From the NCBI GenBank assembly GCA_016840165.1, contig JAEOSU010000076.1:32001-96000 (forward strand): a stretch of 64,000 nt of DNA. The letters are read 5' to 3'. Origin of the DNA: Promethearchaeota archaeon. Lineage in GTDB: Archaea; Asgardarchaeota; Lokiarchaeia; Sigyniarchaeales; SOKP01. The position numbers and the translations under genes were made by a program. The notes under the pieces were generated by a model. The model was given only the letters and a program-made list of their open reading frames with translations, was not told where the DNA came from and did not search any database. Positions 1 through 64,000 of this stretch are shown here, in pieces (position 1 is the stretch's first letter; every line of letters starts with the position of its first letter).

Positions 1-1
1 T

Positions 2-1321
2 TTCTATAAGCATTGAGAGATTTAAATTAAGACTATGTAAAAATGTTTTAAAAAAATCATAATTAACGTGAGGTAGTTCTAAACGAAAAATCTTTTCAAA
101 AATTATATTTAAAACTTCCATATTTGATATGAACGAAAAATTGTCCATGAAATTTTGGATATCTTTAATTGAATTTGCGTTAATCTCGATATCGGAAGTT
201 TTATTATGATTATTTAATACGCTCTTAAATTTTTCAGGTATTAATAATAATTCTCCCACTTCCAAGTTTTCAAGACTTCCTCCACCAAAATAATATTTCA
301 TATATAATAGAAAGAGATTAAATTGATTTTTAGTCGTTGGTAAGTTATTAGCTTGGAATGTTGAATACAAAGTAGATTTCCTGTCTAATACATCAAAAAA
401 TCTGAGTAAAGAATTTTTCTTTTCCTCAGTATAATTGAAATTAGCTAAAAATTCTTTTTTAATAACCTCTAATTTTGAATAAATAGAATCCTCAACCCGT
501 GAACAGACAAAGTTAAGAAAGTCTAAGATTGGAGAGAAGTTTTGTAATAGATTACACTTTTTATAAAAATAATACAATAAATCTACAAGTTTTTCTTTTG
601 CGAATGGATATTGCTCTAATGCTAATTGATATAGTTTTTCTCTACCTAGTAATAATTTTTCATTATAATTGTCTGGAATATTCTTAAAGATTTTAAGAAA
701 GTAAAAAAGAAACATGTAATAATAATTTTGAAAAGTTTCATCCTTGCTATTTTTAATAACAATGAAAAAACTAATGGTTTTTCCTTCCTCTCCATTGTTA
801 ACAACTGCTCCGTCTAATATGATGAATAATTTTTCTTGTAATAATTTTCTGATTATCACCCCTAAAATTGATATAATCAAATATAGGTAGCCAAAAGGAG
901 AGGTGATTCCATTGAGTTTATCTCCTAGGGCTTTTGAAAAGATTTCAAATTGTGATATTTCTTCATTGGATAAATAATAAATATATTCAAAAAATAAATT
1001 ATCATCAGATATTTTCTCTCGATTCAACAATTCTAACTGTTCTGAATTAAATCCACAAAACTCATTGATATAATTCTCAAAATATTTGTGAAACGTCTGG
1101 TAAAAAAAGGTAGTATATGATTTCTTTATTAATCGTTTGTTATTTTTATTTTGGAATTCTTGCCATTCTGATATTATAATACTCTTAAATTTACTGAAGT
1201 TAATACTATTTTCATTTAAAATTTCAAAAAAGATGTTAGAATTAAATTTTAGCGTTAAACCATTATTTTTTGCCGTATTACCTATAATATCTAAGACATC
1301 TTTAAGATTCTTCTTGACCAC
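2..1321 (-). CDS. Hypothetical protein, partial (runs off the window start)
   Basis: Not in the ORF track because there is no stop in the window. GTG at 1321 begins VVKKNLKDVLDIIG...; I translated the first ~200 codons and the last ~20 (...YDFFKTFLHSLNLNLSMLIE) and both are open in the same frame. Confidence 0.75.
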   Translation of the reverse strand, partial: MVKKNLKDVLDIIGNTAKNNGLTLKFNSNIFFEILNENSINFSKFKSIIISEWQEFQNKNNKRLIKKSYTTFFYQTFHKYFENYINEFCGFNSEQLELLNREKISDDNLFFEYIYYLSNEEISQFEIFSKALGDKLNGITSPFGYLYLIISILGVIIRKLLQEKLFIILDGAVVNNGEEGKTISFFIVIKNSKDETFQNYYYMFLFYFLKIFKNIPDNYNEKLLLGREKLYQLALEQYPFAKEKLVDLLYYFYKKCNLLQNFSPILDFLNFVCSRVEDSIYSKLEVIKKEFLANFNYTEEKKNSLLRFFDVLDRKSTLYSTFQANNLPTTKNQFNLFLLYMKYYFGGGSLENLEVGELLLIPEKFKSVLNNHNKTSDIEINANSIKDIQNFMDNFSFISNMEVLNIIFEKIFRLELPHVNYDFFKTFLHSLNLNLSMLIE

Positions 1322-1495
1322 AATAATTCCTACATGCTTTAATTGAAATTATAACCTTGTTCTAAAAAACCCTATTATTCTTAAATACAGATATATATTT
1401 AATTAAATTGAGGAAATAAAAATATTAGCTACAATTTAATAATTTTTCAAAAATTTGCTTATATAGAAAAAAATTACCTTATTGATGATGACCCG

Positions 1496-2533
1496 TCAGA
1501 AAATCTTTATGATTTCGTCTTTTTCTGAGTAGATCAACGGTTTAATCTTTCCATTCTTATCTTTCACCAGTAGATTTTCATGATTTGTAATAGTTCCAAT
1601 TTTTTCACATACAATTTTATTTTTTCTCAAGTATTCTAATAACTCTAAACAATTATTATTCTCTATTGTTATTATTAATGACCCTGATGAGATTGTATTC
1701 ATTGGATTCAGTTTAAATATATTACTTAATTCAAGGGGTTCTGGTAATATTGTAATCTTTTGTTGATCTATAGTCGCTCCATGTTTTGAGGCAATACATA
1801 TTTCTGCAATTCCGCAATATAGCCCTCCTTCAGTAGGATCATGCATAGAGTGAATATCAAATTTAGAATTAGCTAGATCGGCTTCTTTGTAAACACTTAT
1901 ACCAGGATCAAAGAGATAGTTCTTACATTTATCAATAAAAGCCGAATCATAACCCATTTTAAAGAGAAAATCTTCTTTTTCTCGGCCAATAATTGATGTA
2001 CCTTCTATAAAAATTCCCTTTGTAAGGATTATTGCATCTCCTGCTCTTGCTCCTGATGTTAGAACCAGTTTATCCTTCTCTACTTCACCCATTAATGATC
2101 CTACGACAATTGGTCTATTTAATCCACTTGTGACCTCTGTATGCCCCCCAATTACGCTTATACCATATTCTCTACAGGTATCATGGATGTTTTTAAATAT
2201 TGATTCTATTAATTCATCGTTTGTGTCCTTCTCAGGTAATAAAATCGTTGACTGAAACCATTTCGGTTTCGCTCCCATACAAATAACGTCATTGACATTA
2301 ACATTGACTACATAATATCCAATAGAATCTGTTGCAAAGGTGATAGGATCGGTCTTACTGACGAGATACTTATCTCCCATATCAATAACTGCTGCATCTT
2401 CTCCGATTTTAGAACCTTGTATTACTCGTGAATCTTTTATTTCCAGATCAGAAATATAATTTTCTATGATTTTCGCTATTTTGTCGTGTCTGAGTTTTCC
2501 AACTTTAAAATTTTGATCTTTCTGGTTATTCAT
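1496..2533 (-). CDS. AIR synthase-related (PurM/HypE/ThiL-like) family protein
   Basis: Motifs GKL, GEDAAV, KTDPIT, NVNDV..MGAKP, GGHTE, MHDPTEGGL. Start trimmed to the ATG at 2533 (MNNQ); the 38-aa extension to 2647 lies in AT-rich intergenic DNA. Confidence 0.85.
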   Translation of the reverse strand: MNNQKDQNFKVGKLRHDKIAKIIENYISDLEIKDSRVIQGSKIGEDAAVIDMGDKYLVSKTDPITFATDSIGYYVVNVNVNDVICMGAKPKWFQSTILLPEKDTNDELIESIFKNIHDTCREYGISVIGGHTEVTSGLNRPIVVGSLMGEVEKDKLVLTSGARAGDAIILTKGIFIEGTSIIGREKEDFLFKMGYDSAFIDKCKNYLFDPGISVYKEADLANSKFDIHSMHDPTEGGLYCGIAEICIASKHGATIDQQKITILPEPLELSNIFKLNPMNTISSGSLIITIENNNCLELLEYLRKNKIVCEKIGTITNHENLLVKDKNGKIKPLIYSEKDEIIKIF

Positions 2534-2687
2534 ACTCTTCAATAATGGGCTAATTATTACTGAATATTCGAAATAATTATAAAAAAATGACTTAAACTTA
2601 ATAACTTTAAATATCTTTAAATAAATAATCTTTTCTAGTATATACATAAGAATAGAAAAATAAGAATTTTAACAACTATTACCGAGT

Positions 2688-3221
2688 TTGAAAAAAATGG
2701 GATTTGGAAAAGCATTTGGATTTAGTTTAGTTACGTTTATTGGTATAAATTTCCTTTTTGTGATAATTACAGAGACAATCACGGGTGATCTTAATACTTT
2801 ATTTTCGGATATCACAACCAATCCATTAGTTTTATTCTTTGTCTTTTTTGGTCCAATTGTTTATATGCCTGGGCAGGTTGTGCAGTTAATTTATTTTTCA
2901 CTTTCTGGTGGTGTATATGATATCAACTTTATTGGATTGATTCTAACACTCATCGGAAGTATCATTGCACCATTAATAGCTTCCTTGATAGCGGGGAAAA
3001 CGGGTGAAAATAAAATGGGAAGTTTAGGGGGATGGTTTCTTACGGCAATTGTTTCTGGTTTGGCTATTGGTTTATTAGTATTTATTAATCCTGCGGTTTT
3101 AGCATATTATGGTTTGGCACCTACGATAGATACTTTTGTTCTTTCTTTACTAGGCGGTGTTGTGAACGGCATATTCTATGGAACATTCGCTTTGCTATTT
3201 GCGAGTATAGAACCTTATTAA
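2688..3221 (+). CDS. Hypothetical integral membrane protein
   Basis: 177 aa with about 5 hydrophobic, Gly-rich helices; T-rich tract follows the stop. Confidence 0.75.
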   Translation: MKKMGFGKAFGFSLVTFIGINFLFVIITETITGDLNTLFSDITTNPLVLFFVFFGPIVYMPGQVVQLIYFSLSGGVYDINFIGLILTLIGSIIAPLIASLIAGKTGENKMGSLGGWFLTAIVSGLAIGLLVFINPAVLAYYGLAPTIDTFVLSLLGGVVNGIFYGTFALLFASIEPY

Positions 3222-3274
3222 AAACCATCTAAATATAAACTTTTTTTATTTCCTTTTTTAAAATCGATTTAGTA

Positions 3275-4303
3275 CTATTTATTAGGAGACTTATATTTGT
3301 GAGCAAAAATGCTATATATACCAAATAAAAGTGTGAAGAACATAAAGATTAAAAATAAACCCGCTTCTTGAAATAGTAGAAAATCATTTATATCTGCTTT
3401 ATCAAATATTTTTGACACTTGAACATATAATTTCATAATAATTAAAAAAATCGTAATCGTGTCAGCTCGAAATAATTTTAATTTCTTCTTCAAATAATCT
3501 ACCTTATCATAGATTGAGCCAATAATATAGAAAAATAAAAAGAGATCGAGAAAAAAGGATCCAATCACATAGAGTGGGGCTTCGGATTCAGTACCATAGA
3601 GTTTACCAAATAAAAAGTCAAAAATAATATAGATTACATAGAAAAAAGTTAATAGGAAAAACAAAGTAATATATGCAGAAAATTTTTTAGTAACTAACAA
3701 TCTCACTATAACAATTATTATTAAAAAGATATTAGTCCATAGGATAATGCGTAAGATATTAATTGCTACTTGGGTAAAGGGAGTAATGTTGATAGTGAAA
3801 AAGCGCACAAATAATACTCCTATTATCCAATAAATTAAACCGAACAATAAGAATCCGAGAACTCTAAGAACTTTACCTATTTTTTTTTTGGAGTATAAAT
3901 AATCATCTACTTTAGTGGAAGAATCCATACATAGCTTAAATGCGAAAAAAGCAGTGAAAAAAAGATTCACATTAATGGAGATCAAATAAAATAAAGTAAA
4001 AGTTGGAAGAAATATGGATTCTCTAAAGAAAACAGCAATTAAAAGAGCGAGAATGAGGGCAACAATAAAATAGATTTTCTTTATTTTTTCAAATGGTTTA
4101 AAAAAGGAGAAAATGAATAAGATTATGTTAAATCCAATCAATAAAGCCCCAAAAAAGACTAATATGTTGCTTAAAATGAGATTATGGATCATTTCTCTCT
4201 CAAGCAGAATACCAATCCATATAGTGATAAATGAAAAAATGATGATTATATAAATTGGGCGTTTAAAAATCCCTTTTAATCCTGAGATAAAGCTCAAAAT
4301 CAT
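3275..4303 (-). CDS. Hypothetical polytopic membrane protein
   Basis: 342 aa with about 10 hydrophobic segments separated by Lys-rich loops. Confidence 0.75.
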   Translation of the reverse strand: MILSFISGLKGIFKRPIYIIIIFSFITIWIGILLEREMIHNLILSNILVFFGALLIGFNIILFIFSFFKPFEKIKKIYFIVALILALLIAVFFRESIFLPTFTLFYLISINVNLFFTAFFAFKLCMDSSTKVDDYLYSKKKIGKVLRVLGFLLFGLIYWIIGVLFVRFFTINITPFTQVAINILRIILWTNIFLIIIVIVRLLVTKKFSAYITLFFLLTFFYVIYIIFDFLFGKLYGTESEAPLYVIGSFFLDLFLFFYIIGSIYDKVDYLKKKLKLFRADTITIFLIIMKLYVQVSKIFDKADINDFLLFQEAGLFLIFMFFTLLFGIYSIFAHKYKSPNK

Positions 4304-4601
4304 TTCCTTTTTTTTTTATTAAATTGAATATTTGCTAAATTCTATTTTAATCTTTTCTTCTTTTTAATAATCTAATATTACAGCTTGGTATTAAGGGGTT
4401 AATAATTATAAAACTCCCAGTTTAATAATAGAAAAATAATACTATATGTAAAATTTGAGAAAGAAGCTGGAAATACTCTCAAAAATGTATAAAAAACCGT
4501 AAGATATTGCTATTTTCGACAAAATTATAAGAGGATAGCTAAGATCGGGAACTTTAAATATATAATTTAATGGAACAAAATCAGTTTACGAGATTAAGAA
4601 A

Positions 4602-4904
4602 TTGAGCTCTGGAAAATTAGATTTTAGTGCAAGTGTGAGAAATGATAAATTTAATTCAACTTTAGTTTATTCAGATATCCCTTATCCAATAATTGATTTG
4701 GAAGCTACTTGGGATCCAATTTTTACCAATTTCATGCGAATAAACCATGAACTTAATGAATTCTACTATAAAGCTGTTAAAATTCATTTATTGTTATTAA
4801 GAAATGAAAATTTATCAAATCAGGAAAAACTGGAGTTATGTAAAATTGAAAGAAATTATATTAAATTATATTTAAAAGCGATAATGAAGAAAAATTATAT
4901 CTAA
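4602..4904 (+). CDS. Small hypothetical protein
   Basis: 100-aa ORF filling the gap, convergent with the next gene; no recognisable motif. Confidence 0.5.
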   Translation: MSSGKLDFSASVRNDKFNSTLVYSDIPYPIIDLEATWDPIFTNFMRINHELNEFYYKAVKIHLLLLRNENLSNQEKLELCKIERNYIKLYLKAIMKKNYI

Positions 4905-4911
4905 GCTGTAA

Positions 4912-6339
4912 TTATAGTTTCCTTATTTTATGTAAGAAATCAGCATAATCACAAAACAATGATAAACTCTTAGCTGCATCTCTCAAATTGAAATAATAAA
5001 GAATTCTGTCTTTATGTAAATGCTTTTTAGCTGTAGAAAATCTTTGAGCAAGTTCAATAGAGTCTGAGATACTGGGTATACATATAATGAGTGGTTTTTG
5101 GGTTGTTTTCTGTAACTCTGCTAACCTTTTAAATACATGGCTATAAATGAAGTGAGGCCATAAAGGAAGGATAATAATATCAATATTTGGATCTTCTTTA
5201 ACAACGTTAATACAATCCACAAACACATCTACCACAAATCCTAATGCCCCTAAATCTACGGGATTTCTAATATTTACATTTTCATAGGGTAAAATTTGGC
5301 TAATTTTTTCTTGTGATTCTTTACTCAGTTCAGGAACGATTAATTGATGAGAATTGAATAAATCCGTGGTATTTACGGAAGACCCGCCTCCAGGAGTTAC
5401 AATACCGAATCTTCTATCATTTGGTAAATACTTTGGATAAAGTAACTCAAAAGTTTTTATTGTATTCCAAAATTCCTCATTATCTCTGACAATCACAGCT
5501 CCAGTTTGTTTTATCATGCTATTCCATAAACGCAAATCACTAGAGATTGCGCCCGTATGGGAAAAAGCAGCACGCAATCCATCTTTAGTATAACCACCTT
5601 TCCAAATAATAACTGGCTTGAGTCTAGTGGTTTTTTTAAGTTCATTATAAAATTCATACCCACTACCAGAACCAAAAGATTCCAAATAAGCTGCTATAAC
5701 TTTTGTTTGTTCATCTTTTCGATATAATTTCAGAAAATCAATAGCATTCAAATCAATTTGGTTTCCAAATGAAATACCATATCTGAATCGGATATCACGT
5801 TTAAATCCTGCATCTATTAATTGATTTAAATGTCCTCCGGATTGAGACATGAAAGAAACATTTCCTGGTATTCCTTTAAAAGTGTTAAAAGAAAAAGCCA
5901 TCCCGGTTGATCCATTAAAAGGGCCTAAGCAATTAGGACCAATTACTCGTGTTTTAGAATTCTTGATGATATCTTTTATGACACCTTCTAATCTTAACCC
6001 TTCCTCATCTCCTGTCTCAGAAAAACCAGAAGAGAAAATAATAACCCATTTAATATTTTTCTCGACACATTCCTTAAGGACTTGAGGGATAAATTCAGTT
6101 TTAACAGAGATATAGGCAGTATCTACGGAATAAGGAATATCCAAAACTGAAGGATAACATTTCCAATCGAGTATGAAGTCATATTTAGGATTTACTGGGT
6201 AAAATGTATTTGCCCAGATCGATTCTTTGAATGCTGGAAGATAAAGCATTGCTCCAAATCTAGATTTCTCAGATGCTCCTATAAAAGCAATGTGTTTTGG
6301 ATGAAAAAGGGAATCAAAATCAGATAATATAGTATCCAT
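4912..6339 (-). CDS. Acyl-CoA synthetase (NDP-forming), alpha subunit
   Basis: CoA-binding domain (IAFIGAS, YPVNP), SSGFSE, IGPNCLG, SQSGG, SFGNQID, phospho-His motif SHTGA, NPVDL. Confidence 0.9.
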   Translation of the reverse strand: MDTILSDFDSLFHPKHIAFIGASEKSRFGAMLYLPAFKESIWANTFYPVNPKYDFILDWKCYPSVLDIPYSVDTAYISVKTEFIPQVLKECVEKNIKWVIIFSSGFSETGDEEGLRLEGVIKDIIKNSKTRVIGPNCLGPFNGSTGMAFSFNTFKGIPGNVSFMSQSGGHLNQLIDAGFKRDIRFRYGISFGNQIDLNAIDFLKLYRKDEQTKVIAAYLESFGSGSGYEFYNELKKTTRLKPVIIWKGGYTKDGLRAAFSHTGAISSDLRLWNSMIKQTGAVIVRDNEEFWNTIKTFELLYPKYLPNDRRFGIVTPGGGSSVNTTDLFNSHQLIVPELSKESQEKISQILPYENVNIRNPVDLGALGFVVDVFVDCINVVKEDPNIDIIILPLWPHFIYSHVFKRLAELQKTTQKPLIICIPSISDSIELAQRFSTAKKHLHKDRILYYFNLRDAAKSLSLFCDYADFLHKIRKL

Positions 6340-6515
6340 TATTTTAGAAAATATGAGAGTTATTATATGTTTTTTGAAATGAATTCTCTGAGAAAAACGA
6401 CATATATGGCTATTCTTAAAAAAGTAATTTATCTCCTTTCACAAATTTTTAATGTAAAATACAATTAGACTATTTATAATTATATTAAACAATTTAGTAT
6501 TTAGGAGAATTTGAA

Positions 6516-7970
6516 ATGGCTAGACCAAGCCCGTTAGAAATTTATGCGCTTCTTGATAAATCTAATTGTAAAGACTGCGGTTATGATACTTGTATGGCTT
6601 TTGCTACAGATCTTCTCGAAAGAAAAATAAAAGTAACGGATTGTACTCATTTAATGCAAGAGCCGAAACAGGCAAAAAACCGAGAGAAACTCAAAAAAAT
6701 TACTATGCCTCCTCAAAAGCCAGTTGTAATAGGGGTGGGAGATCGTGCATGCACTGTTGGAGGAGAAGAAGTCCTTTATCGCCATCAGCTTACTTATTAT
6801 AATGAAACAGCTATCTTCGTCGAATTAGAGGATGATGATCCCGATTTGGAAAATTTTGCCAAGTATCTGACAGATTTAAAAGTCGAAAGAATTGGAGAAG
6901 TCCTTCTCATCAATGGATTAGCATTAAGAAATGTATCCAGCGATCAAGAACAATTTAAATTAGCAGCTAAAAAGCTTTCTAGTATCTCTAATTTACCAAT
7001 AATGTTATGTTCCTTCAATTCTGAAAATTTAATAGCAGCAGCGGGAGAAATTAAAGATAAAAAACCCTTACTATATGCTATAACAAAAGATAATTGGGAA
7101 CAGATCGGAAAATATGCTGTTGAAAATCGATTACCCGTGGTAGCAACTTCGAGTGATATAGATGAGCTAATATCATTGAGTGCAACTTTACAGAAATTAG
7201 GTATACAAGAGATGATATTAGATGCAGGAACATATTACGGTCCAGGAAATCTCTCAGTTACCCACAATAATATAATGCAATTAAGAATCGCGGGAATAGA
7301 TAGAGATGATCCAAATGCTGGATGGCCGGTTATGGGTGTTCCAGCTGCCTATTGGAGTCAAGTAGACAGTGATGACGGAAAAGAACCCTGGGAACATAAA
7401 TATCAAGAACTAATTATGGCCGCAATAATGGAATCAATTGACACTAATTTAATTGTATTACATACAGGAAAAAAGAAAGAGGATGTGTGGGCAATGTTAG
7501 CATTAATGACATTAAGGCAAAGTATTTTCAGTGATCCTCGAATATATCCCACAGTTGACCCAGGAATATATGAAATTGGGGAACCTAAAGATATGTCTCC
7601 TATATTTGTCACCTCAAATTATAGATTGACTAAAATACCTGTTGAAATAGATATTAAAGGTGCAAATCTAGATGCATTACTCTTAGTAGTCGACTCTGAA
7701 GGAATTGGAATTGAGTCTGCTGTTGCGGGAGGGCAATTCAGTGCTGGTGCTATTGCAGAAGCGGTTAAAGAATTTAAAGTGTTTGATAGGGTTAAACATA
7801 GGATCCTTATAATTCCAGGAATGGCTGCGCGTTTGAGTGGTGCTTTAGAAGATGAAGCGGATGCGTTTGTTATTGTTGGACCCAGAGATAGTTCAGGAAT
7901 CGGTAAATTTATTAAAGAACAATGGAAACCAGAAGAATATATGAAACAATATGAGGAAATGAAAGAGTAA
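6516..7970 (+). CDS. cdhE: Corrinoid iron-sulfur protein large subunit (ACDS gamma subunit)
   Basis: N-terminal NCKDCGYDTCMAFA...C [4Fe-4S] motif, GGEEVLYRH, pterin-binding barrel, C-terminal IFSDP...SPIFVTSN...IIPG...VGPRDSS. GGAG SD upstream. Confidence 0.93.
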   Translation: MARPSPLEIYALLDKSNCKDCGYDTCMAFATDLLERKIKVTDCTHLMQEPKQAKNREKLKKITMPPQKPVVIGVGDRACTVGGEEVLYRHQLTYYNETAIFVELEDDDPDLENFAKYLTDLKVERIGEVLLINGLALRNVSSDQEQFKLAAKKLSSISNLPIMLCSFNSENLIAAAGEIKDKKPLLYAITKDNWEQIGKYAVENRLPVVATSSDIDELISLSATLQKLGIQEMILDAGTYYGPGNLSVTHNNIMQLRIAGIDRDDPNAGWPVMGVPAAYWSQVDSDDGKEPWEHKYQELIMAAIMESIDTNLIVLHTGKKKEDVWAMLALMTLRQSIFSDPRIYPTVDPGIYEIGEPKDMSPIFVTSNYRLTKIPVEIDIKGANLDALLLVVDSEGIGIESAVAGGQFSAGAIAEAVKEFKVFDRVKHRILIIPGMAARLSGALEDEADAFVIVGPRDSSGIGKFIKEQWKPEEYMKQYEEMKE

Positions 7971-8027
7971 AGAATTAATATTTCTTCTTTTTTTACTTAT
8001 TTTATTATTTTATTTGGACATATCATC

Positions 8028-8684
8028 TCAAATTAGTGAATTGATTATATTCACGTTTAATTCTTTAACACTATTCAGAATAAGAGTCTTAGTAATACTT
8101 CCTTTTTGTAATTCTTCCGCAGAGTGTCCTCCGGTAAGTACCCCGATAAAAGGCGCTCCAAGATTTTCAGCTAAAGCTCTATCTTTCGGATGATCTCCAA
8201 TAATTATAAACTGATGATTTGGATACTTTTTATTTAGGTGTTCTACAAGATTTAAGTCCATCTTCGTTTTCATTATATTTCCCTCTCCGATTACATATTC
8301 GAAAATATGAGAAATACCAAGAATTTCAACTACTTGGCGTGCCATTTCCTCTTTTTTAGAAGTGATAATTCCTAAGAGAAAAGATTTATCTCTCAGTTCT
8401 TCTAATTTATCTCTTACACCTGGTAAAAGCTCTACTTGATAAATACCTTTAGCTCGATAATATTCCCGAAATGCGGATACTAACTCATCAGAGTTCAGAT
8501 TGGTAACTCTTTGGAACATATCTGCCAAGGGTATTCCTATCATTCTAAAAATCTCCGTTCTGTCTAATCGTGATAAATTATACTTATCCAAAGCATAATT
8601 AAATGATTTTATTATTCCTTCTTGGTTATTTATTAAAGTAAAATCAAGATCAAAACTCAAAATTATTTTTCTTAAATTTCTCAT
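8028..8684 (-). CDS. HAD-superfamily phosphatase (phosphoglycolate phosphatase-like)
   Basis: FDLDFTL (DxD), ITSK, IGDHPKD. Confidence 0.88.
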   Translation of the reverse strand: MRNLRKIILSFDLDFTLINNQEGIIKSFNYALDKYNLSRLDRTEIFRMIGIPLADMFQRVTNLNSDELVSAFREYYRAKGIYQVELLPGVRDKLEELRDKSFLLGIITSKKEEMARQVVEILGISHIFEYVIGEGNIMKTKMDLNLVEHLNKKYPNHQFIIIGDHPKDRALAENLGAPFIGVLTGGHSAEELQKGSITKTLILNSVKELNVNIINSLI

Positions 8685-8766
8685 CTGATTACTTAGATTA
8701 AAGAGCTTAAATTAATAAGATAATAGTAATTAGAAAATAAAAATTTTAAAAATAATTTAATAGTAG

Positions 8767-9903
8767 TTAAATAATGGTTAAAAGGGGGTCACCTAATAGT
8801 GTCATTCCCATTGACTCGTTGTCGCTTGGACCATGTAAAGGATTCCAATACCATAATCTCATAGATTCACCAAATATCTTTCCTTGACTCAAAGGATTGT
8901 AGAAATAGCTGTTCATGGTCATACCACCGATTTTTGAAGAGCCTATGACTGCTAATGTATTATTAGAAAAGAGGTATTGTGTTCCCATATTGGCTGTATA
9001 TTCGAAATTGCATGCGGAGCAAGCATATAAATTATAAAATAATGCTTTAGTATTAATATTTAAGATATCAGTGTAATTTACTTTCCCTTCCGTACCATAA
9101 CCTCCTGAACCGAAAAGATGTTCATAAGGCCAAGAATGGACAAAAACATGGATAAATTCATAAATATGAGTTAGGCGATTTTTATAATCAGCGGCAGTAG
9201 TAATACTATTAGTACTAATACATGTAATATTAGAATAAGCGGTCATATCTCCAAGCCATTCACTAGTCCAAGCGGACCAATCATCATCAATATAGACTAG
9301 CTGTGAATGAGGACGCGATAATTGACCGGTTCTATATGCATGATTCCGAGAAAAATAATTATAGTAGGCATTTAAATGGTTAGTATTATTAAGAGATTCT
9401 GGACATATACGACCCACCCAAATCTCGGGGAATTTATCACCTGTCCCGTTGTTATGTGAGTCAAAAAGCCCATCGGAAGGGTCTAAATCAACCCATTCTC
9501 CATCTAAATCAGTAAGGTATAAATCGATTGGATAAGTTCTCCATAGTGCCCAAGAAGAATCATAATATCGCATTATTGCAGAGGGCAAATCTCCTATTAA
9601 TACAGCGCCCTCTAAACCTCTTGGTTGTAAACTAGCATTAATTAAATCATCTCTAAGTGAAGTCACATTCGTATCAGACCAATTTACGATATCGACTAAA
9701 TATCCTTGAGAAATTATATCCTGTTCATATTGATTTACTTGGCTATAGATATTACTTGCAATGGTTGAATTAACATAAATTCTCACTACTCCAAAAGAAG
9801 TTTGATTTGTTGGTTTAAGGTAAGGAAGAATAACTGCCAGAATCCCCATAGTTGCAACTAATATTACTGCTATTATAATTGCAGCTTTATATTCTTTTTT
9901 CAA
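8767..9903 (-). CDS. Membrane-anchored peptidase C25 (gingipain-like) protein
   Basis: N-terminal TM anchor, VLIGD, D..L.DLDG.W, PEIWVGR, His (FVHS) and Cys (YACS) in C25-like spacing, C-terminal LLGDP.L. Confidence 0.75.
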   Translation of the reverse strand: MKKEYKAAIIIAVILVATMGILAVILPYLKPTNQTSFGVVRIYVNSTIASNIYSQVNQYEQDIISQGYLVDIVNWSDTNVTSLRDDLINASLQPRGLEGAVLIGDLPSAIMRYYDSSWALWRTYPIDLYLTDLDGEWVDLDPSDGLFDSHNNGTGDKFPEIWVGRICPESLNNTNHLNAYYNYFSRNHAYRTGQLSRPHSQLVYIDDDWSAWTSEWLGDMTAYSNITCISTNSITTAADYKNRLTHIYEFIHVFVHSWPYEHLFGSGGYGTEGKVNYTDILNINTKALFYNLYACSACNFEYTANMGTQYLFSNNTLAVIGSSKIGGMTMNSYFYNPLSQGKIFGESMRLWYWNPLHGPSDNESMGMTLLGDPLLTII

Positions 9904-10013
9904 TCTTAACCCTCAATGAGATAATTTGATTAGTAATTGAATTTAGTAATAATATAAGAATAGAGGTATATATTTGTATCCTTTTAGAGAGGATTCTTTA
10001 TTAATATGATATT

Positions 10014-11630
10014 TTATACTTTAACCTTGTAACCCTTGAACAAATGTAAGAGATATGAGATTTCCTCGGAGCCATTTACAATTCTTTGAATATGGTAAGG
10101 TAAAGAGTTAAAGTCCACAGATTTTCCTTCTATAACACGTTCTATAATCATTTCTACTAATTCAACATATCGTTTAGCTGTATTTCCTTTTATTTCTATT
10201 TCCGAAAGGATTTTTTGTGCTTTTTTAATACGACCATTAAGCACAGAAGATATTGCTGCTAAAATATAGGACTGAACAATATGAGAATAACCGATCTTTT
10301 TAATATTCGCAGCACGATAATAATATTTATACACGTTTTTTACCATTTCATTTACTAAGAAATCTTTCGCCGTATCTAATTGCTGGTAAAACTTAATACT
10401 TTCTAATATTAAGGTAGCTGCGGTAAAAAACTGTTTACTCTTCAATCCTTCTTTAGCGATAATATTAAGCCCCCTAATAATTTGATTAAAAATTCCGAAG
10501 CGATTGTATTCGAGGTTTGCTTCAACTGCGATATCATAAGCATTTAGATAACTTTCCGTTGAGTCATTAACATTTCCTATTTTCCAATAGCAATCTCCTG
10601 CTTTAACGAAATGCTTATAAGAGAGTTCATTATTATTCAGTTCTCTAAAGGTGACTGCAGCATTATAAAAGTTGGCTCCTGCCTCATTATAATCTTCAAT
10701 TTTTTCAGTGTAGTTACCAGCTAAAATAAAACACGAAGCAGACTCAATTATATTTTTGTTTATTTCTTGATAGCATAAAGCGGCGCCGCGATAATATCCA
10801 GCAATTTTTTGATAATTATCTTCGTTCTTTATTATCCTTTCCGCTAAATTTATGTAGGATCCCGCTTCCTTTTTCGAAAAGTTGATGAATTGATCCTCAT
10901 CATCTATTAATTTATATAAATTTTTTAATACATGAAAAATTTGAGACAATGCGAGGTGATCATTTTTCTTGTCATATTTTTCATAGATTTCATTAAAAAT
11001 TTCTATTCCATCCGAGATTAGATCGTTTGCTTTTTTTATCTCCCCTAAATCTTGATAAGATTTGGCGATTTGTTGGTATGAGTATGAGAGTAAGTCGAAG
11101 AAAAGATATTCTTTAGCAATGTCAATAACCAAACTAAAATATCGTATAGCTTTTTTATAATACGAAATTCGCAGATACAATTCCGCAATATTTTGATAGT
11201 TTTGAAGTAATTTTCGAATCTCATTAAATTCTTTTAGAAGTTTGCTTTCTTGTCGCATATAGCTTATTGCATTTAAAATGTACTTCTTTTCTAATTTCTT
11301 ATTCTTGAATTTTTCAGAATATAGATCAGCTAACCTTTTATAAATTTCTGCAATCTCATGAAATTTAGCTTGTAATTTATAGGAATTTATTTGCTTTTCC
11401 CAGAAATCAATAGAAAGTTTGTATAGCTTATATGCTTGAGAAGAATTTAATTCTTCAATGATTTCCGCCACAGAACATAAAAATTCTCCCGCTTCTTCGA
11501 ATTCTTTTGATTCAGCTAAATCTTTAGCAAAGATTCTTGCATCTTCTACGATGGTTAAAATTAAACCAAATTTTTCTCTTAAATTTTTGATATTCTCTAC
11601 TTTTGAGATCTTGATACTTAGGTGCTCCAA
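10014..11630 (-). CDS. TPR / alpha-SNAP-like helical repeat protein
   Basis: Repeated small-aromatic motifs: AGYYRGAALCY, SASCFILAG, AGANFYNAA, FVKAGDCY. Confidence 0.7.
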   Translation of the reverse strand: MEHLSIKISKVENIKNLREKFGLILTIVEDARIFAKDLAESKEFEEAGEFLCSVAEIIEELNSSQAYKLYKLSIDFWEKQINSYKLQAKFHEIAEIYKRLADLYSEKFKNKKLEKKYILNAISYMRQESKLLKEFNEIRKLLQNYQNIAELYLRISYYKKAIRYFSLVIDIAKEYLFFDLLSYSYQQIAKSYQDLGEIKKANDLISDGIEIFNEIYEKYDKKNDHLALSQIFHVLKNLYKLIDDEDQFINFSKKEAGSYINLAERIIKNEDNYQKIAGYYRGAALCYQEINKNIIESASCFILAGNYTEKIEDYNEAGANFYNAAVTFRELNNNELSYKHFVKAGDCYWKIGNVNDSTESYLNAYDIAVEANLEYNRFGIFNQIIRGLNIIAKEGLKSKQFFTAATLILESIKFYQQLDTAKDFLVNEMVKNVYKYYYRAANIKKIGYSHIVQSYILAAISSVLNGRIKKAQKILSEIEIKGNTAKRYVELVEMIIERVIEGKSVDFNSLPYHIQRIVNGSEEISYLLHLFKGYKVKV

Positions 11631-11947
11631 ATATTCTCTAGTATCACTGTAGATATCTTCTTGAAGTATCTAAAATCAACTCTTCTTGAAAAAGTTAAGA
11701 TTTATGCAGTAAAATTAATTAATACATAAAAATTATGGTTTTTTGAACATAAAGTTCAAAAGTTATTATTTTTCTTATCCCTAATTCAATCTACTTAAAA
11801 AATAAATAACATAGGAATGAATTTACATGTTTATAAACTGACTAAATAATCAAAGCGACACTTTTAGAATTATAGAAATAGTTTTAAATATTAAAAGAGT
11901 TTTAATTATATTAATTCTAATTAATTAAATTGTAGAAAAATTTATAG

Positions 11948-12166
11948 GTGGTTTTAATTAAACAAATTGCTGAATTATTAGAAACGGGTTTGTACGAGAC
12001 ATTTAAGACCGAAAAGCAAATAATGGTAAAAGATTTACTTAAAGAATTGAACTTAGAAGGAAAATATTTTGGAATCCTTGTTGATGGCAAGAAAGCAGAT
12101 GAGAACACTTTAATCAATGAAGATTCGGACGTTTTAATATTACCTCATATCGCCGGAGGGCTATAG
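11948..12166 (+). CDS. MoaD/ThiS/SAMP-type ubiquitin-like protein ending in GG-L
   Basis: 72-aa beta-grasp pattern: VKDLLKEL, ILVDG, INEDSDVLILPHIAGG-L. Confidence 0.85.
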   Translation: MVLIKQIAELLETGLYETFKTEKQIMVKDLLKELNLEGKYFGILVDGKKADENTLINEDSDVLILPHIAGGL

Positions 12167-12218
12167 TTATATTTTTTTTAATTCCTATTTTATAAAGTAA
12201 TTTTATCACTAAACTTGG

Positions 12219-13199
12219 TTATTTAAGCTCAATACGAAGAAGATCCTTTGCCAATAAGCTATTTGGAAATATTTCTTTGGCTTCGTTTAACAATTCTACC
12301 GCATCTTCTTGATATCTAGAAGAGATATGTGTTAAGATCAATTGCTTTGCATTCATTTTTACTGCACTATTCGCAGCATCTACAGAGGTAGAATGTTTTT
12401 TTTCAATAGCAACATCAGCCAAACTTTTTGAAAATGTTGCTTCATGTACCAAAATATCAGAGTTCTTGCCTAACTCTATTAAATTTTCACTTGGAGCAGT
12501 ATCTCCGGAATAAGTGATTTTTCTTCCCAATCTTTTTGGTCCCACAATTCCTTCCTTCAAAGGATCGATTTTTTTTCCTTGGAATTCAATTATTTGACCT
12601 TCATGTAATTTCTTCCAGATTCTACTTTCTGGTATTCCAATTTCTCTTGCCCGATCAGGGTTAAACTTTCCATTTCGTGGTTTTTCTATAAAACTATAAC
12701 CATAGGTTAGTACTGAATGATTTACTAATGTATATTTAAGTTGATATTTATCATCTTCAAAAATGATGTTATTTCTTAATCGAATTTCACTTTGAGCTTG
12801 ATCGGAATCTAAGCCGTCAAACATTATTAATTTATTATTGGTATGATGGATTTCAAAAATTCTAAGTGGATAAGTTGCTTTAAGTCCTAATATTTTTTTG
12901 TGGAGAAATAGATATAGAAAAAGATTTGGAGGTCCAAAAATAGATAAGGGAGCATTTCTGTCGATTAGTCCGAAACGAAATAAGAGCCCCGGAAGACCAA
13001 TGATATGATCTCCGTGAAAATGAGATATTAGAATTTTTAAAGGTTTATTGAATTTTAAACCAGCGTTAATAATTCCTCTTTGAATATCCTCTCCACAATC
13101 GAAAATAATAAGTTCATTCTTATATTTTAATGCGATAGCGGGTAAATTTCGTTCTTGTACGGGTATCGCGGCAGATGACCCTAAAATAATTAGTTCCAT
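12219..13199 (-). CDS. rnz: Ribonuclease Z
   Basis: ILGSSAAIP..RN, FDCGE, SHFHGDH, flexible arm, YSGDT, HEATF, HST, LTHISSRY. Confidence 0.95.
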   Translation of the reverse strand: MELIILGSSAAIPVQERNLPAIALKYKNELIIFDCGEDIQRGIINAGLKFNKPLKILISHFHGDHIIGLPGLLFRFGLIDRNAPLSIFGPPNLFLYLFLHKKILGLKATYPLRIFEIHHTNNKLIMFDGLDSDQAQSEIRLRNNIIFEDDKYQLKYTLVNHSVLTYGYSFIEKPRNGKFNPDRAREIGIPESRIWKKLHEGQIIEFQGKKIDPLKEGIVGPKRLGRKITYSGDTAPSENLIELGKNSDILVHEATFSKSLADVAIEKKHSTSVDAANSAVKMNAKQLILTHISSRYQEDAVELLNEAKEIFPNSLLAKDLLRIELK

Positions 13200-13213
13200 T
13201 AAAAATCATTATA

Positions 13214-14506
13214 TTAAGTACTTTTTCTTAGCTGGGATATTTCTAATCTTTGTTGGATATTCTGTTTTTTCAGATCTTCAATTATACTTTTAAGTTCTTC
13301 AATTCTTAAGAAAGTATCTGGATTTTCTTCTGATATGCTCCCGTTTGGGGTTAGATTCTTTGCTTTTAGCACACTTAATTCATTTTTTAAATCGAAAATG
13401 AATTGATCCTTTTGTTTTAATTGATTTTCTAGGATCTCATAGCTCTTCTTAATTCGAATAGCCTCATTTTTTATAGTTGCAACCTCCTCATCCTTAATGC
13501 TTAAATTTCTTTGTGCCTCATCTAATTTCTGTTGTAGGAAACCAGCCATTTCTCTCTGGATTTTTAATTTTTCATTAATATTTCTGGGAGCAGTGGTATT
13601 GTCAGATAAATTTTGTGTATGGGGTCCATTAGATTGAGTTTCTAAAAGTTGGATTCGTGTTTTTGCCTTGTTAAGTTTATTTTGTAATTCTTCTACAACT
13701 TGATCTAATGGTTGGGATTGTTTTGATTGCTTCAATGTTGCTATTAGTTCATTTAACTCTTTAATCTGTTTATTTTTCGAATCTAACTCTTGGGTTAAAG
13801 AAGCGATTGCTACCCCATCTTTTCCACTAGAACTAGCTTTTTCATATTTTTTTATTTTCTTTTTTAAATCTTCATTTTGTCGTTTAACTTTAGTCAAGGT
13901 TTCTTGAAGATCCTCTAATAAGACTTTTGTAACATTCTCTGAGGATTTACTTTCATTAATAGAAGGAACCTCTTCTATTCGTTTATTTAGAATTGAGATT
14001 TCTTCTTTGAGACTTTCAATTTCTTTATTTTTCTCCTCAACCACATCAGAATAATCATCAAGCTCTCCTTTTCCCGTTCTTTTTAATCTTTTAATCAAGG
14101 ATTCCTGCTTGTTAATTTTATCTTGTAGTTCCTTAACTAAAATATTAAGTGGTTGCTTATCTCTTAAATCTTCAACCCTTATAACGGAAGAGGACCCATT
14201 TTCTGCACTTTTTATCGTTTCTAATTCTTTTTGGGCATCAATCTTTTCTTTTCTCAAAAAACCCATACGATCTTTTAAATCTCGTATTTCTTTCTCTTTT
14301 ACATCCAACTCAATTTCTAATCTAGTTTGTTTTACTTTTTTCGAATGTTTTTTTGATTTTTTATTTGGAATCAATTCCTCTAATTTCATAATCTCATCTT
14401 CTAAATATTCGATTTTATCGAGATATTCAGAGATTTCACTGTCTTTTTTATTTATTTCCAGTTGTAACCTTTCAAGTTGCTTTTTCAGATTATTCTCTTC
14501 CGTCAT
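13214..14506 (-). CDS. Long coiled-coil protein
   Basis: 430 aa, K/E/L/Q-rich heptads with Ser/Gly/Pro linkers and no catalytic motif. Confidence 0.8.
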   Translation of the reverse strand: MTEENNLKKQLERLQLEINKKDSEISEYLDKIEYLEDEIMKLEELIPNKKSKKHSKKVKQTRLEIELDVKEKEIRDLKDRMGFLRKEKIDAQKELETIKSAENGSSSVIRVEDLRDKQPLNILVKELQDKINKQESLIKRLKRTGKGELDDYSDVVEEKNKEIESLKEEISILNKRIEEVPSINESKSSENVTKVLLEDLQETLTKVKRQNEDLKKKIKKYEKASSSGKDGVAIASLTQELDSKNKQIKELNELIATLKQSKQSQPLDQVVEELQNKLNKAKTRIQLLETQSNGPHTQNLSDNTTAPRNINEKLKIQREMAGFLQQKLDEAQRNLSIKDEEVATIKNEAIRIKKSYEILENQLKQKDQFIFDLKNELSVLKAKNLTPNGSISEENPDTFLRIEELKSIIEDLKKQNIQQRLEISQLRKST

Positions 14507-14593
14507 GTTTGATTTATAGGAAAAATTTTGAAATTATCTTTATATAAGTTACATCTTTAACTATATTTTTAATCTTTTTCATAAAAATATGTT

Positions 14594-16510
14594 CTAATAC
14601 ATTTCGAAATCCTTGATTGTAAATTTCCTTAGTTTTTTCATAATTGGATAAAGACTTAATGTATTAAATAACCCATAAGCAAGAAATAATATCATTATAA
14701 ACAGAAAAGGTACTAAAATATTGGGTAGATAAACTCTTTCAAATATAAAAATAGAATTTAATATCATTCCTACTCCCAAACTTAACCCAAGAGAGGGAAT
14801 TATGACATACATTGCTTCTAAAAATAATACTTTTCTTATGATTTTACTCTTAGCGCCTATCGCCCTCATAACTAAGAAGTCTTTTACTTTCTCCATGATA
14901 CTTCCTTTTTGATAATTATAAAGAGAGAGAATCGCAACTAAGCTCATTATCACTATTAAAATCGTAGGAAAGAAACCTAAATTTGAGACAAAATTAAGAT
15001 TCTTTTCAAATATCGGAGCCAGTTGAAGATAACTAAATTCTTGCCCTAAAGAATTATTAATTACGGTTTCTAATTCATATTGAATATTATTGATTGCCTC
15101 TGGTTTTATTTGAATAAATGCTAAATTGACTTGATTTGAAGTTAAGTTCATGCTTTCCCGAAATTTGTTAATATCAATATAACTTGCATAACCACTATAC
15201 AAACTATCGATAATTACACCAGAAATATCAAAAGCATAATCTAATTCATCAAAAAAGATAGCTTGGTCAAAAGAAAAATCAAAAAAGTTATATGCCAAAC
15301 CATCTCCAATCACTGCATAATAACTTGATGTTCCTTTTTTTGTTGTGAATTCTCCTTCAATTTCAAAATTTTGGAGTACATTTGTATCATTAACTCCAAT
15401 AACGGGGAAAACACCTTTTCTATTCTGACCTATAGAGATATATCCACCCTCTGGAGTAATATGAATTCCAGATAATTCTTGAGCTTCTATGAAGTTAATT
15501 AGACGAAATTCTTTGGACTGTATTTCTGATATCGAGTTTAATCCATCAAGAGAAGTGAAATTAAATAAATAATCTTGTTGCAAAAAGTCTATATTATTAT
15601 TCACCACAAGATCTGGATTATGAAACATTTCATACATTAAAGAATAGTTATAAACAACATCTTGATGTCCTATGACTATAAGGTTTTCTGTTTGTGATTT
15701 TTTTACCCAATTATATGAGGAGTTACTTAATACAATGGTTCCCAGCCCTAATGTAAAGAGTATCAATGAGATAATAGAAAATACTATAATATACCTCTTA
15801 AACTCTCCCTTCTTTCTGATAGTGTTGATAACTGAAATTTTAAAATTCAACCCAATTGATGATAACCATTTAGGAATTAATTTTAGACTTTTAGATGCGC
15901 TATAATTATATGGAATATCCTTAGAAAAATTTCTAACAATTTTTTGATTCCCTATTTTTCTTAATAAATATCCAGGTATAATGAAAATACCCGCTATACA
16001 GGATGCGAATAAAATAGGAGTATAGATAAGATCCAACTGAAATGTGAGCGCAAAATCATTTAATATCAATATATATGCGAAAATGGAAAAGAATAATATA
16101 CCTATAATAATTCCTATGAAAAACGCTATAATAAAGATGACATATATCTCAGTTAAATAAAAACCATACAATTTATGAGGTAATGAGCCTAGTGCTCTCA
16201 TTATAGCAATATCGCGTTTCTTAGAAATAACCAAAGTACAACTTATTATAATAACGACAGTAAACGCTAAAATCATCATTAAGACTATAATTAAATTATT
16301 AAAGTCGGTATAAATTATGTTAATTCCACCTGAAAAGAAGTAGGTATTTGTGAAACTATATTGAATAAAGTTATTCAATCCTATAGAGGATCCAAAGTAA
16401 ATTGAAAACTCTGTGGCCGAAATAATTAATATTAAAATAAATAGATAAGGATAAGACATATCTTTTTTCCGAGAAATATCTTTAATCGCAAAATCGAGTG
16501 AAATTGGCAA
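14594..16510 (-). CDS. ABC transporter permease, FtsX/MacB family
   Basis: Two FtsX motifs (KRDIAIMRALG and DFLVMRAIGA) and a large extracytoplasmic loop. Confidence 0.88.
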   Translation of the reverse strand: MPISLDFAIKDISRKKDMSYPYLFILILIISATEFSIYFGSSIGLNNFIQYSFTNTYFFSGGINIIYTDFNNLIIVLMMILAFTVVIIISCTLVISKKRDIAIMRALGSLPHKLYGFYLTEIYVIFIIAFFIGIIIGILFFSIFAYILILNDFALTFQLDLIYTPILFASCIAGIFIIPGYLLRKIGNQKIVRNFSKDIPYNYSASKSLKLIPKWLSSIGLNFKISVINTIRKKGEFKRYIIVFSIISLILFTLGLGTIVLSNSSYNWVKKSQTENLIVIGHQDVVYNYSLMYEMFHNPDLVVNNNIDFLQQDYLFNFTSLDGLNSISEIQSKEFRLINFIEAQELSGIHITPEGGYISIGQNRKGVFPVIGVNDTNVLQNFEIEGEFTTKKGTSSYYAVIGDGLAYNFFDFSFDQAIFFDELDYAFDISGVIIDSLYSGYASYIDINKFRESMNLTSNQVNLAFIQIKPEAINNIQYELETVINNSLGQEFSYLQLAPIFEKNLNFVSNLGFFPTILIVIMSLVAILSLYNYQKGSIMEKVKDFLVMRAIGAKSKIIRKVLFLEAMYVIIPSLGLSLGVGMILNSIFIFERVYLPNILVPFLFIMILFLAYGLFNTLSLYPIMKKLRKFTIKDFEMY

Positions 16511-16541
16511 TCACCATTAGGTTTTTTAGAGATTTTTTCTA

Positions 16542-17300
16542 TTACGGAACATAATTTTCATTAATAATTTTTCCATCTTCAAAACTTATGATTCTATTGG
16601 CAAGTTCAATTAAAAATTCGTCATGAGTAGCAATAATAATAGTTTTATCTTGTTCTTTCATATTTTTGAATAAATCTCGTATGAAAATGCTGGTCTCCTT
16701 ATCTAAATTAGCCGTTGGTTCATCTGCTAAAATTAAGGGAGGATCATTTGCTAACGCTCGAGCAATTGCAACTCTTTGTTGTTCCCCGGCAGAAAGTTGA
16801 AAAGGAAGATGTTCTCGACGGGATCCGAGTCCAATTTCTTTTAAAAGAGAAACTGCTTTTTCCCTTTGAGTTTTAAGACCTAAACCAGTTAAACTCATAG
16901 GGAACATGATGTTCTCTTCAGCGGTTAAGGTGCTAATAAGGTTGTAATTTTGAAAGATAAAACCTGAATTGATCAATCTAAAGGTTGATAGACTCTCTTC
17001 GTCCATATCTGTAATTTTCACTCCACTTGAGATAATAGTACCAGAATTTGGACTATCTAATGCACCTAAAAGGTTTAATAATGTGGTCTTGCCCGCGCCT
17101 GATGGTCCTTTTATTACAACAAAATCGTTGAGCATAAATTCTAAGGAGACATTATCTACTGCTCGGACAACATACTCTCCTATTTCATAATCTTTCGTAA
17201 CATTTTGTGCTACAATTATCATATTTTTATCATATATGATTTCGGATGTTTCTTTTAGGGCTAGATCATCTATCTCTCTTTTTGACATTTTACAATTCAC
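16542..17300 (-). CDS. ABC transporter ATP-binding protein (LolD/MacB-like)
   Basis: Walker A GPSGAGKTT, signature LSAGEQQR, Walker B LILADEPT, ATHD. Confidence 0.95.
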   Translation of the reverse strand: MNCKMSKREIDDLALKETSEIIYDKNMIIVAQNVTKDYEIGEYVVRAVDNVSLEFMLNDFVVIKGPSGAGKTTLLNLLGALDSPNSGTIISSGVKITDMDEESLSTFRLINSGFIFQNYNLISTLTAEENIMFPMSLTGLGLKTQREKAVSLLKEIGLGSRREHLPFQLSAGEQQRVAIARALANDPPLILADEPTANLDKETSIFIRDLFKNMKEQDKTIIIATHDEFLIELANRIISFEDGKIINENYVP

Positions 17301-17400
17301 ATATTATTCATAGCATGATTCTTTTCTAAATAATAATAATTCCTTTAAATTGTTAATTATACATTTTCAAATAAACCAGAATATCATTAATAAAAAATTT

Positions 17401-17419
17401 GGGAAAAAAAGTTTATATA
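17401..17419 (+). promoter_or_regulatory. Putative archaeal BRE/TATA promoter for the structured RNA candidate
   Basis: Purine run GGGAAAAAAAG followed by TTTATATA (17412-17419), 23 nt before the 5' arm of the long stem at 17442. Confidence 0.5.
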
Positions 17420-17441
17420 CAACCTTGTCATATATGTGATC

Positions 17442-17586
17442 AGAGGGAAGCGTGAAAATAGCACGATATTTTTCGTGTAAAAATATAATATCCCCTAATT
17501 TCCTAATTAAAAATGGTAAAAATACCTAAATTTTATCCCAAAATCTTAAACCTGCACTTAGGTTTTTGATTTTCTCGCTTCCTTCT
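17442..17586 (+). ncRNA. Candidate structured non-coding RNA (~145 nt), unassigned
   Basis: 17442-17459 AGAGGGAAGCGTGAAAAT pairs with 17569-17586 ATTTTCTCGCTTCCTTCT (18 positions, one G-U, one U-U). Three internal hairpins; T-rich tract follows. Confidence 0.5.
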
Positions 17587-17792
17587 ACTCTTATTTTTGA
17601 ACAAATATAAATAATTCAATTCTATAACTATTTCTATCCATTTAATTCTTGAATTTAGATAAATTATACTCATTTCTTTACCAAAAATGTCAAATTTTCA
17701 ATTAATTCTATAAAAAAAATTTAAACAACTTCAAGATTTATAATATCTAAAGTATAATTTTAAGTAATATATTTAAAATGGGGTAAATTTTA

Positions 17793-18428
17793 GTGGATTT
17801 TGAAAAATTAACAGAACTAATTATTGAATTAGAAGTTGATGATATCGCAGATGCCGTTAAAGAGGCTTTAGAACAAGATGGAAAGGATCCATTTGAGATC
17901 TTAAATGCATTGACTAAGGGAATGGATGAGGTTGGGAAGCGTTACGAAGAGAAGGAGTATTATCTCACAGAGCTCGTATTAGCCGGGGAGACTATGAAAG
18001 AAGCATTTAATGTTTTACAACCCGCTTTAGCAGCTGCTGACACATCACAAGAGAAGGTTAAGATTATTATGGGTACGGTTAAAGGTGACAATCATGATAT
18101 TGGAAAAAATATCCTCGCATCCTTACTTTTGAGTTCAGGATTTGAACTATATGACCTTGGAATGGACGTAGATGAAAATACGATAGTTGAAAAGGTGAAA
18201 GAAACTGGGGCAAAAATTATCGCGCTTAGCTCTCTTTTAACTATGACAGTAGAGCAAATTAAGGTGGTAGATGAGGCGTTGAAATCAGCAGGTCTAAGAG
18301 ACAAAGTTAAATTAATTGTGGGTGGAGCTCCCCTAAATATGGAATTGGCAAAGAAGCTAGGAGCTGATGACTTTGCAGAAGATGCTGTGGATGGAGTAAA
18401 GCATATTAAAAAATTAGCCGGTATTTAA
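17793..18428 (+). CDS. Methyltransferase corrinoid protein (MtbC/MttC-like)
   Basis: Helical cap (LTKGMDEVG.RYE..EYY), GDNHDIGKN (DxHxxG), LSSLLT, VGGAP. Confidence 0.93.
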   Translation: MDFEKLTELIIELEVDDIADAVKEALEQDGKDPFEILNALTKGMDEVGKRYEEKEYYLTELVLAGETMKEAFNVLQPALAAADTSQEKVKIIMGTVKGDNHDIGKNILASLLLSSGFELYDLGMDVDENTIVEKVKETGAKIIALSSLLTMTVEQIKVVDEALKSAGLRDKVKLIVGGAPLNMELAKKLGADDFAEDAVDGVKHIKKLAGI

Positions 18429-18660
18429 TCTTTCTTCCTTTTTTTAAATATACTATTTCTTGCTTTAATCAAGAAACAACTTAATAGAGTTTATAATTTA
18501 TAATGCTGATTTGTAATCTATTTAATTTTCAGTTTAAGTTAAATGAGATTTGTTGTTAAATTATAATCAGAATCTTTAATTGTTTAATGCGAGTTATAAC
18601 TATTAGAAACATTTATGAAATATTATTAACCCAGAGCTGTGCTCAGTTTTGGGTGAGTAT

Positions 18661-18933
18661 ATGTCAAAGGAGGTATTAAATTTGACTGATAATAAAAAAG
18701 AGATAGACTATGATGAAGAGTTAGATACAAGAGGTTTGTTTTGCCCTGAACCGCTTTTTGAGGTACGAAATTTTTCCGAATCACTTGAAGTAGGGCAATG
18801 CTTAAAAGTAATAGCAGATGATCCTGCTGCAGAGGAAGATTTAACTCGATGGGCTAAAAGAACTGATACTGAAATTGTAGAGTTCTTTAAAGATGGTGAT
18901 GACCTAGTTTTCTACTTTAAGAAAAAAAAATAA
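18661..18933 (+). CDS. tusA: TusA/SirA family sulfur carrier
   Basis: LDTRGLFCPEP and ADDPAAEED. ATG at 18661 preferred because GGGTGA lies just upstream. Confidence 0.9.
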   Translation: MSKEVLNLTDNKKEIDYDEELDTRGLFCPEPLFEVRNFSESLEVGQCLKVIADDPAAEEDLTRWAKRTDTEIVEFFKDGDDLVFYFKKKK

Positions 18934-20141
18934 TGAATAAGATAAAAGAGGTAAATTTGATGAGTTATTATTTAGATAATCAAGCCGCAAAACCCGTCGA
19001 TGAACGTGTTATTAAAGAAATGATGCCGTATTTCAGAGAAAAGTATGCTAATCCTGCTTCACTTCATTGCGATGGTGATATTGCGACTGATGTTTTAGAA
19101 AAATCTCGAAAAAAAGTTGCTGATTTTATTAACGCTCCAAATGCATCTGACATTATATTTACTTCAGGAGCCACCGAATCAAATAATTTAGCTTTAATTG
19201 GTGCTGCGTTAAGATATCAAAAAAAGGGGAAACATATAATTATATCAGAAATCGAGCATATTTCAATCCATAATATTGCAAAATACTTAGAAAGGCAAGG
19301 ATTCAGAGTCAGTAGAGTTGCTGTTGATCAATATGGTATAATTAATTTAGATAAATTAGAGAAATTAATCTCAGATGATACCATTCTGGTTTCAATAACA
19401 ACAGCAAGTAATGAAGTGGGTTCATTACAACCAATTGAAGAAATTAGTAAAATAACTAAGCAGAGAGACATATTATTTCATACAGACGCAGTCCCTAGTT
19501 TGAGTGTCATTCCGATTGATGTCCAAAAAACGCCTTTAGACTTAGTTACCCTCTCTTCAAATGACATTTATGGTCCTAGAGGAGTTGGTGCATTATATAT
19601 AAGGAAAGGAGTTCGAGTAAATCCTATACTTATTGGTGGTGGTCAAGAAAGAGGATTAAGATCAGGTTCTGAAAATATTCCAGGAATTGTAGGATTTGCC
19701 AAGGCTGCAGAAATAGCAAAACGTGAAATGGAAAGTGAAGCTAAGAGATTACAAATATTACGAGATAAGTTAATAAAAAATGTTTTGGAGTCTATTCCAA
19801 ATTCTCATTTAAATGGACACCCCGAAAAAAGATTACCAAATAATGCACATTTTCGATTTGACTATATAGAGGGAGAATCATTGATTTTGGGATTAAAAGA
19901 AAACAATATTGCGGCAGCTACGGGTTCTGCGTGCAGTTCAAAAACGCTAGAAGCTTCTCATACATTGATTTCTTTAGGTTTGCTCCATGAAGAAGCGCAC
20001 GGAAGTCTATTAATCTCATTAGGGAGAACTACTAAGGAATCAGATATCGATAAATTGCTAGAAACCTTGCCTGGAATTGTAAAAAGATTACGAAAATTAT
20101 CTCCGTTAACGCCTCCTGAGATGTTAAAGAAATTAAATTAA
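18933..20141 (+). CDS. iscS: Cysteine desulfurase, IscS type
   Basis: YLDNQA, NPAS.H, FTSGATESNN, EH, FHTDA, GGGQE.G.RSG, catalytic TGSACSS loop. The usual PLP-lysine motif SxHK reads SSND here (see findings). Confidence 0.85.
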   Translation: MNKIKEVNLMSYYLDNQAAKPVDERVIKEMMPYFREKYANPASLHCDGDIATDVLEKSRKKVADFINAPNASDIIFTSGATESNNLALIGAALRYQKKGKHIIISEIEHISIHNIAKYLERQGFRVSRVAVDQYGIINLDKLEKLISDDTILVSITTASNEVGSLQPIEEISKITKQRDILFHTDAVPSLSVIPIDVQKTPLDLVTLSSNDIYGPRGVGALYIRKGVRVNPILIGGGQERGLRSGSENIPGIVGFAKAAEIAKREMESEAKRLQILRDKLIKNVLESIPNSHLNGHPEKRLPNNAHFRFDYIEGESLILGLKENNIAAATGSACSSKTLEASHTLISLGLLHEEAHGSLLISLGRTTKESDIDKLLETLPGIVKRLRKLSPLTPPEMLKKLN

Positions 20142-20155
20142 GGTGAGAAAAAAAA

Positions 20156-20959
20156 GTGAAATCAACTCAATATTCAGATAAAGTATTGGACCATTTTAGG
20201 AATCCAAGAAATGTAGGGGAGATAGAAGATGCTGACGGTGTTGGGAAGGTCGGTAACCCAGTTTGCGGTGATCTGATGTGGATTTACATTAAAGTGGGGA
20301 AAAATGATAAAGGTCAAGAAATAATTGATGATATAAAGTTCAAAACCTTTGGATGTGGCTCAGCAATTTCCACATCATCAATGATAACCGAGATGGTTAA
20401 AGGAATGACTTTGGATGATGCTTATAAGGTGAGTCGACAAGACGTTGCGGATGAGTTAGAAGGATTACCTCCGATTAAGATGCATTGTTCTAATTTAGCA
20501 GCGGATGCACTAAAAGCTGCGATCGACAATTATAGAACGGGAGAATCACCTGAAATAGAAATTGCTACTTCGTGTCAACTAGATGTACGTGTGATCTTAG
20601 GTGTTGATGAGTTTCTAGGTAAAGGTGTCTATAAAGAAATACCATCAGACTTAGAAGAATTACGTGACAAGAGAGTTTTAATAGTAGATTCAGGAGATAC
20701 TTCTTTAGAACTTGCTCTAAAATTGAAAGATTATACTGGCAGAGTAGTAGTTGTAACTTCAGCAAAAACTGTCCCTGGAACTGTAGAGATCAAAAAGAAA
20801 TTAAAACATTCTCCAGTAAAAATTTTACTCGACTCAGAACTTGTAGAAATAAAGGGAGAATTGGATGAAGTTGAAAAAGTTGTTATCCATGATTATGATG
20901 AAGACGAGAAATATGAGCTATTCGTTGACGTAGTAATAATCTTAGATTATAGAGGTTAA
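20156..20959 (+). CDS. iscU: Fe-S scaffold IscU/NifU-N fused to a degenerate thioredoxin-reductase-like Rossmann domain
   Basis: YSDKVLDHF.NPRNVG, GNPVCGD, FGCGSA, LPPIKMHCS. The C-terminal ~125 aa align by eye with the NADPH domain of the TrxR at 44420. Confidence 0.9.
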   Translation: MKSTQYSDKVLDHFRNPRNVGEIEDADGVGKVGNPVCGDLMWIYIKVGKNDKGQEIIDDIKFKTFGCGSAISTSSMITEMVKGMTLDDAYKVSRQDVADELEGLPPIKMHCSNLAADALKAAIDNYRTGESPEIEIATSCQLDVRVILGVDEFLGKGVYKEIPSDLEELRDKRVLIVDSGDTSLELALKLKDYTGRVVVVTSAKTVPGTVEIKKKLKHSPVKILLDSELVEIKGELDEVEKVVIHDYDEDEKYELFVDVVIILDYRG

Positions 20960-21180
20960 AATTTTTACATTTCTTTTCAATACTTTTCAATATTTAGTTC
21001 AATTTAATTTTGTAGTTAATTTTATTATTGGTTTTGGATTAAAAAGCTCTTTTAAAAAACATCAAATTTAAATGGATTTTTAATTCATAAGAATGAAATT
21101 TAAATGAAATTTATAATTTTGATTATTAAAAGTAGTGATGTAGTGTATCACGATCACACAACTTAACTAATGATGAAAAG

Positions 21181-23580
21181 ATGAAAAAAGTATTAATAGT
21201 TGGCGGAGTTGCTGGTGGTGCATCAGCGGCAGCTCGTTTAAGAAGGTTAATGGAAAATATAGAAATCATCGTATTTGAGAAAGGTTCTTTTGTCTCATTT
21301 GCTAATTGCGGTTTACCTTATTACGTTGGAAATGTAATAAAAGAACGTGATCAGCTAGAACTGATGACCCCGAAAGATTTTTATGATCGATTTAATATCG
21401 ATGTCAGAATAAATCAAGAAGTAATTTCGATTAATCGTAGTCAAAAGACAGTGAACATCATAGATTTAGAGAAAGATAGTGAATATTATTTAGAATATGA
21501 TTATTTAATACTCTCTCCTGGTGCCTCTCCTATCATACCCCCCTTCAAGGGTTTGAAAGATGTTCCAACTTTTACACTTCGGACTATTCCTGATTCTGTA
21601 AAAATAAGAGAATTTGCTGAAGAGAATAAAGTAAAACATGCAACTATCATTGGAGGAGGATATATTGGATTAGAAATGGCAGAAAATCTCAAAGAAAAAG
21701 GAATTCGAGTTAAGATTGTTGAAATGCTTGATCAAGTTTTAGCACCTTTAGATAAAGAAATGGCCCAGTTTATTCATCAAGAATTAATCTTAAATGGAGT
21801 ATGTCTTCAATTAGGAGATGCTGTCGACTCTTTTATGTGCGATGAGAACCAGTGCAACTATGTTATTCCAAAGAGTGGTAAAAAGATTAAAACTGATATG
21901 ATAATTATGGCAATAGGTGTAAAACCGGAGAATAAGTTAGCTATAGATTCAGGTTTAAAAGTTGGTCCGAAAGGACATATCATAGTTGATAATCATATGA
22001 GAACATCTGATCCTTACATTTATGCCGTAGGGGATGCGGTTCAAACTAATAATTATATTACAGACCAATCTGCAGCTATCCCACTTGCGGGTCCAGCAAA
22101 CAAACAAGGTAGAATTGCAGCCGACAACATAGCGGGAAGAAATTCGATATATAGAGGAATCTTAGGAGCTTCTGTACTTAAAGTTTTTGACCTTACAGTT
22201 GCATTTGTTGGATTAAGTGAGAAACAGTTAAAGGGGATGGATATTGATTATGAAAAAATTTATGTTCATCCAAATAATCATGCTGGTTATTATCCTGGTG
22301 CTATTCCGATTACACTTAAATTATTGTTTGAAAAAACAAGTGGTAAAATACTAGGAGCTCAAGCCGTTGGAGGGCCTGGTACTGAAAAACGCATAGATGT
22401 GATATCAACTGCAATAAAGTTTAAGGGAACAGTCTTTGATTTGGAAGAACTAGAGCTTACATATGCTCCCCCTTATGGATCAGCAAAGGATCCGGTCAAT
22501 ATGGCAGGATTTGTGGCATCAAATGTACTACGGGGAGATCATCCTATATGGCAATGGGAAGACTTACCAGAAATTCAACAAAATAATAGTGCATTTATAG
22601 ATGTAAGGACCCCCGAAGAATTTGAAGTTGGGTCGATTGAAAACGCATTGAATATCAATGATTTAGAATTACGACAGAGGTTAAATGAGATTCCAAAAGA
22701 TAAAAATATCTATGTATTTTGTGAAGTGGGTTTTCGTGGTTATTTAGCAACGAGATTATTGCTTCAAGAGGGTTTTGAAAAAGTTCGGAATCTTACAGGA
22801 GGTTATAAACTTTTAAAAACAGCCCAAGCGACTACGCAAGAATTAGCTGAAGCTTGCGGACCACCAGAAGAAATAATGGAAGAGATGATTCAAGAAAAAA
22901 CCACCGAAACTGATGAATTTATGGAAGTTGATGCTTGTGGAATTTCATGTCCAGGTCCTTTAAATGCTCTTATCCAAGGACTTGACAATCTGCCTGAAGG
23001 TAAAAAACTTAAAATATATACGACTGATCCTGGTTTTAAATCAAGTGTAGAAGCATATGTAAAACTCAACGAGGCTGTGAAGTTATTATACTTAGGAAAA
23101 GAAAAGGGAAAGCTAATGGCTATTCTCGAAAAAGGAATCATATCAAAAGAAGAAGTTAAAGCCCCTATTAAAGTGAAAAAGAAAACACGTTCTGAATTAA
23201 GAGGACCAGAAGCACCGCCCTTATCAGAGATAAATGCAACCGAATTATATGACAGAATGGGTACTGAAGATTCACCCGCATTAGTAGTGGATGTTCGAAC
23301 ACCCTCTGAATACCATGAAACAGGTTATATAAAAGACTCAGAGTTGATACCATTAGGAGAGTTAATGAGAGATTTAGGAAAATTAGAGGAGTATAAAGAT
23401 AAAGAAGTCGTAGTCTTATGTGCAGTAGGGGGTCGTTCTTTCATGGCAGCACAGCTTTTAGTGAGGGAGGGTTTTAGAGACGTAAGAAACCTAGTCGGAG
23501 GAATAAAAGCTTGGATAAGACTCGGTTACCCAGTAACTGGAGGCGTGATAGATTCAACCGTAAAATATCTTAAAACCTAA
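21181..23580 (+). CDS. CoA-disulfide/persulfide reductase fused to rhodanese, TusA and a second rhodanese domain
   Basis: GGVAGG, SFANCGLPY, GGGYIGLE, YAPP; rhodanese DVRTPEE...FCEVGFRG; TusA DACGISCPGP...DPGF; rhodanese DVRTPSE...LCAVGGRS. Confidence 0.92.
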   Translation: MKKVLIVGGVAGGASAAARLRRLMENIEIIVFEKGSFVSFANCGLPYYVGNVIKERDQLELMTPKDFYDRFNIDVRINQEVISINRSQKTVNIIDLEKDSEYYLEYDYLILSPGASPIIPPFKGLKDVPTFTLRTIPDSVKIREFAEENKVKHATIIGGGYIGLEMAENLKEKGIRVKIVEMLDQVLAPLDKEMAQFIHQELILNGVCLQLGDAVDSFMCDENQCNYVIPKSGKKIKTDMIIMAIGVKPENKLAIDSGLKVGPKGHIIVDNHMRTSDPYIYAVGDAVQTNNYITDQSAAIPLAGPANKQGRIAADNIAGRNSIYRGILGASVLKVFDLTVAFVGLSEKQLKGMDIDYEKIYVHPNNHAGYYPGAIPITLKLLFEKTSGKILGAQAVGGPGTEKRIDVISTAIKFKGTVFDLEELELTYAPPYGSAKDPVNMAGFVASNVLRGDHPIWQWEDLPEIQQNNSAFIDVRTPEEFEVGSIENALNINDLELRQRLNEIPKDKNIYVFCEVGFRGYLATRLLLQEGFEKVRNLTGGYKLLKTAQATTQELAEACGPPEEIMEEMIQEKTTETDEFMEVDACGISCPGPLNALIQGLDNLPEGKKLKIYTTDPGFKSSVEAYVKLNEAVKLLYLGKEKGKLMAILEKGIISKEEVKAPIKVKKKTRSELRGPEAPPLSEINATELYDRMGTEDSPALVVDVRTPSEYHETGYIKDSELIPLGELMRDLGKLEEYKDKEVVVLCAVGGRSFMAAQLLVREGFRDVRNLVGGIKAWIRLGYPVTGGVIDSTVKYLKT

Positions 23581-23708
23581 ATAGTTCTATTTAAGCAAAA
23601 AAAACTCTTATCTTTAATTTATAAATGAAAGGATTATTATTAAATAGGCATATATAGTTATTTAGATTCAATTCAATAAAATACAAATATTCAAAAAATG
23701 GTGAAAAT

Positions 23709-24293
23709 ATGAAAGAAACACCAAAAAAGCTATTCGCCGCTTATGTTGGTGAATCTCAAGCACGTAATCGATATACATTCTTCTCTAAAATCGCGAAGAA
23801 GGAAGGTTATGCTTTAATTGCAAAGATTTTTGAAGAGACAGCGGAACAAGAACTTCAACATGGTTCATGGTTCTATAAGATGCTTCAAGATTTCAAAAAG
23901 GAAGAAGCATTTGATGATTTTAAAGTATGTGAAGAATATCCAACAACTTATAGCAATACTAGAGAGAATTTGAAATCAGCTGTTAAAGGAGAGACTATGG
24001 AGTGGCAAACACTTTATCCAGATTTAGCCGATACTGCTGAAAAAGAGGGTTATCCTGATATAGCAAAAAGAACAAGGGCAATTGCACGAGCTGAACAACA
24101 TCATTCAGAACGCTATGGAAAATTATTAAAATTAGTGGGTGATGATGCTTTCTTTAAACGTGGTAAAAAAGTAGTCTGGGTTTGTTTGGAATGTGGTTAC
24201 GAGGTTGAGATGGATGAACTACCTGAAAATTGGATATGTCCAAGTTGTTCTCATCCCAGAGCTTATTTCATGAAGAAATGTGAAGATTTCTAA
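23709..24293 (+). CDS. rbr: Rubrerythrin
   Basis: GESQARNRY, E..H motifs (QELQH, AEQHH), C-terminal CLEC...CPSC rubredoxin domain. Confidence 0.95.
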   Translation: MKETPKKLFAAYVGESQARNRYTFFSKIAKKEGYALIAKIFEETAEQELQHGSWFYKMLQDFKKEEAFDDFKVCEEYPTTYSNTRENLKSAVKGETMEWQTLYPDLADTAEKEGYPDIAKRTRAIARAEQHHSERYGKLLKLVGDDAFFKRGKKVVWVCLECGYEVEMDELPENWICPSCSHPRAYFMKKCEDF

Positions 24294-24400
24294 ATAAATT
24301 AAACTTTTTTATATTGGCAAATTGTAGTGGTTTAGTTTTAATTTTATTTGTTATCTTATTATAATAGCTTTCAAATAAATTGGAATAGGAGTATAAAAAA

Positions 24401-25759
24401 ATGATGGAACTGGTATTACAAATTATCGTTTTATCTTGTTTCGTAGTAGTTATTATTGCTTTGTTTAGAGAAAAATCTGACTTTTTATTTTTTTCAATAG
24501 CAGCTATGCTTATATCAGCAACATCCACTTACTTTTTATCTCCCGTTCCAGTTTCAATGGAGGAGATATTTCTCTCGGTTGACTGGGAGGTTATATTTTT
24601 CTTGATATCCTTATTCACAATAGTGGCTGTATTAGAAGAAAATCATATTTTCCAAGAGCTTGCAAGAAGAATCACCACGAAATTTAGCACGAATACAAGG
24701 AAATTTTTTTGGGTGATTTGTTTGACTTCTACCATAACTGCAGCTTTTATAGAGGATGTCTCAGTGGCAATCATATTTATTCCAATGATTATTAACACCA
24801 GCGAAAAAATGAGAATCAATCCTGCGCCTATTTTATTAGGAATGACAATTTGCATTAATTTAGCTTCCACATTAACTCCTTTTGGTTCTGCAGAAAATAT
24901 ATTAATTGCTAATCAATTTTTTCTCTCATCTCAGTGGTTTTTTATTAATATGGGATTATATTTCTTAATCGCAACTTTAACTACTCTATTTTTATTGGAC
25001 AAGTTTATACTTCAGAAACATTTAAAAGATATTTGGACTCCTGAATGCCTCGAAAAAGAAATTCCTATAGATAAAAATTATATTAAAGAACATGAACTTG
25101 TAATAGTCGAAAAACCGATACCGCGAAAAATTTTCAATAAAAATATGGTGAGTCTTTTAATTTTCTTCGGGTTTCTAATTTTTATTCCAAATATTCTATT
25201 TATTGGATTAATAGGGATGCTATTATTTGTATTCCTTAACCCCCGTCGAGGAGAATCGGGTAAAAAATATCCCGACATCTCATATTATCTCAAACAAGTT
25301 GATTTTAAGTTAATATTTTTCTTTATTAGTTTGTTTATACTCGTCTTTTCTTTTGAAAAGGCGGGAATAATCCAATTATTAGAAGATTTCGTATTGAATA
25401 TTGCGCCTACGAATATTTTTCTATTAAGCGTATTGATCTTGATTGTTACATCCCTATTATCTGGGTTCCTCGATAACGTTCCTGTAACCGTACTCTTTAT
25501 TCCCATCATACAGGCTCTTTCCGACAATGGTTTTGCCTCTATCCCGATGTTGGTTGCATTTATTTTAGGGATAAATCTGGGGGGTAACTTCCTTCCACAG
25601 GGGAGCGCCGCGGATATGATGACCTTAGAATTATCAAAAAAATATTGTGCAGATGATCTTAATTATAAACGATTGCTAAAGGTAGGAGGAATTTTTGCGG
25701 CTTATCACATTGTATTAGGAATTGGATATCTCGCTTTACAAACATTTTTCTTTTTATAG
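24401..25759 (+). CDS. ArsB/NhaD/CitM (IT superfamily) permease
   Basis: About 11-12 TM segments; DWEVIFFL, TPFGSAEN, SGFLDNVP, NLGGN..P.GSAA. Confidence 0.85.
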   Translation: MMELVLQIIVLSCFVVVIIALFREKSDFLFFSIAAMLISATSTYFLSPVPVSMEEIFLSVDWEVIFFLISLFTIVAVLEENHIFQELARRITTKFSTNTRKFFWVICLTSTITAAFIEDVSVAIIFIPMIINTSEKMRINPAPILLGMTICINLASTLTPFGSAENILIANQFFLSSQWFFINMGLYFLIATLTTLFLLDKFILQKHLKDIWTPECLEKEIPIDKNYIKEHELVIVEKPIPRKIFNKNMVSLLIFFGFLIFIPNILFIGLIGMLLFVFLNPRRGESGKKYPDISYYLKQVDFKLIFFFISLFILVFSFEKAGIIQLLEDFVLNIAPTNIFLLSVLILIVTSLLSGFLDNVPVTVLFIPIIQALSDNGFASIPMLVAFILGINLGGNFLPQGSAADMMTLELSKKYCADDLNYKRLLKVGGIFAAYHIVLGIGYLALQTFFFL

Positions 25760-25801
25760 AAAATAATTAAACCTTTAATTTTTCAGAATATTTTTAATCC
25801 T

Positions 25802-26353
25802 ATGAGGAAGAAGAAAGCGATAATTTTAGATAGAGACGGTGTTTTAATTGAAGATAAGGATTATTCTTATAAGATAGAAGATTTGGAGATATTACCGGGT
25901 GTAATCGAAGGATTAAAACTATTGCAGACTAAATTTGTATTCTTTATTGTTACTAATCAATCTGGGATTGGACGGGGTTTTTATACTGTAAATGATTTTC
26001 TTAAATATAATAACCATTTGATTTCAGAATTACAAGGAGAAGGGATAAGAATCGAGAAAACATTTTATTGTCCTCATTTAAGGGAGGATCGATGCGAATG
26101 CAGAAAACCTAATCCCAAATATTTATTTGATATACGGGATGGTTGGGATATTGACCTGAAACTTTCTTGGATGATAGGCGATCATCCATCTGACATAGAG
26201 TTTGGCATAAATGGTGGATGCCAGACTGTTTATATGAGTACGGGTCATGGAAAGAAACATCTGAATGAGCTTGAAGAACTAAATATCAAACCAACTTTCA
26301 TAAGTTCTAATTTTTTTCATGCCGCAGAATCTATACTCAAATTATCTTCATAA
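25802..26353 (+). CDS. GmhB/histidinol-phosphatase-like HAD phosphatase
   Basis: LDRDGV, VTNQSGIGRG, CPH...CECRKP zinc site, MIGD..SD. Confidence 0.9.
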   Translation: MRKKKAIILDRDGVLIEDKDYSYKIEDLEILPGVIEGLKLLQTKFVFFIVTNQSGIGRGFYTVNDFLKYNNHLISELQGEGIRIEKTFYCPHLREDRCECRKPNPKYLFDIRDGWDIDLKLSWMIGDHPSDIEFGINGGCQTVYMSTGHGKKHLNELEELNIKPTFISSNFFHAAESILKLSS

Positions 26354-26442
26354 TTCGCTTTATTAAGTACTTAAATCAAGATATAAATAATATCAACAAA
26401 AAAGTAGATGACAATACTTAATAAAAAAATAAAAATTTTATT

Positions 26443-27621
26443 TTAATCCCTCTTTTTCGCAAGATACGGCATGGCATGCTCATACCTATTTAATACAAAT
26501 CGGGATATAATAATTCTTTGCACTTCGCTTGTTCCTTCATAAATTTGATAGAGTTTTGCATCTCTAAATAGCTTTTCCACAGGATATGTTCTTAAATATC
26601 CATATCCTCCAAAGATTTGGATGGCTTCGGTAGTAACATTCATGGCAACATCCGATGCGAATGCTTTTGCGATAGCAGAACTAAGGTTATTATCTTTACC
26701 TTGGTCTGCCTCCCAAGCCGCTCTATACGTTAATAATCGAGCTGCTTCGATATCTTTATACATATTAGCGATTTTTTCCTGTATCATTTGATATTTTTCA
26801 ATTGGTCTACCAAAAGCTTCTCGTTTCTTGGCATAATCTATGCTGTACTCCATAGCAGATCTTGCACATCCGACAGCAAAAGCACCAATGGCAGGTCGAG
26901 TATGAGCAAAAGTCTGCATCGCTAGGACAAATCCTCTACCAGGTTTTGCCAAGACATTTTCTTTTGGGATTCTCACGTCTTTTAAACCCACCGAAACAGT
27001 ATTGGAAGCTCTCTGACCTAATTTGGGTATATGCTTCCCTAATCTAACTCCCTCGCTTTTTGTATCAACAATAAACGCTGCTATTCCTTTGTGTTTCTTC
27101 TCTGGATCTGTAGTAGCAAAAACAGTAACGTAATTAGCATGTCCACCATTAGTAATCCAAAATTTATTACCATTGAGAATATATTCATCTCCATCTTGTT
27201 CTGCTCTACATTTCATGCCAGCGACGTCAGATCCCATAGTAGGCTCAGAAGTGGCGAATGCTATTAATTTAAATTCATTTGTAAGTTCTCCTAATATTCT
27301 TTGTTTTTGCTCCTCATTACCACCAATAACAATCGGTTCTGCTCCTAAATTATTATCAAATATTGAGGTCGCTATGCCTGGACAAGCGGAGGAGATTTCC
27401 TCAACGACAATGCAAGCATCCATTAACCCATAGCCGGGGCCACCATATTGTTTAGGAATCCCTAAATTAAGCAATCCTATCTCCCAGGCTTTTTTAATGA
27501 CGGGTAATGGAAATTCTTCAGATTCATCATATTTTTGAGCAACAGGTAGTACTTCATTTACAGCAAATTCTCGTGCTTTTTTTTGTAATGCAATTTGTTC
27601 TTCCATTAATTTAAAATCCAT
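26443..27621 (-). CDS. Acyl-CoA dehydrogenase
   Basis: FATSEP..GSD, NGNKFWITNG, KLGQRAS, R.AFG, QIFGGYGY, IYEGTSEVQR (catalytic Glu). Confidence 0.95.
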   Translation of the reverse strand: MDFKLMEEQIALQKKAREFAVNEVLPVAQKYDESEEFPLPVIKKAWEIGLLNLGIPKQYGGPGYGLMDACIVVEEISSACPGIATSIFDNNLGAEPIVIGGNEEQKQRILGELTNEFKLIAFATSEPTMGSDVAGMKCRAEQDGDEYILNGNKFWITNGGHANYVTVFATTDPEKKHKGIAAFIVDTKSEGVRLGKHIPKLGQRASNTVSVGLKDVRIPKENVLAKPGRGFVLAMQTFAHTRPAIGAFAVGCARSAMEYSIDYAKKREAFGRPIEKYQMIQEKIANMYKDIEAARLLTYRAAWEADQGKDNNLSSAIAKAFASDVAMNVTTEAIQIFGGYGYLRTYPVEKLFRDAKLYQIYEGTSEVQRIIISRFVLNRYEHAMPYLAKKRD

Positions 27622-27635
27622 TATTTTCCCTCGTT

Positions 27636-28844
27636 TTACCCCATTTTTTCAACTAATTTATCAACAATATTTTTGAAATCTAAATCCTCAGGTCTAGGGA
27701 CAAATCGAATTTCGATTTTCTCTTCCATAACATCTATTTTAGTTTCTTCTAATTCCTTTATGATCTCTTTCACTGCGCCCCCTCCCCATCCATAAGAACC
27801 AAAAGCCATTCCTACCTTATTCATTGGTTTAAGACCCTTTTGATAACTTAAATATTCAGCAACTAAGGGATAAAGCCCATTATTTAATGTTGGACTGCCT
27901 ACTAAAATAGCTTTTGCTTTCATTGCTTCAGTTATTACATCCGAATAATCAGCATTGGTCAATCGAAACCGTTTTGCAGAAATCCCTCGATGAATAATCT
28001 CTTTATATAAAGCTTTCGCGATTTTTTCGGTACTACCCCACATTGTATCATATACGATTAAAACACTTTTACCATCAGTTTTACCAGCAGACCATTTTGT
28101 ATATGCTTCAAGTATTTTTCCAATGTGAGTTCTCCAGCACACGCCATGAGAAGGACAGATAATATCGATAGCTAATGCACCTACTTTCGGTATGGCTTTT
28201 GTTATTAATCCTGATAAATGAAGTAAGATATTAGCATAATATTTCTCTGCTTCCCACATAATTTCAGCAATATCATTCTCATCATCCCACCGTTTAGAAG
28301 TGGCAAAATGTTGTCCAAAAGCATCATTTGAGAAAAGAATATTCTTGCCATTTTCGTCGGACATAAATGAAACCATCGAATCAGGCCAATGAATCATTGG
28401 AATGGGGACAAACGTAAATTGTTTCCCGTTTCCTATTTCTAATGTGTCTCCTTCCTTTACAGCTCTAATATTCTCAAAATGCTTTTTATCGAGTTCTTCA
28501 TGATAATGGGCTTCAAGTATTTCTTTACCTCGTGTAGATGCAATAATCTCCGCATTTGGTAAATGTTTTAAGATCAAGGGAAAAGAGCCTGAATGATCGG
28601 GTTCTACATGGTTGACAATGAAGTAGTCAATTTCGCTTGGATCACAAACATGTTTTATGTTGCTTAAGAAATATTCATAGTAAGGACGCTTTACTGCGTC
28701 GATTAAGACAGTTTTTTCTCCCGATTTAACAATATATGCATTATAAGAAGATCCTTTATGGGTAGAGTATCCATGGAAATTACGAACCTCAAAATCTACA
28801 TAGCCAACATAATAAACATCTTTCATTAATTCTAAATGTGTCAT
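27636..28844 (-). CDS. fprA: Flavodiiron protein (class A)
   Basis: HVEPDH, HWPD, SNDAFGQH, PSHG; flavodoxin domain YDTMWGST, GSPT, FGSYGWGGG. Confidence 0.95.
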   Translation of the reverse strand: MTHLELMKDVYYVGYVDFEVRNFHGYSTHKGSSYNAYIVKSGEKTVLIDAVKRPYYEYFLSNIKHVCDPSEIDYFIVNHVEPDHSGSFPLILKHLPNAEIIASTRGKEILEAHYHEELDKKHFENIRAVKEGDTLEIGNGKQFTFVPIPMIHWPDSMVSFMSDENGKNILFSNDAFGQHFATSKRWDDENDIAEIMWEAEKYYANILLHLSGLITKAIPKVGALAIDIICPSHGVCWRTHIGKILEAYTKWSAGKTDGKSVLIVYDTMWGSTEKIAKALYKEIIHRGISAKRFRLTNADYSDVITEAMKAKAILVGSPTLNNGLYPLVAEYLSYQKGLKPMNKVGMAFGSYGWGGGAVKEIIKELEETKIDVMEEKIEIRFVPRPEDLDFKNIVDKLVEKMG

Positions 28845-28955
28845 TCACTAATTCATCTTTTTTTAGGATTAGTACTTTAATTTTGTTTAATTTCATTAGG
28901 ATTATAAATTTAATTTCTATGATTTATAAAATTTGGAAAGAATCTAGATATTTCA

Positions 28956-29843
28956 TTATTTTTTTTCGAGTGGCCATTCCAATAGAGACATTATTAAATT
29001 CTGATTAGAAAGACCCCCTCTGGTTAATTTTCCTATAAAATTTTCTTTACCAAACATTTTTCGCGTTATATATTTTAAAAATCGTTTACCATCAAGGCCT
29101 TTATCTTGTGCTTCCTTTTGGAATTTAAATGCTTTTTCATGTAAATCTTCGATTTCCTCAATTTTTTCCTTGATTATCGAACGATTTTTAAATACACCTC
29201 GTCCTGCAGTAAAAATGACTAAATTATCCATATTTTTAGTGATTTCTTCAATTTTTCTCAGAGATTCATAAATCTGGAAGATATCTTCAGGTATATCCGT
29301 AGTTTTACCAAAAATCATAGTATATTTCGGCATTATACCATCAGCAATAATGGCCCATTCTTGCGTTCTTTCAAGTAATGCGATTTCTTCCATAGCATGA
29401 CCAGGAATTTCGATTATATCAAATCTATATTTGTTCTTGCAAGTTAAAATAGAAGTTTCTACGGCTTTTGCGTTAAAGGGGCGATAAGGAAAACCCCATG
29501 TAATCCTTCTATAATCAGGATAATTTTTCTTTTTTTTGAGATGTGGTAATGCCTTTTTGCTCGCATAAATAGGTATATTAAATTCAGATTGAAGCATCGC
29601 TGCTCCTCCGCAATGATCTTCGTGAGAATGCGTGATAACACACTTCTTTACTTTATGATCGTCATCAAGCGAAAGAATAAACTTTCTTAAATCCTCTACA
29701 CTTCCAGGAGCTCCTGAATCGATTAACAACCCGTCTATCAAAAAGCATGAGGTCCAGAAAGGAGCAGGTAGAAGCTTGCTATCTGAGGACCATTTCCATT
29801 CTATTATCTCTCCACTGCAATGATATTTAATATCTACAACCAT
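28956..29843 (-). CDS. Metallo-beta-lactamase fold hydrolase
   Basis: LLIDSG, THSHEDH, PGH, AD; the final His motif appears altered (TAGRG). Confidence 0.85.
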   Translation of the reverse strand: MVVDIKYHCSGEIIEWKWSSDSKLLPAPFWTSCFLIDGLLIDSGAPGSVEDLRKFILSLDDDHKVKKCVITHSHEDHCGGAAMLQSEFNIPIYASKKALPHLKKKKNYPDYRRITWGFPYRPFNAKAVETSILTCKNKYRFDIIEIPGHAMEEIALLERTQEWAIIADGIMPKYTMIFGKTTDIPEDIFQIYESLRKIEEITKNMDNLVIFTAGRGVFKNRSIIKEKIEEIEDLHEKAFKFQKEAQDKGLDGKRFLKYITRKMFGKENFIGKLTRGGLSNQNLIMSLLEWPLEKK

Positions 29844-29979
29844 TTTTATATCATGAAAATAGGTTTCAATAAAGGAAAAGAAGCAGAAAAATAAGAGACT
29901 TTTGAAAAAAGTAGTATAATAAACTTGGAATAAAATTTAAAAATTTTAAAAAAAAAGAATTATGAGATATTGGTTTATC

Positions 29980-30120
29980 TTAATCTGATATTTTTGTAAA
30001 AAAACTTTTATCCACGCCACAAACAGGACAAACCCAATCATCTGGGAGATCCTCAAATTTAGTTCCTTCTGCAGCTTCGTCATAAACATATCCACATGCA
30101 GAACACTCGTATTTTGCCAT
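29980..30120 (-). CDS. Rubredoxin (46 aa), missing from the ORF track
   Basis: Hand translation: [46 protein letters not shown]; GAGTGA SD-like motif upstream. Confidence 0.95.
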
Positions 30121-30293
30121 TTAAAGTCACTCTTTATGTTTGTATAATTTGAGTTTTTAAATTAGATATTAATTAAAAATAATTGTGTAATAATTTATAA
30201 AACTTATAATCTGAAAGGGATGAAATAAATGCAAAATTGAGATTTATATGTTTATAAATAATGTTTGGCTTATGTAAGGATGAAATTTTTAAA

Positions 30294-30443
30294 TTAATTA
30301 AGTCCTATTGATTTTTTAACAAAGAATTGCCGCGATGCCCTACATTTGGGGCATTTATATTCATCCTTTAGCTTATCAAAGGAGATTTCATTCTCATCAT
30401 CAACGTAAAGATAATTACATCTTTTACATCGGTAGATTGCTAT
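30294..30443 (-). CDS. Rubredoxin-like protein (49 aa, probable AUA start)
   Basis: (M)AIYRCKRCNYLYVD...FDKLKDEYKCPKCRA. AGGTGA at 30456-30451 lies 7 nt before the ATA at 30443. The track start (30509) overlaps the upstream gene. Confidence 0.8.
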   Translation of the reverse strand: MAIYRCKRCNYLYVDDENEISFDKLKDEYKCPKCRASRQFFVKKSIGLN

Positions 30444-30454
30444 AAATTTTTCAC

Positions 30455-31804
30455 CTATATTTTTAGTTTGAAATCTTTTTTCGTAGCACGGCAATCTGGA
30501 TTCGGACATTTAAAAGTGTCTGGTAAATCCTCAAAAGGTACTTCCATTTTTGCTTCATCATACACAGCACCACAGTTGACACATGCATATTCGTGTATAT
30601 CCAATAACTTTCTTAATTCTTTAGGATCGACATCTTGTTCCATTTTATTAGTAACATATTGCATCGCGGTATTGTCTCCAAATAATATTGCTCCCTTTAG
30701 TTTATTATCTTTAAGAACAATTTTCTCATAACAGCAATCTTTTTTATCTGCTTTTCTTAAGATGTCCCATCCTCCACCCTGTTCACTGCTAGGATCAAAA
30801 ATTCCTATAGAAGTCAAATCTAAACCTACGATTTTCAATGTATTTTTTGGAGTGGTTCCAGCATATTTTTTGGTTTTCTTTTCAAGAACAGAAGCAGAAA
30901 TTATTTTAGATTGTTCCATACACGCTGGAATAATGCCCCATGTCTGATTTTTATATTCAATACAATCTCCTACAGCATATACATCTTTTTCACTTGTTTC
31001 CAAGAATTCATTTACAATTATACCTCGATTAGTTTCAATACCTGCATTTTTTGCTAACGTAATTTCTGGACTAATTCCTGCTTGGATAAGAACAATATCA
31101 GCATTGAATACTCTCCCATCTTTAAGTTTGATACCCTCAACATGATTATTTCCAAGAATAGCTTCTGTGGCAGCGCTTAAGACAACATTTATTCCTCTTC
31201 CTTTGATCTCTTCTTTCAACATTAAACTGCATTCATCATCCAATTGTTTTGGTAATAATCGGGGAAAAAATTCAACCACAGTAGTGTCGAGATCTAATTG
31301 ATTAATTTGATTAGCTAATTCTAAACCAAGTAAACCCCCACCAATGATGACTGCTTTAGATTTTATGTTAAGTTTGGCAATATATTCTTTAATCTCTAGC
31401 GCATCTTTGATATTACGAAGAGTAAAAAGTCCTTTATGCTCCATCTCGGGTGCGTTTTCGATTGGAGGGATATTTGGATTGCTTCCAGTGGCAATGATAA
31501 GCTTATCATAAGAAAGAGGGCCGGGAGACTTATCGGTATAGATTTTCTTTTCCTTTGGAAGAATTTTTACTACTTTCTCCTCTAAGTGAAGTGATATCTT
31601 ATTAGTATGGTACCAATTTTCCTTAAAAACAATAAAATCATCGATAGAAACTTTATCGGATATAAATTCCGGTAATTTAATTCGGGTATAATAAGGGTAT
31701 TTTTCTTCAGTAAAAATCTCAATATCCACACCATCATTGAGATTACGGATATTCTGAGCACTAAACGTTCCCGCAACATTGTTTCCGATAATTATTATCT
31801 TCAT
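30455..31804 (-). CDS. NAD(P)H:rubredoxin oxidoreductase-like flavoprotein with a fused C-terminal rubredoxin domain
   Basis: IIGNNVAG, Y.RI.L, IATGS, IGGGLLGLE, YAVGD; C-terminal CVNCGAVYDE...FEDLPDTFKCPNPDC. Confidence 0.9.
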   Translation of the reverse strand: MKIIIIGNNVAGTFSAQNIRNLNDGVDIEIFTEEKYPYYTRIKLPEFISDKVSIDDFIVFKENWYHTNKISLHLEEKVVKILPKEKKIYTDKSPGPLSYDKLIIATGSNPNIPPIENAPEMEHKGLFTLRNIKDALEIKEYIAKLNIKSKAVIIGGGLLGLELANQINQLDLDTTVVEFFPRLLPKQLDDECSLMLKEEIKGRGINVVLSAATEAILGNNHVEGIKLKDGRVFNADIVLIQAGISPEITLAKNAGIETNRGIIVNEFLETSEKDVYAVGDCIEYKNQTWGIIPACMEQSKIISASVLEKKTKKYAGTTPKNTLKIVGLDLTSIGIFDPSSEQGGGWDILRKADKKDCCYEKIVLKDNKLKGAILFGDNTAMQYVTNKMEQDVDPKELRKLLDIHEYACVNCGAVYDEAKMEVPFEDLPDTFKCPNPDCRATKKDFKLKI

Positions 31805-32018
31805 AGAAATAAAACGCTTTTCATAATATTTTAAGATTGTTATTATAGAATGAAAAAATTATTTTTTCTAAAAAGTATTGGATAAAGATATTCCTAACAT
31901 TGAAACATGTTCGTGTCTAATTTTAAATTAAGTAAAACAAATCATTCATTTGATTTATAAATATTACATTTATTAATCCAATATTCTTAAAAGAAAATAC
32001 AACAGAGTGGTGTGAACT

Positions 32019-33923
32019 ATGGAAGGAGAAAGAATTTCTTATCATAAAACAGTTCAAAAAGTCTATGAGAGAATTAAAGAAGATGGAATAACGAGTATCT
32101 GGGATAGATTCCAAGCTCAAGGATTCGGAGATAACCCGGATAAACGTTGTCCTTTTTGTCTCAAAGGAGCTAGATGTGATTTGTGTTCTAACGGACCATG
32201 TCGAGCTGATGCCTCTATAGATAAGAGAGGGGTATGTGGAATTACAGCAGATGGCATGGCGATGAGAATGATGCTACTTAGAAATGTTATGGGAACCTCA
32301 ACATATCATTATCATACCGAAACCACGCTAAGGACATTAAAAGCTACTATTGAAGGAAAAACACCTTTCAAAATAAGCGAACCAGAAAAACTGAAAACTT
32401 TTGCTAAACGTCTTAACATCGATACCTCGGGTGGAGAAAATGACATCGCATTGAGATTATACCAATTTGTGAAAGATGATTTTAATGTTCCATATACTGA
32501 ACATAGCAAGATTGTCGAAGCTTTAGCTCCAAAAGAAAGAAAAGAAATTTGGAAAAAATTAGGGATCTTTCCTGGTGGAGTTTATGGAGAAATGATGTTT
32601 TCAACAAGTTCTTGCTTAACAAATGTGGATGGGTATTATGCAAGTTTAGCTTTGAAGGCGATGAGATTAGGTATAGCGATGGCTTATCAAAGTCAAATCG
32701 TAAATGAATTTATACAAGATATATTATTTAACGTCCCAAGACCTCATAAAATGCGTGTGAATTTAGGTGTTTTAGATCCGGATTATGTGAATATTTTACC
32801 TAATGGTCATGAGCCTTTCTTGGGATTTGCTATGGTCCAATTAGCACGAAAGCCAGAATGGCAAGAGAAAGCAAAAGCAGTTGGAGCAAAAGGGTTGCGA
32901 ATAATAGCGAATATTGAAACAGGTCAGGAAATGATTCAAAGATGGGAAATGGATGATGTATTCTATGGATTTACAGGAAATTGGATAATGCAAGAAACCG
33001 TTTTAGCGAGTGGATGCATCGATGCGTTTGTATGTGATATGAATTGTTGCATGCCTATAGACCCTTTATATGCAGAAAAGTACAAGTTTAAGCTAATTCC
33101 TGTATCAGAAGTAGTGGTATTTGAGGGTATCGATGAAAGATTGGATTATATACCAGAAAAAGCGGAGGAACAAGCAGCAAAGCTATTACAAATGGGCATT
33201 GATAATTTTAACGAAAGGCATACAACCATTACACCTATAAGAGATCTGGAAATGGGTGAGGCAGTAGTCGGATTCTCAACTGAAAGCATTTTAGAAGCAC
33301 TAGGCGGAACACTTGATCCCTTATTAGGTGCAATAAAAGATGGAACCATTAGAGGAATTGCGGGTATGGTATCATGTACAACGCTCCGAGATTATGGACA
33401 AGATGTACATACCGTTAATGTAGTTAAGGAATTAATTAAAAATGATGTTTTAGTTCTTTCAATGGGTTGTGGAAATGGTGCTGTTCAGGTTGCAGGATTA
33501 TGTTTACCAGAAGCTAAATATTTAGCTGGACCTGGACTGAAAACATTATGTGAAAAATTAGAAATTCCACCTGTGTTAAGTTATGGAACATGTACTGATA
33601 CTGGTCGTGTTGCTGATCTTATTGGAGCAGTATCAAACGCATTGGGAGGAGTTGCAATACCCGATTTACCTGTAGTTGCTGTGGCACCCGAATATATGGA
33701 ACAAAAAGCCACCATTGACGCTATATTCGCTTTAGGATTTGGTCTTTATACATATGTAAATCCTGTTCCAACCGTCACAGGAGGTCCAGATCTTGTTAAA
33801 CTTTTAACCGTAGACTGTAAAGATATAACTGGTGGGATATTACATGTTGAAACCGATAGTAAAGAGGCTGTGAAGGCTATGCTTGATCATATAGAAACAA
33901 ACAGGAAGAAATTAGGAATATAA
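32019..33923 (+). CDS. cooS: Ni-CODH family (CooS) protein with atypical C-cluster ligands
   Basis: CPFC..G..CDLCSNGPC...GVCG (D/B clusters), NGHEP, IETGQE in place of CCTGNE, DMNC, VSCT, MGCG, GTCTD.GR, EQKA. Confidence 0.92.
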   Translation: MEGERISYHKTVQKVYERIKEDGITSIWDRFQAQGFGDNPDKRCPFCLKGARCDLCSNGPCRADASIDKRGVCGITADGMAMRMMLLRNVMGTSTYHYHTETTLRTLKATIEGKTPFKISEPEKLKTFAKRLNIDTSGGENDIALRLYQFVKDDFNVPYTEHSKIVEALAPKERKEIWKKLGIFPGGVYGEMMFSTSSCLTNVDGYYASLALKAMRLGIAMAYQSQIVNEFIQDILFNVPRPHKMRVNLGVLDPDYVNILPNGHEPFLGFAMVQLARKPEWQEKAKAVGAKGLRIIANIETGQEMIQRWEMDDVFYGFTGNWIMQETVLASGCIDAFVCDMNCCMPIDPLYAEKYKFKLIPVSEVVVFEGIDERLDYIPEKAEEQAAKLLQMGIDNFNERHTTITPIRDLEMGEAVVGFSTESILEALGGTLDPLLGAIKDGTIRGIAGMVSCTTLRDYGQDVHTVNVVKELIKNDVLVLSMGCGNGAVQVAGLCLPEAKYLAGPGLKTLCEKLEIPPVLSYGTCTDTGRVADLIGAVSNALGGVAIPDLPVVAVAPEYMEQKATIDAIFALGFGLYTYVNPVPTVTGGPDLVKLLTVDCKDITGGILHVETDSKEAVKAMLDHIETNRKKLGI

Positions 33924-34028
33924 TAATTTTTTTTCTATTTTTTATCTTAAGTTGCTAGTATTTATGAAGGGACAAACTAAGAACATGTTCAAGAGCAAAC
34001 TTATTTGAATACTAAAATTTTTCCTTTT

Positions 34029-34781
34029 ATGACTGAAGCAACTCAACCAAAAAAAGTATTTAGGAAAATTATTGAAATTGATGAGGAACTTTGCACCGGT
34101 TGTGGAGCTTGTGTAGTATCTTGTGCGGAGGGTGCTTTAGCTATTATTGATGGCAAGGCAAAGGTTATCAATGAAGTGTTTTGCGATGGATTAGGTGCCT
34201 GTATTGGAGAATGTCCTGAAGGGGCACTTAGAATCATTGAACGCGAGGCGCTTGAATTTGATGAAGAAGAAGTCGAAAACTATTTAGAATCTATAAAAGA
34301 AAAGACCATTAAAGAGAGTTATCAGTGTTCATGTCCATCTGCGCAAACTATGATATTTGAAGAGAAATTAGATGAAGAGACATCTATAGGAGCTTCTTAT
34401 TCTGCTCTTAGACAATGGCCAGTACAAATGCATTTAATTAATCCATTAGCACCCTATTTTAAAGGAGCAGACGTAATTTTGACAGCTGATTGTGTAGCAT
34501 ATTCCCTAGGAGGTTTCCATAGTGATTATCTTCGTGGAAAGTCTATAGCTATTGCCTGCCCTAAACTTGATCAAGGGAGGGAACGATATATTGAAAAAAT
34601 TCGAATGTGGATCGATGATGCAAAAATCAATACTCTTACAGTTATGATGATGGAAGTTCCATGTTGTACAGGCTTGTTAGCTTTAGCTAAGGATGCTGCA
34701 AATCAGGCTCAGAGAAAGGTTCCTATTAAATATATTATAGTTGGAATAAAGGGAGATATTTTAAAAGAAGAATGGATTTAG
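34029..34781 (+). CDS. 4Fe-4S ferredoxin-domain protein of the type found beside hcp (FrdX-like)
   Basis: RKIIEIDEELCTGCGACVVSCAEGA, CDGLGACIGECP, CSCP, SALRQWPVQ, ADC, ACPKLD, MEVPCC. ATG at 34029 preferred. Confidence 0.88.
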   Translation: MTEATQPKKVFRKIIEIDEELCTGCGACVVSCAEGALAIIDGKAKVINEVFCDGLGACIGECPEGALRIIEREALEFDEEEVENYLESIKEKTIKESYQCSCPSAQTMIFEEKLDEETSIGASYSALRQWPVQMHLINPLAPYFKGADVILTADCVAYSLGGFHSDYLRGKSIAIACPKLDQGRERYIEKIRMWIDDAKINTLTVMMMEVPCCTGLLALAKDAANQAQRKVPIKYIIVGIKGDILKEEWI

Positions 34782-34807
34782 TTTTTTAATTATTAATCAA
34801 ATGAATT

Positions 34808-35461
34808 TTAAATATCCATTACCACTTTCTTTTTAATAATTTTTCTCAGCATTACTGATAGAGCAGATTTTGATCTTCCTAAATTCTTTGCTAATTCTTC
34901 TAAAGAGATTAATCGGGGTATTTCAAAAAATCCTTGTTTAATAGCTTCATCTAAAACCTGCGATTCTTCTATGCTTAATCGCTCTTTCTGTTCATCAAGA
35001 ATATAGGGTGAAGTCCCTATTCTTAACAACTCGAAATCGATGTTTTTCTGCTCAAATATAGTTAATAATATATCAATATTTTTTCTACTAGAAACAAGCC
35101 TCCAGTAAGCATATCCCTCCCTTACGTTAACTGGAAACTTTACTAATACTCCACATTTAATAAGTGCATATAATAAGTAGGGATCTCTAGTTTTAACGTT
35201 AAATCGAACCTTATTTTCATCTTGTTCTAATATAGTAAAATCTTGAACAGAGGAATGATTTCTAACTAAATCAATTACTTCATCAATTTTGAAATCTTGT
35301 ATTTCAATAATAGAATTTCCTATAGATTTTTCTAAATCGTAGGGAAGGAAATATTCTATTTCCATTTTAATATTTGGGAATTTGTTAAAAATTTCCGAAA
35401 TCCAGATTTGTTCAGGAAATTTTATTTTCACTCGTGCTAAACTTGCTTTAGTTGAAACCAT
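34808..35461 (-). CDS. HTH-10 (Bat/HoxA-like) archaeal transcription regulator
   Basis: C-terminal LS.EE..VL..AI..GFFEIPR..SLEELA..LG.SKSALS..LRK. Confidence 0.88.
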   Translation of the reverse strand: MVSTKASLARVKIKFPEQIWISEIFNKFPNIKMEIEYFLPYDLEKSIGNSIIEIQDFKIDEVIDLVRNHSSVQDFTILEQDENKVRFNVKTRDPYLLYALIKCGVLVKFPVNVREGYAYWRLVSSRKNIDILLTIFEQKNIDFELLRIGTSPYILDEQKERLSIEESQVLDEAIKQGFFEIPRLISLEELAKNLGRSKSALSVMLRKIIKKKVVMDI

Positions 35462-35544
35462 CTAATTTAGTAATTATAAGCAATATAAATTTTTTTCAGT
35501 ATTTGAATAATTAATAATATATAGCTTTCGAAATATGTATTATT

Positions 35545-36144
35545 ATGGTCGAGAATAACAATTTATTATTAGGAGTCTGTGGAAGTCCTAGAAAGGAAGG
35601 AACTGAATTTGCCATTCAATATGCCTTGACTTATGCGCGGGAGAAATTTCATTTTGAAACTGAATTTTGGACGGTAAGAGCTAAAAAAATAAATTTTTGT
35701 ATCAATTGCGATTACTGTGTTAATGAGAAAAAAGGTTGTGTGTTTAAAGATGATATGCTTGAGTTGTATCCTAAATTAGAAAATGCAAAATTTCTATTAT
35801 TTGGAACACCGGTATTTCAAGGAAATCTTTCTGGGCAGTTAAAAACTGTAATGGATCGCTGCCGAGCACTAGTAGCAAAGAATCCGGAAGTATTTAAAGA
35901 AAAATATGGAGTTGCCATCGCTGTCGGGGGTGACCGTAGTGGAGGTCAAGAAATTGCAATACGAACAATTCTCGATTTCTATCAACAAAACCATGTAATT
36001 TCTTTGTCGGGAGGAGCCTTTGGTGCAAATTTAGGAGCTAGTCTATGGAGCAAAGATCGTGGAAAGGAGGGTGTAGAAACCGATGAGGAAGGTCTGCGAG
36101 CAGTACGGAAAATTATAAAACGTTTAGCAGAACTTAAATATTAA
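35545..36144 (+). CDS. Iron-sulfur flavoprotein (Isf) / flavodoxin family
   Basis: GSPRK.GT, CINCDYC...GC...DDM, GTPVF, LKTVMDR, GG.RSGGQE. Confidence 0.9.
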   Translation: MVENNNLLLGVCGSPRKEGTEFAIQYALTYAREKFHFETEFWTVRAKKINFCINCDYCVNEKKGCVFKDDMLELYPKLENAKFLLFGTPVFQGNLSGQLKTVMDRCRALVAKNPEVFKEKYGVAIAVGGDRSGGQEIAIRTILDFYQQNHVISLSGGAFGANLGASLWSKDRGKEGVETDEEGLRAVRKIIKRLAELKY

Positions 36145-36230
36145 CTTCCAAATCCACAATATTTATTTGAATAAAATTGGTACCTTATTCTAAAATAAGA
36201 AAAAAATATGAAAATATTGCTTTGGAAATA

Positions 36231-36527
36231 TTAACCTACTCCAAATAACTTTTCTGCTTCTTTTTCACGTAACCCGCTAATTCCAAAAAGTTCTTTAAAA
36301 ATGTATTTACCTTTATACATTACCACAGGAGTATTAACTATACATCCATCAGCATCACAAAAAGTTCCTAAAAAATTCTCGTCATTCAGTAATTGACTGA
36401 CAAATTCCTCGTCATTTATGTCTTTTTCAACATAATTAACTTCGTTTTCATTCAACCACTCTTTAAGGGCATGACAACGTGAACAATTTTCCTTAGTGAT
36501 TATAATGGGAAGTTTAATTTCAGCCAT
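36231..36527 (-). CDS. Glutaredoxin-like protein
   Basis: TKENCSRC..LKEWL, cis-Pro motif TPVV; a second Cys pair FCDADGC. Confidence 0.85.
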   Translation of the reverse strand: MAEIKLPIIITKENCSRCHALKEWLNENEVNYVEKDINDEEFVSQLLNDENFLGTFCDADGCIVNTPVVMYKGKYIFKELFGISGLREKEAEKLFGVG

Positions 36528-36605
36528 GATATTTCTATTTAAGTTATTAGCTATAAAAAATTTTTATCTTCTAAATTATAAATGCTTTTCTAATAGATAA
36601 CGTGT

Positions 36606-37649
36606 CTAAACCAACTGCTTAATCAGCCATCTTAGGGCATTAATTAATTGCTCATCTTCATTCAACACGTTGATTGAAAAATATTGAAGGGGCATTCCAC
36701 ATTTTTCTAATTCATTAATGTCAAAGTTTTTATAAATAAAATCAGGACTTAATTCCTCCTTATCATGAAATTTATTACCAATGATCATTATTGGCATATA
36801 CTCCCCTTTATCTAAACATCTATTTAAAACAAGCTGAAACATATCTATAGTATCTTTAATACTGGATTTTTCTGATGCATTAAAGATTAAAATAAACGCC
36901 TGGGCATTATCTAGGCAGTAATCATAAAGATTTTTTTGAGTATCTTCGAAATCACTTTCAATACACTCATATGTTAATAATTCAATGTTGTCGATAATAA
37001 AATCATAGACTTTATTAGCTAGATTCCTCTTTGCTTCATCATCTTTATAGTTAAGGAATTGTATAACTTCCAAATTTTTTAACAATGTCGTTTTACCTGA
37101 ATTTCGAGGTCCAAAGACATAAATTTTTTTCAAATCTCCTTTTCCGATAATAGGTGTCGAAATATTAATTTTTGGAGTGATCATCATATAATATTTATCA
37201 AATGTATCTAAAAAATGCTTTCTAAAAGATTTTGAAGCTCTTTTTAATGGATTTTTCCTAAGTAAATTGTCTTCCTTAGTATGTAATAGTTTAGTGAGTT
37301 CTTTATAGGATTTCAATTCGGAAGCGAATTTCTCTAATTCATCCGATTTCGAAAGTAAATAGTTATAAACATCTGTAATTTCATCCTTATAATAAGCGGC
37401 ACGAATCATATAAGTTATCATTAACAAATCTTTACCCCCTCGTGCAATTTCTGAATCAATATAAAAGATGTGATTAATAGTCTGATATTTTCGATAAGCA
37501 AAAATGAAAGTACCCTCCTCATCTTGAAATTCAAGAATTCTTCCTAAATCAGGGTGCTCGTCTGCCACGAGGGGATTATTACAATAAAATGTATTAGGAC
37601 CTAAAACCGTATCAAAATAACTTAAACAAAGGATAGACTCATTTGGCAT
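36606..37649 (-). CDS. Longin/uDENN-like domain fused to a degenerate Rab/Ras-like GTPase
   Basis: N-terminal LSYFDTVLGP hairpin; G1 GPRNSGKTT; AQAFILIFN; IIGNK..D; no DxxG. Confidence 0.7.
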   Translation of the reverse strand: MPNESILCLSYFDTVLGPNTFYCNNPLVADEHPDLGRILEFQDEEGTFIFAYRKYQTINHIFYIDSEIARGGKDLLMITYMIRAAYYKDEITDVYNYLLSKSDELEKFASELKSYKELTKLLHTKEDNLLRKNPLKRASKSFRKHFLDTFDKYYMMITPKINISTPIIGKGDLKKIYVFGPRNSGKTTLLKNLEVIQFLNYKDDEAKRNLANKVYDFIIDNIELLTYECIESDFEDTQKNLYDYCLDNAQAFILIFNASEKSSIKDTIDMFQLVLNRCLDKGEYMPIMIIGNKFHDKEELSPDFIYKNFDINELEKCGMPLQYFSINVLNEDEQLINALRWLIKQLV

Positions 37650-37831
37650 TTTGTATTAGAAAGGTATATTTTTCCTTATCTTATATAGAAGATAGTATTA
37701 GTTTTATATTAAACTATGAAATTAAAAAATAATCATATTACTCCATCTTGTTATTTTTTTCCTAAGCTTCAGCGAAATATGTAATAATTTATAAAAAACA
37801 AATTTTAATTCTCTTAAGGTCTCTCTAAGAT

Positions 37832-38281
37832 ATGGATTCTAATACTCAAAATACTGATTTCAATAATGCCATCAAAAACTTATTTAATGGCAAACTAATG
37901 GAACGAGTTGCTGCTGCTAAAAAACTTGGAGATATGAGAGATGGTAGAGCTACTAATTTACTGATAAAGGCATTAAAATCTGAAAAAGAGGGAATTGTAA
38001 TTAATCGAATTATAGAAGCATTAGGCGATATAAAGAATGCTAAAGCAACAATACCAATCGCTGAATTTCTAAAGGTTGAAACTCAAAAACCAGAAGAGGA
38101 ACAAGATAAAACGAGAATGTTTTTAATCATTGAGAGTTTAATGAAAATAGGAGATAAGAGAGCTTTAACTCATCTTGGAATATTATTAAACTCATGTCAT
38201 AGTGATATAAGAAAACTTACTGAAGAGGCATTTGAGTGTATTGATCCTAATTGGAAAGATAATATTAAAAGTGTGGAATAA
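37832..38281 (+). CDS. HEAT-repeat (PBS lyase-like) protein
   Basis: R..AA..LG...D.RA...L..AL, EALG.I..AKA..P, IGDKRAL..L. Confidence 0.85.
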   Translation: MDSNTQNTDFNNAIKNLFNGKLMERVAAAKKLGDMRDGRATNLLIKALKSEKEGIVINRIIEALGDIKNAKATIPIAEFLKVETQKPEEEQDKTRMFLIIESLMKIGDKRALTHLGILLNSCHSDIRKLTEEAFECIDPNWKDNIKSVE

Positions 38282-38312
38282 TCTAAATAAAATATAATTT
38301 AAATTTAAGTGA

Positions 38313-38642
38313 TTGAAAATGAATGAATTTCCAGAATTTATAAAGGAATTGTTTGAGGAAGTTGAAGGGAAAAATGAAAAACAACAGGTTTCCATATTTA
38401 CACTTAGCACTTGCATGTGGTGCAAGAAATGCAAAGCTTATCTGAAGGATAGAAATGTAAAATATAAATATATTGATGTTGATAGTATTACTGCTGATCA
38501 AAAATCACAAATCTTGCAATTCTTACGAGAAAATTACAAACCTGATAGGATTGCTTATCCATTTTTAGTATGTGATGATAAATTCGTGGTGGGATATGAT
38601 CCTAATAAATATGAAGAATTAATAAAACCGGAGGGGAACTAA
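38313..38642 (+). CDS. Glutaredoxin (NrdH-like)
   Basis: FTLSTCMWCKKCKAYL, AYPFLV, VVGYD. Confidence 0.9.
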   Translation: MKMNEFPEFIKELFEEVEGKNEKQQVSIFTLSTCMWCKKCKAYLKDRNVKYKYIDVDSITADQKSQILQFLRENYKPDRIAYPFLVCDDKFVVGYDPNKYEELIKPEGN

Positions 38643-38643
38643 G

Positions 38644-39009
38644 TTGGATATGAAAACTAAAGAAGGTATGAAGCAGTATGTGGAACAGGTTAGCAAAAAA
38701 AATGACTGGATTCTGAATATGGATAGCAATACCTTTAATGATTTGATCGATGGATTGGTTGATAATTTTCAGAAGTATGGTTATCAATCTTGTCCTTGTC
38801 GCTTAGCATCGGGGAGCAGAGAGTTGGACCGAGATTTAATTTGCCCATGTGATTATGCTCCTTTAGATGTCAAAGAACATGGTGCTTGTTATTGCAATTT
38901 ATACATGCGTAATGATTTTTATGAAACGATTAAAAAAGATTATATTAATGTTCCCGAGCGCAGACCAGTAGAAAAAGAAAATGCGGTTTTAGAATATTTT
39001 AATGAATAA
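38644..39009 (+). CDS. Ferredoxin:thioredoxin reductase catalytic subunit
   Basis: GL..N..KYG..SCPCR, ICPC, GACYC.LY; starts 1 nt after the glutaredoxin stop. Confidence 0.92.
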   Translation: MDMKTKEGMKQYVEQVSKKNDWILNMDSNTFNDLIDGLVDNFQKYGYQSCPCRLASGSRELDRDLICPCDYAPLDVKEHGACYCNLYMRNDFYETIKKDYINVPERRPVEKENAVLEYFNE

Positions 39010-39207
39010 AATTCGCATTAAATCAATCAAATCCAATTTCTATTATCAAATTTTATTTCAATTTTTTATAAGTATCGGGTAAGTCTTTAATTATTATATT
39101 TTATTTAGTTCTCCTTCATTTGGAATTTCTAATAAGCGGTATTAGTTATTTTTCTTTTATTAATTAAAGAGATCAATTTTAAATAGTTTCATATTTAGTT
39201 AGTCCAT

Positions 39208-39813
39208 ATGGAGCAAATTATCTTTTATATAGGAGCGGGTGTATTCACCCTCACTAGCTTTACATTCCTTCTATTAAAAAAAAAGAATCCTAAAGTTGCT
39301 TCCTTGAATATGATTGTAAACGTCGTAACCATTGTTTCATATCTTCTCATGGTTAGTGGATTATTTGTAGCTTCTGCGATGAGTGGCGATGCGATATACT
39401 GGACAAGATGGGCTTTCTATGCTGTAAGTTGTTCGTTCTTGATGGTTGAAATTTCCATGCTTCTGGGTATAGATAAACAGGATAAACTAGAAATTATTGT
39501 ATTTAACTCCTTGGTCATGATAACAGGATTATTTGCTAGTATATCAGAAGGCATTATCAAATGGCTCTTTTTCACACTAAGTTCTTTAGCTTATTTATAT
39601 GTACTTTTTCACATATTCAAGAAGCGATCCAATGCAAAATTTATCGTTGTTTTTGTTGCAATCTTTTGGTCTGGATTTCCAATAATCTGGATATTATCTC
39701 CTTCGGGATTAATGCTAATTGATGCATTTTGGACGGCGTTATTTTACCTTGTGCTTGATTTGATCACAAAGGTGTATTTTGGATATCATACAACTCTGAA
39801 ATATTCTAAATAA
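39208..39813 (+). CDS. Schizorhodopsin (retinal-binding, predicted inward H+ pump)
   Basis: 201 aa, 7 TM. Helix C R67-W-A-F70-Y-A-V-S74-C75...E81 (FSE motif); helix F W154-S-G-F-P; helix G D184-x3-K188. Confidence 0.93.
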   Translation: MEQIIFYIGAGVFTLTSFTFLLLKKKNPKVASLNMIVNVVTIVSYLLMVSGLFVASAMSGDAIYWTRWAFYAVSCSFLMVEISMLLGIDKQDKLEIIVFNSLVMITGLFASISEGIIKWLFFTLSSLAYLYVLFHIFKKRSNAKFIVVFVAIFWSGFPIIWILSPSGLMLIDAFWTALFYLVLDLITKVYFGYHTTLKYSK

Positions 39814-39949
39814 AAAATAATATAACTTTTTTTTATATTTCTTAATTATTTTATGTCTTCTTATAAAAATCATTTTAAATCTTCCTTAGCAAGGCATCTT
39901 TATAGAATATAATCTATACAGATAAATATCCATTTTCAATACTATTTAT

Positions 39950-40105
39950 ATGCCAGAAAATGAAATCACTGATGATGAGTTAGAAGAGGAATTAGAAAAA
40001 GCATTAAAGGAAAATGAAGCTAAACGAGACCATTGTGGTACTGCCCTTCCAACTAATCGGGAAGTCGGAATACAAAGAACTGACGTTAAGATAAAAAAGG
40101 ATTAA
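39950..40105 (+). CDS. Small protein with acidic N-terminus (51 aa), missing from the ORF track
   Basis: MPENEITDDELEEELEKALKENEAKRDHCGTALPTNREVGIQRTDVKIKKD; purine-rich coding-like composition, T8 tract after the stop. Confidence 0.65.
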   Translation: MPENEITDDELEEELEKALKENEAKRDHCGTALPTNREVGIQRTDVKIKKD

Positions 40106-40174
40106 AAACAATTTTTTTTATATTTTATTTTCAATTTATTATCATTACTATTCCAACTTTTTTAGGTGATTTAA

Positions 40175-41158
40175 ATAAAGCAGCGAATTAAAGGACGAAG
40201 AAACTTTCCTACCGATGAGGTGGATCCTGAGAATTTCCTTAGCGATGATGAAGTAAAAGAATTAATAAAAAACAAAGACGAGTATAGTTTTCAGCAAGAG
40301 GATTATTTGAAGCTTTATAACTGCGTGCATTGTGGTGAATGTGACACAGAAATCGAACGAATGGAATTAAAAGAAAAATTCTTGAATGATGGAAATATTT
40401 TTGATGAATATAATGCAATGTTGGAATGTTTTGAAAAGTTTCGTTCTCCCTATCCTACTAACGAGATGCGCATTAAAAAGCCAGAAACTATTCCGAAAGA
40501 ATCTGATACTCTTTTCTTTATGGGTTGCCTATCAACGATAAGGATTCCAAGATATACTGAACATGCATTGCAATATCTTTTGAAGCAAAATATCGATTTT
40601 ACTACTCTTGAGAATGAAATCTGTTGTGGTTGGCATCTAATTTCATCGGGCTTAACTAAGGAATTTAACGTATGTAAACAAGAAAACATTGAAATTTTTG
40701 AAAAATATAAAAAGATAATTTGCTTATGCCCTGCATGCTATTTTTTGTTTAACGAATATTATAAACCAGAAATGAAAACTGACATTAAGATCGACTATAT
40801 CAGTGATTATTTGAAACCTTCAAAAGAAAAAAAAGAAGGATCTATTGCTATTCAACACTTATGTCAGTTAAAGAACCGCGGAAGGGAGGGAGTTGATAAA
40901 TTTGTTGAAGGCATACTTGAGAAAAGTGGGTATGACGTAAAAAATGTGCCTCATTGGTGTTGTGGAGGAGGAACAGGTTGGTTGAATCGAACAGATATTA
41001 TTGAAGCAATTGCTAGAAAGAGAATGGGAGATTTCGATAATACCGGAACCGATTATGTAACAACTTATTGTCCCTCTTGTTGGTGGATTTTATATAGATT
41101 TGGTAAGAAATGCAAGATTAAACCAGAAATTAGGGATCTATTTGAACTACTTCTTTAG
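40175..41158 (+). CDS. CCG-domain Fe-S oxidoreductase (HdrD/GlpC-like), copy 1
   Basis: CVHCGEC; FMGC...ICCG...CPAC; QHLC...CCGGG...YCPSC. Start placed at ATA 40175 after AGGTGA; the track start is GTG 40220. Confidence 0.85.
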   Translation: MKQRIKGRRNFPTDEVDPENFLSDDEVKELIKNKDEYSFQQEDYLKLYNCVHCGECDTEIERMELKEKFLNDGNIFDEYNAMLECFEKFRSPYPTNEMRIKKPETIPKESDTLFFMGCLSTIRIPRYTEHALQYLLKQNIDFTTLENEICCGWHLISSGLTKEFNVCKQENIEIFEKYKKIICLCPACYFLFNEYYKPEMKTDIKIDYISDYLKPSKEKKEGSIAIQHLCQLKNRGREGVDKFVEGILEKSGYDVKNVPHWCCGGGTGWLNRTDIIEAIARKRMGDFDNTGTDYVTTYCPSCWWILYRFGKKCKIKPEIRDLFELLL

Positions 41159-41168
41159 TTTTTGAACC

Positions 41169-42164
41169 ATGAGTGAAGATTATATTTGTCCTTGTCGAGA
41201 GATTGACCCTGAGCATTTTCTATCGAATGAAGAGGTCCTTGAGTTATTATCGAAAGAAAATTACAATTTTAAAGAACATGATTATTACAGGATATTCAAT
41301 TGTATCCACTGTAATGCATGTGGCACTTCTGAGGAGAGATTTTTATTAAAAGAAAAATTTCTAAAAAATGGGTATCAGATTGAAGGTTTAAATCAGATTA
41401 TTTCTAATTTTGAGAAATTTAAAAGCCCTTTTATTCATAATAAAAGTCGTGTGAAACCTATTGAGGGTATTCCTTCAGAAAGTAGTACTTTACTTTATTT
41501 AGGGTGTTTTACTACTGTCAAGACACCAAAATATGCCGAAAATATAATTAGATATTTATTAAAAGAAGAGGTTGATTTTTGCACCTTAGAGGAGGAGATT
41601 TGCTGCGGATATCCGATCCTATGTATGGGTGAGATAAGTTTTTATAATAAAATTGTAAAAGAAAATCTTCAATTATTTAAGTCCAAAGGATTTAATAGAA
41701 TCATAACTGTGTGCCCTAGTTGTTATATGGTGTTTAAAAAACATTATAGTGACCATGGAATTAGAGTAAATTACTTTACAGATTATTTAAAGCCAGTTTA
41801 TCCTAAAAAGAGGGGGAATCTTATCATTCAACATGCATGCCCCTTAAAAAATGGAGAAATTCCGGGAATAGCCGATGATCTTGAACATTTATTTAGTGAA
41901 AGTGGATATAATGTATTGAATGAAGTTCCGAGAGATTGTTGTGGATTTGGTGTAGGACATCAATTACGAGTGGATATATCAGAGGCTATCGCGATGAAAA
42001 GAATGAAAGATTTTACTGAAGAGGGCGGATACGTAAAAAATTTAGAGGGTGAAAATAATTTCATTACAAGTTATTGTCCAGATGCTTTCTGGGTCTTGAG
42101 AGCTTATGGTCGAAAGCAAAGAATTCCCTTTAAAGTTAAGGATATGTGCGATTTATTATTATAA
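41169..42164 (+). CDS. CCG-domain Fe-S oxidoreductase (HdrD/GlpC-like), copy 2
   Basis: CPC, CIHCNAC; YLGC...ICCG...CPSC; QHAC...CCGFG...YCPDA. Collinear paralog of the upstream gene. Confidence 0.88.
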   Translation: MSEDYICPCREIDPEHFLSNEEVLELLSKENYNFKEHDYYRIFNCIHCNACGTSEERFLLKEKFLKNGYQIEGLNQIISNFEKFKSPFIHNKSRVKPIEGIPSESSTLLYLGCFTTVKTPKYAENIIRYLLKEEVDFCTLEEEICCGYPILCMGEISFYNKIVKENLQLFKSKGFNRIITVCPSCYMVFKKHYSDHGIRVNYFTDYLKPVYPKKRGNLIIQHACPLKNGEIPGIADDLEHLFSESGYNVLNEVPRDCCGFGVGHQLRVDISEAIAMKRMKDFTEEGGYVKNLEGENNFITSYCPDAFWVLRAYGRKQRIPFKVKDMCDLLL

Positions 42165-42311
42165 TTCTAAATTTGTAGTTTGAAAATCTACTTTTAAAAA
42201 CTAATTATGTAAAAATCAAGGTTTCAACATTAATTTTATAATTTAAACGAATAAATATTTTAAAAGTTCATAGCCATATTGAACTTAGATTAACCAGATT
42301 TGGGTGTTATT

Positions 42312-43004
42312 ATGCTATTTTCAGAAAATGAATTGAACAATGTTAAAAGAGAAATGAGCAAGCTAAAGAATAAAGTAGTTCTTAAATTATTTACTGATTT
42401 TAAAACGCAAGAAGATGGATCTAAGTCAAGATTGTGTATGTCTTGTGAGGGAACTCATGAATTGCTGAAATCATTGGAGGATTTATCGAATGGGAAATTA
42501 ACTATTGAGGAATTATCAATAGAAGAACATAGTGAAGAAGCAAGAAAATATAATGTTATCAGAATTCCCGCAATTCTATTCGTGGATGATAGTGGAAAAG
42601 AGATTATCCGATATTCCGCTCATCCTACGGGATCGGAGTTTGTACCCTTTTTAAATAGCATACAATATTTTTCTGGGGTTAGGCCATTTTATGCCGATCA
42701 GATACTTACGCATTTGAAAAAAATTGAAAAGTCAAATATGAAGATATTTATTACACCCACATGTCCTTATTGTCCTGTAACAGTACCGGTGTTAACATTA
42801 TTCGCAATAGTTTCTAAAGGGAAGATAACAGCTGAAGTTATTGATGTTAATTTAAATCCAGATATCGCAATGAAGTATCAAGTTCAAGGAGTACCCCATA
42901 CTGTTATAAACGAGAAAGATCATATTTATGGCATGTTTTCGCCCCAGGATTTATTAGATAAACTTACAAAAGGAGAAAGAGATTTTGGGGGAATGTATGC
43001 TTAA
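42312..43004 (+). CDS. Protein disulfide oxidoreductase (PDO, AhpF-N-like), copy 1
   Basis: Two thioredoxin folds: CMSC, RIP, P.GSEF, TPTCPYCP, GVP. ATG at 42312 after GGGTG. Confidence 0.9.
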   Translation: MLFSENELNNVKREMSKLKNKVVLKLFTDFKTQEDGSKSRLCMSCEGTHELLKSLEDLSNGKLTIEELSIEEHSEEARKYNVIRIPAILFVDDSGKEIIRYSAHPTGSEFVPFLNSIQYFSGVRPFYADQILTHLKKIEKSNMKIFITPTCPYCPVTVPVLTLFAIVSKGKITAEVIDVNLNPDIAMKYQVQGVPHTVINEKDHIYGMFSPQDLLDKLTKGERDFGGMYA

Positions 43005-43025
43005 TTCGATGAGGTGATTTGAAAA

Positions 43026-43709
43026 TTGTCTCAGGATGATAAATATCGAGAAATAATTAAAAAAGAAATGGCAAAATTAACTAAACTTGTAAAGCTAAAA
43101 GTATTCACATCTCAAAGTGCTAAGCCAGATGGTACAAAAGTAAGAGCTTGCATGGATTGTGGACAATTTATGTCATTATTGAGAATCTATGAAGAAAATT
43201 CTAATGGTTTACTTACTATTGAAGAGCTTAGTATTGATGAGAATCCAGAATTTGCGAAGAGATATGACATTCAAAGAGTCCCAACAATATTATTTATCGA
43301 TAATCATGGAAATGAACTAATTAGATATTTAGCAGCTCCTCAGGGTGGAGAAATTCAACCATTTATTCAAGCAATATTTACATTCGCAGGGGCTCCTAAT
43401 TATTATGAAGCTGCAATAAAACAGAATCTTAACAGAATTTCACCAGCCATAATCAAAGTCATGATTACTAACTCATGTCCATATTGTCCTCAAGTTGTTT
43501 CTATAAGTAATCAATTTGCTCTTGCAGCTGAGGGAAAAATTCGGACGATTATTATCGATATTTTAGCAAATCCGGATATCGGTCAATATTATGACGCTTC
43601 AGGAGTTCCATATACTATCATAAATGATAAAAAAACTTTAGCAGGTATGGTAGGTCCGAATGAGATAATAAGAGAGTTAATTGGGAGTAATAAAAGGGTA
43701 CAATATTAA
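43026..43709 (+). CDS. Protein disulfide oxidoreductase (PDO), copy 2
   Basis: CMDC, RVPT, PQGGE, CPYCP, GVP; GAGGTGA SD. Confidence 0.9.
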   Translation: MSQDDKYREIIKKEMAKLTKLVKLKVFTSQSAKPDGTKVRACMDCGQFMSLLRIYEENSNGLLTIEELSIDENPEFAKRYDIQRVPTILFIDNHGNELIRYLAAPQGGEIQPFIQAIFTFAGAPNYYEAAIKQNLNRISPAIIKVMITNSCPYCPQVVSISNQFALAAEGKIRTIIIDILANPDIGQYYDASGVPYTIINDKKTLAGMVGPNEIIRELIGSNKRVQY

Positions 43710-43742
43710 TTTTAAATATATAGTTCTTGAAAAAGGAGAGAT

Positions 43743-44396
43743 GTGATAATTTTGCCCGCGTCATATATTATTGAAAAAATGTTAAAGGAAGAAATGAGTA
43801 AAATATTGCATCCAATTACAGTTAAAGTGTTTATTAACGAGAAAAATCAATCACAAACAAGTGAAATTATATCGAGACTAAAAAAGATTGAAGAGATTTC
43901 CAATGATAAGTTACAATTTGAGATATTATCTATTCATAATAAGAATGATTTAGTTGAAAAATATCAAATAGAAAGGTTACCTACAATATTATTTACTGAT
44001 GCTGAAGGAAAAGAGCTTATTCGTTATTTATCAGTACCGCAAGGCAGCGAACTTAGACCGTTTATCCAAGCACTTCAATTACTCTCTGGTGAGAAAAACT
44101 ATTATGAACCAGTCCTTAGAGAAAATGTGAGGAATATTAAATTTTCAAAAATTAAAGTGATGGTATCTAAATCGTGTGCTTATTGCCCTGAATTGATAAC
44201 CCTTGTGTCCCAGTTTGCCTTGGGAACCTCGGGAAAAATTAAAGCAGAAATTATTGATATATGCGAAAATCCAGATATTGGAAATCAATATAATATTGAA
44301 ACGGTTCCCTATATGGTGATTAATGATGGGAGCCCTATTATAGGTTTAATTAGTCCCTATGAATTATTGGAGCAAATTTTAAGTAATGGTACATAA
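43743..44396 (+). CDS. Protein disulfide oxidoreductase (PDO), copy 3, lacking the N-terminal CxxC
   Basis: RLPT, PQGSE, CAYCP, TVP; no Cys in the first thioredoxin unit. Confidence 0.85.
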   Translation: MIILPASYIIEKMLKEEMSKILHPITVKVFINEKNQSQTSEIISRLKKIEEISNDKLQFEILSIHNKNDLVEKYQIERLPTILFTDAEGKELIRYLSVPQGSELRPFIQALQLLSGEKNYYEPVLRENVRNIKFSKIKVMVSKSCAYCPELITLVSQFALGTSGKIKAEIIDICENPDIGNQYNIETVPYMVINDGSPIIGLISPYELLEQILSNGT

Positions 44397-44419
44397 AGTT
44401 TGAATTATGAGGTTGAAAT

Positions 44420-45364
44420 ATGCTAAATATTGATATGGAAGGAATTGATTTAGAGAAGGTTTATGACCTTATAGTTTTAGGAGGAGGTCCTACTGCAATC
44501 GGATGTGCGATATATGCGAAACGCTTTGCAATGGATGTGTTGATAATTGGGAAAACTTATGGAGGTTTAATTGCAACAACTCATGTCGTAGAGAATTATC
44601 CTGCTATTTCCTCAATTAGTGGCCAAGGATTAATGGAAATGTTTAAAGAACATATGAATTCCCTCAATATTCCTTATATCTCCGATGAGATTAAGTCTAT
44701 TGAAAAATTAGATGACTACTTTGAATTACACTCTTTTTTCCAAAACTTTAAGGCTTATTCTGTATGTATAGCGACCGGATCAATTCGAAGAAAGCTGGGT
44801 ATATCAGGAGAAGAGGAATTTGCAGGAAGAGGTGTTTCTTACTGTGCAACTTGTGACGGTCCTTTTTATAAAGATAAGGTGGTCTGTGTTATCGGGGGAA
44901 GTGATTCTGCTGCAAAGGAAGCACTATTCCTAGCCCAAAATACAAGCAAGGTTTATATGATATATCGAGGCGAGGAAATACGAGCAGAACCAATAAATAA
45001 AAAGAGAGTTCTCGAAAACGACAAAATAGAAATAATATACAAAACAAATGTAGTTGAAATTATCGGAGAAGGAAAAGTAAAATCAATAGTTTTCGATAAT
45101 GGAAAAAAATTAGAGATTGATGGCGTTTTCATTGAAATTGGCTCGATTCCCAACTCTCAGATTGCAAAACGTATTGGAGTAGGACTTAATGAAAAAGACG
45201 AGATCAAAATTAATCGAAAATCTGAAACCAATATTCCAGGATTATTTGCTGCGGGAGATGTTGCTGACGCACCGTTCAAGCAAGCAATAACAGGGGTGGC
45301 AGAGGGTGTTATTGCAGCCTATTCTGCTTTTGATTATGTAAAAGAAATGAATATTGAATATTAG
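44420..45364 (+). CDS. trxB: Thioredoxin reductase
   Basis: GGGPTA, VENYP, IATG, GRGVSYCATCDG, GGSDSA, YR, FAAGD, QAIT. Confidence 0.95.
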   Translation: MLNIDMEGIDLEKVYDLIVLGGGPTAIGCAIYAKRFAMDVLIIGKTYGGLIATTHVVENYPAISSISGQGLMEMFKEHMNSLNIPYISDEIKSIEKLDDYFELHSFFQNFKAYSVCIATGSIRRKLGISGEEEFAGRGVSYCATCDGPFYKDKVVCVIGGSDSAAKEALFLAQNTSKVYMIYRGEEIRAEPINKKRVLENDKIEIIYKTNVVEIIGEGKVKSIVFDNGKKLEIDGVFIEIGSIPNSQIAKRIGVGLNEKDEIKINRKSETNIPGLFAAGDVADAPFKQAITGVAEGVIAAYSAFDYVKEMNIEY

Positions 45365-45440
45365 ATTTAAAGCATTTTTTGCTTTTATGTAAATTCTTTT
45401 TTATATTCTATTTTGTATTTGATCTATGTAATTATAGGAT

Positions 45441-45869
45441 ATGATTAGAAAAAATTATCGAAAATATTTCGGTTATTATATAATAATAGCTGTAATTTGG
45501 ATTATTTTGATTTTTTTATTGATAATTCTATTACAAAGATCATTACCTTTCACTGTGTCGCTATTTGTTAGTATTTTTTTGGTATCCTTTCCAATTTCTT
45601 TCATACTTGGTTTAAGATATTTTCTTATTAAACAAGATAGGCTGGAATTTGGATGGAATATAAGGAGTACAATAAAAACTCAAGTTCCTGTGTTTCAGGA
45701 TATAAATAACTTGAAAAATGAAATAAAAGCGAAAGTGTCTGAGTTGAGGTTTTTACAGCAGTATAAATTTAAGTCTTTTATAGTTGAGATCCAAAAAAAG
45801 AGACTCAAGAAAGAGTTGAAGATTCTGAGAAAACAATATATCAACATGAATCGTGATAATTTGTTATAA
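45441..45869 (+). CDS. Hypothetical protein, 2 TM helices plus a basic helical tail
   Basis: Two hydrophobic N-terminal segments and a Lys/Arg-rich C-terminus. Confidence 0.65.
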   Translation: MIRKNYRKYFGYYIIIAVIWIILIFLLIILLQRSLPFTVSLFVSIFLVSFPISFILGLRYFLIKQDRLEFGWNIRSTIKTQVPVFQDINNLKNEIKAKVSELRFLQQYKFKSFIVEIQKKRLKKELKILRKQYINMNRDNLL

Positions 45870-45986
45870 TAGACCCCTGCTAAATATTGAAAAAGTTTTT
45901 AGCTCTTTGATATCATGGAGTTTAAATTATTCTATTAAAATAAAATGGTACTCAGAAATTTTTAATAGAATGGAGAAGAATAATCA

Positions 45987-47300
45987 TTGTCTTGGCTTAG
46001 CAACATTCTAACTCTTATTCTAACCACGAGCAGTTACTTTCTCATCTATTTGTTATATTTAAAATATTTTAAAAAAAGGGGAAAATTATTTTGGAAGAGA
46101 ATAAAATTTAATAAGAAACATCGAACATTAAATACTATATTTGGACTTGGAATAATTTTATGTTTATGTAGCTCCTTAGCTTTATTCTGTTTCAATATCA
46201 GTCATCGTATTGCCTATTTAAACTTAGGTATATCTGGTGAATCGAAGTGGATTTACTCAAATGGACAAAAATATCTTCAAATTAATGCTGAAAACAATTA
46301 TGACTTAGGTTATCATACAGGATTCCATTTATCCTCTGAAATATTTAAAATGAGATTTTTACTTTCCATTTCTGAGAGTTCTTTTGGATTATCCTATTCC
46401 GAAATGATTAGTATATCTGAACAGTATCTACCATATATCCCACAGAAATACATTGAAGAAATGCAAGGTATTAGTGATGGTGCTACAGCAGGTAGTGGAT
46501 TCCCGATAAGTTTTACAGATATATTAGTTCAAAATGTAATTTTTGAAATTTTATATGGCCAAATTAATCCGCTCTCAGAATCAATAGATTTCACGTTAGG
46601 ATGTACGACCTTTGGCTCAAAAAATAACGACTCAACTATAATTGTTGGTCAGAATATGGATTTAGTTAAACCATTTTCTTGGGTACAATCATTCATTCTC
46701 CATAAGGTAGGTGATAATCCATATATTTTTACATATAGAATTGGTGGATGCTTGGCACTGCCCATGGGCAAAAATGAGTATGGGGTGACTATCATAACAA
46801 ATTTAGTTCAAACAAGATTAGTAGCTCCCATCATGACCCCCACGTTCGTTTTAATAAGAGAAGGACTTGAAAATATGTATAATATAGAAGATATATATAA
46901 AAATATGTTTCCAGAAAATAAAAGTGCATATAGTAGAAATTTCATAATTGCAAATACGACTTCTTTATTAACTGTTGAGTCATTACCTGAGAATCAAACA
47001 TTAATTTATCCTAATTCAACTGTGGTCCATTCTAACACCTATACAAATCCTAATTGGCAAAATTATTTGGTGGATCCACAATATTCCAAGGATAGACAGG
47101 TCTATGCTGAAAATTTACTAAATCTTGCCTATAATGATAATAAAATAAATAATGATGAGTTACTTACTATTTTAAAAGATTCACCTACAATATGTAGAGA
47201 TGAACAGGGTTTTATTGGAATGAGTACAGTAGCGTTCATGACATTCTATTCATTTGGATTAGGGAATCCAAATGGACATATTGGAATTATACCAATCTAA
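45987..47300 (+). CDS. Membrane-anchored peptidase C45 family (Ntn hydrolase)
   Basis: Two N-terminal TMs, YDLGY..G, EEMQGISDG, autocleavage site LG-CTT, GQNMD, G.NEYGV...N, HSN.Y, S..R. Confidence 0.85.
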   Translation: MSWLSNILTLILTTSSYFLIYLLYLKYFKKRGKLFWKRIKFNKKHRTLNTIFGLGIILCLCSSLALFCFNISHRIAYLNLGISGESKWIYSNGQKYLQINAENNYDLGYHTGFHLSSEIFKMRFLLSISESSFGLSYSEMISISEQYLPYIPQKYIEEMQGISDGATAGSGFPISFTDILVQNVIFEILYGQINPLSESIDFTLGCTTFGSKNNDSTIIVGQNMDLVKPFSWVQSFILHKVGDNPYIFTYRIGGCLALPMGKNEYGVTIITNLVQTRLVAPIMTPTFVLIREGLENMYNIEDIYKNMFPENKSAYSRNFIIANTTSLLTVESLPENQTLIYPNSTVVHSNTYTNPNWQNYLVDPQYSKDRQVYAENLLNLAYNDNKINNDELLTILKDSPTICRDEQGFIGMSTVAFMTFYSFGLGNPNGHIGIIPI

Positions 47301-47331
47301 ACAGATAATAATTATAATTAAAAAAAAGTTT

Positions 47332-47640
47332 TTATTCGATTGGAACGTCTATAGCCCCTTCCATCCGATCCTTAAAAGGTACATCAACCTTCAATATACC
47401 ATTTTTGTATATAGCTTTAGATTTATCTGCAGAAACCGGACAACATATTGCATATGAGCCAACGTAGACCGTATTATCGGTTTCACCCTTTATAAAGAAA
47501 GAATCTTCATGCATCTTTAGAATTATTGTATCCTTTTCTACTCCAGGCATCGTTATTTCTATATGGTATTTATCTTGCTCATCATCGGCCCAAGCACAAA
47601 TATCTGGAGAGACTACATATTTTTCTTTACCTTCAGACAC
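47332..47640 (-). CDS. Hsp20/alpha-crystallin family small heat-shock protein
   Basis: IEITMPGVEK..I, A.YKNGIL.V.VP; AGGTGA SD before the GTG start. Confidence 0.9.
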   Translation of the reverse strand: MSEGKEKYVVSPDICAWADDEQDKYHIEITMPGVEKDTIILKMHEDSFFIKGETDNTVYVGSYAICCPVSADKSKAIYKNGILKVDVPFKDRMEGAIDVPIE

Positions 47641-47932
47641 GTTTATTCACCTTTTTTAATTATTTGGTTTTATAACAATTAGTATCACTAAAATTAGTTT
47701 TTTAAAAGTTTGTTTAATGATTTGTAAGAATTCTTACACTGTTATTATTTGAAAAAAAACTAAAGTATGGATTTTATTTTATTTTATAAATTTTGAAATT
47801 AATATTTTTAAAATTCGACTAAGGGGATTATATCTTCAAAAAAAATCGTCTCACCATCAAAACTAAGTTGAATCACATCTTAGTATATATATTATAATCT
47901 ATACACATAAAAGCAATTCAATTTTTAAAGTC

Positions 47933-48166
47933 TTGATGAATAAGCATCATCATGTTCAAAGTTATAAATTCCATCATATCGATACAGATAAGTGTAAAAG
48001 ATGTACTCATTTTTATTGTGAGGATGCTTGTTTTAGAGGAATTTATGATGTTATTAATAAAGATACTGAACCAAAGTGCACAATTATCAAAAAACGCGAA
48101 GATAAGTGTGTAAAATGTCATATATGTACAACTGCGTGCAAGTTTAGAGCTATTATGATTGATTGA
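47933..48166 (+). CDS. Small 2x[4Fe-4S] ferredoxin
   Basis: CKRCTHFYCEDAC and CVKCHICTTAC..AI; His-rich N-terminus. Confidence 0.85.
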   Translation: MMNKHHHVQSYKFHHIDTDKCKRCTHFYCEDACFRGIYDVINKDTEPKCTIIKKREDKCVKCHICTTACKFRAIMID

Positions 48167-48268
48167 AAATCAATTATGATGAGCAGTATTTTTCTAAAAA
48201 ACTTATAAAATATAAATTTCAAAATTAATTAAGCTAATATAGGAAAATAAAAAATCTCCGTTATAATA

Positions 48269-48826
48269 ATGATATCTCAAAAATTAAAACTAGATGATAT
48301 TGATAAGAAAATTATTAGTTTAGTTCAAGAGGATCCTAATCTTACACATACTCAAATTGCTGAAAGGATAGACAGAAGCCAACCAACTGTTGGTATGAGA
48401 ATTAAGAAATTAGAAAAAGAAGGGATTCTCCAATTTCAACCCGGTATTAATTTTAAGAAAGTAGACTTATTTTTAGCTACTGTGGAGTTAAAGACAAAAT
48501 ATCCTGATGAAATTATCGATATGGCTAAATATTGTCCTTTTATGTTAAACGCTTTTCGTTTAAGTGGCGACCATAACATTTGTATTCTTCTTGCAAGCTC
48601 AAAGCTTGAGAAGTTAGATAATATTGTAAATTATCATTTTAGAAATAATCCTAGTGTCCAATCAGTTTCAATGGAAATCGTAACTCAAATAGCTAAGGAT
48701 TTTATACTTCCTATTGATTTTGATTCCGAGGAACATAACCCTACCTTAGAAGAAGGCTGTGGAGAGAACTGCAAGTATAAATTGGGTGCTTTGCAAGCAA
48801 AGGTAGAACAATCACATTTTATGTGA
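48269..48826 (+). CDS. Lrp/AsnC family regulator
   Basis: LDDIDKKII, HTH THTQIAE...SQPTVGMRIKKL, RAM domain SGDHN; tail CGENC. Confidence 0.92.
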   Translation: MISQKLKLDDIDKKIISLVQEDPNLTHTQIAERIDRSQPTVGMRIKKLEKEGILQFQPGINFKKVDLFLATVELKTKYPDEIIDMAKYCPFMLNAFRLSGDHNICILLASSKLEKLDNIVNYHFRNNPSVQSVSMEIVTQIAKDFILPIDFDSEEHNPTLEEGCGENCKYKLGALQAKVEQSHFM

Positions 48827-48851
48827 TTTTTCTTTGAAAGAAAAACAATGA

Positions 48852-49421
48852 TTAGTCTTTCTCTTCTATTTTCTCAAATTGATATTTTGGAATATTAACA
48901 TTTAGTTCACAATCGGGTCCACAGTTGGTAGAATGAAGGTTAAATTTTTCGATTTGAAAATCTATAGGAACAACAAAGTCATGAATAGAGTCAATAATAA
49001 TATTAGTTTTCACGTTTGTAACATGTGGGTCTTTTCTAAAGCAGATATCTACCAACTTTTCAATAGTTTGTAGATCTGAAGCAGCTATAAAGCATAGAAG
49101 ATTGAATTCTCCAGATATTTTAAATGCATGATTAATGAATGGACATTTATCAAGTTTATTTACAATACTATCGACGTCTTTTGTTGATATAAATACGATA
49201 GCTGTTTTTATATCAACTTTCTTTATATTAAATCCCACTTGTTTAGTTAATAAATTCTTACGCTCCAACTTGATTATTCGAGCGCCTACTGCGGGTTGAG
49301 ATTTTTCAATTTCGGTTGCAATTTGACTATGAGTAATATCCGGATCTCGCTCAATCATCTCGATGATTTTATAATCGTCATCATCAATTCCTAATATTTC
49401 TTTAAAAGTTTTCTTTATCAT
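48852..49421 (-). CDS. Lrp/AsnC family regulator (paralog)
   Basis: IDDDDYKII, THSQIA...SQPAVGARI.KL, SGEFN; tail CGPDC. Confidence 0.92.
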   Translation of the reverse strand: MIKKTFKEILGIDDDDYKIIEMIERDPDITHSQIATEIEKSQPAVGARIIKLERKNLLTKQVGFNIKKVDIKTAIVFISTKDVDSIVNKLDKCPFINHAFKISGEFNLLCFIAASDLQTIEKLVDICFRKDPHVTNVKTNIIIDSIHDFVVPIDFQIEKFNLHSTNCGPDCELNVNIPKYQFEKIEEKD

Positions 49422-49601
49422 ATCTTTGTACCTAGAGACGCTATTTTAATATAAATTTTGTTTCTATGAATATAAAATTTAGTTGTGTTTAATATTAACA
49501 AATATGAATAGTTACGATTAAGTTCTTTTGTTTTATAAATTATTTATCTAAATTTTGTTTAGTAATATAAGTTATGATATTATATTTGCTTTGATAGAAA
49601 T

Positions 49602-50582
49602 TTATAACAAATTTACAAAACTTGTAAGAATTTCAAGAATTAAAATTATTATCGTGAAACCAACAAATCCTAATATAAAATAAAGCGGTTTTCCTTTTTC
49701 CTTTTCTGGAATAACTTCGCGTACAATAGTATAGAGAATAACTCCAGAAATAAATGAGTAAAGTATATAAAAAAGTTCTAAATCTAAAACATTAAATTGG
49801 AATATAAGTTCAAGAATCAGCATAACAAGAATACCTAATATCGCAGCACTAGAAAGTAAGTATTTTTTTATCTTATTATCGCTTATATCTGTTTTTTCAT
49901 AAATTTCTAGATCGGTGAAAATGATATGCCCTTCAGATCTATGAGTTATAATTGCTCTTGACCATGCAAATACAAAAAAGAGTATACCTGATACGAATTC
50001 AATCGAAAGCAAACCTGCTAAAATTATTCCAATTAAAAAATGATACGTGAAATTTGTAAAAAAACGCAAATGTGATAAATCTTCACTGATACGGTTTTGA
50101 ATTTTTATTTTATAGCGATTTATTTCATTTAACATTTCCTCTTCTTGTTGATTTAAGCTGGTAATCGTTTGAGCTATGTCCCTTACGGCTGATTCATCTA
50201 AACTTTCCCGAGTTAGCTCTTTAGTTAAAACTTTTTCAATTCCCTTCTCAACTTCTTCTAAAGTCTTTTCCTTTTGAAGTAACTTACGCATTCTTCTCTG
50301 AGAGTTTACTTCAACTTTCTGTAGAATTAGTTTTTCAGTGACATGGACAAAAGAAAATCCCACCACTACAAAAAGATACTCAAAAATCACAATTTCAAAA
50401 GGAATGACAGGAATTCCTATAGCGACCTCTGGAAGTAGAACAAGAAAGAAATACGACAAGGAAATCCCCGCGATAAGCGATATATGGAGTTTTGGATGTT
50501 GATGTTCATAAAAATCTGCGATAAAGAAAAAGATGCCAAAAACTAAAGATACTATCGCTACAATTAAAAAATTCTCTATCAT
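49602..50582 (-). CDS. Membrane protein, possibly ZIP metal transporter-like, with a coiled-coil insert
   Basis: SLIAGISLSYFFLVLLPE, FISGVILY..VREVIP; ~85-aa charged helical loop after TM3. Confidence 0.6.
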   Translation of the reverse strand: MIENFLIVAIVSLVFGIFFFIADFYEHQHPKLHISLIAGISLSYFFLVLLPEVAIGIPVIPFEIVIFEYLFVVVGFSFVHVTEKLILQKVEVNSQRRMRKLLQKEKTLEEVEKGIEKVLTKELTRESLDESAVRDIAQTITSLNQQEEEMLNEINRYKIKIQNRISEDLSHLRFFTNFTYHFLIGIILAGLLSIEFVSGILFFVFAWSRAIITHRSEGHIIFTDLEIYEKTDISDNKIKKYLLSSAAILGILVMLILELIFQFNVLDLELFYILYSFISGVILYTIVREVIPEKEKGKPLYFILGFVGFTIIILILEILTSFVNLL

Positions 50583-50698
50583 TATTATTCACAAGATTGA
50601 AGAAATTTATAAAAGTTTTATGGTAAAGGTTTCAATTTTTAAGTAGAATTACAATTTATTGTATTGATATAAACATTTGATGTAGATAGTTGATGTGA

Positions 50699-51619
50699 AT
50701 GGACTTTCTGATAATTACTTCCAGACAAGATAAGGCTTCAATGAACATTCGAAATAATATATTAAATTCTACCTTATATTCTTTTAGAAAATCAGAAAAA
50801 GTATGGCATGAAAATCACATATATCAACTCGAAGGTTTTACAGAAAATAATGCTTTTAATAGTCTTTTAAACAAAAATCATATATATTTAGGACTGACAA
50901 ATGAACGTTTAATTTTTTTAAATGATTTAAAATTGAGGCAAACAAAAATTAATCCAAATGCCATTATTTTTGCAAGTCGACATACCTCGAAAACAGCAAG
51001 ACCAGCGATATTAATACACACAACAGGCAATTGGAGTGATGATGTGACTTTTGGTGGAGGCCCTTATGAATTATCTAAAACAAGTGCCTTGTTACAAAAA
51101 GCAGGCTTTTATTGCTTGGAGGATCATTTACAAAAAGAAAATATAACTAAATTTAACTTCGATATGGAAGTGACTCACCACGGTCCGACGAACTTAGATA
51201 TTCCTTTAGTATACATGGAATTGGGAAGTAGTAAAAATGAATGGACTTTGAGTAAGGCAGGTAAACTAGTTGGAGATGCTATAATTGATACCATCTTTAA
51301 ATATCTTTCTTATCAATTAGAAGAAGATATAAAAGTGGGATTAGGTTTCGGTGGAACGCATTATGCCCCGAATTTTAATAAAATTATGGGACTTTCAGAC
51401 ATCGCATTATCTTTTATATGCCCGAAATACTATATTCAAAATCTTAACAATAAGCTTATAGCCCAGATGATACAAAATACTACTGAAAGGATTGATTACT
51501 TCATAATCGACTGGAAAGGTACAAATTCAGCCGATAAAAACCATTTGTTTTCACTTTTAGAAGATTTTGACATTCCCATCAAAAAGAGTAAAGATTTTAA
51601 ATCTGAAATTGCTTATTGA
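50699..51619 (+). CDS. dtdA: D-aminoacyl-tRNA deacylase, archaeal DTD2 type
   Basis: D.AS.NI, FASRH.S, HTTGN, EVTHHGP, ELGS...W, GFGG.HY, IDWK. Confidence 0.93.
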   Translation: MDFLIITSRQDKASMNIRNNILNSTLYSFRKSEKVWHENHIYQLEGFTENNAFNSLLNKNHIYLGLTNERLIFLNDLKLRQTKINPNAIIFASRHTSKTARPAILIHTTGNWSDDVTFGGGPYELSKTSALLQKAGFYCLEDHLQKENITKFNFDMEVTHHGPTNLDIPLVYMELGSSKNEWTLSKAGKLVGDAIIDTIFKYLSYQLEEDIKVGLGFGGTHYAPNFNKIMGLSDIALSFICPKYYIQNLNNKLIAQMIQNTTERIDYFIIDWKGTNSADKNHLFSLLEDFDIPIKKSKDFKSEIAY

Positions 51620-52470
51620 TGTTCTTCATAATATTTTTTTAAATTCTCAAAAACATAATGACAAGCCAAATAACCTTGAGTCGCTGCTTTAGATAAAATA
51701 TTGTTTAACAATTGAGGATCTTTCGCTCCTTTTATAATGGAAACATTAATTTCTCTTATATTATAATAACTTCTCCAAAATAAGGTAGGCCAATCTACAA
51801 GAGGACGTAAAATTTGATTAAATTTCTTTTTACCCTCTTCAGACAATTCAATTTCTTTGGCTAAATTATAAACATAAGCCCTACCTTCCTTTTTTTTTTT
51901 GAGAAATCCATCTTGAATTATTTCATTAAGATATTTTCGTAATTCGGTTAACTTTATATCAATAAAAATTTTATTTAGATTCTCTTTAATTGTTTTTGTG
52001 GTTAGTCCATTATTTTTGATCATGAAATATGTTCTCGCCAAAATGTTATATTTTAAAGGTACAGATTCGTGATCCATTTGATTATACTGGAAAAGATTTC
52101 CTAAAATTTCTTTCGCAATAAAATATTTGAGTTGTAATTGATCTATCTCTGAAAAATCCTTCTTAAATTTTGAGGAATCATTGAGATAAGATTTATAAAG
52201 TGTAGAGAGTAAAGATTTGATCGAATGAAATCCATCATCGAAAGAGAGTCTTACTGTGTCCAGAATTTCTATCCTATAACTAACATCATTTAGAAATCGG
52301 TCTTTCTCTACAGAAAATTGTCTTAATATATGAGGATTTGGCTCGAATTCATTGAGATAAGCGTCCCATTCTCTTTTGAACCTATAAGATTGAGTTTTTG
52401 AAATCCCTGAGAGTTTATATACTACTTCATACAACTTTGCTATAAATTCTTTTTCACTAAGCTCAGTCAT
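51613..52470 (-). CDS. Hypothetical protein with a probable winged-helix domain
   Basis: ELRKYLNEIIQDGFLKKKKEGRAYVY wHTH-like segment; convergent 7-nt overlap with dtdA. Confidence 0.7.
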   Translation of the reverse strand: MTELSEKEFIAKLYEVVYKLSGISKTQSYRFKREWDAYLNEFEPNPHILRQFSVEKDRFLNDVSYRIEILDTVRLSFDDGFHSIKSLLSTLYKSYLNDSSKFKKDFSEIDQLQLKYFIAKEILGNLFQYNQMDHESVPLKYNILARTYFMIKNNGLTTKTIKENLNKIFIDIKLTELRKYLNEIIQDGFLKKKKEGRAYVYNLAKEIELSEEGKKKFNQILRPLVDWPTLFWRSYYNIREINVSIIKGAKDPQLLNNILSKAATQGYLACHYVFENLKKYYEEHQ

Positions 52471-52679
52471 CTAGTAATGCCTAACGCTTTTTCTAATTTA
52501 ACTGTATAAATTAATATTTATTAAAATCTAAAGATTTTTAAAGTTTCATTAGGATTTCAATTCGAAAAAATAGGGGATTAATAATATCGATATCAAAGAT
52601 ATTTTTTAGACCAATTCATTCTGATAATTAATATTAAGCATTTAGATCTTATGATATTTACATTTATTTAGGTGAGTAG

Positions 52680-53069
52680 TTGTTGAAAATAGAACATATA
52701 GCTCTTGCTTCAAATTCAGAACGAGAAAGTGATAGGTTTTTCATCGATTTATTGGGAGTGGAAAAAATCAGAAACTTTATGGTATCCAACGATAAAATGA
52801 AGAAATTTTTTAATGTGGACGATGCACATAACTTCATTAGATATGGAAAAGAAGAGTTTTCCGTGGAGGTTATTGTTACTAATAAGAAAGAACAAGTAAA
52901 AGATAGGTTCACTCATTCTTGTATTGTTGTAGAGGATGGAATAAAATTATTAGAGAAAGCAGAAGCTATGGGATATAAAACAATTAAAGTTCCCAGAGAT
53001 AAGGATAGTGGTTATTATTTATTTTTAAAAGACAGTTTTGGAAATTTATTTGAGATAAAAGAATCATAA
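52680..53069 (+). CDS. VOC/glyoxalase family protein
   Basis: IEHIAL, FF.DLLG, H.CI.V, FLKD.FGNLFE; AGGTGA SD. Confidence 0.88.
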   Translation: MLKIEHIALASNSERESDRFFIDLLGVEKIRNFMVSNDKMKKFFNVDDAHNFIRYGKEEFSVEVIVTNKKEQVKDRFTHSCIVVEDGIKLLEKAEAMGYKTIKVPRDKDSGYYLFLKDSFGNLFEIKES

Positions 53070-53150
53070 AACTTTTTATAGCAAATTCTTTTTTATAATT
53101 TTGAATTTGTCAAAATTATCAAAATTTGTTCTGAATGGAGGGAATAAATC

Positions 53151-53930
53151 ATTCCAAAGTCATATAAGCTCAAAGTAATATTAGGTGGCGCCCAAAATTC
53201 AGGTAAAACATCTTTCATAGATGGAGACACTCAAAATGAAAGTCCAATTGGAGTATCCTTTAAACCTATTGAGTGTTATGCAAATGGTATTGATAATTAT
53301 AAGTTTATTGTATGGGATCTAGAAGAGCGTGAAAGATTTCATTTTTTATTTCCTTATTTCTGTCGCGGTGCATGCGCTGGTTTATTATGTATCGATTTGA
53401 CTAACCGTAATTCCTTCTTAGAATTAGATAATTGGATAACTCTATTTAAACAGAATGCAGGATCCATCCCGATAATTTTAATAGGAACAAAGTATGATTT
53501 AGAACCACAAGAAGTGAGTGAAGAAGAAATAAATAATTACGCCATAGATCATGAAATAAACAATGTTTTTTTTAATTCAATATATGATGATAATAGCAAT
53601 AAAATAGAGATTTTTAAATCTATCGTTGAATCAATAGATCCGAATTATCCTCTTGAGAATTTTTCTCTTTTTACGCAAAAAGATTTTGTTTCTGAAGAAT
53701 TTAAAGAATTTTTACGATATTTTTCGGTATGCCCAATATGCAATAATGAGAACCATTACGAATCTTTAAAAAATATATATATTAGTAGTGACCCTAAGTT
53801 GATAATATTAAGAGACCAATTATATAACGCAATTGAAGTTTCTCAACATTTATCTTTAAAGAGGAGAAGAAACTTGAAAATTGGTATACCTTGCTGTGAT
53901 TGTTATAAAAGATTCTTTAATAATAAGTAA
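53151..53930 (+). CDS. Rab-like small GTPase with a C-terminal Cys cluster (5' end extended beyond the ORF track)
   Basis: The frame is open from the TAA at 53145-53147: (M)PKSYKLKVILGGAQNSGKTS...IGVSF...FIVWDLEERERF..LFPYFCRGA...CIDLT, then GTKYD; C-terminal CPIC...CCDC. The exact start is uncertain. Confidence 0.85.
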   Translation: MPKSYKLKVILGGAQNSGKTSFIDGDTQNESPIGVSFKPIECYANGIDNYKFIVWDLEERERFHFLFPYFCRGACAGLLCIDLTNRNSFLELDNWITLFKQNAGSIPIILIGTKYDLEPQEVSEEEINNYAIDHEINNVFFNSIYDDNSNKIEIFKSIVESIDPNYPLENFSLFTQKDFVSEEFKEFLRYFSVCPICNNENHYESLKNIYISSDPKLIILRDQLYNAIEVSQHLSLKRRRNLKIGIPCCDCYKRFFNNK

Positions 53931-53946
53931 TGATTTTTGATTTTTT

Positions 53947-54753
53947 TTACTCATCCCATACTGCTGAGCTGAGCAAATGTTCGATACGTGTTCTTCTAGG
54001 TCGGACAAATTTAGTACGATTATCTTTACGTTCTAATAATAAATGCTTTTCCAAATTATTAGAATGAACCATATATACTTCTAAATCGCCTTTATCCAAG
54101 AAAATATGATTAAAACTAGGGACGTCATCAGCTCGTACTTTTCTGGAGGATGATGTCCCACAATAGAGATAAGTAGTGGGTCCAATTACATGAGCATGGG
54201 GTACATGGCGATGACCCATTAATACTAAATCAATTTCAAATAATTGAGTGAATTCAATTATTTCACCGGCATCGCGAACAGTGGTAAATTTTTGTCCCGA
54301 TAATGGAACAGGAATCAGATGATGATGTAGTGCGATAATTCGGTTTTCTAAATTTTTATTAAAACATCTTCCCATCCAATCTAATTGTTCATCTCCTATC
54401 ATTCCTTCACTCATATCGTCTCTTGCTGAGCATAGACCAACAATAATTGTATCTTTCTCTTCAATAACCATCTTAGATCTTCTTGGACCAATTAATCTTT
54501 CAAAAAAAATGAGGCCCGAATTCTTAGCGCAATGATTACCTGGAATCACCATTAATCGCGTTATTGCTTTGATTCTGTTAAAATAAGGAAGAATATTCTC
54601 ATACTGCACCACTCTTCCTTTATGAACAACGTCTCCCGTGCATATTACAACATCTGGATTAGCTTCCTTTATATAGTCAATGATATTTTCCAAATATTCC
54701 GCAACAAATTCACTTCCATAATGTAAATCACTAATCTGTATTATTTCTACCAT
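53947..54753 (-). CDS. Calcineurin-like metallophosphoesterase (CpdA/Icc-like)
   Basis: SDLH, TGD, PGNH, LHHH, GHRH. Confidence 0.92.
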   Translation of the reverse strand: MVEIIQISDLHYGSEFVAEYLENIIDYIKEANPDVVICTGDVVHKGRVVQYENILPYFNRIKAITRLMVIPGNHCAKNSGLIFFERLIGPRRSKMVIEEKDTIIVGLCSARDDMSEGMIGDEQLDWMGRCFNKNLENRIIALHHHLIPVPLSGQKFTTVRDAGEIIEFTQLFEIDLVLMGHRHVPHAHVIGPTTYLYCGTSSSRKVRADDVPSFNHIFLDKGDLEVYMVHSNNLEKHLLLERKDNRTKFVRPRRTRIEHLLSSAVWDE

Positions 54754-54887
54754 GCTATCAATACCATATTCATTATTTTATTTTAACCTAATGTGTTCTA
54801 ATGTATATTAAATTTTAAATTATATTAAAGACTGAATATGGCTTTTTATATAATCCTAAAATTATTATTCATGGAATAAAAGTAGTT

Positions 54888-55049
54888 TTAAAAGACGGTT
54901 TCAACATTGACATAGTTATTGATTTTTCGATTCTGTGCGATTTTATCTAAAATTAGCTTATCTCTACAATTAACACAAATTCCATTTATTTTTAACCAAC
55001 ACTCTTGGCCGCATTTAGAACATAAAAATTTTTTATAGATAATTTTCAT
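54888..55049 (-). CDS. Small zinc-finger protein (53 aa), missing from the ORF track
   Basis: MKIIYKKFLCSKCGQECWLKINGICVNCRDKLILDKIAQNRKINNYVNVETVF (CxxCG...G.CxxC). Confidence 0.65.
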   Translation of the reverse strand: MKIIYKKFLCSKCGQECWLKINGICVNCRDKLILDKIAQNRKINNYVNVETVF

Positions 55050-55222
55050 ACATATCTCTCATTTCTCTTATTAATTAAAGTATTTATTCGAAATTTTTTA
55101 AGCAATTTCGCCATATTATATAAAAACTATAGAGATATATATAGGTGATTCGAGCGGATTTTGGAGGAATATAATCAGTTTATTAGAATAAATAAATTAA
55201 CTATATATCTCGTGTTTAATTT

Positions 55223-58200
55223 TTATATTAATTTTTCTAAATCCTCTCGAATCATATGAAGCAATTCAGATCCTTTATTTTTACAGTCTTTAATTAATGC
55301 TTGACCATAATCAATAGATCCTCCCCCTTTACCATTAAAACGTTCTGAAAATTCTTTTATAAATGAACCCATATTAAGGTTAAGTTTATTGGAAGGTTGT
55401 TTTCCCATCATCCCAAGCAAAATTATTCCATTTTTAATGGTGCTAATAAATATAGCTATTATATCTTCTGAATACTTCATAATATTTTTACCTAAAGTAT
55501 TTAGATCTTTCTGAGAAATGTTATCAAAATGTTTAAGAATTAGATTAAAACTACTGAATTTTTCCGCATTATTAATAATATTATCAATATATTCTTTACT
55601 AAAGATATTCTGTAATTCTTTTAACTTTTTCTTTGCCTCTTCCCATTCTGAGAAAAATTTTTCTATTCGGAAAGGAATATTCTCTTTCGGAATTTTATCC
55701 TCCTTTTTTGTCTTTAAAACTATAGCTAATTCCGATAAAATATCTCCAGTAAATTTTTCTTTAGAAGTTAATTGGAGGTCACTATTCTTAACCTTTCCGA
55801 ATTTGAGCTGTTCAAGTGCTTTATTTAACTTTTTCCACTTATTAATTAATTCGTTTATGCGCCCTACAACAAATTCTCTATTCACTCCGAATTTCTCTTC
55901 TAAATGCTTCAATATTTTTTCTTGTTTTTCTTCATATCTTTTTGTAGCTTCTCCAGCGGTAAAAGTTAAACGAATAATCCCATCTTGAATTTTCCGCGAT
56001 TTGGTTATTTTAATCTTACCTGTTTCTGCAGTATTATTCAGATGAGTACCTCCACAAGCTTCCACATCAATTCCAGGGATTTCTACTATTCGAATCATTT
56101 TGCCTGGAACCGCTCCTCCCTGATAAATTCTCATCCCATATTTTTTTTCGGCCTCAGAACGGGGAATAAAAGATAGATTCAAGTCTATGCCTTTTTCCAC
56201 TATTTTGTTGGAAATATCTTCAATTTGCTTAAGCTCATCAGCAGGTATTTGAGCATAATGTGTTATATCTAAATGAGAATTTTTAAGAGTTTTTTTTGCC
56301 CCCGCTTGATTGATATGATCACCCAAAATTTCTCTCGCAGCGGCATTGACAATATGAGTAGCAGTATGATGTTGAGAGAGTTGATAGCGCCAACTTTTAT
56401 CCACTTCGACTGTAACTTCATCTCCTTCATTAAACTGTGGTGATTCGTCTAATACATGAACAATGTGATTTCCTTGTTTATAGACATTTTGAAATGGTTG
56501 GTCATCAATATTGCCAATATCATGCAATTGACCCCCTGAAGTTGGATATGCAACTGTTTGATCTAATATTGCATTATTATCGATGATTTTCAACACCTTT
56601 GCTTTATTAGATGTAATTGTGTAATCGTAATAGTAAAGAGCTTTAGTTTCAGGTACATTTTTTAAGTCAAGTTCAACTTCCTTTGTAATCTCTTGTTCTT
56701 TTTCCTTCATCTCATGCTTTTCTACAACTAGATTATAAAAATTCTCAGGAATTTTAATTGAAATTCCAAGTTTTTTTGCTGTTTCTTTGACCAGGTCAGG
56801 ACTTATTCCTCTGGAATCATATAATTCAATAAGAGTTTCAACGGAAATGTCTCCATCTTTGATTCTTTTTTCCAGAATTTTACCGGCCTTCTTTTTATTT
56901 TCATAGTATTTCTCTTTTTCCACCTCTAAAATTTCTTGAATTTCACCCAGATGTTCGGATAATTCTGGGAAGAGCCCATGTAATTCTTCTGCATGCCATC
57001 GACATACTTGCGCAAGATCAATATCCCATTGAAAGTGATCGATAAAAGAGATTGCACGACGAAAAATGACTCGTAAATTATAACCACCTCCCATATTAGA
57101 AGGCAATTTTCCATCATTTATAGCAAATAATAGCGTTCTTGTATGTTCTGCGATTGAATAGAGTGCAGTCATAGGTAAGATCTTTGATTTTAAATCTGAT
57201 ACTTGAAAATTTAATTTATCTGCTACTTTTTGCCAGGCAACGTCCATATTCTCGACTTCGTCATAATTTAAGTAAGCAGAATATTTTGAAAAATCATTGT
57301 AGAGTTCTAAATCTAATTTAATTTGAGTAATTTCCCTTAATTTTGAGATTACATAAGGAAATGTCGCTTCATAGATATTTGGAGTTCCTTGTGAGAACCA
57401 AGCAACTCGTTCTTGGCCCATTCCCATGTCAAGTACTTTTAGACTAAGTTCCTTAGGGCCCTCACTAGTTTGTTCGTACATAGTATAGACTTGATTGAAT
57501 AATTCTATTCCTCTACTAAAAAATTCAAGGCTACATCCAAATGACCCTCCACCAGCCCAACTATCCTCATGGATGGTAATCTCTTCTTTTGGTAAACCAA
57601 CACCTATATGAATAAAATCATGAATATCTTTAAACAACTGCCCTTGATCCCATTCCTCTGGTGAACCAAAAAAATGCTGTCCGATCATGGTGAAACCACA
57701 TAAATGAGCACCAGTTAAGCCTACATTTTCAATATCATTGAATCTTAAACAGAATTGAGGAATAATCAGTTTTTTTGCTGGGGGTTCAACTTCTCCGGTA
57801 ATAACATATGGTTGAAAAGCAGATATTGATGCAATAGTGAATTCTGACGTGGGATTCCATCTCGCAACGCATGGATAACGATTTATGGGAACATACCCTC
57901 TGGGTTCCAATATTTCAACTATTTTCTCCCATACTCCGATATAGGACAGTTTTACCTTAGCAGGGTTCTTTTCAATTATTTGAAAACCCCCAGAGCATAC
58001 CGGATCACCACAAACAGTTCTTTCTTTAAGTTGAGTCCAAAAATAAGTACCACAATGCTCACATTGTTTTCTCATATACCCTAATTTCCTTAATTCTTGA
58101 GTAGGAAAATATTTATCAGGGTTTTTTGAAGCTATCTCCTTAAACGCTTTTTTAATTTTTTTATCACTTTGAAGATCTTTTAGATCTTTTAATTCTTCAT

Positions 58201-58249
58201 TTAAGGGCAATTTAATCATTAACTCTAGTTGTGTATTTAATTGTTCCAA
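55223..58249 (-). CDS. alaS: Alanine--tRNA ligase, archaeal type
   Basis: C..CG..FW...CGD..C, IASI..FQP, QFCLRFNDI, DMGMGQER, EHTRT, editing HTATH and ACGGTH, GKGGG in C-Ala. Confidence 0.96.
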   Translation of the reverse strand: MEQLNTQLELMIKLPLNEELKDLKDLQSDKKIKKAFKEIASKNPDKYFPTQELRKLGYMRKQCEHCGTYFWTQLKERTVCGDPVCSGGFQIIEKNPAKVKLSYIGVWEKIVEILEPRGYVPINRYPCVARWNPTSEFTIASISAFQPYVITGEVEPPAKKLIIPQFCLRFNDIENVGLTGAHLCGFTMIGQHFFGSPEEWDQGQLFKDIHDFIHIGVGLPKEEITIHEDSWAGGGSFGCSLEFFSRGIELFNQVYTMYEQTSEGPKELSLKVLDMGMGQERVAWFSQGTPNIYEATFPYVISKLREITQIKLDLELYNDFSKYSAYLNYDEVENMDVAWQKVADKLNFQVSDLKSKILPMTALYSIAEHTRTLLFAINDGKLPSNMGGGYNLRVIFRRAISFIDHFQWDIDLAQVCRWHAEELHGLFPELSEHLGEIQEILEVEKEKYYENKKKAGKILEKRIKDGDISVETLIELYDSRGISPDLVKETAKKLGISIKIPENFYNLVVEKHEMKEKEQEITKEVELDLKNVPETKALYYYDYTITSNKAKVLKIIDNNAILDQTVAYPTSGGQLHDIGNIDDQPFQNVYKQGNHIVHVLDESPQFNEGDEVTVEVDKSWRYQLSQHHTATHIVNAAAREILGDHINQAGAKKTLKNSHLDITHYAQIPADELKQIEDISNKIVEKGIDLNLSFIPRSEAEKKYGMRIYQGGAVPGKMIRIVEIPGIDVEACGGTHLNNTAETGKIKITKSRKIQDGIIRLTFTAGEATKRYEEKQEKILKHLEEKFGVNREFVVGRINELINKWKKLNKALEQLKFGKVKNSDLQLTSKEKFTGDILSELAIVLKTKKEDKIPKENIPFRIEKFFSEWEEAKKKLKELQNIFSKEYIDNIINNAEKFSSFNLILKHFDNISQKDLNTLGKNIMKYSEDIIAIFISTIKNGIILLGMMGKQPSNKLNLNMGSFIKEFSERFNGKGGGSIDYGQALIKDCKNKGSELLHMIREDLEKLI

Positions 58250-58424
58250 TAATTAGAAAAATTTATTATCTCCTAAAATTTTTCGCATTATATTTGATAC
58301 AAGTTTAAACTTCATGTATAACTTTGATTAAAATTGATTTTTTCCATGAGAACAATAGGTTTAAATAAAATAAAAGTAGATTAGTATTATTAGTTAATCC
58401 ATAATCAAAAAGGAGTGATATTAA

Positions 58425-58790
58425 ATGACTTTCCCATATTACGATCCATTTGGAGCTCTTGGAGCAATTCTCGGGATCCTTATTGTAGTTATTATTGCTT
58501 CATGTGTAATTCAAATAGCAATTGCAGTTTGGGTCTATAATGATGCTAAAAAGAGAAATATGGACCCAACAATGTGGCTTGCAATCACTTTATTAGCAGG
58601 GTGTATAGGTTGTATTATTTATTTAGTAGTAAGAGATCCTATTGCTACGGAAACTACCCCTATGGCTAAAGAACCGTATGATAATAAAGCTGAACTAGCA
58701 CAATTAGAAAAAGGTACATTCTGTAGCAATTGTGGTAGTGAGATACCAGCCGGAGCTAAATTTTGTCCTTCTTGCGGTAATCCACGATAA
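58425..58790 (+). CDS. Membrane protein with a C-terminal zinc ribbon
   Basis: WVYNDAKKR.M...W, IIYLVVR; FCSNCG...AKFCPSCG. Confidence 0.85.
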   Translation: MTFPYYDPFGALGAILGILIVVIIASCVIQIAIAVWVYNDAKKRNMDPTMWLAITLLAGCIGCIIYLVVRDPIATETTPMAKEPYDNKAELAQLEKGTFCSNCGSEIPAGAKFCPSCGNPR

Positions 58791-58792
58791 TT

Positions 58793-59251
58793 TCATAAAT
58801 CTTCCAAGTCTAATGATTGAAAACGAGAATATCCTTGCTTAACCAAATCATAATCTAAATATTCTATTTTATTTGGTATTATTTTCAAAATAAGTTTTCT
58901 TTTACCCCGTACTATTTTCTGAGCTTTTTCAAATTCTTCATCTCGTTCTCTCAGAAAGATAAGATTATCTACGCCTTCAGTGGTAATCTGCATCCCTTGA
59001 ATTTTTCCAGAATCTAAAGGAGAATAGATGCCAATACTAACAATAGGATTTTGTTCAATATTAGTAACTTTTCTTCCAGGGGCAAGTCCTACATATATAT
59101 TATAGTTTTCATGGGAATTTTCCATGTAAAAATCCATCGGAGTAGCACGGGGAATATTATTTAAACATGTACATAAGACTAGCACTTTTCTTTTATTTAG
59201 AAATGCTCTAATTTCTTCTTTTAATAGATTATCGGGCATTTTTTTGTTCAA
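58793..59251 (-). CDS. Pyridoxamine 5'-phosphate oxidase-like (split barrel) protein
   Basis: LVLCT...PRATP, RK..NI..NP.VS, GMQI. Confidence 0.8.
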   Translation of the reverse strand: MNKKMPDNLLKEEIRAFLNKRKVLVLCTCLNNIPRATPMDFYMENSHENYNIYVGLAPGRKVTNIEQNPIVSIGIYSPLDSGKIQGMQITTEGVDNLIFLRERDEEFEKAQKIVRGKRKLILKIIPNKIEYLDYDLVKQGYSRFQSLDLEDL

Positions 59252-59331
59252 AACAAATCACCTATTAATTAGTAATTCCCATCATTAATAGGGATTATGT
59301 TTATGTATCCTGTTCTTTTAAAAGAAGATAA

Positions 59332-60468
59332 TTAAAGTAATTTACTATCTGGAAATCCAGTATTGTCTACTGCAGCACGCACATACGGAGAGATTGGTCC
59401 TCTTCCCAATGCCATAATTCTTATTTTTGCACCAAGAGAAGGATTTAATGCAGTTCCAAATTTTAATGAAGCTTCCTTCGGAATTTCATTAGATATAGTA
59501 GAAATTATTTTATCCATCTTTGATAATGATAATTTATGATCCCCGGAAACGGATACAATACATTTATCTATTTTATTAGGATCAGGTTCTAATAGAGGAT
59601 TATTCAAGGCGAGGTGCGCTTTATTGATTAAGTCTTTCTCGTCACCTAATGATTCTGTTATACCGATGAGTCCACTAGGGTATGCACCGTTCTTTTCAAG
59701 TACCTTTCTCACATCAGCATAATCAATATTTATTAAGCCACAATTATTGATTAAATTTAAAATTTCTTTTATGCTTCTGATTAAGACTTCATCCATTATT
59801 TTAAATCCAGATAAAACTGGCAGTTTTTCATTAAATCTCAATAAATTATCATTCGGAACAGTTATAAGGGTGTCAGTATTTTTCACGAGTCCCTTTAATC
59901 CTCTTTGGGCTCGTGATCTCCTCTCACTACCTTCTGAAGAAAAGGGAATCGAACAAAATGTAACTACTGTTGCATTATTTTTTTTTGCTTCTCTTGCAAT
60001 AATCGGAGCTGCTCCAGTTCCAGTCCCTCCACCCAATCCGTACGTTAAAAATATGACATCCGCATTCAAAGCTTCGGCTAGTCTTTCTACATCCTCCTCT
60101 GCCGCTGATGCTCCGATTTCTGGATCATTACCTGAGCCCAATCCATTACATATTTCCTTCCCAATTAATATTTTATTAGTAGCATTGGAATAATAAAGGT
60201 CGTGAGCATCAGTATTGATATTAAGAGTCTCCACGCAGTCCGTTTTGAATTCTTGCATTCTCGAAACTGTATTATTACCCGCTCCTCCAATTCCAACAAC
60301 TATAGATTTAATTTTTAGGACTTCCAATAAATCGGATAGATATTTATCGCTATCTAAATTTGCATTTTGATTATCTATTTTATTTTTGCGAGCAATTTCA
60401 TTAAATCTTGATCGTATTGATAGTCGTGATTTTACTACTTCCTTTAGATCAAACTCATCGTTCGACAT
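59332..60468 (-). CDS. ftsZ: FtsZ family GTPase (divergent)
   Basis: GIGGAGNN, INTDA..L, GLGSG.DP..G, GLGGGTGTGAAP, PF..EG, PNDNL, T7 loop GLINIDYADV. Confidence 0.92.
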   Translation of the reverse strand: MSNDEFDLKEVVKSRLSIRSRFNEIARKNKIDNQNANLDSDKYLSDLLEVLKIKSIVVGIGGAGNNTVSRMQEFKTDCVETLNINTDAHDLYYSNATNKILIGKEICNGLGSGNDPEIGASAAEEDVERLAEALNADVIFLTYGLGGGTGTGAAPIIAREAKKNNATVVTFCSIPFSSEGSERRSRAQRGLKGLVKNTDTLITVPNDNLLRFNEKLPVLSGFKIMDEVLIRSIKEILNLINNCGLINIDYADVRKVLEKNGAYPSGLIGITESLGDEKDLINKAHLALNNPLLEPDPNKIDKCIVSVSGDHKLSLSKMDKIISTISNEIPKEASLKFGTALNPSLGAKIRIMALGRGPISPYVRAAVDNTGFPDSKLL

Positions 60469-60664
60469 TCACAACATCCGTTTTAAAAACTAATTTGTTT
60501 TATAATATGAGTATTATATCCATATAATATAGCGTAGTAATATGCATGTAATATCATCTATATTTAGGTTAAAGAAATTACTTAATTTGTGCGAAGAAAA
60601 GTAAATAGATAAAAGTACTAAAATTTATAAGAATAGATTTTCATGTTAAATATGTTAGGGGTTA

Positions 60665-60907
60665 TTGGTAATGGAAATTGATATTAATGAAAAGAACAAT
60701 GATAAGGCTTCTAGTGGGTCAGATAATAATATAATCAGTGTTAGAGTTATTATTAGTTGTCCTACTGGCGATTATAAAAAAAAGTTTAGAAATCAATTTC
60801 CCCGAGATCAAATGGACCTCTTTTTGGTTTCTGCTCGAGTTTTTGATTGGATGACATGTCCTCTTTGTGGAGAACTTTTGAATTGTAATTTTGAGTTTAA
60901 TATCTAA
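60665..60907 (+). CDS. Small hypothetical protein, possibly metal-binding
   Basis: 80 aa; SCP...W.TCPLCGELL.C. Confidence 0.65.
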   Translation: MVMEIDINEKNNDKASSGSDNNIISVRVIISCPTGDYKKKFRNQFPRDQMDLFLVSARVFDWMTCPLCGELLNCNFEFNI

Positions 60908-60950
60908 TCTTGTTTTAATAAAGATAATAGTATCACATTTAGAGTAGATT

Positions 60951-62267
60951 TTAAATGTCTAAATCAAGTTTGATGGACCCATACTTTCCCCCTCCGCCAG
61001 GAGTATAAATAATCTGGTCATTTCTCATAGCTTCTATTATTTCACCAATTTTTTTGTCATAGTTGTTAATTTTGTTTAAGGACAAATCAATTAAAATTTC
61101 ATATTCGGGTCCTAATTGAGAGATCATCTTTTCATAAGCATTTAAAACGGTCTTACTAGTACTGCTTTTAACATTTTTAACTGAGCGAATAATATCGATT
61201 AATGGAATCGCATTGATATAAGGAGGACGGTGATTGGGATGTTGAGCTTTATTATATGAAGAAATCGTTTCGATTCTTTCATATACTCCCAACTTAATTT
61301 TAAAGTTCTTACTAGTTTTTTCCTTACAAGCAGGGCATATCATTTTTCCTTTAGCAACGGTATTGATAAACTCTTTTCGCGCACGCTCTAAATCTTTAGA
61401 ATAGTATTCAACGAATTGAGGAGTGATACGGTACTTATTAAAAATTGAGGTGGTAGATTCATTGATTTTTTTAAAAATTATTCGTCGTCGACATTTATAG
61501 CAAAACATATTGTAATATTTACCTAGTTTTGGATGTAAACCTACATTAAGAATAATTCTTCGAGAATCTTTTCTTCGCAGAGCGGATTCAATTTCCTCGA
61601 ATGAAGGATTATCAATTTCAATCCTATTAAATTCTCTTCCCAAAGAACGTGGTGATTGCGAATGAGCATCACTGTTACTGAGAAATGATACGTCTTTTAG
61701 ACATTCTAAACGATCTGCTAAATCTGTGTTAGCAGAAAGTCCTAGTTCAATAAATGAGACTTTTTTTAATGCATGATGGTAGCAGTCCTCTAAATTACTA
61801 TATTGATTTTGACGAAATATTGCTTTGAAAGGAGTAAATGCATGTGCTGGACCAATGATACCCCCTATATCTGTAATTTCATCCACTAACTCAGCAGGAG
61901 CTAAATTTACTCTTGGTCTCCCTCCCCATTCATTAAATAAATTTTTTGAATGATTCCTTAGCTTTTTTTGTGCCTTAATTACGCTTTGAAAGTCGGGAAG
62001 GAGAACTACATGATGGATATTTTCCATATCTTCTATTTCAGTTTGTAAAATGAAAAAAATATCATCATATTGATAGGCACCTTCAGGAGTTTTTTGAAGG
62101 TTATGTTGCATATATTTTAACCACTCGGGTTGTAATATATCTCCGGTTCCTAATATCTGGAGGCCTTTCTGTTTGCATGTAGCAACCATAGTATCCAAAT
62201 TCAGAGATTGCGACACTGCGATTGAATGAGGACTATGGATATGAAGATCTGCGTTAAAAATTTGCAT
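60951..62267 (-). CDS. Endonuclease Q family (PHP domain)
   Basis: ADLHIHS, GTGD, E.E...HH, PAHAFTP, ELGLSA, SNSDAHS, GRE.N, GKY...C..C...CP.C...G...R, PGGGG.YG. Confidence 0.9.
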   Translation of the reverse strand: MQIFNADLHIHSPHSIAVSQSLNLDTMVATCKQKGLQILGTGDILQPEWLKYMQHNLQKTPEGAYQYDDIFFILQTEIEDMENIHHVVLLPDFQSVIKAQKKLRNHSKNLFNEWGGRPRVNLAPAELVDEITDIGGIIGPAHAFTPFKAIFRQNQYSNLEDCYHHALKKVSFIELGLSANTDLADRLECLKDVSFLSNSDAHSQSPRSLGREFNRIEIDNPSFEEIESALRRKDSRRIILNVGLHPKLGKYYNMFCYKCRRRIIFKKINESTTSIFNKYRITPQFVEYYSKDLERARKEFINTVAKGKMICPACKEKTSKNFKIKLGVYERIETISSYNKAQHPNHRPPYINAIPLIDIIRSVKNVKSSTSKTVLNAYEKMISQLGPEYEILIDLSLNKINNYDKKIGEIIEAMRNDQIIYTPGGGGKYGSIKLDLDI

Positions 62268-62326
62268 TATTTTAGCAAAAACTCGATTTCCTTTAAAATT
62301 TAATTATTAAAATATTATCAGCAAAT

Positions 62327-63385
62327 TCATTGCTGATTTAGTTTAATTTCACGCCATTTTTCTGCATTCTCAATGTCATTTAATTTTTCATAGCAAGTAA
62401 TGAGATCTTCAATGACATCATGCTCAACAGGATTAAGAGAGAATAATCTTTCGTAATACTGAACAGCAGTAGCAAAATTTTCTTGTTGGTAATGAATTTT
62501 AGCGACTTTTTTCAAGGCATTTTCGAATTCGGGAAATATTTCAAGAGCTATATTGTAATACTTCAGGGCCTGAGAATAATCTTGTAGTAGTTCGTAAGAA
62601 AATCCAAGATTTTCATAAAGAACTGGATCATCATCCTTCAGAGTAAGTGCCTTATTAAATGCTTCAATCGCCTTTATGTAATTCTCCTTAAATAAGTAGC
62701 ATAATCCTATATAATTCCAGGCTCTTAGAAGGTAAGGATCCAATTCTAAAGCTTTTGAAAAAGAATTGATGGCTATATCATATTCTCTTATTTCATAGGC
62801 AATTTCTCCAAAATCAAACCATAAAGCTGCATGATCTGGAGCTAAATTTAGTGCTTTTTTATTATAAAATATGGCTTTTGTGAAATCCTTTAAATCAAAA
62901 TATATAGAAGATAAATTATTGTATAATATTGGGTCGTCTGGATTGATTCTGATAGCTTTTTCATAGCTTCTTATTGCTTCATCATGTTGGTTAAGGTCTT
63001 TATAAAGAAGTGCCATATTATTTAGTGCATCTATATAACTTGGATCATATTCCAAAGATTTCTTATAATATTCTAATGCATCATCATAGTCTTCTTTTTC
63101 TTCATAGGCACATGCAATATTATAATAAACTATTGCGTCCTCAGGATCTAATTTAAGTGCACGAAAATATGACTCAACTGCATTTTCTAACTCACCTTTC
63201 ATTGAATAAGACAGCCCTAAATTGTTCCATACTTCTGAATAATAAGGATTAATGTCAAGAGCTTTTTTATAGCTAATTATTGCATTGTCAAAATCATCCT
63301 CATCATAATATGCATCTCCCAGATTAATCCAAGTGTCTAAATCATTAGGATCGTGCTTTAATGATTCTTTAAATCGTTCGATCAT
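62327..63385 (-). CDS. Tetratricopeptide repeat protein
   Basis: About 9-10 regular 34-aa TPRs (W.NLG..Y...A...Y.KAL...P). Confidence 0.93.
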   Translation of the reverse strand: MIERFKESLKHDPNDLDTWINLGDAYYDEDDFDNAIISYKKALDINPYYSEVWNNLGLSYSMKGELENAVESYFRALKLDPEDAIVYYNIACAYEEKEDYDDALEYYKKSLEYDPSYIDALNNMALLYKDLNQHDEAIRSYEKAIRINPDDPILYNNLSSIYFDLKDFTKAIFYNKKALNLAPDHAALWFDFGEIAYEIREYDIAINSFSKALELDPYLLRAWNYIGLCYLFKENYIKAIEAFNKALTLKDDDPVLYENLGFSYELLQDYSQALKYYNIALEIFPEFENALKKVAKIHYQQENFATAVQYYERLFSLNPVEHDVIEDLITCYEKLNDIENAEKWREIKLNQQ

Positions 63386-63450
63386 AATTTCTTAATTTTT
63401 AAAATGCTAAATATCTAAAATCTTTTTGGAAAATATTTAATAACCGATTT

Positions 63451-63999
63451 CTAAGTTAAAATAATCATTTTATCAGTAACTTGATTCTCCAATAATATTC
63501 GAAAATATTCTTGCTCATCTTTGTATTTGACTTTTTCTAATTTACCTTTTATGAGAACAATTTCATCTTTTACCGCTTGTTCACAAAATCTCCCACGGAA
63601 GGAACACACTTCATTGATTCTGTCCAGAGAAATTTGCTGTTTATTGGTTAGGGAAGATATTATCTTTAATGGCTCTATTCTATAGCTACACGGTGTAAAA
63701 ATTGAATCTGTTGAATCTGTAATTTGTGCTTTAATATGAATCCTTCCCAAATTCTTAAAATTATAATCATAATAATTACCCTTCCAATCTTTTGGGCTTT
63801 TAATATATCGTATAAAAAAATCTATTTCCTTAAATTTCCCTTGATGCTGTTTTCTCATTTCAGTTTGTAAAAATGTTGTAAAAGGAATATCAGAGCCTCC
63901 CACACGCCAAATATAGTGATTTTTGTACTCTTCCATCTTATACTTACGACATCCATTTGGTATATTAAAGATCTGCTTTAGAGATTTTTGAAAATTTAG
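63451..63999 (-). CDS. C-terminal part of an archaeal protein, possibly nucleotidyltransferase-domain family; partial
   Basis: The frame stays open from the track ATG (63936) to the window end. C-terminus SIFTP..Y...SFRGRFCEQA...V...GKLE.V resembles the OB-like tail of archaeal nucleotidyltransferase-domain proteins. Confidence 0.6.
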   Translation of the reverse strand, partial: LNFQKSLKQIFNIPNGCRKYKMEEYKNHYIWRVGGSDIPFTTFLQTEMRKQHQGKFKEIDFFIRYIKSPKDWKGNYYDYNFKNLGRIHIKAQITDSTDSIFTPCSYRIEPLKIISSLTNKQQISLDRINEVCSFRGRFCEQAVKDEIVLIKGKLEKVKYKDEQEYFRILLENQVTDKMIILT

Positions 64000-64000
64000 A

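Follow-up and report, generated by a model that had tools for sequence, protein, structure and literature searches.

A conserved small RNA candidate of Lokiarchaeia with complementarity to transporter gene start regions in relatives

Locus organization

The window, that is, the whole 64,000-nt stretch of Lokiarchaeial DNA analysed here, contains a compact structured element in the gap between a divergent ABC ATPase gene and a corrinoid protein gene. The features of the gap and its two neighbours, in window coordinates, are as follows.

16542–17300 (−): LolD/MacB-type ABC ATPase gene, divergent neighbour (Pfam ABC_tran; NCBIfam LolD/MacB/FtsE-like)
17405–17419 (+): BRE/TATA of the RNA gene, AAAAAAAGTTTATATA, with the TATA box TTTATATA at 17412–17419 (sequence and conservation)
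17442–17459 (+): 5′ arm of the terminal helix P1; pairs with 17569–17586 and covaries
17461–17478 (+): inserted, clade-specific hairpin GCACGA...UCGUGU (arms 17461–17466/17473–17478, one pair being G–U)
17487–17519 (+): nearly invariant C/U-rich core, AAUAUCCCCUAAUUUCCUAAUUAAAAAUGGUAA, with the putative anti-RBS seed at 17488–17506 (alignment of relatives)
17515–17526 (+): small hairpin GGUA/UACC (arms 17515–17518/17523–17526)
17526–17545 (+): second conserved single-stranded motif, CUAAAUUUUAUCCCAAAAUC (alignment of relatives)
17548–17565 (+): conserved 3′ hairpin AAACCU/AGGUUU (arms 17548–17553/17560–17565); covaries
17569–17586 (+): 3′ arm of P1; pairs with 17442–17459 and covaries
17594–17598 (+): oligo-T tract (T5), probable archaeal terminator; a T run follows P1 in most homologs
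17733–17747 (+): BRE/TATA of the corrinoid gene itself, AAGATTTATAATATC, ~50 nt upstream of its GTG at 17793
17793–18428 (+): corrinoid (B12-binding) protein gene, downstream neighbour (Pfam B12-binding and B12-binding_2; NCBIfam methyltransferase cognate corrinoid protein)

The corrinoid gene is followed by a TusA-like ORF and then by IscS-like and IscU-like genes. On the other side, the ABC operon and the candidate small RNA (sRNA) have back-to-back promoters within ~140 nt (window 17300–17410), and the ABC-side promoter box (TTAGTTATTTAAAA, + strand) is conserved across the genus.

Evidence for a non-coding RNA gene

The interval ~17442–17598 on the + strand is almost certainly an independently transcribed non-coding sRNA gene of ~155 nt; this level of confidence is approximate, applies to the existence of a real non-coding RNA gene and is separate from the figure given below for its mechanism. 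A preliminary description had proposed a stand-alone small RNA as one of its readings, and that reading is supported by a conserved BRE/TATA of its own, oligo-T after the 3′ arm, a single copy per genome and covarying helices. The TATA box and T-tract on which the proposal drew were confirmed, the former ending 22 nt before 17442, and archaeal promoter geometry predicts a transcription start near that position. All homologs examined keep the promoter, AA(A/G)GTTTA(T/A)ATA, at a distance of 21–23 nt upstream of the 5′ arm, and a run of T5–T9 occurs within ~12 nt after P1 in most homologs, the run being interrupted in a few. In relatives the RNA measures 110–180 nt.

Other classes of gene were considered and rejected. 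The sole internal ORF (25 aa, 17452–17529) runs through the clade-specific insert and is not conserved, which argues against a small protein gene, and a tRNA/tmRNA scan returned none. A box C/D sRNA was suggested by nothing beyond a weak match to snR87, which scored 17.6 bits (E = 3.1) where the gathering score is 37, and no C (RUGAUGA) or D (CUGA) boxes flank P1; a K-turn or box C/D reading of UGAUGAGG was likewise set aside, the motif being found only in the inserts of a few lineages. The RNA also contains a telomerase-template-like CCCUAA and an Sm-site-like AAAUUUUAU; both are treated as resemblances without further support.

Secondary structure and covariation

The terminal helix P1, in which 17442–17459 (AGAGGGAAGCGTGAAAAT) pairs with 17569–17586 (ATTTTCTCGCTTCCTTCT), comprises 16 Watson–Crick pairs, one G–U pair and one U–U mismatch; it agrees with the helix given in the preliminary description, and the three hairpins reported inside it are also present. 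The minimum free energy of the + strand is −41.7 kcal/mol against −20.9 ± 3.3 kcal/mol for dinucleotide shuffles (z = −6.3), a fold better than chance, compared with z = −3.7 for the − strand. The RNA was assigned to the + strand because of its G–U pairs and the orientation of promoter and terminator.

Both the terminal helix and the 3′ hairpin covary strongly among relatives. In 58 distinct homologs, whose alignment was fitted to the covariance model and whose genomes, being related, are not independent samples, standard pairs fill 91% of the cells, compared with 69% when the 3′ letters are shuffled and 50–63% when the partner is slid by 1–3 columns. The covariation score is 0.489, against 0.186 for shuffled 3′ letters and at most 0.156 for slid partners, and 21 of the 22 pairs change on both sides. 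Helices 1–3, which make up P1, are 89–97% paired, with both-side changes in 15 of their 16 pairs; in the 3′ hairpin (helix 5) both-side changes affect all five pairs, with 86% of cells paired. To allow for the fitting of this alignment to the structure, eight diverse homologs were also folded singly, and all eight adopted the same terminal helix (z from −3.0 to −5.1). A MAFFT alignment of 19 sequences analysed with RNAalifold recovered only seven pairs, because single-base bulges shift the register, and was replaced by the covariance-model alignment.

Conservation divides the three internal hairpins. The third is retained together with the terminal helix across relatives, whereas the first hairpin and the TACC arm of the second proved to be inserts confined to the clade of the window's genome. 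The 3′ hairpin is itself absent in single genomes of three genera (G086 of g21, G116 of g27 and G081 of g23), in which the RNA is essentially one long helix closing a ~70-nt conserved loop. A switch had also been suggested, in which AATC (17542–17545) would pair with GATT (17568–17571) in competition with P1; the two segments are present, but the switch is unsupported because other clades do not keep their pairing, which would in any case displace only 2–3 A–U pairs.

Distribution and synteny

The RNA family is single-copy and occurs in just one family of Lokiarchaeia, which NCBI labels Promethearchaeota. With ten sequences as its basis, a covariance model matched 80 of the 151 genomes of the order, all of them in family f1 (genera g1, g18, g21, g22, g23 and g27), with no match in the 19 genomes of three other families and never more than one match per genome. 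Within the window's own genus, g1, 27 of 42 genomes were matched under strict filters; several of the members missed by the filters carry large inserts, and missed members were recovered by blastn or with the filters off. Searches with blastn gave a best match in all 36 sampled g1 genomes (E < 1e-3 in all but two). The element occupies the orthologous position between the ABC ATPase and the corrinoid gene in the 20 g1 loci that were fetched. The divergent ABC ATPase adjoins the RNA in every one of the 20 g1 loci; in other genera it does so at 20 of 21 loci, which makes this the most conserved linkage of the locus.

A search of 185,579 species genomes for the exact 19-mer of the core (ATATCCCCTAATTTCCTAA) gave 61 stretches, and its carriers are nearly all metagenome-assembled genomes (MAGs) labelled Promethearchaeota, Promethearchaeia or other Asgard names. 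One carrier, DATKTW010000107.1, is labelled as a Candidatus Nanopelagicaceae bacterium; this contig is probably misbinned in a bacterial MAG, because it matches the sequence of a Lokiarchaeial genome (G011) over the ~250-nt RNA stretch that was compared. In another, CAZGXJ010000008.1, labelled as a Nitrososphaeria archaeon, the 19-mer (at ~3087) follows a tandem duplication of TTCGTATATATATCCCCT (two copies) and lacks the P1 arms.

The 18-nt imperfect inverted repeat at the ends of the element would also suit a mobile element of the MITE type, an alternative raised in the preliminary description, or some other genomic repeat with ends of this kind. The genome-wide count refutes it: the element is not a MITE because it is single-copy, with one full match in its own 3.6-Mb genome, and no genome holds more than one model match. 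It always lies at the same syntenic locus, orthologous in relatives, and its flanks, GATC and ACTC, are not a target-site duplication. Its arms, moreover, covary through G–U intermediates, indicating selection at the RNA level. We therefore give the mobile-element explanation practically no credence.

Relationship to the corrinoid gene

The position of the RNA upstream of a B12-binding protein gene, found in g1, g18 and parts of g21 and g23, invites a second explanation, namely a cis-acting leader of the corrinoid gene: either a diverged cobalamin or other riboswitch, or an upstream anti-Shine–Dalgarno element reached by read-through of the T-tract. The preliminary description had offered the former as one option, a diverged B12-responsive leader, on the basis of loose resemblances to cobalamin riboswitch motifs and of the B12-binding product of the next gene. 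A search of the whole window against Rfam gave no family at the gathering score. With permissive filters over 17250–17850, no cobalamin, AdoCbl or other riboswitch model matched even at E ≤ 10, the only matches being the weak ones to snR87 and Ysr35, and no GCCAC of a B12-box core (GCCACUG-like) occurs within 17442–17598. The loosely similar motifs are thus without support.

Genomic context points in the same direction. For a cobalamin riboswitch one would look for a 5′-UTR co-transcribed with its gene, and the sequence instead has oligo-T directly after P1 and a second, separate BRE/TATA between the T-tract and the corrinoid start, kept in every clade. The RNA is also retained in g22 and g27, where no corrinoid gene adjoins it: in g22 it is followed directly by the TusA-like gene, and in g27 neither the TusA-like nor the corrinoid gene lies nearby.

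The second motif (UAAAUUUUAUCCCA) can pair with the corrinoid ribosome-binding site (RBS; UGGGGUAAAUUUUA) at −17.8 kcal/mol, the best value among eight neighbouring start regions and a point in favour of a leader. This pairing was nevertheless rejected: it ranks 614th of 43,676 GGG windows, within about the top 1.4–4% of the background, and other clades do not maintain it (empirical fraction 0.01–0.94). A leader function in either form is very unlikely, and a tempting but wrong annotation, that of an archaeal cobalamin riboswitch, is removed from the locus.

Conserved core and lineage-specific inserts

The ~33-nt core (17487–17519) forms invariant columns in the alignment and is conserved across six genera, with flanks that cannot be aligned among relatives. 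Its 19-nt C/U-rich segment is predicted to be mostly unpaired, with a mean unpaired probability of 0.69 that rises to 0.88 in CCCC, whereas the remainder of the RNA averages 0.45. The second motif (17526–17545) is conserved in g1, g21, g22 and g27 and is degenerate in g18.

Lineages differ in their hairpin inserts, which occupy four fixed sites: one follows the 5′ arm, one separates CCCCUAA from AAUUUCC, one precedes AAUGGUAA and one follows GGUAA(C). The insert at 17461–17478 is found only in the window's genome (G000) and two others (G034 and G007), one of which, G034, has its G–U pair changed to A–U; other clades lack the insert. The same three genomes share the TACC that forms the 3′ half of the GGUA/UACC hairpin, the 5′ half of which belongs to the invariant GGUAA, and other clades carry different inserts or none after GGUAA(C). 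Several lineages have a core interrupted by a hairpin insert that contributes GGGG, GAGG or UUAGGG, able to pair with CCCC(UAA) in cis. The invariance of ~33 nt, which exceeds what a seed needs, suggests together with these cis-pairing inserts an extra constraint, for example a protein, a ligand or tertiary structure.

Such a constraint would be explained if the molecule were a protein- or ligand-binding structured RNA (a component of an RNP, a sponge or a gated riboregulator) whose invariant junction is the binding pocket. Conservation of ~33 nt across six genera is more than base-pairing seeds usually need, and the tolerance of hairpin inserts at four fixed sites is that of structured RNAs with a conserved core. 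Against this stand the core itself, predicted to be mostly single-stranded and without a covarying helix in the RNAalifold analysis of 19 sequences, and the gene neighbourhood, in which no partner protein gene is consistently linked except the ABC exporter. On balance we regard a primary role of this kind as unlikely. One version of it, the gated riboregulator, in which the ~33-nt junction would be a pocket for a metabolite or a dedicated protein controlling whether the anti-Shine–Dalgarno strand is free, is less probable still; it would account for both the more-than-seed invariance and the inserts pairing with CCCC(UAA) in cis and, if true, would constitute a trans-acting, riboswitch-like sRNA specific to Asgard archaea.

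Complementary sites upstream of MFS transporter genes in relatives

In three genomes of the 19-mer scan, a second exact copy was found on the opposite strand of another contig, ending 3 nt before an ATG. The product of that reading frame begins ME(E/Q)..(T/S)F(K/R)SY(L/M)(F/L)FWSGQL and is an MFS_1/MFS_3 transporter. In the sister genus g18 and in some g1 genomes, the core is perfectly antisense, over at least 19 nt and at most 24 nt, to a segment within positions −1 to −27 of MFS genes. Complementarity reaches 24 nt in G078 (AATTAGGAAATTAGGGGATATTAT-ATG), and a g1 example is G026 (AAAGGAAATTAGGGGATATAGG-ATG).

A family-wide pattern search allowing up to two mismatches revealed many extra sites, often two or three per contig and ~1.3 kb apart, compared with 0–2 matches per genome, and none in most, for the reversed pattern. 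Among 30 such extra sites that were fetched, 23 precede an MFS gene, tandem paralogs included, at 0–6 nt from its start codon. The sites often precede two or three tandem paralogs whose proteins are only ~40–50% identical, and the transporters identified as targets in relatives are of the MFS_3 'secretion effector' type. In the window's genus, G026 and G033 have the full site, G001 and G023 have a 13-mer, and most other MFS orthologs lack the site.

Several loci merit separate mention. In g18, arrays of two or three tandem MFS_1/MFS_3 paralogs (for example G099:C24:38400–42800, locus L148; G087:C357, locus L149; and loci L150–L155) carry nearly the same 19–24-nt 5′ UTR, UUAGGAAAUUAGGGGAUAU, directly before each start codon. 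At one locus of this series (L153, G102:C27) an antisense site lies 3 nt upstream of a non-MFS ORF of 373 aa starting MRLINPIYEKLAKIVVEY, a gene that may be an additional target. In G033 (C1, locus L177) the site occurs as two partial copies, AAAGGAAATTAGGGAAAAAT and ATAGGAGATTAGGGGATAAAAT, within the 5′ UTR of an MFS gene at 973, and the core of that genome's own sRNA is split by a hairpin insert.

The site contains a Shine–Dalgarno-like AGGGG 7 nt before the AUG, and the 16S rRNA of a congener ends in GGAUCACCUCCU; the site would therefore double as a Shine–Dalgarno element. Judged from this AGGGG and the rRNA 3′ end, the sRNA would be a far better partner for the site than the rRNA tail and would out-compete it.

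These observations bear on the alternative of a binding RNA from both sides. Without base pairing it is difficult to account for a complement of at least 19 nt that recurs at the start codons of paralogs. The RNA nonetheless persists in the three genomes that gave no member of this MFS family when searched at E ≤ 1e-20 (G092 of g22, G081 of g23 and G129 of g21), as well as in the window's genome, which lacks a site, and under the binding-RNA explanation the MFS complementarity would be one lineage-specific output only. Given that these three genomes keep the RNA, its universal function cannot lie in the MFS link; that link supports a mode of action rather than a function conserved throughout the family.

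Target search in the window's own genome

The two MFS homologs of the window's genome (C86:9026 and C86:16068) both lack the site. A genome-wide search for contiguous complements of at least 11 nt gave 29 merged matches, estimated to be close to chance expectation, and the longest of those near starts lie inside ORFs (C103 and C51) or are only 11 nt long (C2). Scanning all GGGG sites of the genome for duplex energy gave a best value of −25.3 kcal/mol, equal to the shuffled-flank controls, and the genome-wide duplex scans returned nothing above shuffled-core controls and no strong target. Scans for a second paralogous element with the core motif gave only chance matches, one of which (window 58073) falls inside a 1008-aa ORF.

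A scan for a promoter, an inverted repeat and a T-run in combination had a sole other match, at C5:14580–14724 (−; locus L209), outside the window. This second candidate sRNA has the same layout: some 20 nt after a TATA box comes a terminal inverted repeat, perfect over 12 nt (UGAUUCCUGUCA...UGACAGGAAUCA), and then T9, and the repeat encloses the C-rich stretches GGUCCCCCUCUACC, CGCCCCUUUUUUU and CCUCCACCCCGAUAGG.

The start regions of the neighbouring ABC, FtsX, TusA-like, IscS-like and IscU genes show complementarity to the RNA at background level. This result weighs on a further idea, in which the RNA would act as a regulator in concert with the divergent MacB/LolD-type ABC exporter operon, perhaps induced together with it from the back-to-back promoters and shifting export from MFS to ABC transporters. 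Both the ABC ATPase and an FtsX permease adjoin the RNA divergently, with the linkage frequencies given above, and the targets in relatives are, as noted, transporters of a secretion type. Synteny is, however, the whole of its support, since pairing with the ABC and FtsX start regions reaches only −7 to −10 kcal/mol, around the background median. We consider the proposal quite improbable; it concerns physiology and is compatible with RBS masking rather than a true alternative to it.

Proposed mode of action

The most likely role of the RNA, to which we assign a probability of roughly 0.6, is that of a trans-acting antisense sRNA that masks the RBS of target mRNAs. According to this model, a long terminal helix, usually accompanied by one 3′ hairpin, would close a large loop that exposes a C/U-rich stretch, AUAUCCCCUAAUUUCCUAAUU, which hardly varies and for the most part is predicted to be unpaired. 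This stretch would pair with the Shine–Dalgarno and start region of target mRNAs, and the pairing would block ribosome binding and possibly also alter mRNA stability. Expression of the RNA, duplex formation in vivo and repression of translation are what we infer from sequence comparison only. Of the attributes of an archaeal RBS-masking sRNA, a promoter and terminator of its own and a non-coding nature are apparent at the sequence level, and complementarity between the core, predicted to be accessible, and initiation regions is seen in relatives (the 23 of 30 MFS sites) and not in the window's own genome.

Asgard archaea are the closest prokaryotic relatives of eukaryotes, and to our knowledge almost nothing is known of RNA-based regulation in them. 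The family offers a testable sRNA–target pair, in which an invariant 19–24-nt anti-RBS core faces the 5′ UTRs of MFS transporter genes. In addition, it supplies a scaffold that covaries and, for the whole family, a marker gene that current genome annotation misses.

Comparison with known systems

Cobalamin riboswitches (RF00174, RF01482 and RF01689) share with this RNA a position upstream of a B12-binding gene and a multi-stem fold with a terminal helix. The Lokiarchaeial RNA differs from them in matching none of their models, in having its own terminator and a downstream gene with its own promoter, and in the loss of the corrinoid linkage in two genera.

RsaE/RoxS of Firmicutes resembles it in carrying repeated C-rich motifs (UCCCC, UUUCC and AUCCC in the RNA described here) that are unpaired and able to pair with G-rich Shine–Dalgarno sequences, and in being a conserved single-copy family. 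Unlike the Lokiarchaeial RNA, RsaE/RoxS is bacterial and ends in a Rho-independent terminator hairpin, and its Rfam model gave no match at E ≤ 10 in the interval. We therefore treat the resemblance as an analogy limited to the C-rich unpaired motifs and not as homology.

The closest parallels are sRNA41 and sRNA154 of Methanosarcina mazei, which mask ribosome-binding sites (PMC5867862). The RNA described here has no sequence or Rfam relationship to them, its complement of at least 19 nt exceeds their short anti-RBS loops, and it is built as a long clamp helix around one large open loop; it is also known from sequence alone, with no target found in the window's own genome. Our searches found no Rfam family for, or published account of, a conserved Lokiarchaeial sRNA, and the RNA family itself is previously undescribed. 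The likenesses to sRNA41 and sRNA154 lie in an independently transcribed archaeal sRNA of ~100–150 nt with unpaired loops complementary to the RBS, here as a prediction, and in the targeting of several related genes with one seed. Because these two M. mazei sRNAs act by masking ribosome-binding sites, the mode of action proposed for the Lokiarchaeial RNA has an archaeal precedent and is of a functional kind already known in archaea.

Follow-up and report, generated by a model that had tools for sequence, protein, structure and literature searches.

The window, meaning the whole stretch of lokiarchaeial DNA that was analyzed (64,000 nucleotides), carries a TusA-IscS-IscU operon whose third gene encodes a 267-aa protein composed of an intact IscU, a 26-aa linker, and a thioredoxin reductase (TrxR)-like NAD(P)H domain (aa 155-267). 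The genes and features considered here are listed below.

18649..18933, + strand: TusA-family sulfur carrier, first gene of the operon (Pfam TusA, E 6.6e-19)
18933..20141, + strand: IscS-like protein of the Archaeoglobus fulgidus type (Pfam Aminotran_5, E 1e-78)
20156..20959, + strand: fusion gene, IscU plus the apparent relic of an NAD(P)H domain (267 aa, 29.6 kDa, pI 4.8)
20168..20539, + strand: IscU (NifU_N) scaffold domain, aa 5-128 (Pfam, TIGR03419)
20540..20617, + strand: linker, aa 129-154, with Cys140 (20573-20575, in TSCQ) (alignment with long and free forms)
20618..20956, + strand: NAD(P)H-type Rossmann domain, apparently a relic, aa 155-267 (TIGR01292 positions 94-232, PDB matches, Foldseek)
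20687..20704, + strand: decayed dinucleotide fingerprint DSGDTS (GGGDSA or GNGDQA in relatives)
20753..20767, + strand: VTSAK at the H-R-R 2'-phosphate site of NADPH-dependent relatives (alignment)
20897..20917, + strand: conserved acidic loop DEDEKYE, common to all full-length IscU-flavoprotein fusions
21181..23580, + strand: 799-aa CoA-disulfide-reductase-like flavoprotein with a rhodanese-TusA-rhodanese part (Pfam)
43026-45364: PDO-PDO-TrxR cluster, two PDO-like proteins and a TrxR, 23 kb from the fusion operon

The TusA stop codon and the IscS start share 1 nt, and the fusion ORF opens with a GTG preceded, 9 nt upstream, by a Shine-Dalgarno-like GGTGA motif. TusA also lies upstream of IscS-IscU in most of the Lokiarchaeia, Thorarchaeia, Jordarchaeia, Odin-like, and other Asgard loci that we read. 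The 799-aa flavoprotein is found downstream only in the window's family and is absent from the loci of Thorarchaeia, a second Lokiarchaeial family, and Jordarchaeia; it probably belongs to the same sulfur-trafficking neighborhood and is not a conserved partner.

In the window's IscS, the PLP-binding lysine is replaced (SSND for S-G/A-H-K), and the cysteine loop GSACSS is intact. SSND was found in 13 of the 14 aligned IscS proteins of TusA/IscS/IscU loci, those of Lokiarchaeia, Thorarchaeia, and Jordarchaeia included; the Odin-like protein, which reads SANS, also lacks the lysine. The second-copy IscS proteins either keep S-x-H-K or read H-L. The A. fulgidus IscS has SSND in a published alignment (PMC7585200), and work cited in the same source reports that it has no desulfurase activity and donates its cysteine as a cluster ligand (PMC7585200). 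With an adjacent, co-oriented, Lys-less IscS that keeps its cysteine loop, the window's scaffold gene belongs to an Archaeoglobus-type pair.

The fusion protein and its two domains

A reading of the sequence alone had described an intact IscU followed by a TrxR-type NADPH domain without its FAD domain, and the profile and structure searches bore this out. The N-terminal half matched Pfam PF01592 NifU_N over aa 5-128 (E 7e-48, 162.3 bits, cut-off 22), and the protein passed NCBIfam TIGR03419 (Fe-S scaffold NifU; 196.7 bits, cut-off 187.9). The cluster ligands C37, D39, C67, H110, and C111, among them the three cysteines already noted, are invariant in 23 representatives, and the LPPIK chaperone-type motif is present at aa 104-108. 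The AlphaFold2 model of the fusion alone contained two confidently folded domains (~90 pLDDT each), one IscU-like and one resembling a TrxR NADPH domain, but its pTM of 0.50 means that the second has no fixed position relative to the first. Using Foldseek, the N-terminal domain was matched to the IscU structures 7c8m and 4eb5_C (66-67% identity), with target-normalized TM scores of 0.83-0.92 and rmsd of 1.1-2.3 A against 7c8m, 4eb5_C, and 3lvl_A; 8rmc_D was also recovered as an IscU-fold match.

For the C-terminal domain, Pfam Pyr_redox was matched at aa 173-245 (E 2.9e-6; 28.2 bits against a cut-off of 22). TIGR01292 (thioredoxin-disulfide reductase) aligned aa 124-262 with model positions 94-232 of 300 (E 6.7e-13), that is, with the NADPH domain and both crossover strands, and the whole-protein score of 48.1 bits is far under the cut-off of 343.45. 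The pairwise comparison with the TrxR at 44420 gave 27% identity over 110 aa (E 2e-7). A PDB sequence search with the domain retrieved 2zbw, 4up3, and 5xhu, the best being 2zbw (E 1.6e-7), over its NAD domain only. In structure, the domain matched the NADPH domain of TrxR or TrxR-type ferredoxin-NADP reductase (FNR) (5mjk, 3f8d, 3ab1, and 2zbw; rmsd 1.6-2.2 A over 118-123 residues). FAD-domain segments were sought by alignment on both sides of the NAD(P)H domain within the ORF and none was found; the ORF stops at the very point where an FAD domain would resume with its C-terminal part.

In a comparison with long and free forms, the linker of the short form is in register with the IATG...I-G-EF crossover strand of the flavoproteins, I136-A137-T138 falling without gaps on the "IATG" strand of the FAD domain. 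Its aa 137-144 are disordered in the model (pLDDT < 50). The extra cysteine pointed out in the sequence-only reading is C140; a linker cysteine, at varying positions, was found in 20 of the 23 representatives; of the 12 that do not belong to the window's family, 9 have one. The last 113 residues and part of the linker would make up a pseudo-enzyme NAD(P)H Rossmann domain with both of its crossover strands.

In the C-terminal domain, the position of the redox-active CxxC reads YKEIPSD, and 20 of 23 representatives have no cysteine anywhere in the domain. The Gly-rich nucleotide loop is altered, as had been proposed: the first glycine of GxGxxA is never glycine in the short forms (D in 14, H in 4, Y in 4, and F in 1; n=23), the third is kept in 22/23, and the alanine has become serine in 22/23. 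G180, D181, and S183 are each kept in 22/23, and R173, R196, T201, and K222 are invariant. The HRR site is lost, reading TSA in the window, with threonine in 23/23 and no arginine pair. The domain is acidic (25 D+E vs 18 K+R, pI 4.9), with a conserved cluster formed by D248-E249-D250-E251, Y253-E254, E240, and D258. Judged from these residues, the domain is apparently a cofactor-less pseudo-enzyme. Since it has no FAD domain, CxxC, intact GxGxxA, or HRR site, the fusion is not an enzymatic member of the low-Mr TrxR or TrxR-type FNR families.

Distribution of the short form and its full-length relatives

Each of the 40 genomes sampled from the window's Lokiarchaeial family gave a full-length match to the short fusion, as did 3/3 genomes of a second family; in Thorarchaeota, it was matched in 40 of 43 genomes, at full length among the matches listed. 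Nearly every sampled genome of Lokiarchaeia and Thorarchaeia has the short fusion in its IscS-IscU operon, behind TusA and a Lys-less IscS. It is represented by more than 120 protein clusters (identity at least 79%), and an independent soil-metagenome contig covers the whole stretch. A singleton or an assembly chimera is ruled out by its presence throughout the family, in other lineages, and on independent contigs. The junction between IscU and the C-domain is also bridged by contigs from three metatranscriptome studies, which may reflect DNA carry-over or more than one transcript. Median dN/dS rose from 0.04 in IscU to 0.11 in the linker and 0.13 in the C-domain, this last value indicating purifying selection on the C-domain.

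Many library matches of 100-200 aa are N-truncated or frameshifted calls of this fusion and do not represent the domain on its own. A 2038-aa library match (P0123) was a repeat or junk protein and no real match. Databases label the short fusion plainly "NifU" or "IscU".

In Jordarchaeia and Methanosarcinales (Methanoperedens, ANME-2), IscU is fused to a complete CxxC-less TrxR-like flavoprotein. The Jordarchaeia protein P0242 (448 aa, L023:6001-7344) lies in a TusA-IscS locus, carries the motifs GGGPAG, GNGDQA, and GIYAAGD, and matches Pfam NifU_N and Pyr_redox_2, the latter over 291/291 profile positions (AF2 pLDDT 82.9). The full-length fusion was found in 6/6 genomes of its family, the only one of the sampled Asgard families to have it. 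About 100 further clusters of 433-454 aa bear the names Methanoperedens, Methanosarcinaceae, or Methanocomedens, and some of them (Methanosarcinaceae, ANME-2a) already have decayed HRR and GD motifs. These proteins are annotated as "NifU" or "thioredoxin reductase".

A literature search found no published description of an IscU-TrxR fusion, in line with the sequence-only reading, which did not recognize the architecture from characterized ISC/NIF systems. The full-length IscU-flavoprotein fusions of Jordarchaeia and Methanosarcinales are a new point.

Origin and possible role of the C-terminal domain

When TrxR-like proteins were ranked against a profile of the short domains, the long fusions occupied the first 15 ranks (76-90 bits), above the best of the other TrxR-like proteins drawn from a 1.84-billion-protein library; the window's own TrxR was among the poorest matches (40 bits, where the long fusions reached 82-90). 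Short and long forms have in common a "VEK-V...EDE..E-L-VD" signature that is missing in free relatives. Its acidic loop reads EDE-x-aromatic/aliphatic-E/Q in the long fusions and is absent from the free TrxR-like proteins. They also have the same partner, in the same order and in the same operon. Because the long fusions are the best matches and the acidic "EDE" loop is common to both, the short form is most simply read as a deletion derivative of the long one, a direction of evolution that we consider likely. On the way to Lokiarchaeia and Thorarchaeia, the protein would have lost both FAD-domain halves by deletion and its nucleotide fingerprint would have decayed, while the middle domain would have been retained by purifying selection. 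In the window's own genome, no close free homolog of the long fusion's flavoprotein was found, and no "FAD-only" partner that could complement the domain in trans was evident. In Thorarchaeia genomes, judging from contig numbers, the free TrxR-like relatives lie on other contigs than the fusion.

Alternatively, the ancestor of Lokiarchaeia and Thorarchaeia might have captured the middle domain alone, or fused and trimmed a neighboring gene, the likeness to the long fusions being convergence. This independent origin seems unlikely to us, though several observations agree with it. In the NAD-domain trees, the short forms trace back to one origin (100/100) but sit on a long branch with an unresolved backbone and are not joined to the long fusions. 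The IscU-domain tree has no resolution inside the clade that holds the short forms, the long forms, and some plain IscUs, so that a single fusion event would need later de-fusion or loss in some lineages. Long fusions are, moreover, restricted to one sampled Asgard family. However, the AU test did not reject a clade of short and long forms (p 0.48 and 0.40), although a sister relationship of the short forms with the CxxC TrxRs was likewise not rejected (p 0.28). The signature absent from free relatives, the profile ranking, and the identical partner, order, and operon also speak against convergence. Further, the FAD domain is discontinuous, and hence capture or trimming alike requires a whole flavoprotein precursor.

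Such relatives also bear on the missing CxxC. The sequence-only reading had taken this motif as lost; its absence from the domain was verified, but a history of loss is probably wrong, as the nearest relatives are CxxC-less and the canonical CxxC TrxRs group in a starred clade (100/99) with the short domain outside. Given such relatives, the CxxC was probably never present in the ancestry of the short form.

The possible role of the domain bears on how minimal archaeal IscS-IscU systems, whose IscS cannot make persulfide from cysteine, obtain sulfur and electrons and stay assembled. The window's gene would be the scaffold subunit of such a pair of Lys-less IscS and IscU, transcribed from a TusA-(DsrE)-IscS-IscU operon. 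The long fusions presumably supply the scaffold with reducing equivalents, either for the reduction of S0 to sulfide or for [2Fe-2S] reductive coupling. The most conserved derived feature of the short domain is the acidic loop that it would have received from the long fusions, and it would therefore have retained the earlier non-catalytic role, namely docking or positioning in the IscS-IscU complex, with either IscS itself or an outside source of electrons or sulfur as its partner; the cysteine in the flexible linker may aid cluster or persulfide handling. A non-catalytic docking or positioning module is a plausible assignment, to which we would give slightly less than an even chance. Taken as a whole, a pseudo-enzyme relic of a long fusion with a docking role is the best explanation, and we hold it with modest confidence. 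A column scan of IscS found seven basic columns specific to fusion-linked proteins vs two in the reverse direction, and charge reversals at positions 144 and 199; this hint of a basic patch complementary to the loop is confounded by phylogeny and multiple testing, and we place no weight on it.

Among the other readings of its role, a nucleotide sensor fares best, although we consider it improbable. The remodeled site would bind NAD(P)H, an ADP-ribose-like compound, or another ligand and would act as a redox or energy gate on cluster assembly. The model shows the Rossmann fold with high confidence, purifying selection is strong, and the partial fingerprint G180-D181-x-S183, together with R196, T201, and K222 (R173 being invariant as well), could form a ligand site. 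However, a bulky or charged side chain always takes the place of the first glycine of GxGxxA, nothing is left of the HRR site, and with the FAD domain missing there is no hydride acceptor.

The sequence-only reading had favored the recruitment of thioredoxin-fold proteins: a degenerate TrxR module would have kept its thioredoxin-binding surface and would bring to the scaffold a PDO or glutaredoxin that reduces it or accepts its cluster. The fold is indeed that of a TrxR NADPH domain, genes for two PDO-like proteins and one TrxR are present in the genome, and monothiol glutaredoxins are known to accept clusters from IscU. Against this, the closest relatives are CxxC-less TrxR-like proteins that do not reduce thioredoxin, the canonical TrxR clade excludes the domain, and the window's TrxR is one of its weakest matches; in addition, the PDO and TrxR genes are not syntenic with the operon, 23 kb off, and no conserved thioredoxin-fold gene was found near the operon in Lokiarchaeia, Thorarchaeia, or Jordarchaeia loci. 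Docking of thioredoxin-fold proteins had rested on descent from a thioredoxin-binding enzyme, and with a CxxC-less ancestor it loses its rationale; we regard this recruitment as very unlikely. Just as doubtful is a frataxin- or IscX-like module that binds or delivers iron through the conserved acidic residues of this acidic domain in an operon where no frataxin-like gene was seen, as acidic loops are also typical of protein-protein contacts and the same loop occurs in the full-length flavoprotein fusions, where redox docking is the simpler reading.

Going beyond the docking role, it is conceivable, and we propose it with considerable reserve, that a scaffold with its own flavoreductase evolved in archaea with a Lys-less IscS and survives in Methanoperedens, ANME-2, and Jordarchaeia, while the relic would now serve as a clamp or regulator of IscS-IscU through its acidic loop and linker cysteine. 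If true, this would represent a new class of Fe-S biogenesis accessory module, comparable in function to frataxin, IscX, or ferredoxin docking in the ISC systems of bacteria and mitochondria but of independent origin. Scaffolds with a built-in flavoreductase and their non-catalytic derivative provide two testable handles on the question of sulfur and electron supply, and the short fusion should be included when Fe-S biogenesis is reconstructed for the archaeal relatives of eukaryotes.

Comparison with known scaffold and reductase systems

The closest characterized counterpart is the A. fulgidus IscS-IscU pair (PDB 4eb5, 4eb7). The window's IscU is 64-67% identical to 4eb5_C and 4eb7_C, and the adjoining IscS has the same SSND in place of the PLP-lysine motif, but the solved IscU chain has ~138 residues and no C-terminal domain, whereas the window's protein has 139 more. 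In Methanosarcina acetivorans, the iscSU1 cluster MA0807-MA0810 consists of a SirA-like (TusA) protein, a DsrE-superfamily protein, an IscS1 lacking the PLP lysine, and IscU1, the last listed at 24.2 kDa vs 13.9-14.0 kDa for IscU2 and IscU3 (PMC7585200). This gene set is that of the Thorarchaeia and some Lokiarchaeia loci; the comparison was made by gene set and mass, and the extra ~10 kDa of IscU1 (MA0807) is a lead rather than a match.

The fusions of Jordarchaeia (Freyarchaeum) and Methanosarcinales resemble the window's protein in their N-terminal IscU, the NAD-domain family, the EDE loop, and the lack of CxxC, and the Jordarchaeia one occupies the same TusA-IscS locus. They differ in keeping both FAD halves (GxGxxG and GD) and GxGxxA over 433-454 aa, all of which the window's protein has lost. 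With low-Mr TrxR and TrxR-type FNR (3f8d, 5mjk, 2zbw, 3ab1), it has in common the fold and sequence of the NADPH domain but not the FAD domain, the CxxC, the intact GxGxxA, or the HRR. It is like the CxxC-less TrxR-like flavoproteins in having no CxxC, but it does not have their complete two-domain form.

NifU proper (TIGR02000) also combines a scaffold with a C-terminal redox-type module, and its N-terminal domain is matched by the fusion with 155.9 bits. This is far below the cut-off of 273.3, and the match covers only model positions 3-123 of 290; the [2Fe-2S] ferredoxin-like and Nfu domains of NifU are unrelated to the window's Rossmann domain.

Finally, ISCU in the bacterial and mitochondrial ISC systems receives electrons from ferredoxin and ferredoxin reductase (PDB 8rmc, FDX2-bound core complex). 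The fusions lack a ferredoxin domain and are not homologous to FdxR/Arh1, and a flavin domain is missing altogether from the window's protein. The likeness would be one of arrangement: the long fusions would put an NAD(P)H-type flavoreductase beside the scaffold, and the short form may retain its docking portion.

Architecture and distribution of the fused scaffold

The window gene is an IscU with a conserved pseudo-reductase domain, hereafter the short form:

20156-20959, + strand: fusion ORF, 267 aa, GTG start with GGTGA upstream

Pfam assigns aa 5-128 of the protein to NifU_N (E 7e-48) and aa 173-245 to Pyr_redox (E 2.9e-6). In NCBIfam, its N-terminal part scores 196.7 bits against TIGR03419, above the cut-off of 187.9, and aa 124-262 align with the thioredoxin-reductase model (E 6.7e-13), covering 94-232 of its 300 positions, a span comprising the NADPH domain and two crossover strands, the FAD domain proper being absent. 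The sequence-only reading had described an IscU with three Cys and LPPIK-MHC, followed by a domain with no CxxC, an altered glycine loop, no FAD domain and an extra Cys in TSCQ (C140); all of these features were found, and its alignment with the CxxC thioredoxin reductase (TrxR) encoded at 44420-45364 was reproduced at 27% identity over 110 aa (E 2e-7).

An AlphaFold2 model computed from an alignment of 21 sequences shows two domains, both well folded, joined by a disordered linker (pLDDT 84.8, pTM 0.50; aa 137-144 below pLDDT 50). By Foldseek, the first domain resembles the IscU structures 7c8m and 4eb5_C (66-67% identity) and the second resembles NADPH domains from TrxRs and from FNRs of the TrxR type, with an rmsd of 1.6-2.2 Å across ~120 residues. 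As a scaffold, the protein is an IscU family member, carrying every defining feature tested; it is neither a thioredoxin reductase, an FNR nor a NifU proper, since it lacks defining features tested for each.

The 267-aa architecture occurs in more than 120 protein clusters at identities of at least 79%. In a survey of 201 genomes across the phylum, the full-length fusion was present in 40/40 genomes of the window's family and in all three of a second family of the same order, both Lokiarchaeia/Promethearchaeota by record and protein names; in a third family, Thorarchaeota by the same names, 40 of 43 genomes gave a match, and those listed are full length and 53-61% identical. A soil-metagenome contig from a separate study covers the entire fusion stretch, and contigs of three metatranscriptome studies bridge the junction between IscU and the C-terminal domain (C-domain), attesting presence rather than transcript structure. 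The clusters, survey genomes and independent metagenome contig dispose of the concern that the fusion might be a singleton or an assembly chimera. Database names read just "NifU" or "iron-sulfur cluster assembly scaffold protein", and our literature searches found no published account of an IscU-TrxR-domain fusion, in line with the initial impression that the architecture is not among characterised systems. The fusion bears on both Fe-S biogenesis and Asgard biology.

At nine loci (L025, L038, L039, L045, L051, L057, L060, L064 and L071), fusion C-domains are 65-84% identical to the window's, though the records are labelled Hodarchaeota, Hermodarchaeota, Thorarchaeota or even Nanopelagicaceae, a clash that points to mislabelled or contaminated bins.

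Full-length fusions and the origin of the relic

The C-domain alone, searched against 1.84 billion representative proteins, gave 121 matches, led by the same fusion or its fragments; the next-best full-length proteins were CxxC-less TrxR-like flavoproteins. One Asgard family, named Jordarchaeaceae/Freyarchaeum in its source records, encodes a long form, an IscU fused to such a flavoprotein in its complete state, in all six of its genomes, for example, within a TusA-IscS locus:

L023:6001-7347 (= G038:C1:2004009-2005352): 448-aa long fusion ORF, continuous in the complete Freyarchaeum genome

This protein has GGGPAG, GNGDQA and GIYAAGD motifs but no CxxC, matches Pyr_redox_2 over 291/291 positions, and is modelled by AF2 at pLDDT 82.9. 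One public record conceals this Freyarchaeum fusion: its entry, P0243, begins at an internal start and runs to just 326 aa, under the name "NAD(P)/FAD-dependent oxidoreductase". About 100 further long-fusion clusters (433-454 aa, 49-58% identical) are named Methanoperedens, Methanosarcinaceae, Methanosarcinales or Methanocomedens (ANME-2a). Some of these differ at their cofactor sites:

P0506, P0508, P0509, P0511, P0519 (Methanosarcinaceae / ANME-2a): long fusions reading V-T-x-E in place of HRR and G-N for the FAD "GD" motif

The cofactor sites have thus decayed even in proteins that keep the FAD domain, and dependence on pyridine nucleotides may have begun to wane before that domain disappeared.

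In the alignment, the window protein corresponds to the long protein's IscU plus the IAT strand, NAD domain and return strand; its linker, IATSCQLDVRVILGVDEF, aligns gap-free with the long-form IATGTLPLACGIPGENEF, and its ORF ends where the FAD C-terminal part of the long form starts. Short forms carry the signature VEK-V..HD.DEDE.YEL.VD and long forms VEK-V...D..EDE.[FIL][EQD][LMQ].VD; the shared VEK-V...EDE pattern was not found in the free relatives aligned. Against a short-domain profile, places 1-15 all went to long fusions (76-90 bits), and the window's TrxR scored 40 bits. Moreover, the NAD domain is an insert in a discontinuous FAD domain and hence derives from a whole flavoprotein. 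Given this structural argument, the signature, the profile ranking and the same partner, order and operon, the short form is probably a deletion derivative of a whole flavoprotein fusion.

Independent capture of the domain is an unlikely alternative. NAD-domain trees place the short domains in a single clade (100/100) on a long branch without a supported attachment point, outside the starred clade of canonical CxxC TrxRs (100/99); the Methanosarcinales and Jordarchaeia long fusions form one clade (92/92) beside free CxxC-less Asgard proteins. The AU test rejects neither of two constraints: a clade of short and long forms is worse by 0.5 to 3.6 log-likelihood units (p 0.48 and 0.40), one of short forms and CxxC TrxRs by 5.5 units (p 0.28). 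The IscU-domain tree unites short fusions, long fusions and plain IscUs from TusA-IscS-IscU loci of three other families (94/93), without settling the branching inside.

The operon and its lysine-less IscS

The fusion gene closes a TusA-IscS-IscU operon, in which the TusA stop overlaps the IscS start and 14 nt precede the fusion. This order is kept in most of the Loki, Thor, Jord and other Asgard loci read. Between TusA and IscS, the loci of Thor, of the second Loki family and of certain genera within the window's family carry a DsrE-family gene that the window operon lacks.

18933-20141: window IscS, SSND replacing the S-x-H-K PLP-lysine motif at ~19540-19580, Cys loop GSACSS intact
L013:4451-4813, L015:4387-4758, L021:8042-8404 (other genomes): DsrE/DsrF-family gene, 120-123 aa, in the TusA-IscS interval
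G000:C51:33112-33486 (-), G000:C88:2055-2420 (-): further NifU_N genes of the window's genome, without extension, 164 and 101 bits

The IscS of three other Asgard families shares SSND, as does that of the Loki, Thor and Jord loci that were read; an Odin-like locus reads SANS, likewise without Lys. Where a genome encodes a second IscS at another locus, that copy either retains S-x-H-K or shows H-L instead. Judged by its motif, the fusion's partner IscS is clearly predicted to be unable to use PLP chemistry. With two further NifU_N genes in the genome, the fusion is not its sole scaffold candidate.

Directly downstream, in the window's own family only, 21181-23580 encodes a 799-aa CoA-disulfide-reductase/NADH-oxidase-type flavoprotein with rhodanese-TusA-rhodanese domains. 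In one genus of that family, genes that are DnaJ-/DnaK-like by their N-terminal sequences alone lie just past the TusA end of the operon (L021:9018-11977), which may be chance or a tie to the LPPIK chaperone motif. Farther along the window, 43026-45364 encodes a tandem pair of PDO-like double-thioredoxin-fold proteins, then the TrxR, whose NADPH fingerprint (GGSDSA) and HRR site (YRG) hint that its reductant might not be NADPH.

State of the relic, possible roles and known counterparts

Among 23 representatives sharing less than 85% identity, the IscU ligands are invariant, as are R173, R196, T201, K222, E240 and D258; the loop D248-E249-D250-E251-x-Y253-E254 is nearly so. Within the window's family, median pairwise dN/dS, over non-independent pairs, rises from 0.04 in IscU to 0.11 in the linker and 0.13 in the C-domain; the C-domain is therefore maintained rather than decaying. 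At the first position of GxGxxA no representative has Gly (D in 14, H in 4, Y in 4, F in 1), and the HRR site reads T (23/23)-S/P-A/S-K; the third Gly and next Asp persist in 22/23, with Ala replaced by Ser in 22/23. The appended domain thus has a reductase-domain fold without its cofactor motifs and is under selection, on an intact scaffold. The persisting residues would suit a residual nucleotide sensor and the lost ones would not; we consider that role improbable.

In the long fusions, the flavoprotein would deliver electrons to the scaffold, where they could reduce S0 arriving via TusA, DsrE and the IscS Cys loop or, alternatively, drive reductive coupling of [2Fe-2S] clusters. In Loki and Thor, only a non-catalytic role of the middle domain would have survived, namely docking or positioning through the acidic loop, either inside the IscS-IscU complex or towards a donor from outside it. 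A linker Cys, present in 20/23 representatives (9/12 outside the window's family) at varying positions, might assist. An exploratory, phylogeny-confounded comparison counted 7 fusion-specific basic columns in IscS against 2 in the reverse direction, with charge reversals at 144 and 199, a weak hint that the domain might act as a clamp on IscS.

The observation of the sequence-only reading is confirmed, and its interpretation partly supported: the architecture and its conservation hold, but recruitment of thioredoxin-fold proteins is very improbable. The relic domain itself almost never contains Cys. Iron binding by the conserved acidic loop is just as hard to credit.

The nearest characterised system is the IscS-IscU pair of A. 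fulgidus, which lacks the extra domain. Its IscS bears the SSND motif (PMC7585200 supplement), making the window system Archaeoglobus type; according to PMC7585200, this IscS reportedly has no desulfurase activity and gives a Cys ligand to the IscU-borne cluster. The M. acetivorans iscSU1 cluster comprises a SirA/TusA-like gene, DsrE, lysine-less IscS1 and an IscU1 of 24.2 kDa, the gene set of the Asgard loci with DsrE/DsrF between TusA and IscS; by this gene set and the IscU1 mass, it looks like a cultured counterpart of the fusion loci.

Follow-up and report, generated by a model that had tools for sequence, protein, structure and literature searches.

The gene cluster analyzed here probably encodes a soluble, rubredoxin-centered chain for O2 reduction with two electron inputs, in which electrons would pass from an acyl-CoA dehydrogenase (ACAD) to rubredoxin (Rd), from there to the flavodiiron protein FprA and finally to O2. 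Lokiarchaeia are Asgard archaea regarded as strict syntrophic anaerobes, and it is acyl-CoA oxidation that obliges such organisms to live in syntrophy. The cluster suggests that they probably burn acyl-CoA electrons on O2, using independently evolved parts. Gene content, gene order, gene fusions, phylogeny and cofactor-ligand residues were established directly. All six genes that the initial annotation had assigned to one strand were found on the minus strand of the window (the whole 64,000-nt stretch of DNA that was analyzed), where we delimited the following features:

30455..31804, minus strand: NROR with a C-terminal four-Cys rubredoxin-like domain, 449 aa, identified by its Pfam matches
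30294..30443, minus strand: small rubredoxin-like protein, ~49 aa, CKRC...CPKC, Pfam Rubredoxin 21.9 bits
29980..30120, minus strand: rubredoxin (Rd), 46 aa, Pfam Rubredoxin 1.6e-15, 57 bits
28956..29843, minus strand: metallo-beta-lactamase-fold (MBL) protein, Lactamase_B 9.2e-12, HSHEDH motif (HxHxDH)
27636..28844, minus strand: class A flavodiiron protein FprA, 402 aa, ODP 1.7e-25 and Flavodoxin_1 8.3e-17
27622..27635, minus strand: fprA-ACAD spacer, 14 nt, with a GAGGG Shine-Dalgarno-like element 5′ of the ACAD ATG
26443..27621, minus strand: MCAD-like ACAD, 392 aa, with three ACAD domains
26412..26442, minus strand: T-rich stretch after the ACAD stop codon, TTTTTATTTTTTTATT immediately 3′ of the TAA

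The NROR has the features of its family, a two-dinucleotide-binding-domain flavoprotein (Pyr_redox_2, 1.3e-55, 189 bits; Pyr_redox, 3e-18) with the NROR C-terminal domain Rubredoxin_C (PF18267, 7.8e-14, 51.8 bits), and its orthologues in related loci are 64-68% identical. The Rd domain at its C-terminus (aa 406-445) scores 21.8 bits, slightly below the Pfam cut-off of 23, and has a variant Cys pattern (CVNC...CPNPDC, that is, CxxC...Cx4C). The score of the small rubredoxin-like protein is also marginally below this cut-off. Its mechanically called ORF starts at an ATG at 30509 and overlaps the NROR gene by 55 nt; the start is probably the ATA at 30443-30441, 7 nt past a GGTGA, as the 48-aa orthologues in L063, L064 and L066 begin with an ATG that aligns there (M[AS]I[YH]RC...). 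The 46-aa Rd carries the four Cys residues of a rubredoxin in two CxxC knuckles (CSAC...CPVC), a predicted Fe site, and a run of T lies 3′ of its stop codon. In a genome-wide PF00301 search it was the sole free-standing canonical rubredoxin gene, the remaining matches being only the Rd domains of NROR and of rubrerythrin, and each genome checked had one free canonical Rd gene, 1-15 kb from the ACAD. The MBL gene separates Rd from fprA in just four loci, those of the window and its close relatives L025, L028, and L029, while in most related loci Rd is directly 5′ of fprA with no MBL gene between them; the MBL protein is thus outside the conserved core.

FprA consists of the diiron MBL-like and flavodoxin domains of class A flavodiiron proteins (FDPs), with no further domains, and all seven diiron ligands (H79, E81, D83, H84, H152, D174, and H233) are invariant in FprA alignment A2. 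Among solved structures, the rubredoxin-dependent Moorella FprA (1ycf) is its closest relative with 363 bits, compared with 240 bits for the methanogen F420H2 oxidases. The ACAD matches Acyl-CoA_dh_N, _M and _1 (PF02771, PF02770, and PF00441) with E-values of 3e-52, 1e-30, and 5e-23, far above the cut-offs, and aligns over its full length with the Thermus ACAD 1ukw and mammalian MCAD (400-409 bits, ~50% identity). Residue E362 corresponds to the catalytic base E376 of pig MCAD and is nearly invariant across the ACAD clade (ACAD alignment A1), and the YEGT motif is conserved. The distance between the fprA stop codon and the ACAD ATG is indeed the 14 nt previously claimed. This short spacer and its GAGGG element point to co-transcription and possibly to coupled translation, and a 284-nt RNA-library contig spanning 27505-27742 gives weak evidence of a transcript across the junction. 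As oligo-T is a known archaeal termination signal, the T-rich stretch downstream of the ACAD is likely the end of the fprA-ACAD transcription unit.

Chains of NROR, rubredoxin and FDP are known from Moorella thermoacetica (FprA/Hrb), from Desulfovibrio gigas (ROO), and from the NROR-Rd systems of Clostridium and Pyrococcus. Like these, the window encodes the whole set of NROR, Rd and class A FDP, with an FprA closest to that of Moorella, and the chain is complete without the ACAD. Unlike them, it has an ACAD that may be translationally linked to fprA and is fused to Rd in relatives, which would add a putative second, high-potential electron donor.

The association of fprA with ACAD is kept across the order. 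We collected 56 species-level Lokiarchaeial loci with an orthologous ACAD, 36 of them with the ACAD type of the window. In 44 of the 56, fprA was located at most 750 nt upstream of ACAD on the same strand, and it was directly upstream, with gaps of 8-30 nt, in 34 of the 36, although the genomes compared are related and these counts are not independent events. In four further genomes fprA is 3.6-7 kb from ACAD and adjoins NROR. Two FprA paralogues, only ~32% identical, are each found directly upstream of ACAD in different families, type I in the window and L108 (78% identical) and type II in other families. As a control, we inspected 80 non-Asgard ACAD relatives (43-65% identity) and found FprA or a free Rd within 2.5 kb of none of them; among the 79 that lack a fused Rd, none had fprA or Rd nearby and 13 had etfBA directly downstream. 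The fprA-ACAD adjacency is therefore more than chance. In the other Asgard classes, the ACAD orthologues lack a fused Rd and frequently stand beside different genes, for example the HdrA-MvhD-like genes in L091.

The link between ACAD and rubredoxin that had been proposed for this locus is supported by gene fusions. All 10 ACAD orthologues tested from other Lokiarchaeial families or subclades have a C-terminal Rd domain, which follows the ACAD part after a charged linker of ~25 residues, and more were seen beyond these. The fused domains are of two types, canonical (PF00301, 78-81 bits) and rubrerythrin-type (PF21349, 36-50 bits). These fusions of orthologous ACADs tie the clade to rubredoxin as its redox partner. 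The window ACAD itself has no rubredoxin domain; the protein ends at residue 392, 5 residues beyond AMPxL, a point at which the fused forms continue into the linker. In the ACAD tree (IQ-TREE quick, 81 rows) support is 98 for the Lokiarchaeial clade, and the unfused type of the window (99) is nested among forms fused to canonical Rd (98, 95), indicating secondary loss of the Rd domain. In the lineage of the window, the free Rd encoded upstream of fprA would replace the lost domain.

The cluster may be compared with butyryl-CoA:oxygen oxidoreductase (BOOR) of Fusobacterium nucleatum, composed of BCR (FN1424) and an FDP (FN1423) (Bystrom and Wolthers, 2024, as reviewed in PMC12288474). BOOR, a stable alpha4beta4 complex, is also present in butyrogenic Firmicutes and passes electrons from butyryl-CoA (E0′ -10 mV) to O2 (+820 mV) via a rubredoxin domain and the FDP (PMC12288474). 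An ETF-alpha FAD domain stands between the flavin of its ACAD and rubredoxin. The initial annotation had named a single fused enzyme from Fusobacterium; the precedent exists, but the fusion is Bcd-EtfA(C-terminus)-Rd and the FDP is a separate subunit. As in BOOR, ACAD and an adjoining class A FDP gene form a tight bicistron, rubredoxin is the link (fused to ACAD in sister lineages and not in the window), the context is one of oxidative stress with rubrerythrin, and the genome also codes for a bifurcating Bcd-EtfAB at another site. We also retrieved a bacterial BCR-FDP operon (L111), whose BCR, P0233, matches PF00766 at 92 bits, whereas PF00766 is absent from the window ACAD and the 10 fused orthologues. 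Other differences from BOOR are that the window ACAD has no C-terminal Rd domain, that fprA precedes ACAD in the archaea while BCR precedes FDP in L111, that an NROR input is encoded alongside in the archaeal cluster, and that the FDPs are only ~30-35% identical. In the tree, P0233 clusters (support 95) with ACADs of the Bcd type, among them the ETF-linked Bcd of the window's genome, whereas the window ACAD, 41% identical to P0233, belongs to a clade apart from these (supports 96, 98, and 98), placing it in an MCAD-like lineage and BCR in the Bcd lineage. The archaeal system is not orthologous to BOOR and, given the different ACAD lineage, the resemblance is one of analogy. Thus, of the proposal of an unfused archaeal acyl-CoA:O2 chain, the functional link is backed by the conserved pair and the Rd fusions, while its description as a split bacterial enzyme is not upheld, and ETF is encoded elsewhere in the genome.

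Taken together, the cluster is probably an archaeal functional analogue of BOOR built on another ACAD lineage and lacking the ETF-alpha FAD domain. Its ordinary input would be NAD(P)H, entering the rubredoxin pool through NROR-Rd. In the second, the window ACAD would be the entry point for acyl-CoA, its FAD reducing rubredoxin in two one-electron steps; as the ETF-alpha FAD domain is absent from the archaeal proteins, direct transfer from FAD to rubredoxin is an assumption. Rd is the candidate one-electron shuttle from ACAD or NROR to FprA, the putative terminal O2 (or NO) reductase, where electrons would pass through FMN to the diiron site and reduce O2 to water, for a net reaction of 2 acyl-CoA + O2 -> 2 enoyl-CoA + 2 H2O. 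That the ACAD reduces rubredoxin, which way the electrons flow, and what the substrate and product are is what we infer from the sequences; that acyl-CoA electrons probably go to O2 follows from the pairing of FprA with an ACAD whose close relatives carry Rd.

The ACAD-Rd step is probably reversible, as rubredoxins have potentials close to that of the acyl-CoA/enoyl-CoA couple. Alternatively, the ACAD, with or without a fused Rd, could be a rubredoxin-dependent, non-bifurcating enoyl-CoA reductase receiving electrons from NAD(P)H via NROR and Rd, which would regenerate NAD+ in an O2-tolerant manner when the ferredoxin-linked bifurcating Bcd-EtfAB is compromised, while FprA merely shares the rubredoxin pool. 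The loci L039-L041, L066, and L110, with the order NROR-Rd, Rd(-like), Rd, ACAD-Rd and no fprA between or adjacent, fit this equally well, and the reaction from NADH (-320 mV) to crotonyl-CoA (-10 mV) would be strongly downhill (potentials from PMC12288474). We nevertheless consider it unlikely, since the characterized analogue BOOR runs from acyl-CoA to O2 (same source), fprA (8-30 nt gaps, two paralogues), not NROR, is the gene with which the ACAD is most tightly and most widely linked, and MCAD-like enzymes are typically oxidative.

Alternatively, the ACAD may be an ordinary ETF-dependent enzyme of beta-oxidation or amino-acid catabolism that neither gives electrons to Rd or FprA nor takes them from these proteins in this organism and is co-expressed with oxidative-stress genes, for example as an O2-tolerant stand-in for another ACAD. 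The absence of an ETF gene noted in the initial annotation holds for the window's contig (C58), on which PF01012 and PF00766 have no match; as a correction to that annotation, both match in the genome, on contig C30 only, which carries bcd-etfB-etfA. Together with the loss of the Rd domain, this makes ETF use by the window ACAD possible, and the NROR-Rd-FprA chain needs no extra donor. MCAD W166, which mediates electron transfer to ETF, is retained as W155; MCAD E212, an ETF contact, corresponds to Ile198 and is not conserved in the Thermus ACAD either. The ACAD also shares its catalytic base and its FAD and substrate motifs with the ETF-dependent MCAD and 1ukw, but differs from them in being partnered in the genome with FprA or Rd and not with etfBA, and in having orthologues with Rd domains. 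This explanation appears improbable to us, as it does not account for the Rd fusions of all sister lineages, the retention of fprA directly upstream after Rd loss (34/36 loci), or the use of two FprA paralogues. Nor does it account for the ACAD-Rd gene of genus g2 (three genomes, one closed, 4.4 Mb), in none of which did PF01012 or PF00766 detect an ETF. Furthermore, the operon on C30 pairs the ETF with a Bcd paralogue of its own (43% identity to the window ACAD). Finally, ACAD-fold proteins with other chemistries exist and the fused orthologues have weak HpaB_N matches (~1e-7), but an oxidase, monooxygenase or Rd-using redox sensor not acting on acyl-CoA is very improbable given the full-length similarity to MCAD and the Thermus ACAD, the conserved E362 and YEGT, and the three well-matched ACAD domains.

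In the literature collection searched, we found no paper linking Asgard archaea with flavodiiron proteins and rubredoxin or ACAD. If the acyl-CoA to O2 chain is real, bacterial BOOR would have its first archaeal counterpart, and an ACAD flavin would be shown to pass electrons to rubredoxin with no ETF-type flavin in between. For Lokiarchaeia it would provide cheap O2 detoxification and less dependence on an H2 or formate partner; by inference, it may offer an escape from the syntrophic H2 sink. More tentatively, Lokiarchaeia could dispose of electrons in the cytoplasm on trace O2 at the thermodynamically hardest step in breaking down fatty acids and amino acids, the conversion of acyl-CoA to enoyl-CoA, via the independently evolved, ETF-free ACAD-rubredoxin-FprA route. 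Combined with the bifurcating Bcd-EtfAB (ferredoxin-domain type, C30), cycling between enoyl-CoA and acyl-CoA could let O2 reduction yield reduced ferredoxin. How the Asgard host lineage coped with, or profited from, oxygen is central to models of eukaryogenesis, and such a combination of O2 sink and ferredoxin cycle would represent a non-respiratory energy gain from oxygen in the archaeal lineage nearest the eukaryotic host.

Six genes lie on the minus strand between positions 26443 and 31804 of the window, which has a G+C content of ~30% and belongs to a 3.6 Mb assembly that is 99.7% complete:

within 26443-31804, minus strand: NADH:rubredoxin oxidoreductase (NROR) with a C-terminal 4-Cys rubredoxin-like domain, 449 aa
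within 26443-31804, minus strand: small rubredoxin-like ORF with a CxxC...CxxC pattern
within 26443-31804, minus strand: rubredoxin (Rd), 46 aa, 57 bits
within 26443-31804, minus strand: MBL-fold protein, 295 aa
within 26443-31804, minus strand: class A flavodiiron protein (FDP) FprA, 402 aa, with ODP and flavodoxin domains
26443-27621, minus strand: acyl-CoA dehydrogenase (ACAD), 392 aa, all three ACAD domains present

The spacer between fprA and the ACAD gene is 14 nt long and contains GAGGG. Because T-rich runs occur 3′ of the Rd and ACAD genes, and AT-rich gaps of 173, 136 and 111 nt lie 5′ of the Rd gene, the MBL-fold gene and fprA, respectively, fprA-ACAD is the only tightly coupled pair. 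In one sediment metatranscriptome, contigs that are 90-99% alike match parts of four of the genes (ACAD, fprA, Rd and NROR), and one of 284 nt spans the fprA-ACAD junction; these come from a related strain, may include DNA carry-over, and are weakly compatible with co-transcription of the pair in a relative. The MBL-fold gene and other stretches had no matching contigs, which carries no meaning. A scan with a sigma-70 promoter/terminator model, which is inapplicable to archaea, showed no enrichment over shuffled sequences. The rubredoxin-like gene likely uses a non-canonical ATA start: at 30441-30457 (minus strand) ATA occupies the site of the ATG start of its orthologues at three related loci (L063, L064 and L066), GGTGA lies 7 nt 5′ of it and overlaps the NROR stop codon, and a start at the sole in-frame ATG (30509) would lengthen the protein by 22 residues and make its gene overlap that of NROR by 55 nt.

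The flanks encode a CoA-disulfide-reductase/rhodanese/TusA fusion, a rubrerythrin, a Prismane-family protein with a ferredoxin, an FMN reductase and an HTH_10 regulator, a gene content that marks the locus as an oxidative-stress island. The first of these (21181-23580, plus strand; 799 aa) joins a CoA-disulfide-reductase-like part to two rhodanese domains and TusA; it is followed by the rubrerythrin gene (23709-24293, plus strand), and both also adjoin the ACAD cluster in relatives (L063-L065). ACADs 88-91% identical to that of the window are labeled by NCBI as proteins of Promethearchaeota/Lokiarchaeota MAGs, which places the organism in the Lokiarchaeial lineage of the Asgard archaea.

Sequence comparison identifies the window ACAD as a genuine MCAD-like enzyme, with 409 bits against the Thermus ACAD 1ukw, ~400 bits over the full length of pig and human MCAD, and 318 bits against the Bcd of the Clostridioides Bcd-Etf complex. 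Its E362, nearly invariant across the clade, corresponds in the alignment to E376, the catalytic base of MCAD. The ETF-docking residue W166 of MCAD is kept as W155, and E212 is replaced by Ile198 at a position that is variable in the Thermus ACAD too; these two residues do not appear to discriminate on ETF use. FprA has all seven diiron ligands (7/7 invariant) and scores best against the Rd-dependent FprA of Moorella (363 bits), followed by E. coli flavorubredoxin (290), D. gigas ROO (263) and methanogen F420H2 oxidases (240). A complex prediction for the FprA (A2) and ACAD (A1) alignments, run without controls, scored 0.00 against a mark of 0.32, a value that we weigh neither way on binding.

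We scored the flanks of orthologous ACADs (52-92% identity; paralogues are at or below 45%) across the genus, family and order, using species-representative genomes.

Table. Genes upstream of orthologous ACADs
Window-type ACAD, unfused, at least 83% identity, 36 loci: fprA directly upstream on the same strand, with gaps of 8-30 nt, in 34/36; an Rd gene there in 2/36
ACAD fused to canonical Rd, 73-79% identity, 8 loci: directly upstream, fprA in 3/8 and an Rd gene in 4/8; none found in 1/8
ACAD fused to rubrerythrin-type Rd, 52-61% identity, other families, 12 loci: fprA within 200 nt in 6/12 and at 728 nt in 1/12

At four of the other rubrerythrin-type loci in the table, for which wider flanks were considered, fprA lies 3.6-7 kb upstream, beside a divergent NROR gene. 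Conservation of the fprA-ACAD pair, which the initial annotation had named as a check on its proposal of an acyl-CoA:O2 oxidoreductase, is thus borne out, and it extends to loci with fused ACADs. By comparison, among the matches listed for 80 non-Asgard relatives (43-65% identity) in the species-genome collection, neither FprA nor a free Rd was found within 2.5 kb of any ACAD (0/80), and etfBA was directly downstream in 13. The FprA beside the ACAD is of two types that share only ~32% identity, type I in the window (78% identical to that of locus L108) and type II in other families. Inherited gene order by itself hardly accounts for two FDP paralogues occupying the same position beside the same ACAD clade. 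The window's genome also encodes a type II FprA (413 aa; G000:C14:47296-50811, L016:1321-2562), with no ACAD adjacent, which is 53% identical to the FprA beside ACAD-Rd in other families. In an Asgard family of another class (f11; L091:7325-11748), an unfused orthologous ACAD adjoins a 721-aa protein that fuses HdrA-like and MvhD (FlpD) parts, and also a 753-aa protein bearing 4Fe-4S motifs; BLAST found no ETF-, Rd- or FprA-like gene within 6 kb of this ACAD, and its neighbors hint at another non-ETF partner for the clade.

ACAD orthologues from other families and subclades are longer than the window protein, and all 10 that were tested carry a C-terminal Rd domain; more such fusions turned up in other searches. 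The domain is a short Rd of rubrerythrin type (PF21349, 36-50 bits, ~aa 412-443) in the other families and a canonical Rd (PF00301, 78-81 bits, aa 419-465) in neighboring genera and one subclade of the genus to which the window belongs, with a charged linker of ~25 residues between ACAD and Rd in both types. A maximum likelihood tree of 81 ACADs (IQ-TREE quick, LG+C20; all values are SH-aLRT supports) unites the Asgard orthologues (93) and, among them, the Lokiarchaeial proteins (98). The latter divide into two groups: one holds the rubrerythrin-type fusions (99), and in the other (98) the canonical-Rd fusions branch at the base, with the unfused window type (99) nested among them. The window ACAD ends 5 residues past the AMPxL motif, where the linker begins in the fused forms. 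This, together with the nesting, indicates that it lost its Rd domain secondarily, within a clade that is wired to Rd. After this loss, the window ACAD gene still has fprA as its immediate upstream neighbor, with a free Rd gene a little farther on. This Rd gene is the only canonical rubredoxin gene of the genome, and three other genomes checked have a single Rd gene, 1-15 kb from the ACAD gene.

A search for ACAD-Rd proteins without ETF-alpha outside Asgard archaea, using the Rd region of L065 as query and limited to shared 5-residue words, returned only Promethearchaeota-type proteins. A genome scan detected an ACAD of 447 aa with an Rd domain of the rubrerythrin type (L114:2498-3841; MIBH01000020.1, G+C 52%) in a MAG labeled 'Spirochaetes bacterium RBG_13_51_14'; it is 63-65% identical to both Lokiarchaeial subclades, has no FDP within 2.5 kb, and is due either to lateral transfer or to an error in binning. 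Rd fusions of other kinds were also seen (P0294-P0334), many of them ~284-aa metagenomic Fe/Mn superoxide dismutases (PF00081 and PF02777), with glycosyl-transferase, flavin-reductase and Prismane fusions among the others.

The Fusobacterium precedent cited in the initial annotation was essentially right. [quoted passage not shown] However, BCR contains an ETF-alpha domain, which no archaeal member has, and carries Rd on the ACAD subunit, whereas the window ACAD has none; the order BCR-FDP is reversed in the archaea; BOOR-type FDPs share 30-35% identity with the archaeal ones; and BCR falls in the Bcd clade with the ETF-linked Bcd encoded by the window's genome, separated by several well-supported branches from the Lokiarchaeial ACADs. 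These five differences make the archaeal module a functional analogue of independent origin, and the word 'split' in the earlier proposal does not stand. We also rejected the window genes as a split bacterial BOOR: the only BCR-like form among the best 150 representatives, P0233 (638 aa; ACAD, ETF_alpha and Rubredoxin, with a 398-aa FDP 4 nt downstream), is 41% identical and belongs to a different clade.

From the observed gene content, gene order, fusions, phylogeny and ligand residues we infer the electron transfer, its direction, the substrate and the product; a chain from ACAD through Rd and FprA to O2 is the most likely mechanism, and on balance a probable one. Acyl-CoA would reduce the ACAD flavin, which would pass two single electrons to rubredoxin, free in the window and tethered in relatives, and rubredoxin would reduce the FMN of FprA and, through the diiron site, O2 to water. 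Rubredoxin can also receive electrons from NAD(P)H by way of NROR-Rd, which would make the cluster a two-input O2 reductase. With general background values for the potentials of Rd, and with acyl-CoA and O2 potentials as given in PMC12288474, the step from ACAD to Rd would be near equilibrium and pulled by O2 reduction. Alternatively, electrons may flow from NAD(P)H through NROR and Rd to ACAD, which would then act as a non-bifurcating enoyl-CoA reductase; loci in which ACAD-Rd follows NROR and Rd with no fprA speak for this direction, which we nevertheless consider unlikely.

The ACAD might also depend on ETF and share a regulon with its neighbors and nothing more. The initial annotation was correct in the gene set, the fprA-ACAD pair and the lack of ETF in the window, but this lack does not extend to the genome, whose only ETF matches are on contig C30, in the operon L002 (G000:C30:224340-227882):

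2225-3385, minus strand: bcd
1303-2121, minus strand: etfB
90-1289, minus strand: etfA

The C30 Bcd, one of 12 ACAD-family genes in the genome, is 43% identical to the window ACAD, and EtfA has an N-terminal, CarE-like 2x[4Fe-4S] ferredoxin domain. Such a domain points to a bifurcating Bcd-EtfAB, by which the enoyl-CoA formed by the FprA-linked ACAD could be reduced again. Mere co-regulation agrees with an encoded EtfAB and with a window ACAD lacking an Rd domain, but the Rd fusions of the orthologues and the two FprA paralogues beside the ACAD argue against it, as does a genus, g2, with no ETF-family match. Among its three genomes, which have an ACAD-Rd gene, PF00766 was matched in none (G025, G028 and G032) and PF01012 was not matched in G032, which is closed (4.4 Mb), so ETF cannot be the acceptor for ACAD-Rd there. 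Each also has other ACAD paralogues (5-7 ACAD-family matches per genome), and the argument is therefore not specific to ACAD-Rd. Overall, we regard simple co-regulation as quite unlikely, and an ACAD fold with a function outside acyl-CoA chemistry as highly improbable.

A search of a literature collection found no paper tying Asgard archaea to flavodiiron proteins plus rubredoxin or ACAD. The ACAD-Rd-FprA chain would represent an archaeal acyl-CoA/rubredoxin/FDP system that has no ETF module and evolved independently of BOOR, and one that matters for how the Asgard lineage deals with oxygen and for its syntrophy.
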